A stretch of DNA of 64,000 nucleotides, taken from Adineta vaga. Lineage: Eukaryota; Animalia; Rotifera. Each line of letters opens with the position of its first letter. Within the stretch, counting starts at the first letter, position 1. Positions 1-64,000 of this stretch are shown here, piece by piece. The notes beneath the pieces were generated by a model. It ran no database searches, was not told the DNA's origin, and saw only the letters and a list, made by a program, of their open reading frames with translations. Where the stretch lies: assembly GCA_021613535.1 (NCBI GenBank), contig CP075492.1, positions 12,524,001 to 12,588,000 of the forward strand, given 5' to 3'. Made by a program: the position numbers and the translations under genes.

Positions 1-1907
1 TCGAAAACGAATGTTCTTCAAAAGATGCCGAATGAACAAATACGTAATCAATTAATGTCGATTTCACGAGCACTCTATTCATCTATGGAAATCGTTAATG
101 AAAAAGCAAGCAAAGAACGAAATGATAAATTAAAATTAGAAATCGCTCGTACGTATTATCGAGATGAAGTGAGTCAACGAAAAGAAATTCTCAGACGACG
201 AGAACTTATCGAACGTTATAAAGAAGAAAAAGAAACGGAATCGAAAAATAAACTTCGTGAACGTGAAATCGTTTCGTTTCCAAGAAGATGAACGTGTTAA
301 GGAAGATGAAAATCGTCGTAAAGCTGAACAAGCACGTCGAAAAGCTGAAGCTGCATTAGAACGTGAAAAAGAAGAACATCGTTTGAATATGAAGATTGCT
401 ATTGATAAATTACGTGAATCAGAAATTGGCCGTCGTATTATTGAACTTATTGGTGATGAAGAATTATATAAATATGATCCTGATTCATTGAATTCTTTAC
501 ATATTGATGCCGTTATAAAACATAGTCGTGAACAAAAAGAAAAATTGAAAGTTCAATTTAAAAAAGTTGACTTTTTTGTTCGTGCATTACATGAAGCAGA
601 AGTTCCATTTATACAAAAACATAGTGAAGCTGAAGTACAACGTCGACGTGAAATTCAACAGCAAGAACGTGAAAATGCTATTGAACGACGTGATCGTCTT
701 GTACGAATGGAAGACGATAAGCAAAGTTTCCTTCAATCAATTCGTGGTCAACGACATGAAGATTTTATTGTTCAACGACAAGAGTTTGAACAACGTTTGA
801 ATGTTGCCCGTCAACAACGTTTAGAACAGTTACGCAAAGAAAATATTGAAAAACGAAAACAAGAATGGAGACGACAAAAACAAGCAGAAAAAGATGCAAA
901 AATACGACGTCAAGAAGAAAAACGTTTGGCTGAAGCACGTGCAGTAGCTAGAGAACGAGATGAGAAATTGAATGCTCAATCACAAATTCAACGTCAACGT
1001 GAAGAAGAAATTCGAGTTCGATTAGAAGCCGAACAAAGTGCTTTACGAGCTACTTCTACTACAAATCGACGTTCAGCTGTTCCTGAAAAAGATAAAACTG
1101 ATAGGTTTGTTGATGAAAGAAAGAAAATTTGTTGATTTACTTTATAAAAAAAACATTTTAGTCGACCATGGCGACCAGGACAACGTGATCATGGAGATAA
1201 TCCACCATCGCAGGCTGATAATAAGAGTAGTTGGCGTAATCGAAATGAAGATCAACAACGGTACGAATATGCAAACTTTAAATGAAATACTTAGTTTTTG
1301 TTCTATATTTAGTGTACGAACCAACGATCGACGTATGGATGAACCGCCATCAAATAAAGGTTCCTCAAATGATTCATGGAGATCGAAAACAAGAACTGAA
1401 CAAGTAGATCGTGATGATAGACGAGTATCATCCCAACAACAATCATCGCCATCATCCGAACGATGGACGGAACGAAATGCTGATACAGCAAGTAGTTGGC
1501 GAACAGTTGGAAAAAAACAATCGAATCCGTATGATTATAGATTTATTTTGTTCATCTGAAATTTTCCTCTTCGTATAGCTCACGACCTGAAAATGAACGT
1601 CCTTCTCAACAACGTCCAGGTGAATCATCATCATCAGATGCTTGGCGACCCAAAACACGTCCAACCGATGAAGTACGCGATAATGTTCGTAGTGGTCCAC
1701 CACCCTCAGAAAGTTGGGGACGAGCGGATACGAATAGTAGCTGGCGTACACGAGAAAAGACACGTTTAAATAGGTATATTGTGTTTTTGTTTGAAATCTC
1801 TTCATTTTCTTTTATCTCTATGAATGAATTTTAGTTGGCGTGCCAATGATAGCGATGATGAAAATGAACGTCCTTCATCTGATAATCGTCGACCTGGTGG
1901 CAATTAA
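1..1907 (+). CDS. EIF3A: Translation initiation factor eIF3 subunit A, C-terminal part (5' truncated by the window; apparent 1-nt frameshift near 272-274)
   Basis: MPNEQIRNQL, RRELIERYKEEKE and QFKKVDFFVRALHEAEVP resemble the eIF3a coiled-coil region. Spliced tail has SWR/WR repeats and ends ...RRPGGN* at 1905-1907. Confidence 0.85.
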
Positions 1908-2736
1908 GAATAGCAGATGTAGTGAAACAGAAACAAGAACTTTTTTAAACCTATAGTCTAACTGAAAAGTGTGGTTGTTTTATTCTATACACACTATCAG
2001 TTCTTTTTTTTGTTGAAGAAAAAACGAAATAAAATTGATTCTTTCTCTCTTTGAAAATCAAAGCACACACTTACAATGCTAAAAGATCAATCTAATATGT
2101 TTAATAATCGATCGTTTCTGTTTACTGATGAATTCAATTCAAGTAGTACATTCTATTTGTTAAAATTCGTTTTGAACTAACATATCTCAACGAAATCTGA
2201 GAGAATAATGGTAAATCATTAATTATTATAGTTGTTCCTATTTTAAATATATAATTCAAATTGAACATTTTCTCATTATCATTTTTCATTCAATATGCAA
2301 CTGACACATTAATATATCATAATTGATATGTGCATGTTGACATTAGAACGAAAGAAAAACGTTTTGATCTTTGAACTATCATTGGAGACATCTGAAAAAA
2401 ATGTATAAAATTAATTTGTTTGAGAATTTTATTTTATTTTTCTTAAACGTCCTTGTCTAATTTATTTGACACATAGACGAGTCTATGGTATTACTGATAA
2501 AATTAGACATCACCAAGAGTTCGTTTTCTTCGTTCTAATTATACAGATATTTATTCAATAAAATGAAGAAGAAAAATCCTTGTCTCAGCCTATTAATAGT
2601 TACTTCCATAAAGGTCATTCATGTATGTGAATGTGCGAGAGCGTTATGCATGATTGATATTTCTAACGGAAAATGTTATCGATAGGCAATTGATTGTAAC
2701 TATACATAGAAACGATACGCAAAGCATGTTTGAAAT

Positions 2737-4044
2737 ATGAATAAATGGTCAAGATCATTACCATCGATTAACGTATTGACCGATGAAACTCACTTCATTA
2801 ATAAACCTTTTCGTTTACCACAAAAAAAAGTCTTACCATCTATTAAAACTTTAACCAAAGTTAATCAAGTCAATACAAGCACAATACATGTTACACCATC
2901 AATTGCTACAACAACTGATGATAGTGATTCTCTTACAGATGTGTCAGTAATTAATCCCGACAAACCATCACCTGTAAATCATGAACGAAAATCTAAACCT
3001 TACAATGTTTCAAATCAATATGATTCAGTCATAGAAATCGATGCAATGATACATAATGAATTTGTACCTGTGGATCAACTATATGATTCGTTATTTGCGT
3101 ATGCAAATAGTTTTCATCTTGATGATCTAATGTATTCATCTGATGATATTAAAATTCCAGTTGAATCTCCTTCTACTGTTAAGCAACGCAGTGAACCATC
3201 ATCCAACCGTATTCCTACAATTCCTGCCAATAATAATAATAATAATAATATTACTCGATATAGAAGTTGTGAAAATGTTTTCCTTTTGAATAAACCAACA
3301 CCTATTATTCAACCACCTTCACATGAATGTAAACCAGCACCTATCTTACCTCGAAATCAAATTGAACCTGATGATGATAATGATAATCAAAGTGACGAAA
3401 GTACAACGGTTACTGATGGTTCAAAATTTCAATGGGAATATTTTTCAGAACCACTTGAACAACAGAATAAATCTTCAAAAGTAAACATAACGAACAATTA
3501 TCATATAACAGCAAAAACTAAACAAACAAATTTACATTGTTGTCATGAGTCTGAACAACGTTCAACAACGACGAAATGTAAGAAAGCAATTTCACTTTCA
3601 CCAATTATTATTCGAGAAAGAATGAAAGATCCCTTCAGTGAACACACGAGTGATCCACGACATATTCGTTCCTCATCTCCACGTCATCGAACAACTCCAA
3701 TTATTATTCGAGAAATTGTTCATAGACCTTCTCCACCAACTCAACTGATGTCTAAACATTCACCACCACCAATATCGTTTAATAATTATCATGAATATAA
3801 TCGATCATCGAAACCACCGATTGCTCCTAAATACAAACCAACGATTCATCCTGAACGTGATACAAATCAACCAACAAAAGATATTTTTATGGCATACAAT
3901 CAAGTTAATGTTTCTGTAGAAAAAAATATTCATCAACTAGGAGAAATCAATCATATTGATCCTACACAATACATTCAATCACATGGATCTGCATTATACT
4001 CTAGTGGTGTTTTCCATAACATGCTAACAAAAATGATGAAATAA
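2737..4044 (+). CDS. Intronless 435-aa Pro/Ser/Asn-rich protein of unknown function
   Basis: Long ATG-initiated ORF in AT-rich DNA; repeated PIIIRE motif; no domain recognised. Confidence 0.7.
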   Translation: MNKWSRSLPSINVLTDETHFINKPFRLPQKKVLPSIKTLTKVNQVNTSTIHVTPSIATTTDDSDSLTDVSVINPDKPSPVNHERKSKPYNVSNQYDSVIEIDAMIHNEFVPVDQLYDSLFAYANSFHLDDLMYSSDDIKIPVESPSTVKQRSEPSSNRIPTIPANNNNNNNITRYRSCENVFLLNKPTPIIQPPSHECKPAPILPRNQIEPDDDNDNQSDESTTVTDGSKFQWEYFSEPLEQQNKSSKVNITNNYHITAKTKQTNLHCCHESEQRSTTTKCKKAISLSPIIIRERMKDPFSEHTSDPRHIRSSSPRHRTTPIIIREIVHRPSPPTQLMSKHSPPPISFNNYHEYNRSSKPPIAPKYKPTIHPERDTNQPTKDIFMAYNQVNVSVEKNIHQLGEINHIDPTQYIQSHGSALYSSGVFHNMLTKMMK

Positions 4045-5084
4045 CAGAAAATTTTTCTATTTAATATTTTTTTTACATAATTTAGTTTAGCATAAAAACA
4101 AATATCTATAAAGATATAAAAGTATCATGTTCGAAAATCTTCTTGTTAGCGAAATATCATTATAAATAAGACGAAAGACAAGAATGGAAAATTTCAAGTG
4201 AAAGTAAAGAAAAAGTTTTTTTGCTAGTCAGAAATCGACTGTATACAAAATAAATGAACGAGATAAAAGATAAAATTTACATAGTGATCTGTGAAAATCA
4301 ACGAAGGATTCACTGACGTCTGTGTTTCTTCTCTACTCTATACGAATGAATCAGAACGAAGCGATCCAGGTCAACTATGTACTTCTTTTTCTCTCGTCCG
4401 ATTTGTTTTCAGTCTATGATGTCATGTAACGATTACATTATATTTCAGATAATAAAAAGATAGTATCTGAACTTCGTTAAATATCTCTATGTAGTAATTT
4501 AAAGAAAATTCGTCTAAACAAATATCATCGTAGAGGAATAATGTTAGCAGTAGAAATTTGTTGAAAATGCTTGATATAGAGAATATATTTCATCTTGTAT
4601 ATTTATAATATCCTTGGGATAAATACATTCAACAACTATCCGGTAGTATAATGCTCTTGAATACCGATATCATCTGTTAGTTCATGAAAAAAAAACTCAT
4701 TTTTACAGTATGATGAAAGAAATATTACTCTCTTATATAAATAAGTAACTTAATGTTACACAAAACAACTTGTATAACAATGCTCCTGTATGAAGATATG
4801 TTTTTGCTGTAATAGTAGAGTTTTTAAACAAGTCAAATGTAGATATATATTGTTTATTTTTTATTGAGAATTAATGAAGAACAACAAGTATTATTGATTA
4901 ATTGTAGAATAGATTGCGCATTCTGATTACACACGATATTACACAGAGAGAAGGAGAGAAGTGATAGGTTTTTGAAGAAAGCGAATAAATTGAATTATTT
5001 GCCAGAAATAATGACGATCTAAAAAAAGAAGAACGATTATTGAAAGAACGAACATAAGAGAATGAAATACAAACCACACTACGA

Positions 5085-5356
5085 TCATCCATAATACCAT
5101 CCGCCCCATCCACCACGACCCCATCCGCCACGACCCCATCCACCACCCCATCCACCACGACCCCATCCACCACCCCATCCACCACCACGACCCCATCCGC
5201 CGCCCCATCCACCGCCACGCCAATGCGCCACAGCTAAAAGTTAGAGTCAAATAAATGCTAATTAATGGAAAGATATTTCAACAAACCTTCTTGAAAGATA
5301 CCACAGGTACAAAGAAGCACCAAGGCAAATAACAAATAGTTAACAATTGATGACAT
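5085..5356 (-). CDS. Secreted Gly/Trp/Arg-rich peptide precursor, copy 1 (72 aa)
   Basis: Exons 5356-5287 and 5233-5085, GT-AG intron. MSSIVNYLLFALVLLCTCGIFQEAVA followed by HWRGGGWGGGWGRGGGWGGGWGRGGWGGGWGRGGWGRGGWGGWYYG*. Confidence 0.85.
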
Positions 5357-5519
5357 GATCAATATTATTTGTAGAAATTTACGATTTCTAAACGACAACC
5401 AAAGATGATATCAAGAATTAAATAGATCTTTCTATGACTTACCGTTATATATCGAGCGATAGTAAATAACGTGTGATAATGTATATACTTACGTTCTAGT
5501 TATATATATACGTATGATA

Positions 5520-6735
5520 TAGACAAAGATCATCTCTTCTGTTTTCTTTATTTTCATTTACTTCGCTGACGAAATTTTCAAATGATTGTTTGTTCTTCAC
5601 CATAGAAAGAACGATCTAAGAATGACGTATTAACACGGCAGAAAATGAAAATAGGACTCTTTGTTTTTCTGTCGTCAAAGAACGCCATAATGGTTCGACT
5701 GTAACCTGTGTAAAATAAGAAATCGTAGGAATCTCATCATCTGTGTCATAGTTTAAAAAAGAATATTCGATCTGAATATAATGATTTTCAATTTGAAGCA
5801 TAAAAAGAACCTGCTACCAGAAAAAGAATAATGGAATATTTTCTGTCTGTTTATGAATTATGAAACAGAAGTCATTCACCATGGTATATATATGTAAACA
5901 AAACAAGTTTTTGAAGAGTATATAGTTCCAAAGAAAATCAAAGTATAATGTGATATATATATAGTTTATTGAATATCAGTAAAGAGAAGTGGGGTTGATT
6001 AAATGAACACAGAACACTCAATTACATTAACAGAAAAACAAATCTAGTGAGAAAATGATTTGATATTTGTGGAGTCGATTGGCCGAAAATTCTTAAACAA
6101 CATCGACAATTACCAACGACGATTGGGATCAACTATAAACAAGTAAGATTATAAGAAAATTGAAATCAAAAGAGAGCATAAACAATTTCCTCGACCACGA
6201 CTATTCCATATATCACCTAACATACCACCTCCTGTCCCACTCCATCTAGCGTTAACTGAAATTTAAAATTATAGGAAAGTCATAAGCAAATATTTCAATA
6301 AATCTTCTTGAAAGATGCCATTGATACAAATGAGCACAACGACAAATAACAAATAGTTAACGATTGATGACATGATCAATATTATTGGTAATAATATAAA
6401 TGTTCTAAATAGATAGAGAAAGCTGAATGAAATAGAAGAATTGACGTTTTTATTACAATGACATATATATATCGCTCAGACAAAGATCATCGCTTTTGTT
6501 CTCTTTATTTCCATTTACTTCGCTGACGAAGTTTTCAGATGATTCTTCTTTTCACGAAAAGAATGATCTAAAGATAACGTTACTAACATAGTACAAAATA
6601 AAAATAGAACTTTCCGTCTTTCTATGGTCTAAGAAGGTAACAATGATTCGATTACAACCTATGTGAAGTTAGAAATTGTACGACTTGCGTCAATGTCATA
6701 ATTTAAATAACGATCTTCAATCTGAATAAAATGAC
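5520..6735. repeat. Duplicated upstream non-coding block (about 5520-5790 versus 6478-6735) of peptide copies 1 and 2
   Basis: Shared AGACAAAGATCAT...CATTTACTTCGCTGACGAA..TTTCA.ATGATT, GATCTAA, GTGTCATA.TTTAAA and ATCTGAATA at matching offsets. Confidence 0.8.
6110..6373 (-). pseudogene. Secreted peptide precursor, copy 2 (divergent; first splice donor is AT rather than GT)
   Basis: Exons 6373-6304, 6255-6184, 6132-6110 give MSSIVNYLLFVVVLICINGIFQEVNA-RWSGTGGGMLGDIWNSRGRGNFDPNRRW*. Donor reads GAAG|ATTTAT versus GAAG|GTTTGT in the other copies. Confidence 0.65.
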
Positions 6736-7125
6736 CTTTAGTGTCTTTGCTGTGTGACACGTAGGAAAAGTAATGAAATATTCTTCACTCGTTTATCAGT
6801 TATCGAATAGAACCCATCCACATTGATGAACAAATGCAATATTTTTCTTCGTTTTTCAATGACAATGTTTAATTTCAAAGAGATATATAGACATGCCAGT
6901 ATAGTAATCATATCTCGTTGTGCGATCAACAAAGAATGGGTTTTTATGATTATAGATTTTAGAAATTAAAGTATTATGTAATATCTATTTTATTGAATAT
7001 CAGTGAAGATGATTAATTGAAGACAAAAAAATTCATTGTATTAACACAGAAAAGATTTTAGTAAGAAAATTACGTGATACATTTGTGAAGTTGGTTGAAT
7101 AACAACTCGCGAGTGACGTTGTCAA

Positions 7126-7432
7126 TTACCAGCCATATCGGCGACCTAATAATGAGGAGGATTATGCGACGATTGCAAGTAAAAATTATAATACAAACCT
7201 CGACCACCACCATAACCATAACCGCGACCACCACCATAACCATAACCGCGACCGCCACCCCAACCACCGCCCCAACCGCCACCCCGTCTGCCACCATACC
7301 ATTGTGCCACAGCTAAAAGTTCAAATTATAGAAAAAAATCATGATTAAATACTTGAACAAACCTTCTTGGAGGAAACCACTAGTACAAAGAAGTACCAAG
7401 ACAAATAACAAATAGTTAACGATTGATGACAT
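7126..7432 (-). CDS. Secreted Gly/Tyr/Trp/Arg-rich peptide precursor, copy 3 (67 aa)
   Basis: Exons 7432-7363, 7312-7199, 7145-7126: MSSIVNYLLFVLVLLCTSGFLQEAVA-QWYGGRRGGGWGGGWGGGRGYGYGGGRGYGYGGGRGRRYGW*. Confidence 0.85.
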
Positions 7433-8599
7433 GATTAATAATATTAGCAATAATACAAATGTACTAAATCGATGGAGAAAATTGAATGAAATAGAAGAAT
7501 TGACGTTTTTCTACTTACTACTATGAATTGAATGATGCGACAGAAAATGTGTTAATATATGCTGGAATAATCGATATTCGCGAGCTTTTATAGGCCAGTT
7601 CGAACAAAAAAACAAATCGTATACTCTGATATCTTTATGAAATGTTCTTCTCGTCTATATGTTTTCAAATGATTTTGACACAGTCATCTAATCATCTTCT
7701 ATTTTGTCCTTTCTGTTTATGAAGATATATGCTTTTGTACATCGATAAAGACATATACTTTCTAGACTACAGTTCTTCGAGTACATAATTTATTTGATGT
7801 TCGTCTTTTTAGTTCATTTTCATGTTCACAGATCGAACATAAAAATAAAGAAAGGAGGAACAACAACAAAGTATCCATTGACTTATTAACATTATAAACT
7901 AAATCAACAAAATTTCCGGATGATCAGATATATTTAATATTCTATTTTGAATTGATTTACTAAACAAATAAAACTAAAATTACAAATATGCAATTATTAA
8001 TATCAATACTGTATTGTTCGAAGAAATCTTGTGGTGGCTTTGGTAACATGTATATACATGTTCGAAATGAACCATAGATAAGATACCTCGTCACTATGCT
8101 TTGATCAAAACTTCAGTCCATTCTTTTGACCTTTGAATTGTCTTTGGATGCCAATGATGATCTTGAGTTTTTCTTCTAGAGAATCATAAAGTTGAATGAT
8201 ATTTTATCAAACAAATCCATCCTTTGTCATATAATATTTATACACTTGACAGAAGAAGGACTGTCTGTATTTAGATCTCGATATACAAAACTGTGTGAAA
8301 AATTTTATTCCTTTTTTTTTTCATTTCAAATTCGGAAAGAATTCAAAAATATCATAGAATCTGAAGATACGAGATCAGTATATATATGGCTCTCCATGCA
8401 TCAATACCATACACGGTGTAGTTTTACATATTTTACTGAACAGCTTGTATTAGTTTTCATCATAGATTATCGAGAATAGAAATAAGAAAAAAAAGGAAGA
8501 GAAACAATAACAAAGTATCCATACAAAAATAAACATTATAAATTAAATCAATTAAACTATTAAAAAACCACATAGAGAGAGAGTGAGTCACACGTTCAC

Positions 8600-10029
8600 T
8601 CATTGTCTTTTAGTTAGAATTTTCGAATTTAATGGTACATTTATATCGATCCAATGTATTAAACCTTGATGTGTAGCAACAACAATCGCCATTTGATCGA
8701 TACTCCAGTGATAGTCAAGAAATGATGATGATAGATTATCAAAGGATTCAACTTGTCTCATCTAAAAGTATAATTTTCATCAAATGTAAACAAATATCAA
8801 AGACAGAGGGAGAAACAAAAAACGTACAGTTAAATAACGAAAATCATAAATTTTGATTTTGGAAAGACGAGAATCGTAGAGTGAAAGCAAATGATTTGGT
8901 GATGCTAAACTACATTTTAATTTTTCTGGATGACCAAATATATCCAATGTTTGACTTCGAATTGGTTCACTAAACAATCATGATAAGATTATATATTTAT
9001 GAAAACAAGATGAATTCAGTCAATCATATGTTGCTTATTATGACTTTGTTCTGATAATGATTGAAGAGAAATAGAAGAAATTAATTTTTATCTATTTCAC
9101 TTACCGACTAATTCGTTTATCCCAAATAAGTATTTGCTGTCGGTGTCGACCAACAATAATATCATTAGTTTTCCATGTACAATCTGCTAAATGTTCTTTT
9201 CCATTACTACTCAATGTTAAATCGATAGTTTTTCGTTCGAAATCGAATATATTTAGTCGATTTTGATGAGCGAGAAGTAACTAGAAAGGAAGAAAGAAAA
9301 AAGTCTCTCTCTGTTTATCATATCAAATAATAAAACATACATGATGAGATTGTTCTGGATTCCATTCGATTTTATGAAGCACACCATGATTAGCAAATGT
9401 GGATTGATAGGATATCTGTGCTTGTGATGGATTATACATCTTAATAGTTCCATTCAGATGACTAACTACTATTTGATCTAATGATTCACTATAATCAATA
9501 GATGATGGAATCAAACATGTTGTTTCATCAAGCCACTGTAAACAAAAAAGACTAGAAATAATAATTCTCTTTTTCGTAATTTACTTGTAAGTTTTGTATA
9601 GAATTTTCTGGTTCACTCTGATAAATTAATGACATTTGTTCACTGCGATTTGCAGTCGGAAGTGTAGTTAAACCAACTCTGAAAATTAGAAAGATATAAT
9701 TTTGTAATTAATATAAAGTAGAATCTTACTTGATCTGTTTTTGAGATGGTCGATAAATTGTATTTGGAAGCCAACATAAATGATTGATTTGAAAACCAAA
9801 ATGATTTGTGTCAACTGAATGACAGATGATTTCATCTTTCTAAATTTGTATATAATTCAATAATTAATTCGTGAATTATCCTATCTCATAGACTTACATC
9901 GAGATTGATTTGTCCAAAAGTAAATCCATCCGATGTATTACAACAAAATAATCGAGAAGCGGAACGAAGTTTCGAAAGAAAAAATCGACGATAAATCCAA
10001 TCATTAGTCACTATTACATCGGATTCCAT
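8600..10029 (-). CDS. WD40-like beta-propeller protein, multi-exon
   Basis: Starts MESDVIVTNDW; exons include GTIKMYN, HKIEWNP, LNIFDF, ILIWDKR, IKIYDFR; ends ...KILTKRQ* at 8600-8602. Confidence 0.65.
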
Positions 10030-10548
10030 ATTTATGATTAACTATCTACAATAATTCACCTGACGAATGTTTTTTGTTAAAAAAATAATAAATATTCTAT
10101 TACGATTGATTATATCAACAGAAAAATAGCCGGAGGAAAAAAATGATGTGAACGAGACATCCTTGACACGAACTTTATCGATTGATAATTGAATTTCTCT
10201 GTACACTGCTCGAAATATTGATGACAGGTTATGGTTATAAAAGGTGGGCGAATAAGTGTAGTATACACACATGAATCAATCGACAGTTCAGACATGTTAT
10301 TGGTATATATCAAGGCAAATCTTAATCAAGAAAGGACATCTATCATCATTTGTCGCTCATCATCCGATAGGTACATGTACATCTATGCGCCAAAACTTGA
10401 TAATTCAAAGCTTTGCAGATTGATTATAAAGTATCATAAATAAACAACATTCGTTTTCATTATCATTTCATATATTCATATAGATCAAATAGCTATTCAT
10501 TTCACACAGACATTATTATTCGAAAAAAATTGATAATAAAGAAAAATT

Positions 10549-11524
10549 TCAACATGAAACAAGATTATTAACATGAGTATTAGTATCAATATAAACACGT
10601 TCTTTTGTTTGATTAGCATCAACAATAATAACAGGTGGTGAATTATTCGTACGACTTCGTTGTACAAGCCATTCTTCATGATGTTCATGTAATGTTCGTA
10701 AATAATTCAGATCAATAGATTCTTCTTCTGATCGATGCCGCATTTGAATTCGTTCAAGACATGTTTCAGGAGTTGCACGAAGATAAACTATTTAAAATCA
10801 ACAAAAACTTTCTCTTAAGAAATTATTCGAATAATACGTACTAATCAAATCAAGATCACATGAACCACTTGAAACGAGCATTTCGAACCAATCATTTAAG
10901 ATTTCATATTCTGCAGCATGAAGGACTTTACTTGAATATAGAGAAAATAAGCAGAATATCTTTCAGAAATGAAAATGAATCTCTCGAAAAATTTACCTTC
11001 GAAATAAATTTTCTACAAAACAATATCGTGCACTATAAATCGATCTTTCCATTACTTTTACAGGAGCTTTTGTTGTTTGTGCATGCAATTTTGCTAAAGT
11101 CATTTGAGCATTTGCTTGAAAAGCGAAACCCCATCGATGAGGATCATCGTATAGCATAGCCTAAATAATTTCATTCAAAGTGAAATCTTTATCTTCAAAT
11201 GTTTCTTGTCCATATTCACCAATATATTATGTCCTTTCAAATTTGTCCAGTTTTCCACTGGTTCAGCAATAACCTTATGTAAAAGTATAAGAAATGATTT
11301 ATCAATAAATTCTTCATTTTATTCTTACTTCGCATAATGAAGATTTTGTAAGATGAGAAAGTACCGTACTTTTTCTAAAGAATAAATCGATTATTTTCAA
11401 TGGAAATGTCATAAGAATCTTACCCAGAGCCAATATTTCCTTCCACCGCAATCTATAGAAAGAAAAATTATAATGATTTCAAGCAAAGACAACTTACTGT
11501 GAATTTTTTATTTGATGATGACAT
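10549..11524 (-). CDS. Deoxynucleoside kinase (TK2/dNK family)
   Basis: Spliced IAVEGNIGSG|KST P-loop, EPVENW, YDDPHRWGFAFQ, MERSIYSARYCF, R.RSEE, YLRTLHEHHEEWL. Confidence 0.92.
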
Positions 11525-13186
11525 GTTTTTACGAACAGACACGATATTCAATTAGATCTAAATATACCACAACGATAAATAGTTTCCCCTCAATACAAAT
11601 CAAAATGATAAAGAAAAACGTTTGTGGTTTTATATATGTACATATATATCCCTAGTTTAACTTTCGAATGGAATGTGTTCTACATTCTTAACATGAAGAG
11701 ACGTGACTATTAACACTCTATTGTAAAAATCCATATGAATTACTCACATTTATTTTAACCGTTGAGAATTAAACAACAAAAGACTTTTATCTTCCTATCT
11801 TTTGTTCATATCATTGAACCAATAGAAAGAAATCTTTCTGTTTTTATCAAGAAAATTCTTGAAAAACATTTCCATTAGATTTTTTATTAACTTTATATAA
11901 CTCAATGATACCTTCAATTCATTCGATCAAACTATAGTATCGGATCGGATCATTTAAAGCGACCTCTTGTTTTCCATTCGATAAACATACATAATTTCGA
12001 TCGATTTATTTCTCTATTCGTTCATCGAACGATTCGATCCGCCGGTTATCTATCTTATATTATCAAATTACGTAATAAATAAGATAAACACCCCGTAACG
12101 TTAGCATTTATCTTTCGTCAGCAAGTTACAAGTACGATTCATATCCTTCATGTTTTCGTTTGAAAACTATGTTGTTATTCATAAAGATCATTCATAGTAA
12201 TGAAAGTTTGACTGAAATTCGATCTGAATCAAACCATTTACTTTCTTTCTCTGCATACATAAAAAAAACAAATTCGAATGAAATCAAAAGGTGTTATAAC
12301 GACGATGACGAGAGAAAATAATGTATACATGACTATAGTTCGTTCTGATATTTTTTTGATAAAAGTATGAAATCACACTGTGCTAATTCTGTACATTTAC
12401 TATTTTCAATCGAAACCATTCGTTTTTTACAAAATTGGATTAGTATGATGATCGTTAAGAACTGTGTGAAACTGTTTTTACTCTCGTTACATTGAAATCG
12501 TTCTCTACGAAATTGCTCACTAAATATTTTTATTATTAAGTAAAAGTGTCGAACGTAGAAAGAATTTGCATTTCTGTTCTTTTTCTTTGTATGTTTCCTC
12601 ATGCAATTAAACGGTATTATATATGCAAAAATAACATACGAAAAAAAAACTCTGTCTAACTTGAAATTTATCATTCTTTTTCTACTTTCTAATATTTCTG
12701 ATGAAAATGTTGGTTTTTTATTTGAATATATATATATATATATGTACACATACGATTACCTGAGGTAACTAAATGTTTGACAAACTCTCTTTTATTGAAG
12801 ATTTATCTACGAATATTTCCATGACCTAGAAGATCATTTTAATCAAATTTTAACCTTCAATCTTCATTGATTCTCATTCATAATGAATGCCATCAAATCT
12901 CCTAATGTATTTTCACTTTGTCAAAGTAATATATTGGCCAATCATTTCTAAATCATTTTCTTCTTTCGTTAAGATGTACCTTTAAATCATATTTAATACG
13001 ACGACGTACGCGATAATTACTTTGATCAAAGAACGAAAGAAAAAAAAGATGGAATTATTTTTTTTTTGTATTCTCTACATAGAAAAATGGAATCAAGGAG
13101 AATGATATTCGATCATTTGTGAATTCGACATCATTATTCGAAAGAAATCAATCAATTCGTTCATTAATAAAAAGAAAACTTTTCAA

Positions 13187-16100
13187 ATGGGTAAAAAACT
13201 TCAACAAAATCGATTAAAACATAAATTTACTAGAACTTCAACAAAAGAAGGTAACAAAACATGTCTCATTCTTCTCTTTAATTCATGTTCATTTTTCAGG
13301 TGGAACAATGAAAATTTTCGGCGATGAATTAAATCCTTGTATACCATATAAAACATTTCTTCTTTCAATCAATGATACAGCAGAATGGATCGTGAAAGAA
13401 ATGTTATGCAAATATGGATTGAAATATGAAGATCCAATTAATCATTGTCTATTACAAGTAATCATTGTTACTTTCGTTTTGAAAAATATCTGTACACTTC
13501 TTCTTTTTTTTCTTCAAGATTATTCTTCCATCATATAATCAAATGGATAATAAATCAATTAAAGAAGTGATACTTCATGATAAAGAATGTCCATTACATG
13601 TTTATTTGAATCATATACAAAAAAATCAAGGTGAATCATTGAAAGAAAGCGAAGACTTTTATTGTTCAGATCAATTTCAAAAATTTGTTTATATTTATAT
13701 AGGATCAATTATCTTCAAAATAATCAGATCACCAGTAGAATATATTGAAGTTCGTAAACGTCTCTATGCACAAGAATTAGCTTTGAAAATATCGCAAATT
13801 CCAACGATAGAAGATCGAACTATTAATGATCAACGTCCTATGCTTATCGAAGTTAATTATGGTAAATGATTTTCCTTCTTCTTCTTCTATACAAATAAAA
13901 ATTTCTTCATTTTAGATGGTACGGATCTTTTAACACCTCGAATTTGTAAACTTCATTCGAATACTACCTATGTTGGTCGTGATACAAGAGCAGCAACAAA
14001 TAAACAATACCTATTTGTAAATAGTTTTCATTTGTCGGAGAAAGATTATAAATACATTGTAGATTGATGGTTCAACGATTGATCGTGATCATTGTATTAT
14101 AGAAAATCAAAATGGTTTAGTAAGATTAATTCCACGTGGTGAAGTAAGTTTGAATGGTAAAGTTGTTTCAATACCATTTACTCTTCAACATGGTGCATTG
14201 ATTTGTTTCGGACGAAATATTCTATTTCGATATGTTGATCCACGAATTGCTCAGAAAATAAAACGTATTCGTATCGAAAATCCAGTTAAATCATCGGTGT
14301 ATAGTTCCGCACCGGTTTTATCAGCGAAAACAAATATTCAACAAAAGAAAACATCACCGGTTAATGCAACGGATCCTGGGTATGTTGATCAATTTTAATT
14401 GCTATAAAAATAAAACTTATTTTTATTATTATTTAGAGCAAAAATCGATGTTCTACCTGGTTTATTAGATGTTCCTACTGAAAGTAAGTTCATCACTATA
14501 TCGATTCAAAAGATAAATAATTTTACATTTGAACATATCATTGACCATCATCAGCTAACTTTCTATCTTCATTCTAGCGGAAATACGTTTTCTTCGTGCT
14601 GTTTTTGCGGATTATCCTTTAACTGATATACATTTTCGTTTATTTCCTGCTTACACACTTTACATGACATTAAGATATCGTTTATCACCATATGGAAATA
14701 CGAATATTTCATTTATACAAAAACAAAAAGATGTTCGATCTTTTCTCTATCGTATTGAAGATATGTTCAATAAAAAGATTGAAGTAAACTATTCATTATT
14801 CTCAATTGTACATTACTGATATTCTATTTTGATAGGAATGTCAACATCATGGTGATTATCTTGCTTATTGGTTAGCAAATATTTCTGAATTTATTTATTT
14901 TTTAAAAGAAGATCGAGATTTAACAAAACTTTCTTCAGATATTCAAATCCATTTAATTTCCTTTACACAACGATTATTTTATTACTTTATTAATCTTTTG
15001 CAAAATGTGTTCGATAAATATCTCATTGCACTTATTAATATTCATTCGGAAAACAATTTAAATGAACCTCATCCACCAACATTGGATGATTTACTTAGAT
15101 TACTTTCATCAATATTAAATTTATTACATAAATGTCGTGTTAATCCGAGTTTAACAGTACAAATCTATTCACAAATATTTCTCTATATCAATACATGGTT
15201 ATTTAATCGAATGATCGGTTATTCAGATTTGAAACTATGTTCGTCTATTTGGGGAGAAAGATTATCATTAAGATTGAAATCAATTATCAGTTGGGCACAA
15301 AAGCAAGGTTTAGAATTTCCATCAGAATGTCATCTATTGAAAGTTAATCAATTATGTTCGTTATTAAAAAGTTCAAAACGTAATGCTGATGATGCTCAAC
15401 AATTATTGACAAATACTTCATGGAAAATGAATTCAATACAAGTTAAACATATTTTGAAAAATTATATTCTAGATAAAAATGAATCTCCAATAGCGAATGA
15501 TTTTAGTGAAACGTGAGTTTTGTGTATAAGAACTGATCATAGTTTAAGAAAGTAATTGATTTTCAGACTTATAACTGCGGCTCATAAATATGTCGATGAA
15601 AATTTACATCGAAAAGGTCTTATCGTTCAATTAGCTGAAGAAATTGATGTCGATGTGCCAATTATATTACCAGAAGATGGATATACATTCGAAACTTTGC
15701 ATGGAATACCTCAACAATTGTTTCAATTTATTGAATCAATCAATCGATCAACATTATGTCGTTTACTGATTAATCCTCATACTCGTGGAATGTGGACAGA
15801 ATTTATGTCTTTGTCAAAAGTAAATATTGAGATTTCGTTTAAAATGATTAATATTTATACATATGTTTAGAAAGAAGATCGCGATCATGATCGAATCGAA
15901 AAGATCGTGTTGAATAAAAGAGAAAATAGTTTTGGTATAAGTATTGTTTCAGCAACAGTAAGATAACCTGATTGAAAATTGATTTTTATTTCGAAATAAA
16001 TAATTTCCTTTTTTCATAGAGTAATTCTCAACAATATCAAGGTATTTATATCAAAGCAATCGTACCCAATGGTGCTGCAGAAAAAGATGGACGTCTTCAA

Positions 16101-17826
16101 GCAGGTGATCAAATTCTTCGTGTTGATCGAATTAATTTTATTGATATGACGCAAGAAAAGTAACGATAAGAAACATTCTAGATTTGACATTTCCTTGTTT
16201 TTATGCATTAGAGCTGTCGAAATTCTTAAACAGTGTGGTGATTCAATTACATTACAAATACTTAAAGATGCAGCAAATCGTCATGGTCTCTCTACCATAC
16301 TTGATCCACCAACTGAAATTCAACAAGAATTTACACGTTTTCCTTCACCATTGAGTTCTTCGGTGATATCAAATCAACCAGCACCTTCTACAAATTCATT
16401 ACAAACATTGAACATCTATGAATCCCTGTTGCCTGTTCAACAACCACTGCCAGTACAACCATCAACTAGTTATACAACAGAACCTTATCAATCAACCTCA
16501 GGACTCGCCTATTCAAAACAGTGCAATAATCATCAGAGAAATACTGAATCAGGAAATTTCATTCGTTCAACTAATCGAACACAATCATTTATGACTCGAA
16601 GTACATCTGCAACTCGACCAGTCATTCGTCGAGAAGATATTCCACCAGATCAGAATGAAAACTATCGCGTAAAATCTGTTATTGCACCAAACATGTTATC
16701 GAAACCAATGGTTCGTTCAAGTGCATTCACAAGACAAGCAAACCTAGTATATTATTTTTTATTCTAAAATCTTTACAAGACTTTTCACATTTAGATACAT
16801 GGTACTGATGTTGTAAATCATCTATCATCACCTATGAAGTGAGTTCATCGTCATCTTTTCATCCTCACATATCTGAATAGCAACTTGAAAATTTTTTGAT
16901 TGGGAAGGGATATTTTAGAAGAGTAGGAAAAGTTCTTTACGACATCTCTTGTCCTTTGATTTTGAATGGCTCTTCCGAAATGACGTAATTGTTTCGTTCA
17001 CAAACTGACCTTGAAGTGTTTTCGATTCAGTTATTCTCATTACCTTCGAAAGTATTGTGTATATTCACCAACTGATATTTTCATGTCCTTGAAATTTAAA
17101 GAATAGACGATTAGTCAAACCCAGCTGGCGATATTTTTCAGTCGAAAAAATCTAAATGCATCTATTTTTTTTTCTTTTCATTCGAAGAAAACAACAAGAA
17201 CCAATCAAATTAATTAATACATATCGAACTAATCTGAAGGATATCCGTCGAAAACGTATTGATGATTTATTAACTAAGATTCATCGAACAGAAAATGAAG
17301 AGAAAGAACTAAAGTATATGATTCATCATTTTACATCTTCTAATAAGTTATATAATTCTTTGACGTAGTGATTTACAACTAGATGATGAATTTGATCATC
17401 GTGTCGGTGAATTTTACTCGCAAACTAATAATAGACAAGTAAGTATATGACAATAATCCATTTTTTGTTTACATAGATCTATCTTTTCTAGACTTCAACT
17501 TCGTTAGCCAATGATCTGGATGACGAGTAAACCCTCGAATTATTTCTTCTACTCCTTGATAAGATGCCTTTTTTTAAATATATTTTAGATTACGACGTCG
17601 TTTGAAACAATTTGAAAAAGATCGTGAAGCTGAACGAGCTGATATCAATCGGTTATTAGCTAAACGTGAAGCACATTTGCATAAGGATCAAATCGTATCA
17701 AATATCCAAGAATATGATTCTCCACCTGATTCCAATCTTAATGATTTTAAAACTCGTCGAATGTGTGAAGAAGATCGCCGAATTGAACAGACAAGTTTAC
17801 CGAAATATTTACTAAGATTTCAATGA
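13187..17826 (+). CDS. Afadin/canoe-like protein (RA, FHA, DIL, PDZ, C-terminal coiled coil)
   Basis: [23 protein letters not shown] (afadin RA2-like); HCIIEN...[11 protein letters not shown] (FHA); [16 protein letters not shown]...WAQKQGLE (DIL); SFGISIV...[19 protein letters not shown] (PDZ). Confidence 0.85.
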
Positions 17827-17975
17827 ACTTTTAAATATTTAGTAGAACTTATTTTGATGAAAGAATCATCAATAATATTCTTTTTTCTTCTTGTTTGTCT
17901 CTTGAGAAAAATAAATCTTTGTATTTTCTTTTTCTTCTAATTTCTCAGATATACATCCTTTTTTTCGTTCATATA

Positions 17976-19451
17976 ATGGCAATGATAAATGATTGTGATC
18001 ACAATTTACTTGTTTGGATTGATTTGGAAATGAGTGGATTGGATTTAAATATTCATACAATTGTGGAAATAGCGATAGCAATCACTGATTTTCATTTAAA
18101 AAATTTTATTGAAGGTTCGATTGTTTTCTTTTCTTTTCTTTTCATTGAGGAACAAAAAGCGAACGATTGCAATTTGTATATGATTTTCTATCAGGTCCAG
18201 ACATTGTTATTCATCATGAACAGAATGTTTTGGATCGAATGAATGATTGGTCAAGAGAACAACATACAAAATCAGGATTAATTGATTTGATTCGAAAAAG
18301 TCAAGTCTCGTTGCATGATGCTGAAACAATGGTGTTAGATTTTCTAAAACAATATTGTCAAATCGGTAGTGGTATTCTTGCAGGAAATTCAGTGTTTGTC
18401 GATCGATGGTGAGATTTATTACTACATAGTTTTTCAAGATGTTAATGAATAAGACTTTGAATTGTATATTTAGTGTCAGAATTTATCTTTCGAGAAACAA
18501 TCATCTTCGCTTATGAAATAACACTTCTTTTTACAATTCATTTTAGGTTTATTGAAAAATACATGCCACGCCTTAATGCCATTCTTCATCCAAGTATTGT
18601 TGATTGTAAGTGCATATTCACACCTTCTTCTTTGTTCCAAATAACTTACTATATAGGATCATTTTTGTTTTCAAGGTAGTACTCTCAAAGAATTAACCTT
18701 ACGTTGGCAACCAATACGATATACGAAACGACCTCATAAACAAATGATGCATCGTGCACGTGATGATATTAAAGAATCTATTAATGAACTTAATCATTAT
18801 CGACAACAGTAATATCCACATTGTTCTTTTTCTTGCTTCTCTAATACATGCAATCAATGTGTTTCTTTTTCTAGTAATTTTTATCTTGGTTGGCATGCTC
18901 TTCGATATCCTCCATATATTGCAGCACCTACTCTTTCAAATCCTCGTACTCATTTAGTCTGGCTAAAAACTGATACTGATCAAATTAATCATGTCTATGT
19001 GATAATTACTGATGGAAATTTAAATCTTTTAAATGAACTTTATCTTGATATGAATAACAAATGCAATCAATATTCTTTATTAGTTGGTTTTTTACATAGA
19101 AATATTTTAGTTAATCGATGTTCACCAATTTGTGGTCAACGTGTTCATATTGATCGAGCAAGACTTGAACGTGTTGCACCAGAATTTCTCGCTTGTTGTC
19201 ATTATCGTAGTATTGATGTCGATGTTTTAAATGTTCTTTGTCGACGATGGGCTAAACAAGTTTATGAAAGTCGACCGTAAATTGATTTTTTTCAAATATA
19301 CATCTCATCTACTAATTTCTATTTTCTTTTTAGAATGATACAAATAGATTCGAATGATCTAGTTGCAGAACTGAAAGGATCAATTCAATTGTTGCAATAT
19401 TATCGTGCAAATATATTTAAATCGGATCTTTTTGTACAACAAAAGAAATAA
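17976..19451 (+). CDS. REXO2: Oligoribonuclease (Orn/REXO2 family) with a second, degenerate Orn domain fused C-terminally
   Basis: Domain 1: LVWIDLEMSGLD, MNDWSREQHTKSGL, LAGNSVFVDR, STLKEL..RW, HRARDDIKES. Frame continues via a phase-2 intron into LVWLKTD...ITDGNLN...CGQRVHIDR...HYRSIDV...CRRW...SIQLLQYYRANIF. Confidence 0.85.
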
Positions 19452-19853
19452 TAAAATAAAGAGAATGTGCATATTATACGAAGGACGATAAAGAATGTGT
19501 TGATGACCGAGAGATAAAATAAAATGCGAGAATGAAGAATGTATTTATAAAGTACAATATCTAGTATTCGATAAGACATTGACTTACCAATGCTGTTCTA
19601 TCATAAAAGGGAGAGAGAGAGAGAGAGAGAAATGGTAAGAACCATTACCATCATTCTATCTATATCATAAAGTTATTATAAAATGACAAGAGTAGAGAGA
19701 TGAAAAAAAGGTAAGGAATAAAATGTATTACGTATGTATTGCCAAGACAAATAATGGTTTTGAATGATAAAAATCTTTTATGAACTGTTGCTTGATCAAA
19801 TGCGCGCGCACATCAATTGACGATTATCTATTCGTTTAAAAGAAGTCTGATTG

Positions 19854-20498
19854 ATGACATTCTTCTTGTTCGAATCGACTCTTTTCTTTCTCTATATATT
19901 AATTATCTTACTTTCATTTATTCTTCATAAATTAATTCTATTTCCTCGAGTTAAACTCTCGATTTCATATGTTTCCATCTATATTATTATCATAGGTCTA
20001 TTAGTAAGCAATGATCTCCTTTTTGCATTTATTTACAAAAATATTTCTCCAACATTTATGAACACTTTTCTATTCATTGATGCTTTTCTTACCGGTGCAC
20101 TTCTTGCATTGCTCGTGCATATTTATTCGTATTCATATACAATCTTCCATCTTTTTCTTATCATAATAATAATGATGATTATATTAGATAATTCTCATTT
20201 GAATCAATTCAAAAAAACTTCTCTATTAAGTAATTATCTAAATGATTTTATTCTTCTTCTTCTCATTCATCTTTTACATATTCTGTATTGTTTCTTAAAT
20301 GGTCTTCGAACATATATGCATCGTTTGATTGCATTGAGTGGAATGTGTCTTTCGTTTTACATGATCTTATACCAACAATTTAACATTGAATTTGAAATTC
20401 CAATGCCAATGATTATTATGCATTTTGTACAATCAATTCGGGCATTTTTTCTTTATTCAGTTGTGATTTGTGTTCGTAATCGAATGTCGTATTGGTAG
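19854..20498 (+). CDS. Intronless multipass (about 6-7 TM) membrane protein, family not recognised
   Basis: 214-aa hydrophobic ORF with alternating hydrophobic stretches. Confidence 0.6.
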   Translation: MTFFLFESTLFFLYILIILLSFILHKLILFPRVKLSISYVSIYIIIIGLLVSNDLLFAFIYKNISPTFMNTFLFIDAFLTGALLALLVHIYSYSYTIFHLFLIIIIMMIILDNSHLNQFKKTSLLSNYLNDFILLLLIHLLHILYCFLNGLRTYMHRLIALSGMCLSFYMILYQQFNIEFEIPMPMIIMHFVQSIRAFFLYSVVICVRNRMSYW

Positions 20499-20958
20499 AA
20501 ATCATGAAAAAAACGCGTTCTTTTTTTCAAGATGTCGATGAAGAAGAAGAAGAAGAAGAAGAAAAAGAAGACGAGGAAAAAATCGAAACGTTATATGATG
20601 TTGTTTTTTCAACCAACAACACCTACAATATCGGTACTGTTTTGCTAAAAAGAAAAGAAGGAGAAAGAAAGGAATAAAGAGAGAGAGTGAATTTGTTTCA
20701 TATTGCTTTTTTCTTTTTCTTTTTTTTTGTTAAGTGTCTGATTAATAAATATAGAAAGAATGCAAACTAGAGTCATGTTTTCTTTTCACATGTACATGTA
20801 AGAGAGTCTACTTTTATTCTTGTTACTATCGAACGTACATTACTATTGACTAGTAGTTCATTTTCTTTACAAGAATTTTTCATTTCTAATAGAGACTATC
20901 GAATATATTTTTTCTCACTCTTGTCATTTGCAATGTTTTATTTCTGTAGATATGTTCA

Positions 20959-23558
20959 ATGGCATTGCATAAATTATCGAAACCGAAAACATTTCATGTA
21001 GATTATTGTGGTTGTACAGCAGCAGCATTACTATTAAATGATCAAACAGTACGCGATGCAATTGATGTTATTCATCAAGTGAAAACAAAACGTGATTTTG
21101 TTAAAACAACAGTCACGATATCAAAAGATGGTGTGAAAATAATTTATAATAATGAACCAAAATTTTCGACGACTGTACCTGCAACGATGATTGCTGGGTC
21201 AACACTTGGTAAACCTTCTTTACATAATACTGTCGGTATGTTATTAAATTTCAAATAGAAAGGAAAAGAAAAACTTCTCTCTCTCTCTCTCTTTTTTTTG
21301 TCAATATTTTAATCAGGTGTTGTATATATTTCACCCTTGACTGGTCAGCATTATCCCGCATTTGTTCATGTTTATCGATGTGATTCATCACGTACTGCTC
21401 AAAAATTTCTTTTACGTCTACGTGCATATCTATATCCTGAAAGTCATCGTCTTCGAATTTGTCAACTAGAACAACAATTACTTGATCGAAATTTACTAAA
21501 TATTGATCGTTTTAATGCAGCCAAAGCACAAAAAAAATCATCAACACCAACGACAGTGACATCAAATGATAATCGAAAAGAAAATCAAGTCGATCCGATT
21601 AAATCAATAACGGAAGAATTTCAAAAGAAGATTGATTCACAAGAACCTATTCTTTTTCCACCGAAAGATTATGATACACTACATGCTAAACATGGCGACA
21701 TTCAACGAGCACAAGTATGGAAAAGTACTGAGGTAAAGAAAAAAATACATCTTTTTTTATCAGGTCACTATATATATATTGCCTAGATTTTCATTTCCAA
21801 GGTTATCCTCTATTTCCTTTCTTTTTGATCAATCAATAACACATCAATTGTACTGAGCGAAGTACGAAGTGAAAAAGAAAGAAAAAAGAAAACCTTGTTG
21901 ATATTCGTACATATGAAAAGAAAAAAAAAGAGTAAATTCAGTGAGCGATTAGACTTTCTCTCTCGTTTTCGCTCTACATATTGATGATTAAAAGTAACCG
22001 ACATTCTCGTTGTTGCCGCCTTTTTGTCATCATCTTCTGTTGGCTAAATATACATACAGACTTTCTCTTTGTCTCTCTCTCTCTCTGTCTCTCGCGCGCT
22101 TCGTCCCTTTCTCCTATTCGTGTATACTCCCACTTCAAATGTAACAACAATATTCAGGCACATTATTCATTGATTGAAAGATTAACATCTCTCCTACGTT
22201 ATTCTATTTGTTTGGAGAGTAGTAAATGACCGTTTTACCTTTTTTTTCTTTAAAAGCACTATTTACTTGATATGACATAATCAGTTAATATGGTACGTCT
22301 CAAACATGAATTTCAAACATCACCAAGTTTTACTACATTTTTCACTGCGAAATTACGATCTAGTTATGAGATGTGTTTTGGATCAAAGGTGATAATATTT
22401 CATTTAGAAGACCTTTTTTTATAATTATGATATATAATTCTAATATTATTCTGTTTTTAGCCGACCATTGTTGGTTATTCACCATTAGATTCAGGTGATA
22501 TTCCGACGCGTCGACAAATACAAACGGATTCTCTTTCAAAAATCGATGAACATAAAAACAATGATATCCTTGAACATAGCAGATCAATTACTCCTCAAAA
22601 TGATCCCACCATTGATCCGGTAATAAACTCATTTACTAATGTTGGAAAGTAGCATAATCAACGCTATATTTGTTTTTCTTTCTCACAGGTAGAAACTGTT
22701 AGTTTAGCTTTTGATTTTCTCAAAGATGAAACGGGTTCAATTTTTACTGATACCGATGGTAATATTGAACACATAGATGTTCAACAACACAACAAACTAC
22801 CAGTTTATCGTTTTCGTCCACCGCAAATCACTGCCATTACGAAGTATGTATTGAAATATCTGAACATAGATCTAGCGATCAATTCGATTGTGATTTATCT
22901 TCTTCATAGAAAATTATTTACTAGAAATAATAATTATGAATTAACGAATAACGTTCCACAATCAAATTCATCTTCACGAAACAATTTAGACGTTCATTAT
23001 GAAAATAATAATAATCGTCACCATCATTATGTACAGAATGGACATAGAACTCCGCCAGAAGCACGTTTATATAGTGATGATCAACAACATCGTCAGCAAT
23101 TCCGTCCTCATTTTGAAAATCGTTTAATCAATGGTAGTGGCATTCCCATCGCTACGAATCCACTTTGGTCACCACCCTCATCTTCGTTGGTTAGTTCACA
23201 ACCAAATTTATTATCGCATCAAAAAACTGTCGATATCACTCCATTTCATCGTCAATTAAGTCCGGAAAGAAATAATGAAATATCTTCCACGCCATTAAAA
23301 AATCCTCTTTATGCAAGTGATCCTGATAATCGATCGGATTTACTTTCATTTCATCAGAAAAAATCAACACCAGTACAGCATCAATTAAATAGAAAACAAA
23401 AAACACAATCACAATATCTTGATACGAATGAATTTATTCTATGTGCATCGAACGGTCAACCATTAAGAAAGACTCAACATCCTAATAGATATGCTTCAAA
23501 AGAATATAGACCTCATTCAATGAATGTAAATGGTACTCTACTTGATGTGTATTATTAA
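20959..23558 (+). CDS. PTB/PID-domain adaptor-like protein, multi-exon
   Basis: FHVDYCGC, VTISKDGVKI and FVHVYRCDS...AQKF fit a PTB fold; then PILFPPKDYDT and a low-complexity tail ending LDVYY*. Confidence 0.7.
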
Positions 23559-24114
23559 TGTTTTTCCTCTAGCCAATTCATACACAGTTTTGTTTGAAAA
23601 GGAACAGTGAGGTGAACACCTATCTATGCGAGTATGTAGTATCTACTAAGTCTTTATTTTTTGACATATTATCTGTTTGTATTGACCATAATTAAAATGA
23701 TTACTAAACTTATATTTCATTTTTCCAATTGTATTTAATTGCTTTTCTGAATATCGACAAAAAGATTGATACCAATATCATTTATGACAATTTATCGTCT
23801 ATGTATATAGGTTTAATTCGTTTGCTTTATTTTTCTTTCGCTCAATTTACTATTCACAATTTAGCATAATTACAAATACAAATGTATGCTTTTCAAGTAT
23901 GAAAAAAAAATGGTAATATATCAAAAAGTGATTGACATATAATTCAAGTTCTATGTTAGTTGCAAACAGTCTAATTCGACAAATTAATTTCGTTAGTTGT
24001 TTCAAAACATTCATACTATTTATATCATTTCTCAATAGAACATCGGTACTGTTGTTGATAAAAAGAAAATCAAGTTAATCAAAATAATGCATGTACTTTC
24101 GAAACAATTCAAGC

Positions 24115-24641
24115 CACTGCTATTACCTACACTCGCTGATTCAATCTCTATAGCGAGGTAGGAAATACAGTGAAGTAAACTTTCGAATTATCAACAGAGA
24201 AAATACATAAACGATGATAATTTATCAATTCGACTACTGTCCAGGAATGCATCGCTCATTCATAAATCCGAGCGAGGTATAACTGAACAGTTGTCTAATA
24301 GATAGAAGAAAACTTGGAAATAAGTTCACGTACAAATGGCATTAGTAACTGTTTGCTGTACTTCGCTGTCTTTCATTTCGCATAGCGTGGCACAGCAGAA
24401 CAGTAGCTAATACACACGACTAGAAAATAAAAAAAGATTTGCTTTCTTATACGCATTATCACCGTCCCTGCATCTCCCTAGTCTTTTCATGTACCCAAGG
24501 GAGGCACATCGAACAGTGAAAGTGCGTGAAGAAATAAAAACTAACCGATGACAAACGATTTTCACACAGTTTTCACCGGCCAACAGACACGCCGTATTGC
24601 ATATCGAAGCGTTCCTGATTACCGGTGATCACGTTAGAAAA
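24115..24641 (+). ncRNA. Cluster of five related pre-miRNA-like hairpins (candidate miRNA polycistron)
   Basis: Stem-loops at 24115-24172, 24221-24306, 24341-24411, 24443-24534 and 24559-24641 with related 3' arms, ~110-119 nt period. Strand is tentative. Confidence 0.6.
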
Positions 24642-25192
24642 GGTTTTTTTTCTGCTCATCTTTGCACCTTACCATATCGACGAGAAAATAAAATCGTATG
24701 AATAAATAGATATACTATCACATCTTTTTATATCGATCGTTACAAACGGACGAACGAAACACATATTCTTAAAGAGAAAATATTGTGATGTCACTGGAGA
24801 GAGTGATGCGTCCGCAATGTAAACAAAGAATTCATCTGTATATCCCTGGATGATGGTGATATTGCTGCCGACGTAAAGAGACAAACATGCCTATATTCAC
24901 GAGTCATATCGTCAACTATCACTTTCGCATTGATTTATGGCGTCAGAAATCGTTCGACTAGTTATACTGTTGATTATTGACAAAATCAAATTCATATATT
25001 TTTTAAATATAAAAGACAAAGACCACAAAATTGTATCACAAACTTGAACACAGACAAAAGGACAAGAAAACATTTATAGTTAGTAACATATTATATAGAC
25101 GTTATTCACTTTGTAGCACGCTTGTATTTGTTATATAAACAAAAGGAAATGTACTCTTTGAAGCTAAGAACAAAAATAACAAAAGAAAAATT

Positions 25193-27024
25193 TTACATAT
25201 GTAATTCAGTTGTGTTTCTAGCTGATTCATCATCATTAGGTAAATATGATGGATTTTCTCCAGAAACTGTGATAACTATATGCCTTCGTTCGCCTTCTTC
25301 ATCAGTCGTTTCAATATCACTGATATCTTCGACGGTCGATCGTATAGGTGTTGTGATATTATCAATTATTTCAGTGTGTGAATCAATGAAACGATTACTA
25401 GCACGTTGTGTAGTTGTGAATGAATCATGAATGCTACCATATCGTCGAGAATTCGATGTTGGTTGATTAAATACAACTTCTGTTGTTGATCTTAGTGACG
25501 AAGATAGATTTTCGATACTTTCTGAGGTATCACTTGGTGCAAATAAAGCTCCACGAGCACCGCTATTCGGTGGATTGAATAGACGATTTACTAGAAGAGA
25601 ATAATATTTTGTTTTGAATGTGATAACTGTATTAAGAAAATAAAATTTACTAGACAACTGGCGATTATTTGATAGATCAATGTTCGAATCAGTAGTAGTT
25701 GAATGAATTAGAGGCGTTTGTTCTGTTGCTGATCTTTGTCGCGAACGATCACCATTATCTTCATCATCGGAATGATCAAGATTAGGAAAGACATATCGTT
25801 TACACACTGGGCATTGTCGTCGATTATTAATTAACCAAGGATCAATGCATTTCATATGATACGCTAGAATTAATCAAATCTCTAAGAAATATAATCTACA
25901 AAAAGAACGAAATAACAAACCATGATTGCAAGGTAAAATACGTAATTTTGCTCCTTCTTGAAAATCATCCAAACAAATAACACATACTTCCCATGGATCA
26001 CTTTTAACAAATTTTTTAAGAGTTAATTGTTTAAGTGCTGATCGTGGTAAACGATGACGACGTGTTCGACGTCGTTCTAAATGACATTTCACCAACTAAA
26101 TAAATGAGAAAAGAAAATCATCTAGTTTCGTAAACAATATTCTAGAAAACTAGAAACAACTCATACAATGAAACCGAGTAGACCGAAAAATGAAACAGCT
26201 ATCACAACGATAAATGGTATTATATATATTCCAAAGTTGAATGGTGGTTCCGGAATTATTTTTATATAATACCTGTTATATACTAAAGAATTAACAATAA
26301 TATGAAAAACTAATCTTACATTGGCGTAGCATTCACTGTTGTTTTATTATACAAAAAATGTGAAATTAACAACAAACCATCAGTTTGTGTAATCATTGTT
26401 GATGGTATATGAACAGCTAAATAGAAATAGAAGAATATTATATATAGTTTGATTTATCTTTACTTTTCGACGATGATCCCATTGAAAGTAAGTTATCCTC
26501 ATAGTTATATATAATAACTGCACTAAAATTCGCTAGTTGAGCATTTTGTACCTGAAAATAGGATAAGAAAAAAAGAAAATTTGTACAATTAACAATCAAA
26601 ATTTACTTTCACAGCAAATTCACAAGAATCTGCATCGTTTGTTCGAGCGATAAGTGCAATCCATTTATATCCTTTATCATGAATATCGTATGGTGGTGGT
26701 GATATTTTATGACAAGCATTTGCTGGATTTGTTGTTGTTATATAGCCCTTTTAAAATATATGCGCAATATATATTTATAAATATATATATAATTGTCGTA
26801 TTTATTCATACTTTCAATCCTCCGGTGGGCAATGTTGGACCGAAACTAGCAGTTTGATCATCGAAACTTTTAAGTAATTGATTCGTTATATTATACTAGG
26901 AAAAACGATCTGATTTTTATTTTAATTATAAGGTAATATCTTATCATACCACATTCACATCTGATAGAATCGTTTGAATAAAATAATAAAATAGAAATAT
27001 ATTGACTACATTGATGTTCATCAT
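25193..27024 (-). CDS. PA-TM-RING E3 ligase (RNF13/RNF167/Godzilla-like)
   Basis: Signal peptide; ASFGP, NPANAC, CEFAVKVQNAQ (PA domain); TM helix; RRHRLP; RING-H2 CVICLDDF...LRILPCNH...CIDPWL...CPVCK. Confidence 0.92.
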
Positions 27025-28161
27025 TGAATTATAAATGCAATTGATCGACTGAAAATTTCGTATTTACCTTTTTATCACATCATCATGCGTTAATAGAAAC
27101 AAATTTTTCGTGTTGGTTAAATGAACCCTTCGAATATTAATAATGTTTGAGAGAGGGCAGCAGTCGTTGAGTAACTTGATGTAAATGTAACATTATTTCT
27201 ATTACGACAGACATTATGTTATAGATGATTCACTATATGATTAATTAACATCATCCTCTGCAACAGTTGTTTTTAAAAAAACTTTTGTCGATCATATATG
27301 ATATTTCTCTTGATGAACAATCCTTTTATTCATTTGTTACTCTTGTATTTCAATGCTAATTTGTTTAGTTTTTCTGCTGTATTCTATTGATTATTATATT
27401 AATATCGATAGTATTCTATTCTTCGTCTGTGCTTTCTACTATTTGACTTTCTTTGATTCACATGAAAAAATAAGTGAACGTCTAAATATAAAAGGAAGAA
27501 AAGAGCCTATCATATACATTACTATACGATAGTATTACTAAAATTATATTAGCAATTAAAACGATGATAACAAAAACAGACCCAATAAATCATCAATTTT
27601 TTTTGTTTTCAACTCTGGTCATTCTTACGATGATGACGTTCTTAGACAAATAATCGTCTGTAAGATGTGGGTGGGTATTTAAGAGTAATACAATACAACG
27701 ATAGAATAGAAAAAACTTAATTGGCAGAGAAGCACTCGACTGATGAACGAATCGACGTAAGTTCTTCTTCGAAAAACTGTTGTCGCTAGTAGCTCCATAT
27801 GAGTAATTTACAATCGTAGCTAGCGTGTATTACTCATAAACATCACATGTTCCCCATTTTTGACAGCATAATAGATGACATAGAATAAATGATTTCCCAA
27901 CGCTGTAGAATTATAAACTAGGAAATGCCTATTTAATCTGTCACTAAATAGAAACATGAAAACGACGCATTTTCTTTTCTTTCATACATATTTATTTCGA
28001 AATCAATTTGCGTTTATTTCTCTTATTTTCGTTCTGTCATATGACGCGGTCTTATCTTGTGACCTCTTTCTTCACCACATGACTACTAGAAATAACATAA
28101 GTATAAAACAAAACACAAATACGTTTTTTTTCATAATATATTTTCAGAAATACGACTAAAA

Positions 28162-29279
28162 ATGACTTCAACAGAATCAATAATTTCAAACCAAATGACC
28201 GTTCTGGCTAAATTGCCGAGTGTATTAAAATGTAATGGTCCAAAACTTGTACCATTTTTTAAGACGGTTGCCATTTTTTTTATTCTTTTTCCAAAAGCAA
28301 AATATAGAACTGCTGATATGTTTTATTTAATATTTAAATGCTTACCAATATGTTCTTTAATTTTATTTATTCTATTACATGGAATTAATTTACGAGGATT
28401 TGAATATTCTTATTCAAGAAGAATATTAACCGGTTTAGCTTTTTCCTTACTTGGTGATGCATTACTTGTCTATGATCATTCATTTTTCATTCATGGCGTT
28501 TTAGCATTTGGAATATCGCATGTTTTATATGCTACAGCATATGGAATGAGACCTTTAAGAGTCTTTATGTTACCTTTCATGGTTTTACCAGTAATTGTTA
28601 TTTATTTAATGCTCTCGGGTGTACTCTATAAACCATTATCATATGTGGTAAGTTTCGTTTATTTGTACTGATGGTACATTTCAAATTTTATCTATAGATT
28701 TATGCTTACATTGGTTTAACAATGTTTATGATTTGGCGAGCAATGGCAAGAATTAAAATTGATAATAATAAATGGACATGGACACGATTCTATAGTTTTC
28801 TCGGTATGCAATTAACTTATTTCAAGAAGTTTTATTTTTCCAATGAATCTTTTCATATTTTAGGTGGTATACTTTTTGCAACAAGTGATGCTCTTCTTGC
28901 ACTTGATCGTTTTGTTACTCCATTAGTTCATTCTCAAATTCTGGTGATGGCAACATATTACGCAGCCCAATTACTTATTGCTCTATCTGTTGTTGATTCA
29001 CATGAAGATACTGAGATGAACTTTTGTGTTATTCAAGAAACAGATATAATTAAACTTGTTCAAGAAAATGGTCGACGTCTTTCTCAAGTACATCGTGATG
29101 ATTTATTTGCACTAGTTTCTGCTAAACGTGCATTTATTCAACAAACAGTAGCAAATACACAAATAGTAACAATTTTAATGGAGAAAAAAGTACAAATCGG
29201 TCAAAATATTGTTTTACTTCTAAATCGCACACCAGTTGTATTATTTATTAAACCAACACCACATTCGAAAAATGATTGA
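28162..29279 (+). CDS. TMEM86/YhhN family lysoplasmalogenase-like membrane protein
   Basis: KCLPI, GLAFSLLGDALL, GVLAFGISHVLY, LFATSDALLALDRF, VMATYYAAQLLIALS. Confidence 0.9.
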
Positions 29280-30186
29280 AGGGAACAAAGAAAAAAAGCA
29301 ATCAATGATTTTTCAAAAATGAAAGCAATAGAAACAGTCAAAATTCTATAAATACTGTATATAGTAGAGCATTCTATCAGATATAGAAGATGATTTCCAT
29401 TTATTTTCTTTTTCTTTAGTTTTGATGATCGTTGTTGAACAAACTTGTATATATCTGTTTGTTTTCCTTTGCATATATGGGTGATTTGCGTTACTATTGT
29501 ATCGTTCGATGAAATAATCGCAAATAAATCGAAGTAAAGATGAAGAAAATTTGAGTTACACATTCGATAGAGCCCTATCAGATGCACATATATTATGCGT
29601 TTTTCCAACTGTCAGTTCCTTCATTCCAGCAAATACTCAGTTTTTTCATAGAATACTGTGCTTACAGTGTTACGTTTCATTAGTATAACAACTGAAAGAG
29701 AATAAGCGACAAGTCTCGATCACTTATAAAGTGTCAAGAATTTCCAGTGTACTTGTATGTGTCTGGAATGGTAGCGCAAATCACCGATATCTATTATGTA
29801 AAGCAGGAAAGATATTAAATATATAAAATATATTTATTCTTTAAACGATCCAATGATTTCTTTCTTTTCAGTATTCGTAACGATTGATTACAACTTAATA
29901 TAAATGAATGTTTTATATTGAAATAAATTCCGTTTGCGTCATCTGCTCTTTAGCATTTCGTAGTGATTGGTTAAAATTGCCTATAAGTGACAGAAATATT
30001 AACACAACGTTTGTTGACATATTCTCTGATGAGTAATATTTGAAAAAAAAAACGCTCACGGTCGTTGCTATAGACAAACAATGGAGCACTTCATATGTTG
30101 ACCTTGAGCTCTATTTTCATAATAAATAAGATATGGAGGTATCTGAAAGCATTTTTTAGAATCATTTTTCGCTTCGAATCGTAAAA

Positions 30187-31589
30187 ATGCCAAAAATAGG
30201 ACTAAAATTAATGTTAGTTGGCATTGCTTTAGCTCTAATTACGATTGTGTCACTTGTTTTATCTAGTATTAGTCGATTGAATACATATCAAAGTATGTAC
30301 TGTATATATTTCTTTTCATTCAAAAGATTAATCTCTATTTTGATTTGAAAAGTTGCTGTTCCTTATAATAGACTCACAAAACAACTTCAACGAGAAGTGA
30401 AATCTGCTGGTTTACATGTTGGGTCGCCAGGTTTTGCATTTATTACTTTTCCGAGTGTGTTTACTTCAATGCAACTGAATGAAATATCGGTTTGTATTTG
30501 TATTTAATTATTCAAATTTTTCACATATTTGAAAAACGTTCATTTAGTGTCTGAATCAAGATGGTATTTCGATTGATTTAGATGTGACAGTACAATTTCA
30601 AGCTGATCCAAAATATTTATATGATATTATTTTACAATTTAAAGATTTCAATGGATATAAACAAATACTTGATGCATCAGGTCGAGCAGCTGTTCATGAT
30701 GCGTGTGCACAGTTAGTTGAATTTAAAAAACAACAACAAAAAGAATAAATTTTCACTATTTTCTAGTTTTAATACAACTGCATTTCAAAGTATGAGAGGT
30801 TATTTTCAAGTCAAATTATTAGAAGTAAGAAAAATATGAATAAAACGTTCAATTCTGACACAAGGTAATTATAGGAAATGAAAAAAAGCTTAAATCCATT
30901 CTATGTCATTTTACGAGATTTACAGGTAAGTTGTTATTTATCATCAAAGCAATTCTGTTAAATAAAAGATGTTCTCCATAATAGATTAATCGTGTTCGAC
31001 GACCTGGAGATTTTGAAACTGCTGTTAAAGATAAAGAAGCAGCCAAAGAAAATATCAAAGTTAGACGAAATTTTTTCTTGATTATTACATTAGTGATTAC
31101 ATTAGATTGCGGAAAATGAACGACCTAAGTTGCTCACACAAGCACGTACTGAATATCAGAAAGCATTAAAACAAGCACAAATCATCAATGAACGTGCCGA
31201 AACGGATAGTAACATTATTCGAAATCAGTAGAAAAGATATTCATGATTTATTTTAGAAATACACGTTGATCTTTTTTATTTCTTATAGAGCTGAGAATGA
31301 AGCCGAAGCTATTCGAGCACAATATACAGCTGAAACAGGTTAGATCATGTAATTATAAAATTTTCCGATCAATTATTTTTAAATGAATATTTAGAAACGT
31401 ACGTAAAATTGAAGAGAACAATGCGAGTTGATATTGAATCATTATTAAACTATATGGTAAAAATGAATTAATTATTTTCTTATTTGAAAGTCAAATTTTT
31501 ATCTCTAGGCAATTCGATTACTGGGTACATCGAAAAATGAGATTTATATGAATATAAAATCACCAGCTCAAGTTAAATATGATTTATAG
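30187..31589 (+). CDS. SPFH/band-7 domain protein, many small exons (absent from the ORF track)
   Basis: N-terminal hydrophobic anchor; AGLHVGSPGF, CLNQDGISIDLDVTVQFQ; Ala/Glu coiled coil RAENEAEAIRA; ends QVKYDL* at 31587-31589. Confidence 0.8.
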
Positions 31590-31682
31590 ACAAAAGAAAA
31601 ACATTGTGATCAATTGAGTAATCTAGTGAATAAAAGTTTATTATCTGTATGAATCAAATCTTAATTTTATTGCATTTCTTTT

Positions 31683-32807
31683 CTAACATGTTTGTACAAT
31701 ACTTCTCCATTCTCTCGATAAAACTTGTGGTTTATGCCATGTTGAAATTTCTGATTGATATTTCTTAACTAAATAATTATCGGAAAGACGATTATAAATA
31801 TTCGATGCATACGAACCATGTTCTCCATGATTTGAAAACAGATTGATATCTTCATCACAATAATTTGTTGTTATTACTATACCATTTCCTTTTGGTTTAT
31901 GTATACTTGGAAAAAGAATTCGTCGAATAAACTCATCAATTGTATTGATACCAAGAAAACGTTTCCAATTATCAATTTTTTTTGATCTATAACTGATTGA
32001 TTCATCGCCACATTTTTGATGAGCTAAACTTTCTACTAATGTTTGATCTCGACTAATCATATGTCCATGACAACAACTCATACCAAATAATGCGCATCCT
32101 ACTGGTAATGCTAAAATAAAGATATAATAGGTAATAAATCCATCGACGTCAAGAGTGCTCAGAATATCAGATACTTTAAAGAATGAATCGATATGTCGAA
32201 ATCTAGGAATAGAGAAAGTGTCATATTTGTAAAATTCAAAAGATAATTATGACATACATTTGTATACCCAATCGACTGATTTGATATTCTCGATATCCAA
32301 AGATAGTCGCATAAAAACATCCAATAGACATGAAACAACAAAATTGAAAAAAATATCGATGATTATAAAAGCCAACACAATTATTTAACCCTAGAATTTC
32401 GAAATTTTACACTAATTTCTTCATTTATTTTCTTTTAACTTACATGGACAATGATGATCGAATCTTAATACACAAGCATTACACCAACGGCAATGATGTG
32501 TTCTTGGTGGTTTATTGAATGAACATTTTTTACATAAAGGATATTGTCTTGCTAAATGTTGATAATTTTTTGCTAGACCGGGTGATGTAAAACATGCCAT
32601 TATATAATTAAAATAGATATTGATTGCAAGCCAATTACCAAAAATAAAATGAAATATGAATTTACCATATTGTTTTTCTTCAAGTACGGCCGGTGCAATT
32701 GAAGAATAGAATACGTAAACAATGTATGTTGTTAGGGAGAAAAAGATCAACATGCAAAAATAACCGATTAGATTTGATAAGATTTTTTTCGTTTGATCGT
32801 GCGACAT
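31683..32807 (-). CDS. DHHC palmitoyltransferase (ZDHHC16-like)
   Basis: CKKC...[23 protein letters not shown]|[18 protein letters not shown]; three exons. Confidence 0.9.
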
Positions 32808-35382
32808 AGTTGAAAAAGAAGGAAGTCAGGAATGTTTGTTTATGTGAAAAATGTCATGAATAGTTATACATATACATCATTGAGGTAATGTGTGGATTCA
32901 ATAGTGTATCTGTACAGGCTAGGTAGGACACGGTTGAATGAATCTTACAGGTAAATGAATGAACTGAAGGTAAGACGAAGGATGCAATCGAGAAGCGTGT
33001 TTTTACAAAAGTAACTATATATTGCTGATACATTTAAATGCACAAATGATTTGTGTGTGTGCATGTATATACTAACATTATTTAATACGATGGAAAACTT
33101 CTTGATTTTAGTACAAAGATATCGAAGAGAATAAAATTGATTCGCCATACATTCAGATGATTTAATAGTTTCCGTTCTAAACATTATGAAACAAATAGAG
33201 TTAGTCAATTGCTAAATTTCAACTTGAACTAGAAGTACATATGTATTTCCCTGTATACATTATTATGGGTATAGGTAGATCGAATTGTGTCAATAACATA
33301 TATGCATTTTCGGTCCTGCCAATGTGAACTTTGATAAATAATGGTATATCATAGGAGTAACATTCTTTACACGAATACTATTAGAATCAAAATGCTCCGA
33401 ATCAATCCGAGATTTTTTTATCTTGTATAGGTTTGTAAATTATGTTTCATGCAATAGTAGTATTTTGTTTATTTAGCAATACAAGGATTCATAATATTTA
33501 CGAGCATACATAACGTACATTGCCAATAACTAAAGGCAATACAAACAGATAAGGTTAACTGTATGTCTCCGCAGATGTTTGCACGTCGCGATAAATTACA
33601 TGTTTCAGATTAGCCTTGGAACATACGATAACACCTTTCATTTTGATTTATTTCTTATTGTTTCCAAGGAGAAAATACTTGTCATCGATAGAAACTCTCA
33701 ATACACATGCTTGATTATGTTTCTGCCTTCAAAATTTTAATTAAAATATATTCTCTTACAATTTATAAGATATTATCTAGTCATGTGGAAATTTTCAAGC
33801 GTTATGTATTTTCTTTTTCTCTGTTACTTATCTCGAATAGAATTTATACTATTCTTCACGATGATTTTGTCATTTACGATTGTTGATACATCTTGAAATT
33901 ATATGATCGAATACATAAGATTTAATTGCGTTTTAACTTTTAGTCCAGCACGCACCTGATGTGTATTCTAGTACATAAGTATATTTCTTCTATATTCATT
34001 CCTAAATATGCAATATGAATTCTTAATTGACTAACATGTTCGATAATTTTTGCAAGATTTATTGAGTCTGTCATCGAGTTTGATTGTCTTACATACGAAC
34101 GAAGTGCTTTTACAAAACTGACTGTAAAGAAATTCATAGATTTGATCAATCTAATCATGCACATATTGACATCAAGCGCGGGTGTGTTCAAAAAACAAAT
34201 TCAATATTAGATTCATATTTAGATAGATATTCGTCCACATCAGAGATTATTACCGCCATGTCTCAAAAGTAAGTGAATATAAAATCAATTTTTCAGTCTC
34301 CTACTGTTCGTATTCTACAGTTTGATTTGACTTGTTTTGTTTCTATTATATAGAAGTAAAGGACATTACTTTTTACGTTGACAATGAAATCATTCATACA
34401 GTTTGATAGATGTCTAAAAATAGCTGCGTTTTAATCCTACCAAGAAAAATCTTCTCAGTCAGAAAACGTACTTGTGATTATTCATCAAAGCATTTCAAGT
34501 TTTTCTTTGTCGTTTTCAGAGAAATGATTCATGTTATTAATGACAAAGATGATATTAGTAGTACAACATTATAATAAAGAACACGTTACACCGACCTATG
34601 ATTTTGAATACTATCGTATTGTATTTAGGTCGTTGATGAGTTTTTTTTTTGTAATTAAGAAATATAAAGCGGATTCTATTGACACATGTATACTCTTACA
34701 GACAAACAGTAACTTTCTTTTTCTTTGAAACAATGTGTATCACAATTAGTGGAATAATCAATAGTAGATCATTACCGGTCAATCATATTCACTATGTAGA
34801 CAACAATTCAGTGTTCTTCTGTCGGCATTTTCTTTTCCTCAGGCTGTTCGCATCCCAGTTTTTTTCTTCATATCTATCTATCTTCTTTTTTTCTCATGGT
34901 CGTTGTACGTCAATGGCATTCTCTGTCATATATACAAGTCGTTGCATTTTTTTTTCTTCTTTCTTTCCATCTTAACGCCATTATTAATAGTGATGATGAT
35001 GATGCTGGAACCATAGAATAGAAAATGTCGAAGGTAAAAGCAAAGCAGCACGTACTACATACTTCGTTGTTCTCTTTTTTCTTCTTCTTCTTCTTCTTCT
35101 CCTTCTTTTGCATCGGACTCGTATTTTCGATGCTGATTCATCATCATCTTCGAAAAAAAAAGAAGAAAACGAAGAAAGAAAGAAAGTCTGCCCGATGTTG
35201 TATTTCTTGCTTATGGTACGACGGAAAAGAAAAAGAGAACGAGAGTAACATGCGCAGCCGATTTGACAATCAAGCAGAAGCAACATTCACAGTTACGGTG
35301 CAAGACATCTCTGAATGAGAGAGAAATTTTGTTTGCTAAAGGAATGGATATTGAAATCATGAGAAAGATTCTAAATTTCCGG

Positions 35383-36369
35383 ATGTATTACTGGTGGATA
35401 CTAGTACTTATTCAAAATGTTTACTCATCTCCTCCACAAGGTATGACGTCAATTGAACAAGAAAAACCACATCATAATTATGAATTTGTTTACGGTTTTT
35501 TTTCTTCTTTTAGTTCAATTTATAACGAAATGTGGTCAAACGCTCAATTTCTCCTCCTCATCATTATCGATCCTTTATACACCTACATCAAGTCTATCGT
35601 GTTGTAATATTACACTAGCACAATCATTGTCAGATTCTTCAGAACAAATAACAATTAATATTCTTAACATGTCAATAAAAAATCCTTCATTAAAAACTTT
35701 GAATAAACAATTCGATTTAATAACTTTTTCTACTTATACAACATCGAATAGAACATATTTGAAATCTGATATTTTAAATTTACCAATAACATTCAGTTTA
35801 TGCCAATTTACTAAACAATCTTTTGAAATTTTGATAACAAATATATCAAAAGGTCCATGTCAATCGAATCAATATCGTTGTTTAACAACAAATAACAATC
35901 AATGGTGTATTGATGAAATCTATCATTGTGATAGTTATCATTCATGTCCACAAGGAATGAATGAAGATGGATGTACAAGTATTAGTTCTTCAATAAATAT
36001 TCTTACATATAATTACAATACTTTTCTTTCTTTCAATTAGAATCAATGTCAAAGTCATCATCTCCAAAGATCGAACGAACTATTCGTGGTGGAATTGTAA
36101 CGACAATAATTGTCTTTGGTCTATTACTTATTATTGCTTCAGTTAGCATTGCTCTTGTTTTTGTTTATTTTCGTCGAAAACATCAAAGACATCGACAATT
36201 TACCTATTCACTTGAATCGACAAGTGATGATTGGGAACCAACAAGTACCGGCTATCGTTTATTTGATAATTGGACTAATAATCGTCGTCACACAGAAAAT
36301 AATCTTGATAATATTAATATTGATGCTAATGAACATATGCCTATTGCAACTAATATGACAAATCGGTGA
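35383..36369 (+). CDS. Single-pass receptor-like protein: signal peptide, degenerate CUB-like region, LDLa repeat, TM, short tail
   Basis: MYYWWILVLIQNVYS; CQSNQYRC...CIDEIYHCDSYHSCPQGMNEDGC (LDLa); TM IVTTIIVFGLLLIIASVSIALVFVYF followed by RRK. An upstream in-frame ATG is also possible. Confidence 0.75.
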
Positions 36370-37607
36370 TGTCAATATATGCTTTTTCTTGTTCCGTTGA
36401 AATTCTTCCTTTTTTTTCTTATTTATAAAAAATATTATTAAGGACATACATATATAAATATATATATTTAATATATTCTTTTATTTTTATTCACGAAACT
36501 AATACCCAACGTAGATCAAATCGATATGAAAACAATGAACACAACATCATTTGTATTGCACTTCTTATTTATTCAAACCATGAGTCAGTCGTTAAATAAA
36601 CATCGTATTTGGTTAGAATAATATGCGTTCTATGTCATCAATGATTATTAGGACAACTGAGAGATGATATGAAAAATCGTTTTGCATATTGCTTCTACTT
36701 AATTATTCATATTATTTCTTATCCGATCAGCAGTTGATTGTAAAAAAAGAATTTTTGATTTGATTTATTATCGATGAAAAACTATGAGATTTCTTTTTTT
36801 TTTATTGAAGAAGTTTACAATCGTTTTTAAGTGTCGAATTGTTACTGATAGATGATGACAAGTTATAGACAGATAGATAATAATCCATCAGATATGTATG
36901 TAAACAAAAATTTTAAGTAAGAACAAAAGAAATTTTCTCAAACATATTTATTATGATATGATTAATTTTTCAAAGATAGTAAATACATCATCATAGAAGG
37001 TTAACACAAGAATGATTATGTGTTTTAAAGATAATACGTCACAGTCTTATCTTACAAGGAAAATAACCTTTGGATTGAGTTTATTCTTTCAATATGTTAG
37101 ATGAGATAACAGGTAGATCTTAAAAGTTATATCGCAAATGTTTTGCGTCAAAGTTTAGTTATTGTTATGATATGATAAGAAAAATTAAGTTATTGTTTTT
37201 TATCCAAACAGTACTCATCATAACAAACATCTGGTTTTCATCTAATAATGAAGAGAAGTTAAAATGATAAATAATGTAAATTTTGAACTAACTGTTCGCT
37301 TTACTTTGCAACTTGTTTATCGGATAATCATCAGTTGAATCAGATCTAGTTCGAGTCAACTTATAAACGAAATTTATAAAGATTTTTCATAATAAATTTG
37401 TATTGAATGCTGTTTCTTCTCTCATTGTTTGAATGCGACATCTACTAACATACATTGTATTCGTTTACGTACTCATCAATAAAAATCAGTATACATTGAC
37501 TAAGACTAAAGACGAAATTCTGATGGAATTTTCTCAATCTTAATTCATATATACAAAGAACAAAAACAATTGAGTTCGTGTAGGATCGTTTTCTTTATAT
37601 TTCATAG

Positions 37608-42344
<4,737 letters not shown>

Positions 42345-43479
42345 TCTTTATTGTTCTTCTCTTTTTTTTGTTGTTGTTGTCTCCTCCAATCTAAATCTTC
42401 ATGTATTTTGTGTATTGTGTTTTGTACAAAGATAAAGACAAAGAGAGATTGATTTCTCATCTTCGAAAGTGAAAGTAAAGAGTAAGAAAAAATGGTTGAT
42501 TATTCTCTGTTTATATGAATATTTACATACATAGAAAAAGAAGACAATAAATAGAGATAGAGAAGTTCTCGTCCTGTCGCGATTGATTATATACAATTGA
42601 ATATAACACTTTACTGTTCTCATCAATCATTGATACAAGTACATACATCGACGGTGAAGAAAGACGAGAAAGAACGAGAGGAGAAGAAGAAGAAAATATC
42701 TTGTTTTATTTCTATTGTACATTGTTATATACGACGATGACTTGATCGGACAAACGTAGTAATGAATTGTGAATGTTGATTGTTGATATGCTGTTTTTAT
42801 AGATGAGAAAAGGAAAAAACATCAGCACATTCTTCTCATTTTCTTTTTGGTTACTATTAATAATAGATTCTTCTGATATGGCACTTCTTTTCTTTTCTGC
42901 TTCGTCTCGTTCTTCCTCCCCCGTCCTGCTTTATGCTAAGCGTATATTGCCACATAGATTCACATAGATATTCACATATGCTATTCGTTGCACATCATTT
43001 ACATAGAATGCAAGAGTAAGATTCACTTAGATATCAATGACTATTGGATTAGTTGTTTTTTTATTGTCTTCTATCGGCAACTAAATGCATATATATATAT
43101 ATATATATATGTATATATCAGTAAACGATTATGCCTGCATTTATAACATAGATTCCTATGATCACTCATTATATATCTCTATATACAAGCGCAAATAACA
43201 GGCATTTTGAAAATTATGAGGTCGATGAATATGACACATTTTCAATCATTTACAACTAATATGCGTAAAAAAATATAAATTTCAGGTATACATCTTCTTT
43301 ACAAGGTAAATTGGACGACAGTTTTTTTTAATGACCTCGCCATTTTACATCTATTCCTATCAATTATATCGATACTCAAGTATATATATATATACGAATA
43401 GCTATATTATCACAAGTGAGTTTATTGTTGTTGATTGATTATTTTTACTTTAGATTAACGATAAATCAAATAAGTCCGA

Positions 43480-46168
43480 ATGAATGAATTATCATCTCTG
43501 TCGACAATTGACCAAAAAATGGCCGAAATGCGTCTTAAAAATTTGGAACTACTTAAACGTCATCAGGTTTGCACTTGAATACACACTAATTGTTTGTTTG
43601 CAACGTATGTAGACGGAAGAAGATAGTCGACGATTGATATTTATCGAGTAAAAGGCCTATTCCTTGCCTTCCATGTTCTCTATTCTCTTGAATGTCATTA
43701 CAATAAATGAGAGAGATTTTTTTGACAATGTCTTTTTCTCTGTCTCTGTCTCTCTCTCGCTCTGTTTCTCTTGGTCTCCCTCTGACTTTCCTCGCTTCTA
43801 ATAAGGAACATGCATAGACACACATACATATATATAGACCGAAGGATATAGAGTTTCAGTGCTCGTTACGAGTATACGTTAGACATTAGTAACTATTGTG
43901 ATTATTTGCTTGAAATAATGTTTTTTTTTCTCAATCTCCCTTGTGTCTTATAACTATTTGCTTTCTTTTCTATTCGAAGGAAATCGAAGCAGATCGTCAA
44001 TTGGCCGTTCGAACGGGTGCAACAATAACGATCGTTGAAAATCAAAAAGATCATAAAGTGATGAGAGGCGTAGGTTATGTCAAAGATATTGGTACATATT
44101 CATAAACTTTTCTTTACTAATAGACAACAAAAAATCGTGTACGAATCACTCCAAATGATCAGCATTCCCAAGTATGTATTAGATTCAAAATGCTCGTAAA
44201 CTATAGATTTTATTCTTTTCCATAGGAAAATCAACCTGAACGAAATCAACGACAAGCAACACGTCGAAAATTTGACACTGTAACTATTCACTATCAATTT
44301 TGAAGATTATTCATTCTTTAATTCAAGGCTCGTACTGACGCTCAACCGCAACGTGCGCAACGTATTGATTATAATCGTTTAAAACGTGAACGTGCACTGG
44401 AAATAAATAATCAAAAAGCAACCAATAATGAAAGTAGCAATAATACAATTAATCCTCAATTACAACAATATGTCTTTTCATTCCAAAGTCGATCTGAAAA
44501 TACTAATGGTACGATAAATTTCATATTATCTTTTTATTTCTATTTTCTGGAGAAGAAAAACACCAGAGAATCAGTTTATATATTCTTTATATTTTTACGA
44601 ACAAAAATCTAACTAAAGATAATTTTTATGCGTAGATGCCGACGAACCGGCACACGCAAAAAGACTTGTCGTTGTAAATAATAAAGGTATGTAACTTAAT
44701 CGCTGCTTCCTTGCATCTATCAGCTTGTGTATGTGTTATATTTTTGCATGTCATGGGTATTGATCACGCTTATAAATCAGTCAATGAATTGTCCCTGAAC
44801 GCACACGATAAAAGTCATGTAGAATATACATAGTTCTATATACACTCACACATATATACATATATATACGCACTTAAATGTGAATACCTCGATGATCGAT
44901 CGATCGATGAAAAGAATAGAGAAGAAGAAAAATCGAGAGAGATGATATAAGATTACATGAAACGAAGGAATATACACTTCGTTATAGATCATAGACTTGA
45001 AAAGTAAGTAAAAGATCTTTTTTTATAATTATATCGATAGAAGATTATTTTCATAAGTAAAAAAGCTTTTATTTTTCTTTTCCATTTCAGCTGATCGCAT
45101 CGGTAGTGGTCGATTTAGTCAACAACAACGTACTCAAGAACACGAACAACGTAAACGAGAAGGTTAATTTTTGTCGTGTGATTACCTTGAATTTTAATTG
45201 CTGTATCAATAGAACGAATGCGGCGATGTACAGTACAAAATAATGGGCATACAGGAGGTTCTACTAATGAATTTCATCTTGATGTACCATCAATGCCGAT
45301 ATGGCCCAATAGTCCCATGCATATTCAACTTGTACCAGCAAATATCAGTAATCATCATACAGGAATCGATAATTTGATTAATACAACTGGCAATAATAGT
45401 GGTGATCAAATAGATCGTAAATAAATCCTTTGAAATAAGAAAATTAACTAGCTTTGTTATTTTTTCATTACATATATGTATATAGAATCTGGTTATATTC
45501 ATAATTTTGTTTATTCACCTCCAGCTCAAGCATCATCATTCAATGGAAATGGTACTGTTTATTTTGCTCATCCAGCTCCTCCTCCACATCCTTCGACATC
45601 TCAATCAGGCACATCACAGACACATTTCCATCAGTATCATTCAACACATCCATATGAAAATACAACTCATCATCAATTTCATATACCTCCATTTCAATCA
45701 TCTCCTTTATTTCAACCACCACTTCAACCATCATTACCAACACAAGACACTTCACCAACAGATTTACCACCGCGTTTTCGCCATATAAAAACATCCGATT
45801 ATGAAAATAAATTTTCTCATCAAAGACCCATGTCTGGTGATTTTGAACGTTTACATAATACTCATTATTCATCATCATCATCATCATCACCTTCGTCACG
45901 TTTTAATAATGATAATCGTTTCCAAACTCGACCACAATCATTCTACGATTTTTCTTCCAATAACAACACTAATAATAATAATTTTTGTCGTTCATCAAAC
46001 ACTAATCGTTTTCAACGAACAAATAACAACAATACTAATAATGTTAATAATAACAATACAAGTCTTCCACTTTCTGCCTACATGAATACCGATGATTCAT
46101 TAGATGAAAATGAAAATAATTATTGGGGAATATCATATCAACGAAGACGATCTACACAACACCATCAA

Positions 46169-46200
<32 letters not shown>

Positions 46201-47209
46201 ACGAACATATCAACAAGATAAACATCAATTTCCATTATCATCTTACGATCCTCGTCAATATGGTTTTCATAATAATTATCAACGTCGAAATAATTTTAAT
46301 AATGGCACAACGACAAATAGACGTCATATGATCAATAATAATCGTTTTAATCATAGTGATATCTCTAATGCGAATAATACTGATCTTATTGAAGAATGGT
46401 GGGAAGATAATAATACCGATTTAATTGAAACAAATCAATCAATTTCAAGTACAGATACAAAACCAACAACAACAACAGTCAATGATAGTGGAAATAGTTC
46501 GTTATCAACAAGTATGCATTTAAAAGAATCCATATCTGATGATTCTTCAACTAATGATTTAATGAATCCATCATCAGATGCATCAACAACTGATAGTACG
46601 TTGTAACCTTCAAATAATTTCTTTGTTTTTTCGAAAGCATTTTTCTAGGTAATATTATTGAATCTCTTGATAAACTTCAACAGCAATTAAAATTAGAAGA
46701 AGCTGTTGATGAACGATTAGCCTCGGTAGCAATTGAACACATTCAAACAATGGATAAGAAATCTAATAATGAAGTAAGTTAAAAGAATATTAATAACAAA
46801 TTTTCATAAATTAAATTTCAATGTTATCTAACAGCCAACACCATATGATACAGCTCATTTCATGCAATGGGCAAAAGAAAAATTTAGGGAGGAATTAGCT
46901 GGTCGACTTACTGCTCAGGTATGACAGTAAATGAGCATGACAATAAAAAAAAGGATTTGATTCTATTCATATTCGCATGTTTTGCATGGCTTTTTCTTGG
47001 TGTTTTTTCATTGAGTAAAAGAAAAATTTTCAATTTTTTCATTCTAGGAAATTGAGCAGCAAGATGCTGTAACAACGGATGATGATGAAGATGCTCACTC
47101 GACAACAAATCATGTTGAACCTATGGATGCTCTTGAGGATGATCTTAATGAAAAATTAACCATTGATGAAAATCAATCAAATCGAAAACAATCGATTGTT
47201 GTCGAATGA
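43480..47209 (+). CDS. CCDC9-like N-terminus plus a long Asn/Gln/His-rich low-complexity region
   Basis: IDQKMAEMRLKNLELLKRHQ|EIEADRQLA resembles the CCDC9 N-terminal coil (from memory); large exon ~45487-46595; ends ...QSIVVE*. Confidence 0.6.
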
Positions 47210-48294
47210 ACTGATAATGGGATAAACAAGCCAAAAGAGATTCGTTCTTTTATTCACTTTTTTTCTTTTTCTATTTACTTTCTTGTATACATACGTACAT
47301 CTAGAGAACACAGTTTTATTGTTTTGCATTTTTTTTCTTTGTCTTCTCTTGTAAACTTGATGATGAACATTTTTCATTGGGATATAAATCATGTCAGACG
47401 TCGAGTTTTAAGTAAAATTTTCGTTAAAATTACATCTTTCATACAGATTTTGTTGAACTAGCTCTGATGTTTTCATTTATAGTTTAAAGTCATACAATAT
47501 AGATATGAAACAAGATTCTTTGATGATTGATAGAGTTAGTCATATGAAAAACAAATTGACGTAGCTGTGATTCAGTGGCTTGTATGCTTTTCGAAATCCG
47601 ATTAAATACGAACTCTATTTCGATCAATAAATATATCAGAACCTTCAGTTGGATTTCTCTTTCCTTTTGAAATCCGATATACTTCAAAATAAAATTGGTA
47701 ATTTGACCTAAAAATAATACATCTAAATATTCGAACTAAACAATAAATACCAATATTATTCTGATGTTGGACAACTATGTGTCAAAATTTTTATAAAAAT
47801 AAATGGTATTTCAATTAAAGATGATATTTTCTATAGAAATTATAAAATATCTTCTAAAACTGATAGACAGATGCAAATAAATGTTTGTTTCTAAAAATAT
47901 AACTTTTATAATCTCTTTCTCAGAAAGTAGTTTTACCGATATTGAACTGAATCTAAATGATTGAAGTAAACTTTCAATGTCTTTTCTAAATGTTCTTTGT
48001 GAAGGTCGGCCGTTTACAATAATATGAAAAATGAAAACGATAACATTCTCATACCTTTATCCAATCAAAAGTAACAGTCTATTTTTGAAGTAATTTTCTT
48101 TTTTTAAATATTAATAAATACTCTGCACAGCATGTGTTCGATAATTGCCATTGATGAATACGAAAAACGGTGGCATATGATTAAGAACGAAAGAGACAGC
48201 ACCTGTACGGCTTTTTTCATCGAACAGATGAGAATGGAAAAGAATGTCACAAAGTGCAATTGCTTCTCGACAGAACATGATTATTTGATTCGAA

Positions 48295-49473
48295 ATGCTG
48301 AAAAAACTGTTCTGTGTAGTTCTATTAACAATATCATTGAGTACAATAACAATGATCATTATTATTTATCGAAAAGATATATCCGAATTTACAGAAGTAC
48401 ATCGATCAAAATCCAATCATTCAATGGTTCAATCTCGTCAATATCTCTGGTGTGTAAATCATTATGGACCCAATAATCAAATGAGAGATTTTATTAAATG
48501 TTGTATTATAGCACGATTAAATAATTATACGATAGTTATTCCTCCGTTTTTTCCACATTATGGACGACGAAGAACTCAAAATATTCAATGGTTCGATCAA
48601 TTTTATGATCTAAAACAATTGAATAAAGTTGTGGATTTAATCACAATTGATCAATTCGTATCTCAAATGACGAATAGTTCAAAGAAATTAATGCTCGATT
48701 GTTATATGAGACAGATCGAATTGATTAACAATCGAATGTGGTATCCCCAAAACACACTCATATCAATAGAAAGAACTTATAAAATTAAAATTAATTTTCA
48801 TCGTCAATTAAATCTCTCAAAACATTTGAATATCAATGAAATAGCATTGAAATCAAAGAATTGCTCGAGCATATTTCTTCATATTCATTATACAGTTTTT
48901 GCACAATTTTTTCAAAATCCAGATGCTCATACTCGAACAATTTTTGAACATATACACCGTACTCCATTAATTCAACGTTTAGCTTTACAATTAATCAATT
49001 CATTACCAGAATTACTCCCAAATAAAACTTCTTCTGAAAAAAAATTTTACACTCTTGCTGTTATTCACATGAGATTAGGTGATTATACAGTAATGAATGT
49101 TTCAATGTATATTCAACAAATCTTGCTTCTTATCAATAATAAGATTCATTTTACACATCTACATATCATGTGTCCTTATTTAAATTCCACACATGTCAAA
49201 CAACTAACGGAGAAACTTCCTGTTCCTTTTACAATTTCTCAATATTTATTGAATCATGTACGATTTGTGTTGGATGATTATATATTTGATGTATTAGAAC
49301 AAGAAATTGCTTATCAAGCACCGATATTTCTCGCATCACCATGGACAACATATTCGGCAACAATCTTAATGCAGAAAGTTCTTCATAATAAAGGTGTTGT
49401 ATATATTTTATCGAGAAATATGAAGCAACCACCGATTTTGGTAACGAAAAAGAATGTCAGATACTTTCAATAA
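48295..49473 (+). CDS. Type II membrane O-fucosyltransferase-like glycosyltransferase (GT-B, POFUT-like), intronless
   Basis: N-terminal TM; GPNNQ, TIVIPPF, FDQFYDL, AVIHMRLGD, LEQEIAYQAPIFLASPWTTYS. Confidence 0.75.
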   Translation: MLKKLFCVVLLTISLSTITMIIIIYRKDISEFTEVHRSKSNHSMVQSRQYLWCVNHYGPNNQMRDFIKCCIIARLNNYTIVIPPFFPHYGRRRTQNIQWFDQFYDLKQLNKVVDLITIDQFVSQMTNSSKKLMLDCYMRQIELINNRMWYPQNTLISIERTYKIKINFHRQLNLSKHLNINEIALKSKNCSSIFLHIHYTVFAQFFQNPDAHTRTIFEHIHRTPLIQRLALQLINSLPELLPNKTSSEKKFYTLAVIHMRLGDYTVMNVSMYIQQILLLINNKIHFTHLHIMCPYLNSTHVKQLTEKLPVPFTISQYLLNHVRFVLDDYIFDVLEQEIAYQAPIFLASPWTTYSATILMQKVLHNKGVVYILSRNMKQPPILVTKKNVRYFQ

Positions 49474-49565
49474 TTTTTATTCAATCGTATTAACTGTCAT
49501 TTTTCTATACTGCATTATAATGATTTCTAATGCTAAGATATCGAAATCTGTTGAATACAACTATT

Positions 49566-51245
49566 TTATTCAAGTCCTGTTTCTGTTCCACATATGATAA
49601 TTTCGACACCTAATCTTCGAAAACAAGCTGCTTTGACAGCAATTGCTTTTTGCGCACTTTGAGCATCGGGTGCATATGCAACTTGAATATGATTCGCTTT
49701 ATGTTTAGCCATCATTTGATCTCGTGTTATACCAAATAATTGAGCATGCATCATTGGCCATTGTGGTGTTGTTTCTCGCCAACGACGATCACTTTCTTGT
49801 TTAGGTAATTCTACGGCACGTGCACGACCTATATCTATTTTTAGACGATCATCTTCAATATATACACGACTCCAAACGACTTCTCCTGGTTTTGATATTC
49901 CACAAATTGTTCCACCACCTTTATGAAAATACATTACTGGTTGACGTACACTAATGGCACCTTTATATCCACCAATAAGATGTTCCGGTGGAACTGCACC
50001 TGATATTTCGAAAATCCAAGTAAATATACCATTATAATCTTCTCCATAACGTACATCATGCAATGTAGTTTCAGGTGAAAAACCAAGCTGTTTCCAAATA
50101 CGATTAGTAATTAAGGCATCAATGCCAGCACATTCATCGACTTCATTAAAATGTGGTAGAGCAGAATCTGAAAAGAGTTCATATGTATTTGTACGATCTT
50201 TTACTGGTGGTCGATCTACATTATTTAATAAACCTTCGGCAAGATCGGATGCTGGTACTAAATCTTTTAAACCTTGTTGATATTGAATACCGATCAAATC
50301 ACAACCAAAATCATCTGCTAAACGTACAGCAGAGATATACATTTTACATTGCATGAGAATTTGTTCTTCTGTTAAATCAGTTCGATCATTTTGTTCATCT
50401 GTAAGAATGAATTTCATTCCTTTACGTTTTAACCATCCATAGATTACACGTGCTTGTTCATCACTTGTTTGTTGCATTTCATAGAATAATGCAGATTGAC
50501 TTAGACGTTCTTTAAAAATACCTAATTTGTGAAGAAGTTCATCTGGAACAATTGCATTATACATTCCCATACAACCCTAAAATACAAGACGAAATTCAGT
50601 ATGTTTTTTTTTCTTGTAAAAATGGCAAACATTTACTTCATCAAATACACCCATAATTGCCTTATTTTTTAACAAATCTTCAGCGACTTGCTTTCCAATT
50701 TGTTCATCTTCTTCAACAATCATTTTACATTGTTCTAATGGTCGTGCATGAGAAATATCATGTTTAATTATTCCTGTTTCTAACCATTCTTTAAGTTTAT
50801 TCAAAAAGAATTCATCTGTGAAATCTTTCGACCATAATGTACTATATTTTACATTTGCTTTTGTTAATGAACCATTTAAATTCAACAATCCAACAAGACC
50901 AGGCCATTGTCCACTCCAATTAGCGATAGTTAATATTGGACCTTTATGCGTTGTTAAACCTGGTAGAACATGATGTGAATATTGCCAAACAGCTTCCGCA
51001 ACAATCAATGGAACATCATCTGACGGTAAATTAGCGAAGATCTGCATACCCATTCGTTGACTGTCAATAAAACCATGTTGTTTCGTTGCATCATACTCAT
51101 GTGCACGTTGAATAGTATGATCAAATGATTGTAAAACTTTATCAAGAGCTTGTTCAAGTGTATCTTGTGCTTCCCAACATGTTTGATTAGCAGCAGAACG
51201 AGAATCACCATTTGCAACGAGATAAATCGGAGATTTAATTGTCAT
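49566..51245 (-). CDS. Bacterial-type L-fucose/L-arabinose isomerase-like protein (539 aa, one intron 50636-50577)
   Basis: Two ORF-track pieces join in phase 0 as MGVFDE|GCMGMYNA; [52 protein letters not shown]. Confidence 0.8.
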
Positions 51246-51779
51246 AGTGTATAGTAAACAGAACAATAAGCTAACAAATATTTCTCTCTATTTTACGATG
51301 ATGAAACTAAATTTGTTTTTCTGTTATCTATTTATTATTAATGATATAAATACCAGGTCAGCTGATTTTTTTTCTTTCATGAAAGAATCATCGATGAAGA
51401 ACGAGTAAAACTAAATAACATATAGTTAATCAAGTAAAACGTGTGTATATGAAGATAGACAAACGATAAGAGTAAATAATTTCCTTCAAATCTTTTATAA
51501 AGTCAATAGACTTCTCAGACGAATTTATTTTATTTTATTTAAACATGATATATAACTGTTAGAAAAATGAATTTATAATCCTCAATCAAATTCGTTTTCG
51601 AGCGTCATCTGTACGAATTGATATGTATAAGTCGTTGAGAATGTCTCTATTTATCTAAGGACAATACGTATCCAATCCAATCGGTATAGGTAATCAAATG
51701 TGACATTAACGTTAAGAATTGACATTTCATCTCATTTTTACTCAAATGTATCGATGAACAATAACACTATATATTCATT

Positions 51780-54700
51780 ATGACTGATCATAATAATATT
51801 CGTTCTCCTCCAAAGAACAGAATTCATCGATGTAATGTTAATTATTTCGATTTTATTTGATAAAAAATATATTTATTTAGCTGATTCACCAACAAACTCG
51901 TCTCTTTTACAACACCAAACATCATCATCACCATTAAATAGCAATACTCGTGGCCGACAGTTATGGAATCTAGCTATTGATGAAATTTTTGATCATGAAA
52001 AGATTTCACCGACTACTGCTGAACATGAATCGATGGGCTGGCATAATCTAACAAAACGGTAAAAACTTAGTTATACTTTTGTCTTTTACTGTGTGTTGTT
52101 TGTTTTTACGGAAATTCCGAGTGTTATAAAAAGATCAGATTAATAATCTGTGTAGTAATAGAATTCCGAAGGGAAATCCTTCTTCACAACATAGATCATC
52201 TACAGGAAAGAGTAAACGAATGTATGAAAAGAAAAAGAAGGACACGGAGGGAGAGAGAAAAACCCGATATGATAACGTTGATTGTCGACGGCAAGTAAGG
52301 CCAAGGGAAAAAAAACGAGGAGAGAAAAAAATGGCTAAATAAGCAGTTGTTTGCATAGTTACATGCCTATAGTAGAGAATGGAATAAGAACATAAGTTTT
52401 TTTCTTCTTTCATTCTTTTTTCATCGTTGAACGTATTTAACAGCTAGCGAAGAATAAAACTTGCATTACTTGATTAACTTTGTGCAGTAGTTGTTAACTA
52501 ATAATGATATGTCATCATCGTTGTTGGCTTCCGCTAATTATCATCTATTGAGTTGTGATATTGGTAAAAATACTTTCATGGAACAACATCAAGGGAAAAC
52601 CACAATTGATCATTCCCATTTTTCATCATCTGCTCCAGCTATTATTTATAATGATGATTCATTGGGCGAATCAAAAAGGTGAGAGTTATATTTGTTTTTT
52701 ATTAGACAAATAAAGAAAGATGGGTTAATGGTGTTTTATCGAATACTATATTTTAGTTAAGACTAATTGCTTATTGATGTTGTCGTGTTTACAAGAGTAT
52801 CGAGAGAGAAAATACATTCTAAGTAGATGATCGTATGGTTTGACTACCATATCCTTTTTAGTTACTAGCACATAATTATCCATCATTTGTCTATCCTCAT
52901 ATTTCTTTTATTGAGTACTTCAAAACAACTATTATAGATATAAGTCGATATATAGTTTATAATTTAACCGGCATTTCTCTTATTATTTTCCACTGAAAAT
53001 GAGAAAGAGAACGTATGCGGAGCAATCGATGATTGTAATCATACAAACATTGACTTCCCCATTCTTAGCGATGTGGTTTTTTTTTGGTAAATAAAGAAAA
53101 AGTCTGGCATGTTATAATTTCATATCTTAAGCAGTTTGCTTTTAAGTAACAACACGCACGAGATAGTTTTCTTTTTATCATCGTTTCTGATACAACACGA
53201 AATCTTTTCATCTATCAAACATTACATTACGTTTTAGCCATCAGTTTGTCTAGTTTAGTTTTTTTTATTCTTTCATAAATGACATCTTTTTTGCGAGATG
53301 TACGTATGTAATGAATCGAAACAGATCCCGACGGAAATTGATGATGATAATAATAACGATGAACAGCGTCGAGAAATGACAAGTTCAATCAGAACTAGAA
53401 AGCGATATTTGTCTTATGTTCCGCCATCGAATCATGGATTACTGTCAAAGCAATCACCTGAAGGTTATATTATCATATCACCAATAGAAAGGAGACGAAC
53501 TGTTTCTGAACAAGTCAATCTTCATGATCGGTAGATAAATGAAATTATCCATATGTTCATTTTTCTTTCATAGAAAATAATTATTTGATTGAATTATGCT
53601 AATTTTATTTTAGTGTCATGCAACTCAATGCTAGTCCGATATTAGCAACTGCAGCAAGTCCAGCAATACATCGAGATAATTGGCAACAACGACGGTATAA
53701 TTTTCTCAGTAAAAATAGTATGTTTGCTGGAGAATTAAAAGATGAAGTTGTTAATGAACAAGGCACAGAGCTTGAACAAAGGTAAAAATAAGACATAAAA
53801 TGTTATATTCATCGATATTTTGATCTTTAATAGACCAATTATTGGAACACCACAGATGAAAACATCGAGTAGTATGGAATCAGAGGTATCGAATACAAAA
53901 CGAGAATCAGTATTAGGTATGGCTGTATCTGGTGTTCGTAATCTTCTAGTGGTAAGTTTTTAAATGTTCTTTTCCTTTTTCATTTCATTACATTTAATTA
54001 ATATTGATCATTCATACTTATTTCAAGGTAGACGAGATGACACGTAGAAGATCTATGCGTGCATCTATATTACATCATGAGGTTAAGAATATATCGATGT
54101 GCTTAGGTGTTTGTTCTCTATTTTCTTGTTGTTTTTGATTGTGAAATAGAACAATATTTTCATTATCTTTTCATTTTCATTGCAGGAAAATGATGAAGAA
54201 GGACAGATGGGTGAAAGTGGAATGTCTGCGAAGAATACTGTTTTGATCAAACCTAAAATTAATGAATCAACTGTATTGGATAAATACGATAATGCAGATA
54301 CACAAACTTGGTAAAAGAAAACGTTTTCTATCGATAAATTTTTTATCTTGATGAATTTCTAGTACACAATATACACAAACTGATAATGATGAGCTCTCTT
54401 CAAGTCCAAAGACTAGTAAATTTATGGTTAATTTTCTCTTCATATAGGATGATCATTTTATTTAGAATTATTCAATTCTCATTTATTTAATAAGATTTTT
54501 TCTCGAAAACAATCTCCATCGAAAAAACGCATTGATATTCAACTATCATATCGATGCCATCGTCCTTACTTTACGTACTGGGTGACATTTGTTCAAATTC
54601 TTGTTTGCATTGTTTCTTTACTTGTTTATGGCTATGCACCATTAACATCTACACAATTTGTAAGTCACTCTGAAAAAGAATTTTCACCATTTTTCCTAAC

Positions 54701-56402
54701 AATTGATTGTCTAATAGAAAAATGCATCTATTTTTGAGCAACAACGCTTTGATCTAACAATGAATCTATGGTTTGGTCCATATCCAGCTGATTTAATTCG
54801 TTTAGGTGCCAAATATACTCCATGTATGCGAAGACATGATGAAGTTGAAATTCGATACAAGAAACAAGCACGATTAGAAAGTACATCTGGTTGTTGTATC
54901 GATTCAACAACAGGTCGATGTATGCAAACACTTTCACAACAATGTCTGGTAAGAATCAATCATTTTATAAAACAATAAGAAAAGTGATTTTGTTTTTTTG
55001 AAAAACTTATTTAGCCACGAGCTGATTTAACATGGCACCGTTTTCCATTGAAAAGTAAACGCTTAATAGATCAAAACAATGTTATTTATCCAGCTGTATG
55101 TGGACTAACGCCAGAGTAATTGAAATAGAAACAGAATTTTTAATTTAATACAAAGTAACCGTTTGTTCTCTTCCAGAACTTGTACGAAACAATTAATTGG
55201 AAATATACCACGTGAAGATGATAGTTCATGGACATCAACAATTGTTGACTCGAAAATTCTTAAATGGTCTTCAAATGCTGTTAAATGGCCTGTAAAGAGT
55301 TACTGCTGTATATTAACATCTAAGCTTTATTTTCTCTTAGATTTGTCTCAAGCAAGATCATAACCGAATCGTCAGTAATCTATCACTTTATCCTCATATG
55401 CAATGTATCAATCTCGGTATGTCAATATGAAAGATTTTATAATGAGATACGATTTATATTTTGATTAATAGCAAGACCATGTTGCACTGGTGTACTTGGG
55501 AATTGTCTACTAACTTCAAAAAATGATTGTCAACGTCGACGTGGAATATTTCATTCACGTGCTCATCTATGTTCTCAAGTAAAATGATACAAATTTAATT
55601 ATTTAGATCAATAACAGACAATGATTTTTCTTAGGTCGATTGCATACAAAGTGTTTGTGGAATGTTGGAATTCTTTGTTGGTAACTAATAAAATTTCCAA
55701 CGACATATGCGTTTTCCTATCGATTTCTATTCTTTAGTTCGTGTTCCAGATCAAGTTTATCGTTTCTGGACGGTGATTTTCATACATGCTGGGTAAAACT
55801 TTCTTTGTTTTTTTGTTTCTTATTTATGTTAATATATACTTTTTAGTTTAATTCATCTATTAATAACTATTATATTTCAATATACAATCATGCGTCCATT
55901 AGAAAAATTAGCTGGCTGTATTCGTGTAATGATCATCTATGTTGTATCTGGTTTTGTCGGTAGTTTAGCTAGTGCATTATTTTTACGTGATTCAATTCAA
56001 GTTGGACCAGGTGGTGGTCAAATGGCTATTCTAGCTTGTTATCTAAGTGAATTATTTCTTGGTTGGCGTTCATTAAAACGTCCTTGGATACCATTTTTTA
56101 AAATTCTTATCTGTTTAATTCTTCTTTTAATCGTTGGTTTACTTCCATTAGTCGATAATTACTCTCAATGTTTTGGTTTTTTAATTGGTTTTATGTTAAA
56201 TATGATCGTTTTTCCTGATGTTAGTTTTCGAAAAAATATTCGTCGACTCGTCGTTGTAAGCACATCATTAGCAATAACGATTGCTATATTTATATCCTTA
56301 ATTGTACTTTTTTATACAGTTCCATTTAAATGTGCGTCATGTAAAATATTCAGTTGCCCATTCGGGAAAATTTGCGGCACTGAAAAACGCGATCTGATCT
56401 AA
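51780..56402 (+). CDS. Inactive rhomboid (iRhom/RHBDF family)
   Basis: HRPYFTYW, LIRLGAKYTPCMR, Cys-rich iRhom homology domain, PDQVYRFW, VGPGG in place of GxSG, and no catalytic His (DNYSQ). Confidence 0.92.
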
Positions 56403-56439
56403 GATAGAAAAATCTATCGATGATATTGGTTTATTTCAA

Positions 56440-57540
56440 TCAATAAAAATAAATGTACAGAAGAAAAAGAGATTGTTGTATGTAGAAGTAAATATACGAT
56501 CGAAATGATGATGAAGAAGAAGATGGAGATGAGAGGAGTTTGATGTTATTTGTTTGAATGAATTGTTCGATTGCTTTAGCAATACGTTTAGCTTCTAGTT
56601 TAATTGAATTTGTTCGTAAACGTTCAATAGGATAGGAGAAAACAATTGCATTAAATCGTTGATCAGCATGCATTCGAGTTGAATGAGTAGATAGACGATA
56701 ACTATATTGTTGCTGTTGCTGTTGTTGTTGTTGTTGTGATTGTTCCAGTGGAATAACATGTGGAAAACCATTGAGACGTAAGAAATGACCAAAAGAATTA
56801 TTTCCTAAAATAACACTTGGACCAGACCGTGAGACAAGCTCATTTATTGTCGATTGAGTAGGTTTACTAATAGTAGATGAACGTAATGGATCGTAACCAT
56901 AACCAAGTTGTACTGTTTGTGAATATCGATGAAAGACAAATTCAATGAATAGACCACGTGATGGAGCACGAATTGCTTCTTTAGCCATGGCAATCAAACG
57001 ATGATAATCAGTATAAACACGTGTAGCACTTTCAATTAAAAATGTTCCAAGAAGTAAATCTTCAGCTGGATCAACATATTGACGAGTTAGTTTATTCAAT
57101 ATTGTATATGGACGATACGGTAAAGCAGATGCTTCCGAAATAGCTTTTGTTAATAAATACATTGATAGAGTTGAACTACGATTTGTAAGACATCGTGCAT
57201 CAGCACGATACGAAAGTGTTTTTCCATCTGATTTGAAACAGTCTTTTATTGTATAGATACATCGTTCTAAAGTATCATTATAACAGCCAGCTACAGGTAA
57301 TTGTCCTAATGTTGTACGAATACTATCACCTGTTGGTGATTTTCCATTATTTTTCGTAGTTAAATTTGCACCGAGAAAACCACCATGTGGTGATGCAAAG
57401 ATTAAATTTGTTGCACTACCACCACGATTAAATTCAACTAATGATAAATAACTTTCATGATCAGAATATTGACTAAAATACGATGTAAATTTGTTAAAGA
57501 TAATAATTGTCAGTAATAGTAATCTTGTATCGAAATGCAT
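56440..57540 (-). CDS. Secreted N-formylglutamate amidohydrolase-like protein, divergent, intronless
   Basis: Signal peptide; LIFASPHGG, ILNKLTRQYVDP, YTDYH, QLGY; Ser-rich spacer and hydrophobic C-terminus. Confidence 0.6.
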   Translation of the reverse strand: MHFDTRLLLLTIIIFNKFTSYFSQYSDHESYLSLVEFNRGGSATNLIFASPHGGFLGANLTTKNNGKSPTGDSIRTTLGQLPVAGCYNDTLERCIYTIKDCFKSDGKTLSYRADARCLTNRSSTLSMYLLTKAISEASALPYRPYTILNKLTRQYVDPAEDLLLGTFLIESATRVYTDYHRLIAMAKEAIRAPSRGLFIEFVFHRYSQTVQLGYGYDPLRSSTISKPTQSTINELVSRSGPSVILGNNSFGHFLRLNGFPHVIPLEQSQQQQQQQQQQYSYRLSTHSTRMHADQRFNAIVFSYPIERLRTNSIKLEAKRIAKAIEQFIQTNNIKLLSSPSSSSSSFRSYIYFYIQQSLFLLYIYFY

Positions 57541-59292
57541 TGATTATCGTCTCACTATCTACATTCATCTAAAAAGATCGATAGTTGATTTTCTAGATTT
57601 ACACAAGTACACGCAGTACGATCGAATAGATAGAGAGCTTTTTTTTCCATTTCCAGAAAAAAAGAAAAGAAAAGAAGAGTTTTTCTCGTGCAATAGTGAT
57701 GAAGAGAATAACGAATTTCTTCATTTGACGACAACATCCATAAAGCGAGAAGAAGAAGAAGAAGAAAAAAAAAGAATGAGAGAAAAGGCAGTTGTCAGAC
57801 ATACAAACTAGCAGTCGAGTTGTACTAGCTAGGAGTATGCCAAGGCTGACAGACGTACGAATAATCGTCTTGTCAGGAAAAAGTATGCCCTTGAAAATAT
57901 TCTTTAGAGAAAACCTCGTTACACGTGACAATAGAACGTTGTTATTTATGTTCTTATCTCATCGGAAATAGATTTACTTGTTATAAACATCAAACTTTTG
58001 TTTATTTATTTAAACTTTAACGAAGTTTTCTCGAAACAAACTAAAAGATATGTCAAAACATCGTTGTTTTCAAATGCCTTTATCTAGTAGCTATCATGAT
58101 ATAAGATTATCGGCGATGTTTTGTTATTGTAGGATCGTAAACACATAGATTCATTCACAAGATATCAAACAGCTCGCTAACCTTGACTACAAATGATACT
58201 AATAATATATACTACTGGAAATCATAAACAATGAGAGATTCATGACACGTAGATTTCTTTTTCCTTATAGTCATAACAAAAGATTGATTATATCGTTTCT
58301 GCATTGTCTATGTAATGCTTTCAGATGAGCAGAGATTTCTTTACCTGTAACGATCAAATTGTTATGAAAAGATTAAATGAACTATTAGTTTAGTCATCAT
58401 GTATACAAGTCTTATCTTTACAAATGTTCGAATGAATGTCAAGCATGAACAATAAATGTAGTCATTATATGTCGATAAACGATACATTACAAAATGAAAT
58501 TTACACTTTTTTTCATTGAAGGGAGGGAGTACGAAACAAAATGATGTATGGAATGAACTGTCATCGATAATCGATTAGAGAAATGTAATCCACGATACCT
58601 TCGATAGACTCACAATTTCAATATATATGGTGTATATTTCTTATCAAAAGTATTCATTTGATTTTCATCTTAGGAACGAGAAATATGATTGTAAAGAATC
58701 AATAAATTGCTTCCTTTTTTTCCTAATCATTCTATTATATCTATATAATATTCTACGCAATTCAGTCATTGACACATCCGCCTACTAATATAGATCGAAT
58801 AGAATCGAGGTTTTAAATGCAATATGGATGAATAGTTCTATTAAACATAAAAGCATTGCTTTATTTCAGATTGATTACATAATCGTATATCGAACAAATA
58901 TTTTAATTCGTTCTCTATTCCTTTAAAAAAAAGATGATTAATCCTTATCATGTATTCCATCTTCATCATCATTGGACATTTCAATGATATAGAATGAATA
59001 AATAATATCTTAAATTAATGAAGTAAATACAAATATATTGGTTTTAGATAATTTTTGAATTTGATAGAGAACATTTTTTTAATATTCAATAAAAAGATCA
59101 GAACGAAAACTTTTTTGTTGTGTAGTTGATTCGATTCGCTTTTCAAAACGATGTCTACTAATATTCACCCACACTGTCAATATTTATTGGTGTTATTAAG
59201 ATTTTTATTCGATAGAATAATAGCAACATGTAATCAATATATAATAAATATGAGTTCAGAATTTATGAAAACATCTTTTTCGATATGCATAA

Positions 59293-60352
59293 TCATGACC
59301 ATATGAATACATACAACAAAATTGTGAAGAAATGATATAGTAATGATATACTTTGCGGTGAGTTTATTGTAGTATCACTAGTACCATTAACTGATACCTC
59401 TACAAAACCATTAGTAATAATAGATTGAATCCAATTACGATAAACAGATACACGAGTATATACACCAGCGTAATTCGGATCACCACATCCTGCTCCGTAA
59501 CTCGTAATACCGACTAGTATCCATTGACGTTTTGTTGCGTCATATTGCATTAAGGCGCCCCCCGAATCACCTTGACATGTATCTAGAAAAAATTATAATT
59601 AGCCTGCATTGTATACTGCATTAAACAAATCAAGAAATCATTCTATTACCTTTTCCTCCATCAAATACTCCAGCACAAAATTGTAGCTGGCAGTTGTGGA
59701 GCACAGATCTACACATGCGATGATCTGAAGGTATTGCAGTTAATGATACCTGTTGTAGATGTTGATTAGATGGTATGTAGGTTAAACCTGATTTTAATAC
59801 ACCCCATCCAATCGCTACTAGAGATGAAGAAGGAGTTGGATAATTTGTACTTGTATTTGCTGGTATAACGTGAGGTAAACATAAACGTAGAGTACCTTGC
59901 CCATTCGAAATAACTAATGGTTGATTCAATTGTAAAATAGCAATATCATTAATTTTAGTGTTACTATTATATTGTGGATGCGAGATAACACGTACAATAG
60001 AACGTTGTTGAGCTGTTGAAACCGATAATTCAGATAATTGATTGATACCTACAATGATCTTTGCATTTTGAATAATATCAGAGGGATTTGCAATACAATG
60101 AGCTGCAGTAAGAATATATAATGCTGAAATAATTGTACCACCACAAAAATGTCCTTTTCTCGAATACTGTAATGAAGCTGCCCATGCCCAACTTGAATCC
60201 ACTGCAGATTCACCGCCGACAATCTTATTTAAAATTGCATTAGTTCTTGAACATCCACAGTCAGCATTTCGGTTACAGGAATAGACAACCGATGAAACAT
60301 TATCGATTTTAAAAAGAAAGACTGAAAATAACGAAATCCAAACATACAACAT
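59293..60352 (-). CDS. Trypsin-like S1 serine protease, possibly GPI-anchored
   Basis: KIVGG, LTAAHC, NDIAIL, GK|DTCQGDSGG (intron 59649-59583), GVYTRVS; hydrophobic C-terminal tail. Confidence 0.93.
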
Positions 60353-60735
60353 GAATTCGATTTAGAAAGAATGGATTGTGCTATGGTTTACTCCAGTTCT
60401 CTTAAAAACAACGCCATCGAAATGATATTGGATATGTTTTTCGTATGTTGTCTTAAATAACGTTTGATATTAATCATTCGTTGCTTTTGTTATTCGACAT
60501 GTTATATTAAATTCTTCCGTACATATGTCCGATTCTTCGATGTGATGTTTGTTAGTCTTATTTCTGAATCACTCGAAAGAAAATAATAAACTATAGAGAT
60601 TCTTATTTTATCATCAATTTAACATTCTTTTTTTAAATTATTGAATACTTTATTTCCATAAATACAAAATCTTCCTATTGAATAAGATAAATATCAATAA
60701 AAAAAACAATATTAACATTTGTTGAATCTTTTCCG

Positions 60736-62169
60736 TTACGAATTTTTCATTTGTTTTTCTTTATAATCTTGAATTAAAATCTGGGCTAAATCATCCGGAA
60801 CTCGATGATAAGTTTTTAAATGATTTTCTAAATCATCAGCTAATACCGATAGACGTCGACATGGAACTCTTGATATCTCTTCATTTTTATATCCAGCTAA
60901 ATCAAATAGTCCATGTTTTAATGGACATGAAATTCGATATGAATTCTTAATCAAATTATCATTTCCATCAAAAAGTTTTCTTGTATGCGGATCTTGTCCG
61001 TCGACAACGGCTTTAACTAAACGTAAAGCATAAGGTGGTCGGAATTTATGTTTCTGTACAAAATGAGTATATAATCCTATTTGACGTTTTTTGTCATCTT
61101 GACAAAAACGTATCATATGTTCCAGTCCAGTAACACCATAAGCACCATCGAATGTCAATGGACATTGTCCCGCGATTGTTTTATATCTTTTTGGTTGCAT
61201 TTTACTTTGTGTATCATTTTCATCTCCCATCTGAAAGATAAATTATATATTAAAAACAAAATCATGCATCTATGACTGATTTTACTGCTTGCACTCTAGA
61301 TAGATTAGATCATTCTTTACCTCGGTTTTATTTGTTATTCGACTAAAAAGAAACAAGAATAGATTTTTACTTAATCATGCTTCGAATACAACTTACTCCA
61401 AATAAATATGATCCAAAACTTGACTATCAACTAACATCGAGTTTTCGTCATCTGAAAACCAAATGCATTCGGAATTTGTTAAAATTTATTGCTCTTCTTA
61501 CCTTCAATTATTGTTGAACTTTCTATTTCATTCGTTAAACCGAAAGAAAGAACCGATCTAAAAAAAATCAAAATACATCTCAAATGATTTCAATATAATC
61601 TATCAATACTTCAGTTCAGTAGATTCATATTTGATAAATGACTGATCTAAAATACAATTGAATTTGTATTTTTATCATTACAATATTCTAATTACCTTCT
61701 TCATGTTTAATGCATTCGCAAACACAGGAACATTTCGTAATATCGAGTAACGATGGTTCAACTTTAACAACTGCTTCTTCTGTTTGTAAACAGACAGAAT
61801 AAATATATTATCATTTCAGTTATATCTACCTGAACTATTTACTGCTATGGCATGACTGATTTCATCGTACATAATTTGAATTTCATCAATTGAACAAACT
61901 TGTACATCAATTACTTTTTGTGCTTGTTCAATCAATTTATGCTCACGTTCAATAGCCAAACGTTTCTTTTCCATAATTAATTTCAATTTTGTTGTACTGG
62001 TAATTAAATCACTGGTAAGACTATCGACTAGTGCTTTATTTTGTTTGAATTGTTCCACATGTTCAATTAAATGATTGAGGCAAACTAAACGTGAACAACA
62101 ATGGCATTCGTATAGATGTTGAATTTCTTGATTACACATTAAATCAGCGCAAAAACCAGTTTGAGGCAT
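60736..62169 (-). CDS. Cys/His-rich putative zinc-binding protein, multi-exon
   Basis: N-terminal C-x4-C...CHCC-x3-C-x2-H-x3-H (B-box-like), coiled coil, small internal exons, then CPLTFDG...HF-x3-H and CPL...HL-x3-H modules. Joining of the two ends into one gene is inferred. Confidence 0.6.
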
Positions 62170-63375
62170 TTCTGAAATAGAGAAAGGATACTTTTTTTCT
62201 CGTATGGTTATCTTCGCATAGAGAAGGAATTTATTTACGTGTGTGTGTAGATCGTTCTATCAGCTCGAAAAGACGAATAAGATTATAGAAAGTACAACGT
62301 TTTTCAGCTATTTATATGGAATAAAAATACACTGCACAGACTACATTGTAAAAAATAATCTAGATCGGTGAAAAAACTGATTAAATATCTAGGGAAAGCA
62401 CTTAAGTGCATTTTGTTAACAATACTTTAGACAGTCGAATGTTCGAATACATATAATGTATTCTCTTTCGTCGCGCCGCTGATTATGCCTAGATCGGGTG
62501 ACATGGACCGAATTTATTTATTTCACTATCTATAGAATGATTCACTACGCATGAAGAACAGTAAAATTCCACTTACGTAATAAATAATTGAACATAAAAC
62601 AAATCGTTTACAGTGTAACAGTATTAAAATCAAATTATCCGATAAAATTCAATATTTCATTCTCGCGTTAGCACATCAATATATTCTTGTTATCCACGAT
62701 AGCGAAAAATTCATTTGTCTTGTTTTGAGTTACATTTATCAGTAATGAGAAATTAGAACAAAGCACGTTTAGATCATTAATATGAAATGTATTGACTTTC
62801 TATTTGAAATCTTTAAACATATATTTTATTAATTTTATCCATGATTATATGCATTACACATAACTCTTTTGTAGAATGAACGTTCTTTATAGTCTATATC
62901 GAAGTATGATTTATGATGTGAACATCATAGTTGCATGATAATTCAAAGTGTTCAATTTATATACTATTGTATATATTTTAAAGAAGATAATTAGTATTAA
63001 CAATGCATTTATTATTATAATCATACATATGATTTCAAATAGAATTATATTGAAGTTATCAAGATGATGAAAATCCATTTGAATTTGAATTAATAAGTTA
63101 TAAAGAAAAGAAGAAATATTTTTTACTGGTTTCTTTGTATAGCCAATAGTAAACTAGTGAAAAGTATTGTATTGTAACTAAAATATCAATGAAATAATTC
63201 GAAATTTATCATTTCATTTTCTTTTCTCCGAGATTTCACATTGAGAATGATGCAATGTTTGAAATTTAATTCATATTAATATAACGAAAGATCATTTTCG
63301 ATTTAGTTAATTAATCGATCAATCATTGGAAATACAACATTGAAAACATTTCGTACTATTCAACAGCGAATTAGT

Positions 63376-64000
<625 letters not shown>

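What the first reader, a model, noticed from the sequence alone, without database searches (positions are those of the whole stretch)
17976..19451. Single-chain pseudo-dimeric oligoribonuclease with reciprocal motif loss
Seen: one spliced frame encodes two Orn domains. Domain 1 keeps the DEDDh catalytic set (DLE, VDR, HRARDD) but has HPS where Orn/REXO2 has the conserved HYR. Domain 2 has lost DxE (LVWLKTD), lost HRAxxD and lacks the W..H helical segment, yet keeps HYRSIDV and RRW. Known: Orn/REXO2 works as a homodimer and, as I recall from published structures, the Tyr/Arg of HYR reach across the interface to cap the dinucleotide in the partner's active site. Inference: internal duplication followed by division of labour, giving one composite active site per chain and possibly altered specificity.
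Basis: partly seen in the sequence, partly recalled or inferred. Interest (0 to 1): 0.8.

Follow-up and report, generated by a model that had tools for sequence, protein, structure and literature searches.

The report
Single-chain two-domain oligoribonuclease in bdelloid rotifers
This rotifer gene fuses two copies of the normally homodimeric RNA-recycling enzyme oligoribonuclease into one chain, and each half has kept only the residues the other has lost, so the chain should carry one shared active site instead of two.

Summary

- **Gene model:** window 17976-19451 (+) holds a six-exon, all GT..AG gene for a 354-aa protein. It has two Orn/REXO2 domains joined by a 26-residue linker.
- **Organism:** the genome is Adineta vaga, a bdelloid rotifer.
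- **One chain:** a paralogue in the same genome (332 aa) encodes most of domain 1, the linker and domain 2 in a single uninterrupted exon. Two intronless mRNA-like contigs from a related bdelloid read straight through the domain junction. Rotaria orthologues (355 aa) align gap-free at 85% identity.
- **Domain 1:** keeps DxE, the L-wedge, the Trp lobe, GNSxxxD and HRAxxD in every species, but its HYR loop is degraded.
- **Domain 2:** has lost DxE, the lobe, Ser108 and the general-base His in every species, yet CHYRSIDVD is invariant and dN/dS is 0.18.
- **Why that fits:** published structures place His-Tyr-Arg in the partner's active site, and R130A kills the enzyme.
- **Salt bridge:** the R130-E139' pair is also kept on one side only.
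- **Model:** AlphaFold gives pLDDT 90.8 and pTM 0.88.
- **Distribution:** domain 2-type sequences were found only in bdelloid-type proteins. Pfam does not detect domain 2.
- **Untested:** interface geometry, enzyme activity and A. vaga RNA reads.

The parts
17976..18114 (+). Exon 1: start codon and domain 1 strand 1, with D16-x-E18 and the L-wedge (WIDLEMSGL at 18015-18041)
   Evidence: Pfam RNase_T matches this exon at E=4e-4. The motif is invariant in domain 1 of all species aligned.
18195..18408 (+). Exon 2: domain 1 lobe with W65/H70 (18239-18265) and AGNSVFVDR with S112 (Ser108 equivalent) and D116 (D112 equivalent) at 18380-18406
   Evidence: The own-genome search with this exon found the paralogue at 47% identity.
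18547..18605 (+). Exon 3: the degraded cap loop of domain 1, H132-P-S in place of H-Y-R (the motif block starts at 18587)
   Evidence: This position reads HPS, SKK, NRS, DRS, DQS or DAS across species.
18676..18808 (+). Exon 4: domain 1 S139/E143 (Orn S135/E139 equivalents), general base H163 and D168 (HRARDD at 18750-18767), and the start of the C-terminal helix
18809..18874 (+). Junction intron: 66 nt, phase 2, GTAATA..TAG. If it were retained, the frame stops at once (CAG TAA). It contains no AATAAA.
   Evidence: Rotaria sordida has an intron at the same position with the same in-frame TAA. The intron is absent from the mRNA-like contigs L012 and L024.
18875..19276 (+). Exon 5: the last residues of the domain 1 helix (N183-F184), the linker (18876-18953), and the domain 2 core. 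The core has LVWLKTD without DxE (18954-18980), no lobe, CGQRVHIDR (19131-19157) and the invariant HYRSIDVD...CRRW (19200-19250).
   Evidence: The match to REXO2 is E=1.3e-10.
19334..19451 (+). Exon 6: SNDLVAELKGS, where the general-base His is lost (19350-19382); the domain 2 C-terminal helix YYRANIFK (19398-19421); the stop codon at 19449-19451, overlapped by AATAAA at 19450

Best explanation
The gene encodes a single-chain pseudo-heterodimer of oligoribonuclease (Orn/REXO2), the DEDDh 3'-5' exonuclease that cleaves dinucleotides.

**Origin (inferred from the tree and shared features).** An ancestral bdelloid gene was duplicated in tandem and fused. The fused gene was then duplicated again, giving type A (about 330 aa) and type B (about 355 aa; this window).

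**Proposed mechanism (inferred).**
- The two halves pack against each other as the two protomers of the normal homodimer do.
- Domain 1 supplies the complete catalytic machinery: D16, E18, D116, H163, D168, the L22 wedge, the W65 lobe and S112.
- Domain 2 is catalytically dead. It supplies in trans the His291-Tyr292-Arg293 loop that stacks on the 5' base and caps the 5' phosphate in domain 1's site.
- The mirror-image site has been abandoned on both sides. Domain 2 has lost its catalytic residues and its lobe, and domain 1 has lost its Tyr/Arg.
- The result is one composite active site per chain.

**Shown here.**
- The one-chain architecture.
- The reciprocal and conserved motif pattern.
- Purifying selection on domain 2.
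- A confident two-domain model.

**Inferred.**
- Homodimer-like packing.
- Trans-completion of the active site.
- Dinuclease activity.
For: **Architecture.**
- The spliced model is open and uses canonical splice sites.
- It aligns gap-free over residues 1-354 at 85% identity to the 355-aa proteins of Rotaria sordida and R. socialis.
- The paralogue carries both domains in one exon.
- The intronless contigs L012 and L024 come from two samples. They have a 5'UTR, an AATAAA and a shared 3' end.

**Selection and origin.**
- Against the L012 coding sequence, dN/dS is 0.09 for domain 1 and 0.18 for domain 2.
- In the tree, the domain 1 rows of types A and B form one clade (97*) and the domain 2 rows form another (100*).

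**Motif pattern.**
- Domain 1 keeps DLEM, W, GNSxxVDR and HRAxDD in all 16 proteins aligned. Its HYR position varies freely.
- Domain 2 loses DxE, the lobe, Ser108 and the general-base His in all 16. CHYRS(I/V)D(I/V)D is invariant.
- Of the cross-interface salt bridge R130-E139' (PMC6768110), only domain 2 Arg plus domain 1 Glu survive. Both residues of the mirror pair are lost.
- The interface residues L140, W144 and the C-terminal Phe (Chu 2019) persist in both domains.

**Literature.**
- Tyr129/Arg130 act from the partner protomer.
- The Orn active site is composite.
- R130A abolishes activity without breaking the dimer. A domain 1 with Ser at that position therefore needs an Arg supplied in trans.

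**Structure.**
- AlphaFold2 of the orthologue P0048 gives mean pLDDT 90.8 and pTM 0.88 over 355 residues.
- Domain 1 superposes on REXO2 6n6j at 0.9 A.
- Domain 2 folded alone scores lower (pLDDT 77). It best matches REXO2 chains whose lobe is disordered (TM 0.8).

**Family score.** NF003765 (oligoribonuclease) scores 281 bits against a cut-off of 106.
Against: - No coordinates or PAE were available. I could not check that the model's packing is homodimer-like, or that Tyr292/Arg293 lie at domain 1's site.
- Position 135 of domain 2, a phosphate-cap Ser in Orn, is an invariant Asp. If that residue also acts in trans, the cap is not canonical.
- Chu 2019 assigns Tyr164 to the same protomer as the substrate and only Arg165 to the partner. 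This disagrees with Kim 2019 on the Tyr.
- Y129A in Colwellia Orn did not significantly change hydrolysis of the artificial substrate pNP-TMP (cited in PMC6768110).
- The tree is a quick search with SH-aLRT support only, and domain 2 sits on a long branch.
Confidence: 0.72

Rival explanations
1. There are two separate genes, or a functional first gene followed by a decaying pseudogene copy. Translation would stop at the TAA at 18810-18812, and domain 2 would be untranslated or made separately, for example from a trans-spliced downstream cistron.
For: An in-frame TAA follows the last domain 1 codon directly if the 66-nt intron is not removed. From my own knowledge, bdelloids use spliced-leader trans-splicing; this was not tested here.
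Against: - The paralogue has both domains in one exon.
- The mRNA-like contigs L012 and L024 are continuous across the junction.
- Domain 2 has no in-frame ATG, GTG or TTG before 18999 and no ATG before residue 233.
- There is no AATAAA after domain 1.
- dN/dS of domain 2 is 0.18.
- Residues N183-F184, encoded after the junction, complete domain 1's conserved C-terminal helix (YRxxxF).
Confidence: 0.03
2. The protein is one chain, but domain 2 is only a scaffold or a regulatory or targeting module. Domain 1 would work with an open, uncapped site, for example on longer oligonucleotides. Domain 2's HYR would then be conserved for structural reasons.
For: - Domain 2's cap position 135 is Asp rather than Ser.
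- Y129A had little effect on an artificial substrate in Colwellia Orn.
- The packing geometry was not verified.
Against: - The same loop varies freely in domain 1 (HPS, SKK, NRS, DRS, DQS, DAS) while it is invariant in domain 2. Fold stability alone therefore does not demand HYR.
- R130A abolishes Orn activity on both a 2-mer and a 7-mer.
- The one-sided retention of R130-E139' fits a contact directed from domain 2 to domain 1.
Confidence: 0.13
3. The reciprocal complementation is the same, but it happens between chains. Domain 1 of one chain would pair with domain 2 of another (head-to-tail dimers or higher oligomers), not within one chain.
For: Nothing here separates intra-chain from inter-chain pairing. 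Domain-swapped assemblies are common for tandem repeats of dimeric domains (general knowledge).
Against: - The AlphaFold2 monomer model packs both domains confidently in one chain, with pTM 0.88 and linker pLDDT 73-82.
- Both termini of Orn lie in the dimer interface (PMC6768110), so a linker of about 26 residues should suffice.
Confidence: 0.1

Closest known systems
Orn / REXO2 (oligoribonuclease, small fragment nuclease; NCBIfam NF003765; PDB 6N6A, 6N6I, 6J7Z, 2IGI)
   Same: - Domain 1 has the DnaQ fold: 0.9 A rmsd to 6n6j and 45% identity.
- Domain 1 also has the DEDDh set, the L-wedge, the Trp lobe and Ser108.
- Domain 2 has the same fold.
- The HYR loop, the interface residues and the C-terminal helix YYRxNIFK are present.
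   Different: - The canonical enzyme is a symmetric homodimer of about 180-aa chains with two composite sites.
- Here two diverged copies sit in one 354-aa chain, and only one site can be complete.
- Domain 2 lacks the lobe helices and four of the five catalytic residues.
- Domain 1 lacks Tyr129 and Arg130.
- Domain 2 has Asp at cap position 135.
Tandem Orn-Orn proteins with both domains intact (P0210/P0354/P0358/P0359 from transcript-sized metagenome contigs; Coemansia javaensis 'rna exonuclease' P0361, 383 aa)
   Same: Two Orn domains in one predicted chain, joined by a short linker.
   Different: - Both domains keep DxE, GNSxxxD, HYR and HRAxxD, so there is no division of labour.
- They are unrelated to the bdelloid fusion: the domain 2 profile scores them 112 bits or less, against 191-239 bits for the bdelloid types.
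- The Coemansia entry may be a merged gene model.
Single-chain pseudo-dimers or pseudo-oligomers that arose by duplication and fusion of a homo-oligomeric enzyme (herpesvirus monomeric dUTPase, pepsin versus retropepsin, the two RNase III domains of Dicer). Named from general knowledge, not tested here.
   Same: The same evolutionary logic applies. There is an internal duplication, each half loses redundant motif copies, and one active site is built from both halves.
   Different: - The folds and chemistries differ.
- I found no such case described for the DEDDh Orn family (literature searches).
NrnC (DEDDy dinuclease)
   Same: Its active site is also composite. A residue from the adjacent subunit (H205) completes the phosphate cap (PMC8492067).
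   Different: - It belongs to a different branch of the DnaQ fold (RNase D-like).
- It is octameric and symmetric, not a fused chain.

Membership tests
Orn/REXO2 (oligoribonuclease, NF003765) | Whole-protein score above the curated family cut-off | tested here: met
   - Orthologue P0048 (85% identical to the window protein) scores 281 bits, and paralogue P0001 scores 237 bits. The cut-off is 106 bits.
- Domain 2 alone scores 73 bits (type B) and 46 bits (type A), below the cut-off.
- The window's joined protein itself was not submitted.
Orn/REXO2 (oligoribonuclease, NF003765) | DEDDh catalytic residues (D12, E14, D112, H158, D163) | tested here: met
   - Domain 1 has D16, E18, D116, H163 and D168.
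- Domain 2 does not meet this feature. Only the D112 equivalent survives, and only in type B.
Orn/REXO2 (oligoribonuclease, NF003765) | Phosphate cap S108, Y129, R130, S135, plus the L18 wedge and the W61 lobe, all within every protomer | tested here: not met
   - Neither domain has the full set.
- Domain 1 has L, W, S108 and S135 but no Y129 or R130.
- Domain 2 has Y129 and R130 but no S108, no lobe, and Asp at position 135.
- The set is complete only as a composite of domain 1 and domain 2, apart from position 135 if that residue acts in trans.
Orn/REXO2 (oligoribonuclease, NF003765) | DnaQ/RNase H-like fold that superposes on solved Orn structures | tested here: met
   - Domain 1: TM 0.86-0.93 by target and rmsd 0.9 A.
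- Domain 2 folded alone: all top hits are Orn/REXO2, E=5e-10, TM up to 0.81 by target.
- Both tests used the models of orthologue P0048.
Orn/REXO2 (oligoribonuclease, NF003765) | Symmetric homodimer as the active unit | not testable with these tools
   - The sequence predicts that an asymmetric intramolecular pair replaces the homodimer.
- A pTM of 0.88 indicates a defined two-domain packing.
- No coordinates were available to compare with the homodimer.
Orn/REXO2 (oligoribonuclease, NF003765) | Dinucleotide-specific 3'-5' exonuclease activity | not testable with these tools
   This needs an enzyme assay.
Duplication-fusion pseudo-dimers with complementary motif loss (concept, not a curated family) | Two homologous domains in one translated chain | tested here: met
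Duplication-fusion pseudo-dimers with complementary motif loss (concept, not a curated family) | Complementary (reciprocal) loss of active-site elements, conserved across species | tested here: met
   The motif table covers 16 proteins of two paralogous types, together with the alignment.
Duplication-fusion pseudo-dimers with complementary motif loss (concept, not a curated family) | The two halves pack as the ancestral oligomer did and form one site | tested here: inconclusive
   - For: high pTM, retained interface residues, and the one-sided R130-E139' pair.
- Against a firm conclusion: the geometry was not inspected.

The most novel reading that the evidence does not exclude
The asymmetric enzyme is not just a single-chain copy of Orn. 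It has a re-specified active site.

- The cap supplied in trans carries an invariant Asp where every Orn has the phosphate-binding Ser135.
- Bdelloids keep two ancient paralogous versions of the fusion. They also keep three ankyrin-repeat-plus-Orn genes, and they have no plain REXO2.
- The tandem enzymes may therefore act on a different substrate class. Candidates are 5'-OH or modified dinucleotides, longer nanoRNA or nanoDNA, and linearised cyclic dinucleotides.
- This may be linked to the unusual nucleic-acid turnover that goes with bdelloid desiccation and repair biology.
Probability: 0.2. Interest if true: 0.75.

Novelty: new variant of a known kind. Interest (0 to 1): 0.62.

Why it matters
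**A natural half-site experiment.** Orn/REXO2 is treated as an obligate symmetric homodimer with two composite sites. Evolution has here removed one site and kept exactly the trans-acting residues of the other. This independently supports the structural claim that the His-Tyr-Arg loop completes the partner's active site.

**A clean evolutionary case.** Duplication, degeneration and complementation have acted across a dimer interface. Two paralogues that split before the sampled bdelloid genera diverged both preserve the pattern.

**Practical uses.**
- The protein offers a monomeric dinuclease scaffold in which catalytic and cap residues can be mutated independently. That is impossible in a homodimer.
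- It also flags an annotation gap. Pfam sees only one domain, and the proteins are labelled 'unnamed' or 'Exonuclease domain-containing'.

**An open question.** Bdelloids appear to lack a plain REXO2. Which of their five Orn-family genes serves mitochondria is unknown.

Tried and rejected
**Steps that failed or were left out.**
- **The joined 354-aa model.** It has no reference, so I did not type it or send it to any search, look-up or fold tool.
  - The exons were searched one by one, by reference.
  - The joined step was left out.
  - The model exists only inside scripts, built from window.fa coordinates. There it was used for local alignment and dN/dS.
  - The 85%-identical orthologue P0048 stood in for folding and family scans.

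**Readings I dropped.**
- **A nematode origin.** Neighbouring first-reader notes and the six contigs totalling about 100 Mb suggested a nematode. The 100% match to an Adineta vaga protein settled the organism.
- **Horizontal transfer from bacteria.** I considered this because the type B orthologue's nearest single-domain hits were metagenomic. In the tree, domain 1 sits in an unresolved eukaryotic polytomy and is not inside the bacterial group. The origin is left open.

**Searches that added little.**
- Pfam on single exons gave almost nothing.
- Pfam on domain 2 found no family.
- The ESM Atlas shape search found only single-domain matches.
- Literature searches found no earlier description. 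Searches were poorly targeted: 'pseudo' matched Pseudomonas.
- Earlier findings of this scan held nothing on Orn.
- dN/dS against the paralogue is saturated and uninformative.

**Tree rows left out.** The intron-retaining gene models P0018, P0003 and P0008, and most truncated metagenomic fragments.
Full report
**What is in the sequence.**
- Window 17976-19451 (+) holds a six-exon gene. The exons are 17976-18114, 18195-18408, 18547-18605, 18676-18808, 18875-19276 and 19334-19451.
- All five introns are GT..AG. The joined frame is open for 354 codons.
- An AATAAA overlaps the stop codon at 19450. There is none inside the gene.
- Residues 1-182 form a complete Orn/REXO2 domain. Residues 183-208 form a linker. 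Residues 209-354 form a second, degenerate Orn domain.
- The domain-2 exon alone matches human REXO2 chains at E=1.3e-10.

**Handling of the joined model.**
- The joined protein has no reference. I did not type it or send it to any search, look-up or fold tool, and that step was left out.
- The model was assembled only inside scripts from window.fa, for local alignment and dN/dS.

**Organism and relatives.**
- The assembly has 100.8 Mb in 6 contigs. The window is C3:12,524,001-12,588,000.
- A paralogue at C3:7.742 Mb (locus L002) is 100% identical to 'hypothetical protein I4U23_013190 [Adineta vaga]', 332 aa. The genome is therefore the bdelloid rotifer A. vaga.
- Locally, the joined model aligns without a gap over residues 1-354 at 85% identity to 355-aa proteins of Rotaria sordida (P0048) and R. 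socialis (P0049). It is 79% identical to P0121 and 55% identical to Didymodactylos carnosus P0122.
- I call this group type B. The paralogue group of about 330 aa, found in Adineta and Rotaria, is type A. It is 40-44% identical to the window protein.

**Is it one chain?** Five lines of evidence say yes.
1. The type A paralogue encodes domain 1 (from GPDLVIHH), the linker and domain 2 in one exon, L002:1499-2370, with no stop.
2. Contigs L012 and L024 come from two JGI samples and are 99.9% identical.
   - They carry the whole type B reading frame with none of the five introns.
   - L024 has a 52-nt 5'UTR.
   - Both contigs end at the same point shortly after an AATAAA, so they behave as mature mRNA.
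   - They read ...THYQQ-H-NFLLGWH... straight across the junction.
3. Rotaria sordida genomic DNA (L013) has introns at the same five positions. Its junction intron has the same CAG|TAA donor.
4. Domain 2 has no start codon of its own. The frame holds no ATG, GTG or TTG before 18999, and the first Met is residue 233.
5. Residues N183-F184, encoded after the junction, align with the conserved ...YRxxIF end of the REXO2 C-terminal helix. That helix contains the interface residue Phe215. A protein stopping at the TAA would lack it.

**Is domain 2 alive?**
- Against the L012 coding sequence, dN/dS is 0.09 for domain 1, 0.18 for domain 2 and 0.42 for the linker, with dS about 0.9-1.4.
- Domain 2 is therefore under purifying selection. 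It evolves about 1.6 times faster than domain 1 by tree path lengths.

**The reciprocal pattern.**

| Element (Orn numbering) | Domain 1, all 16 proteins | Domain 2, all 16 proteins |
|---|---|---|
| D12-x-E14 and L18 wedge | kept (W-[IL]-DLEM-x-GL) | lost |
| Lobe Trp (W61) | kept | whole lobe segment deleted |
| Ser108 / Asp112 | kept (GN[ST]Vx[VI]DR) | Ser108 lost; Asp112 kept in type B only |
| His128-Tyr129-Arg130 | degraded: HPS, SKK, NRS, DRS, DQS or DAS | invariant, within CHYR[SN][IV]D[IV]D |
| Position 135 (Ser in Orn) | Ser | invariant Asp |
| Glu139 | kept | hydrophobic residue |
| His158 / Asp163 | kept (HRAxDD) | general-base His lost |
| C-terminal helix | conserved Phe, encoded after the junction | YYRxxIF[KRQ] kept |

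- The reported inter-protomer salt bridge R130-E139' (PMC6768110) survives on one side only. Domain 2's Arg and domain 1's Glu are kept.
- Both residues of the mirror pair are lost: domain 1 has Ser or Lys at position 130 and domain 2 has Val, Leu, Ile or Thr at position 139.
- The interface residues named by Chu et al. (Leu175, Trp179 and Phe215 of REXO2) persist in both domains.

**What the literature says about the canonical enzyme.**
- Kim et al. 2019 (PMC6613908):
  - S108, R130, S135 and the Y129 hydroxyl cap the 5' phosphate.
- In the same paper, R130A abolishes activity as fully as DEDD mutants do, while the dimer stays intact.
- Piotrowski et al. 2019 (PMC6768110):
  - The loop His128'-Tyr129'-Arg130' belongs to the neighbouring monomer.
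  - Both termini lie in the interface.
- Lormand et al. 2021 (PMC8492067):
  - The Orn active site uses residues from two monomers.
  - The lobe helices La-Lc hold the 3' base.
- Chu et al. 2019 (PMC6521605) place Arg165 in the partner protomer but assign Tyr164 to the substrate's own protomer. This is a minor disagreement.
- Taken together, a domain 1 that lacks Tyr and Arg cannot work as a domain 1 homodimer. It needs exactly what domain 2 has kept.

**Structure.**
- AlphaFold2 of orthologue P0048 with a 70-sequence alignment gives mean pLDDT 90.8 and pTM 0.88. The linker scores 73-82. A pTM that high over 355 residues means a defined inter-domain packing.
- Domain 1 superposes on REXO2 6n6j at 0.9 A over 172 columns.
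- Domain 2 folded alone is less confident (pLDDT 77, pTM 0.74).
- Domain 2 finds only Orn/REXO2 structures. The best fits (TM about 0.8 by target) are to REXO2 chains whose lobe is disordered. That is the expected result for a lobe-less Orn fold.
- I could not read coordinates. Homodimer-like packing and the position of Tyr292/Arg293 remain inferred.

**Origin and distribution.**
- In a 66-row tree, the domain 1 rows of types A and B form one clade (97*). The domain 2 rows form another (100*, on a long stem).
- This implies one duplication-fusion followed by the split into types A and B (quick search with SH-aLRT support only; rows P0018, P0003 and P0008 left out). The shared lobe deletion and the shared motif states agree with it.
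- A domain 2 profile searched against 1.84 billion representative proteins gave the following:
  - Hits above 120 bits were only the type A and type B representatives and three fragments.
  - Next came P0210 (112 bits), a tandem of two intact Orn domains from transcript-sized contigs of an unknown eukaryote.
  - After that came P0211, a transposon-disrupted gene model.
  - Ordinary Orns scored 76 bits or less.
- All named carriers of types A and B are bdelloids: Adineta vaga, A. ricciae, A. steineri, several Rotaria species and Didymodactylos.
- Coemansia javaensis P0361 is also a tandem with both domains intact.
- Tandem Orns therefore exist elsewhere. The reciprocal-loss form was found only in bdelloids.
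- Pfam detects only domain 1. NCBIfam NF003765 scores the whole orthologue at 281 bits (cut-off 106) and domain 2 alone at 73 bits.
- I found no paper describing this arrangement.

**Other Orn genes in the genome.**
- A. vaga has three further single-domain Orn genes with a full or nearly full motif set. They lie at C4:14.51 Mb, C1:4.29 Mb (-) and C1:4.267 Mb (+).
- They are about 40% identical to animal REXO2 and sit on a long branch.
- The C4 copy and one C1 copy were checked upstream, and both have ankyrin-like sequence there (Ank_2 E=2e-4 on the C4 copy, below the Pfam cut-off).
- I saw no plain REXO2.

**Verdict.**
- This is a single-chain pseudo-heterodimeric oligoribonuclease with one composite active site.
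- I class it as a new variant of a known enzyme kind, apparently specific to bdelloids and not annotated as such.
- Packing geometry, enzyme activity and any change in specificity remain to be tested. The invariant Asp at cap position 135 is the main hint of a specificity change.

Noticed in passing
L002:1319-2370 (G000:C3, about 7,742,096-7,743,147): This is the type A paralogue of the tandem Orn, 332 aa, identical to the A. vaga protein I4U23_013190. It has only one intron, so most of domain 1, the linker and domain 2 lie in a single exon. Its domain 2 has also lost the D112 equivalent (GPIR).
   Followed up: yes
L015 (G000:C4:14509665-14510260, +), L016 (C1:4291991-4292620, -), L017 (C1:4266742-4267376, +): Three single-domain Orn-like genes carry DxE, GSSIHxDK, HYR, S135 and HRAMDD, though the lobe Trp is Arg in one C1 copy. 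They are about 40% identical to animal REXO2 and sit on a long branch. The C4 copy and one C1 copy have ankyrin-like sequence upstream in frame (Ank_2 E=2e-4 on the C4 copy, below the Pfam cut-off). The genome seems to hold no plain REXO2.
   Followed up: partly
window 19221-19223 (D298 of the joined model): Domain 2 has an invariant Asp at Orn position 135, where Orn has a phosphate-cap Ser. This holds in both paralogue types and in all species aligned, while domain 1 keeps the Ser. I could not settle from the papers' text whether Ser135 acts in cis or in trans.
   Followed up: partly
window 18807-18812; L013:3487-3492: The phase-2 donor of the junction intron reads CAG|TAA in both Adineta and Rotaria. 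Intron retention would therefore give a 182-aa protein with domain 1 only, lacking the conserved C-terminal Phe. This may simply follow from the GTAA donor consensus.
   Followed up: partly
P0210, P0354, P0358, P0359 (transcript-sized JGI/Logan contigs); P0361 (Coemansia javaensis): These are tandem Orn-Orn proteins in which both domains keep every catalytic and cap motif. They come from an unidentified eukaryote and from a kickxellomycete fungus. They look like independent fusions without division of labour; the fungal one could be a merged gene model.
   Followed up: partly
P0211 (768 aa, unnamed source): This Orn gene model is interrupted by a transposase-like insert of about 320 aa flanked by duplicated Orn sequence. 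It is probably a transposon insertion or an assembly or annotation artefact in some eukaryote.
   Followed up: no
window 17602-17826 and 17910: An upstream reading frame on the + strand ends at 17826, and an AATAAA lies at 17910. That leaves only about 65 nt between this signal and the Orn start codon, so the intergenic region is very compact.
   Followed up: no
window 19607-19630: A (GA)n microsatellite lies in the 3' flank of the gene.
   Followed up: no

Follow-up and report, generated by a model that had tools for sequence, protein, structure and literature searches.

A deeply conserved cluster of microRNA-like hairpins, probably transcribed from the minus strand, in the bdelloid rotifer Adineta vaga

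Introduction

The cluster mir-35-41 of Caenorhabditis elegans is a polycistronic animal microRNA cluster made by local duplication. It comprises several paralogous hairpins of ~60-70 nt, spaced ~100-130 nt apart in a short intergenic transcript, whose guide arms are conserved and whose loops and spacers are free to vary. The guides of the mir-35 family are located on the 3p arm, have the seed CACCGGG, and begin with UCACCGGG. The locus that we describe here in the bdelloid rotifer Adineta vaga resembles mir-35-41 in all of these aspects of architecture and conservation, but it differs in that the guides of mir-35-41 are 3p whereas the conserved arms of the A. vaga hairpins are more probably 5p, and in that only one of its five units begins with UCACCGG.

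The microRNA complement of A. vaga has been curated from two public small-RNA libraries, and MirGeneDB 3.0 holds 129 genes of this species (PMC11701709, PMC12256650). Their pre-miRNAs average 63 nt (PMC12256650), a size similar to that of the five hairpins presented below. According to our sum of the family-count table, about 100 of the 129 genes belong to conserved or rotifer-wide families and about 29 fall outside them (PMC12256650 supplement).

We analysed a window of 64,000 nt from the A. vaga genome (contig 3: 12524001-12588000), to which all positions below refer unless a contig is named. Five hairpins lying between two genes of this window almost certainly represent a real and deeply conserved microRNA cluster with its own promoter.

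Results

Five paralogous hairpins between two genes

An earlier note, made from the letters of the window, had described five stem-loops with loops of 12-18 nt, and all of its measurements were confirmed in the sequence. Within the span 24110-24640, the 3' arms of the stem-loops, read on the plus strand, start exactly at 24151, 24270, 24383, 24497, and 24607, giving spacings of 119, 113, 114, and 110 nt (Table 1). RNA folding produced a single imperfect hairpin in each of the five 81-nt units, with a loop in the size range just given, 21-29 pairs, and a stem of ~22 upper and ~8-11 lower rungs. The loop motifs reported previously are also present, TTCA in units 1-4 and TGCAT in unit 5. In the comparison with dinucleotide shuffles that the same note had proposed, run with 200 shuffles per 81-nt unit on both strands, every unit folded better than its shuffles (z from -2.8 to -5.6, Table 1), and only 0 or 1 of the 200 folded as well as the real unit. 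The five units can be aligned with one another as paralogues; Tandem Repeats Finder reported no array at the locus, because the units are too diverged.

Table 1. Positions in the window of the five hairpins, their arms, and the promoter-like elements. Units are listed in the order of the proposed transcript; z-scores refer to dinucleotide shuffles on the plus (+) and minus (-) strand.
Feature	Position	Strand	Remarks
Conserved promoter-proximal blocks	24733-24900		Ten clusters; on the plus strand, e.g., GACGGACG, ATGATGTCAT, GAGAGTGATGCGTC, GAAAACAAAGAATA
Putative TATA box	24723-24732	-	TATAAAAAGA; ~100 nt upstream of unit 5
5'-splice-site-like motif	24667-24674	-	TGGTAAGG; downstream of the TATA box, before the first hairpin
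Hairpin unit 5	24566-24638	-	First in the inferred primary transcript; z -2.8 (+), -3.1 (-)
Unit 5 frozen arm	24608-24629	-	Reads AUCACCGGU...; 1 variable column in ten clusters
Unit 5 other arm	24573-24593	-	Highly conserved too
Hairpin unit 4	24452-24528	-	z -3.5 (+), -4.4 (-)
Unit 4 frozen arm	24498-24519	-	Reads UCACUGUUCG...; same sequence on contig 6
Unit 4 other arm	24460-24479	-	
Hairpin unit 3	24341-24412	-	z -4.3 (+), -4.8 (-)
Unit 3 frozen arm	24384-24405	-	Reads UACUGUUCUG...; invariant in 11 metagenome clusters
Unit 3 other arm	24348-24367	-	
Hairpin unit 2	24228-24300	-	z -5.6 (+), -4.4 (-)
Unit 2 frozen arm	24271-24293	-	Reads CAACUGUUCAG...; exact match to ACTGTTC-N-CCTCGC on the minus strand
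Unit 2 other arm	24233-24256	-	
Hairpin unit 1	24110-24180	-	Last in the inferred transcript; z -5.1 (+), -4.7 (-)
Unit 1 frozen arm	24152-24173	-	22 nt; reads UCACUGUAUU...; invariant in 12/12 clusters that include unit 1
Unit 1 other arm	24115-24137	-	

Flanking-gene exons were searched piece by piece. The minus-strand gene beside the cluster had been called RNF13, and its RING domain was confirmed (Pfam zf-RING). The name PTB given to the gene on the other side found no such backing, as its exon pieces (plus strand, 20959-23558) had no Pfam match at E ≤ 0.01; we retain 'PTB' below as a label. In RNA contigs of run X11, which carries the same species label, the upstream gene ends at ~23666, 450 nt before unit 1, and the mRNA of the RING gene ends at ~24979, so that the cluster lies outside both neighbouring mRNAs as assembled in this run. 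The stretch containing the cluster was absent from RNA runs of the same species label; older runs, in the form of 31-mer contigs, are of a kind that cannot show 22-nt reads. The RNA-type contigs of run X11 (23400-23666 and 24979-25330) are less than 90% identical to the window, which suggests that a divergent lineage is included under this species label.

In two other organisms, contigs extend over units 5-3 and stop ~33-44 nt beyond unit 5 (~24680-24692), close to the start site predicted below. At their other end both terminate at the site homologous to 24337, so that units 1-2 and the promoter, although equally conserved, are uncovered. These strandless contigs, from runs only guessed to be RNA, look like a transcript-derived assembly; their ends may correspond to transcript ends or to breaks in the assembly graph.

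One arm of each hairpin is frozen across deeply diverged organisms

BLAST with the 551-nt cluster as query (E ≤ 10) found, in the 100.8 Mb and six contigs of the genome, a single place besides the cluster itself, on contig 6 (C6:2491090-2491655, 72% identity) and flanked by the same two genes. The many dispersed copies that the earlier note had named as grounds for abandoning a microRNA reading in favour of a MITE or a satellite are therefore not there. In the pairwise comparison of the contig-3 and contig-6 copies, units 1, 2, and 4 have plus-strand 3' arms with 22-28 nt of complete identity (a 28-nt block in unit 2), and the loops and spacers are scrambled.

Using an exact 21-mer of the unit-4 arm, we recovered 11 metagenome contigs, all of which keep the hairpin order (11/11), two being cut by contig ends; conservation of the unit-4 arm among these clusters follows from the construction of the search, and the other four arms are free of that bias. 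The same two genes were located on either side of the metagenome clusters by tblastn, and every long contig has the gene called 'PTB' in synteny with the cluster. The flanking last exons share 28-65% protein identity and the RING exon 76-80% (tblastn), and because the flanking exons are so dissimilar the organisms must be deeply diverged. A maximum likelihood tree split the clusters into a contig-3 type (C3, L003, L005, L012, and L013) and a contig-6 type (C6, L004, L007, L011, L009, and L010) with 98/98 support, indicating that the duplication predates these species.

Conservation by region class was computed over nine non-redundant clusters. One arm of each hairpin, hereafter the frozen arm, is under purifying selection: only 3 of the 111 frozen-arm columns are variable (3%; pairwise identity 99.1%), as against 31% of the columns in the opposite arms, 71% in the loops, and 78% in the spacers. 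Such a gradient of constraint, from guide arm to partner arm to loop and flanks, is the signature of a microRNA and argues against a purely structural element. The two A. vaga copies of unit 3 each have a private change in this arm (contig 3, deletion of 1 nt; contig 6, T>C), and constraint on unit 3 may be relaxed in A. vaga.

A promoter-like region on one side of the cluster

Conservation outside the hairpins is one-sided: in ten clusters, strong conservation extends over the 260 nt on the RING-gene side of unit 5, whereas the 450 nt on the opposite side show no conservation in the aligned clusters. The conserved side contains a putative TATA box (TATAAAAAG/TATAAAAAGA), ten columns of which are invariant in 8 of the 10 aligned clusters (L003 reads TATAAATAGA, and L004 and L007 are one base short). 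On the plus strand the same stretch is TCTTTTTATA, which does not fit the TATA consensus in that reading.

A motif resembling a 5' splice site (TGGTAAG on the minus strand) lies ~40-45 nt before unit 5. Its plus-strand form, CTTACCA, is kept by 9 of the 10 aligned clusters and has disappeared from the contig-6 copy. No conserved splice acceptor matching this GTAAG motif was seen. Judging from its sequence, the motif could be a real donor, in which case the hairpins would sit in an intron, or a U1-binding element. In one metagenome lineage (L009 and L010), unit 5 and the GTAAG motif are gone through a deletion of ~110 nt, and the TATA region is retained directly upstream of unit 4.

A sister cluster on two further contigs

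The family pattern ACTGTTC-N(4-8)-CCTCGC was searched genome-wide alongside a reversed control, yielding 10 matches versus 0 for the control. Eight of the ten are hairpins, at four syntenic or ohnologous loci: three on contig 2, three on contig 5, unit 2 of the present cluster (minus strand), and unit 2 of the contig-6 copy (opposite strand). Units 3 and 4 match the pattern with one or two changes, and units 1 and 5 depart from the ACUGUUC seed of the sister hairpins. The two remaining matches are single sequences that form no hairpin (C2:2821970-2821987 and C3:11885472-11885491, loci L017 and L018; MFE -10.6 and -7.8); they have arisen by chance or are copies that have decayed. A covariance model built from unit 2 scored that unit strongly, gave a weak match to unit 3 and no significant one to the remaining units, and was rejected as a tool for a family census as too specific.

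The hairpins on contigs 2 and 5 form a sister cluster (contig 2: 1287539-1287827, and its counterpart on contig 5) located beside Prdx6. Like the five-hairpin cluster, it has a 5' arm of the form ACTGTTC-N-CCTCGC, a spacing of ~120-140 nt, a duplicate on the ohnologous contig, and a TATA ~100 nt and a GTAAG motif ~30-45 nt upstream of its first hairpin. Specifically, on contigs 2/5, TATATAAA lies 99/95 nt and CAGTAAGT 31/33 nt upstream of the first hairpin (the latter at ~1470-1477 in L014, and also in L020), both on the strand that has ACTGTTC...CCTCGC as its 5' arm. It is unlike the present cluster in having three hairpins rather than five, and in its central sequences, neighbouring genes, and promoter sequence. 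Taken together, these clusters constitute a bdelloid family whose four loci hold at least 16 hairpins, with five each on contigs 3 and 6 and, probably, three each on contigs 2 and 5. The pairing of duplicated loci between contigs 3 and 6 and between contigs 2 and 5 fits the degenerate tetraploidy of A. vaga.

Both clusters also have a GAGAGAGTGAT-type motif ~170-200 nt upstream of the first hairpin, at 24800-24812 (plus strand) in the window and at ~1311-1322 in L014, as well as in L020. Its orientation relative to inferred transcription is opposite between the two clusters. From its sequence, it is possibly a common transcription-factor site.

The frozen arms are more probably minus-strand 5p guides

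The earlier note had favoured transcription of the plus strand and 3p guides with AGCGAG-like seeds, and this part of its proposal did not hold up. The same cluster could in principle be expressed from the plus strand, downstream of the upstream plus-strand gene and possibly by read-through from it, the frozen arms then being 3p guides that would start AGCGAGG, AGCGUGG, AGGGAGG, or AGCGUUC. Several observations would suit such an arrangement. The fold z-scores are equally good on the plus strand; AG(C/G)G opens each of the five frozen blocks, in register, at the loop side; the would-be seed GCGAGGU is common to two units; and in the contig-3 copy an AATAAA follows unit 5 on the plus strand (24686-24691). 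Wobble pairs do not separate the strands either, with 15 G:U against 11 A:C position types (p = 0.56) in a register built without G:U pairs. A count of 30 versus 17 types was set aside, as its register was derived from the minus strand. Free energy and alifold energy are lower on the minus strand, but this was rejected as strand evidence: shuffles match the margin and the z-scores are equal, pointing to an effect of composition.

Nevertheless, several lines of evidence argue for the minus strand. First, on the plus strand the upstream side would be devoid of any conserved sequence, the conserved TATA region would lie downstream and read wrongly, and the RNA contigs of the upstream gene stop well short of unit 1; moreover, the AATAAA is not conserved in orthologues. 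Second, the TATA of the sister cluster lies upstream of the opposite reading, that is, on the strand where the family pattern is a 5' arm. Third, the T>C substitution in unit 3 of the contig-6 copy would fall inside the plus-strand seed, and occupies position 19 in the minus reading. Finally, under the thermodynamic asymmetry rule for guide selection, the strand whose 5' end lies at the weaker end of the duplex is preferred. In units 1, 2, and 4, the duplex is stabler at its loop-side end (CUCGCU/AGCGAG or CUCCCU/AGGGAG), the basal end being weaker by 2.0, 3.6, and 3.7 kcal/mol, respectively. The rule therefore favours the frozen arm of these units as guide only on condition that this arm is 5p, and a plus-strand guide would have its 5' end in the stabler, GC-rich end. 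Unit 3 shows hardly any asymmetry, and in unit 5 it is the basal end that is stabler.

The minus strand is also favoured by the first base, as four of the five frozen blocks (all but that of unit 2) start with U in this reading, and the contigs of the two other organisms that end close to the predicted start site are suggestive of the same. CNNC and basal UG at unit 4 and CNNC at unit 1, looked for by eye on the strands read, were not found in the expected place, an observation that carries no weight. On the one-sided promoter conservation, the layout of the sister cluster, the duplex ends, and the seed substitution, the frozen arms are most likely minus-strand 5p guides, reading (U)CACUGU.../NACUGUUC.... 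Given a microRNA cluster, we regard transcription of the minus strand as highly probable, and the plus-strand arrangement as unlikely.

Probable microRNA hairpins rather than other structures or repeats

Comparison with the rules for animal microRNA curation (Fromm et al., 2015, as summarised in PMC12256650) revealed the structural and conservation features of canonical microRNAs, that is, imperfect hairpins of pre-miRNA size, a ~22-nt duplex, a loop of at least 8 nt, and the corresponding conservation profile. The hairpins might instead be conserved without being substrates of Drosha and Dicer, as a structure of a non-coding RNA, as siRNA precursors, or as protein-binding DNA or RNA motifs of the neighbouring genes. 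Two results would be in line with this. One is that no Rfam microRNA family matches: Rfam 15 gave no match at gathering thresholds anywhere in the window, the best permissive hits (E of 1.9-8) scoring far below threshold, in agreement with the previous failure to recognise a conserved family.

The other concerns compensatory change, which the earlier note had read from arm centres that differ between copies and still pair. That reading stands for the comparison of paralogous units, each of which keeps 19-25 paired rungs around a differing centre, a comparison made outside strict homologous register and thus not formal covariation. It fails among the orthologues of unit 2, where 97.4% of cells are paired, versus 20-50% when the partners are slid, but where no double-sided compensatory change was found, because one of the arms is frozen. 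No structure emerged from RNAalifold when all 61 hairpins were aligned with MAFFT, because the 3' arms of the paralogues are out of register. However, a structural or protein-binding element would be expected to constrain both arms or the loop, whereas here constraint falls on one arm of ~22-24 nt only, and the stem length, loop size, and ~115-nt spacing match those of polycistronic pri-miRNAs. We consider non-microRNA hairpins quite improbable.

Finally, MITE-like or satellite repeats, whose terminal inverted repeats would fold into hairpins by chance, could be suggested by the tandem units with their inverted-repeat structure, but they are already contradicted, to the point of being negligible, by the occurrence of the cluster at only two syntenic places in 100.8 Mb with no Tandem Repeats Finder array, by pattern matches of which eight are hairpins, confined to four loci that are syntenic or ohnologous, and two are non-hairpin singles, and by the maintenance of unit order and flanking genes across deeply diverged organisms. 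The proposal of a tandemly duplicated, lineage-specific microRNA cluster is supported by a frozen arm of ~22 nt in each unit, free loops and spacers, a lack of dispersed copies, and a lack of any Rfam family.

Relationship to known microRNA families

These seeds are not known to us from any conserved bilaterian family. Membership in the MIR-36 (mir-35) family was considered and rejected: unit 5 alone begins with (A)UCACCGGU, its eighth base differs, and, CACCGGUG being palindromic, the sequence falls on the 5' arm whichever strand is read.

Discussion

We think it likely that the five hairpins belong to a polycistronic microRNA gene, whose minus-strand transcript would run through units 5 to 1 and whose frozen arms would act as 5p guides. 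According to this model, RNA polymerase II would start ~30-40 nt downstream of the TATA at 24732-24725, most likely on the minus strand, and transcribe the units in the order 5, 4, 3, 2, 1. Drosha and Dicer would then cut out five duplexes of ~22 nt, and the frozen 5p arm of each would be loaded into Argonaute as the guide. The predicted seeds of units 1-4 are CACUGUA/CACUGUU or ACUGUAU/ACUGUUC, hinging on a 1-nt choice of the 5' end, and that of unit 5 is CACCGGU. The guides would be expected to repress mRNAs with matching sites.

The five-hairpin cluster would be an ordinary kind of gene, and may already be listed in the curated database, since a family of this size, with 16 or more well-conserved hairpins, probably lies among the ~29 lineage-specific A. 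vaga genes of MirGeneDB. It is doubtful that we are dealing with an expanded bdelloid-specific family present in no database, with a conserved 5'-splice-site-like element placed between the start site and the first hairpin. If this were true, the element would suggest control that depends on the U1 snRNP or is coupled to splicing, and the shared GAGAGAGTGAT motif would suggest co-regulation of the loci.

In terms of annotation, the analysis adds ten hairpins, here and on contig 6, that are missed by ORF-based tracks, and probably six more on contigs 2 and 5. The frozen 22-nt arms can also be used as markers for bdelloid contigs in metagenomes. More generally, an ancient asexual tetraploid has preserved one lineage-specific family intact on its two ohnologous chromosome sets. 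Should the family prove to be uncurated, it would represent a sizeable bdelloid-specific seed family, with a bearing on counts of microRNA gain and loss in rotifers.
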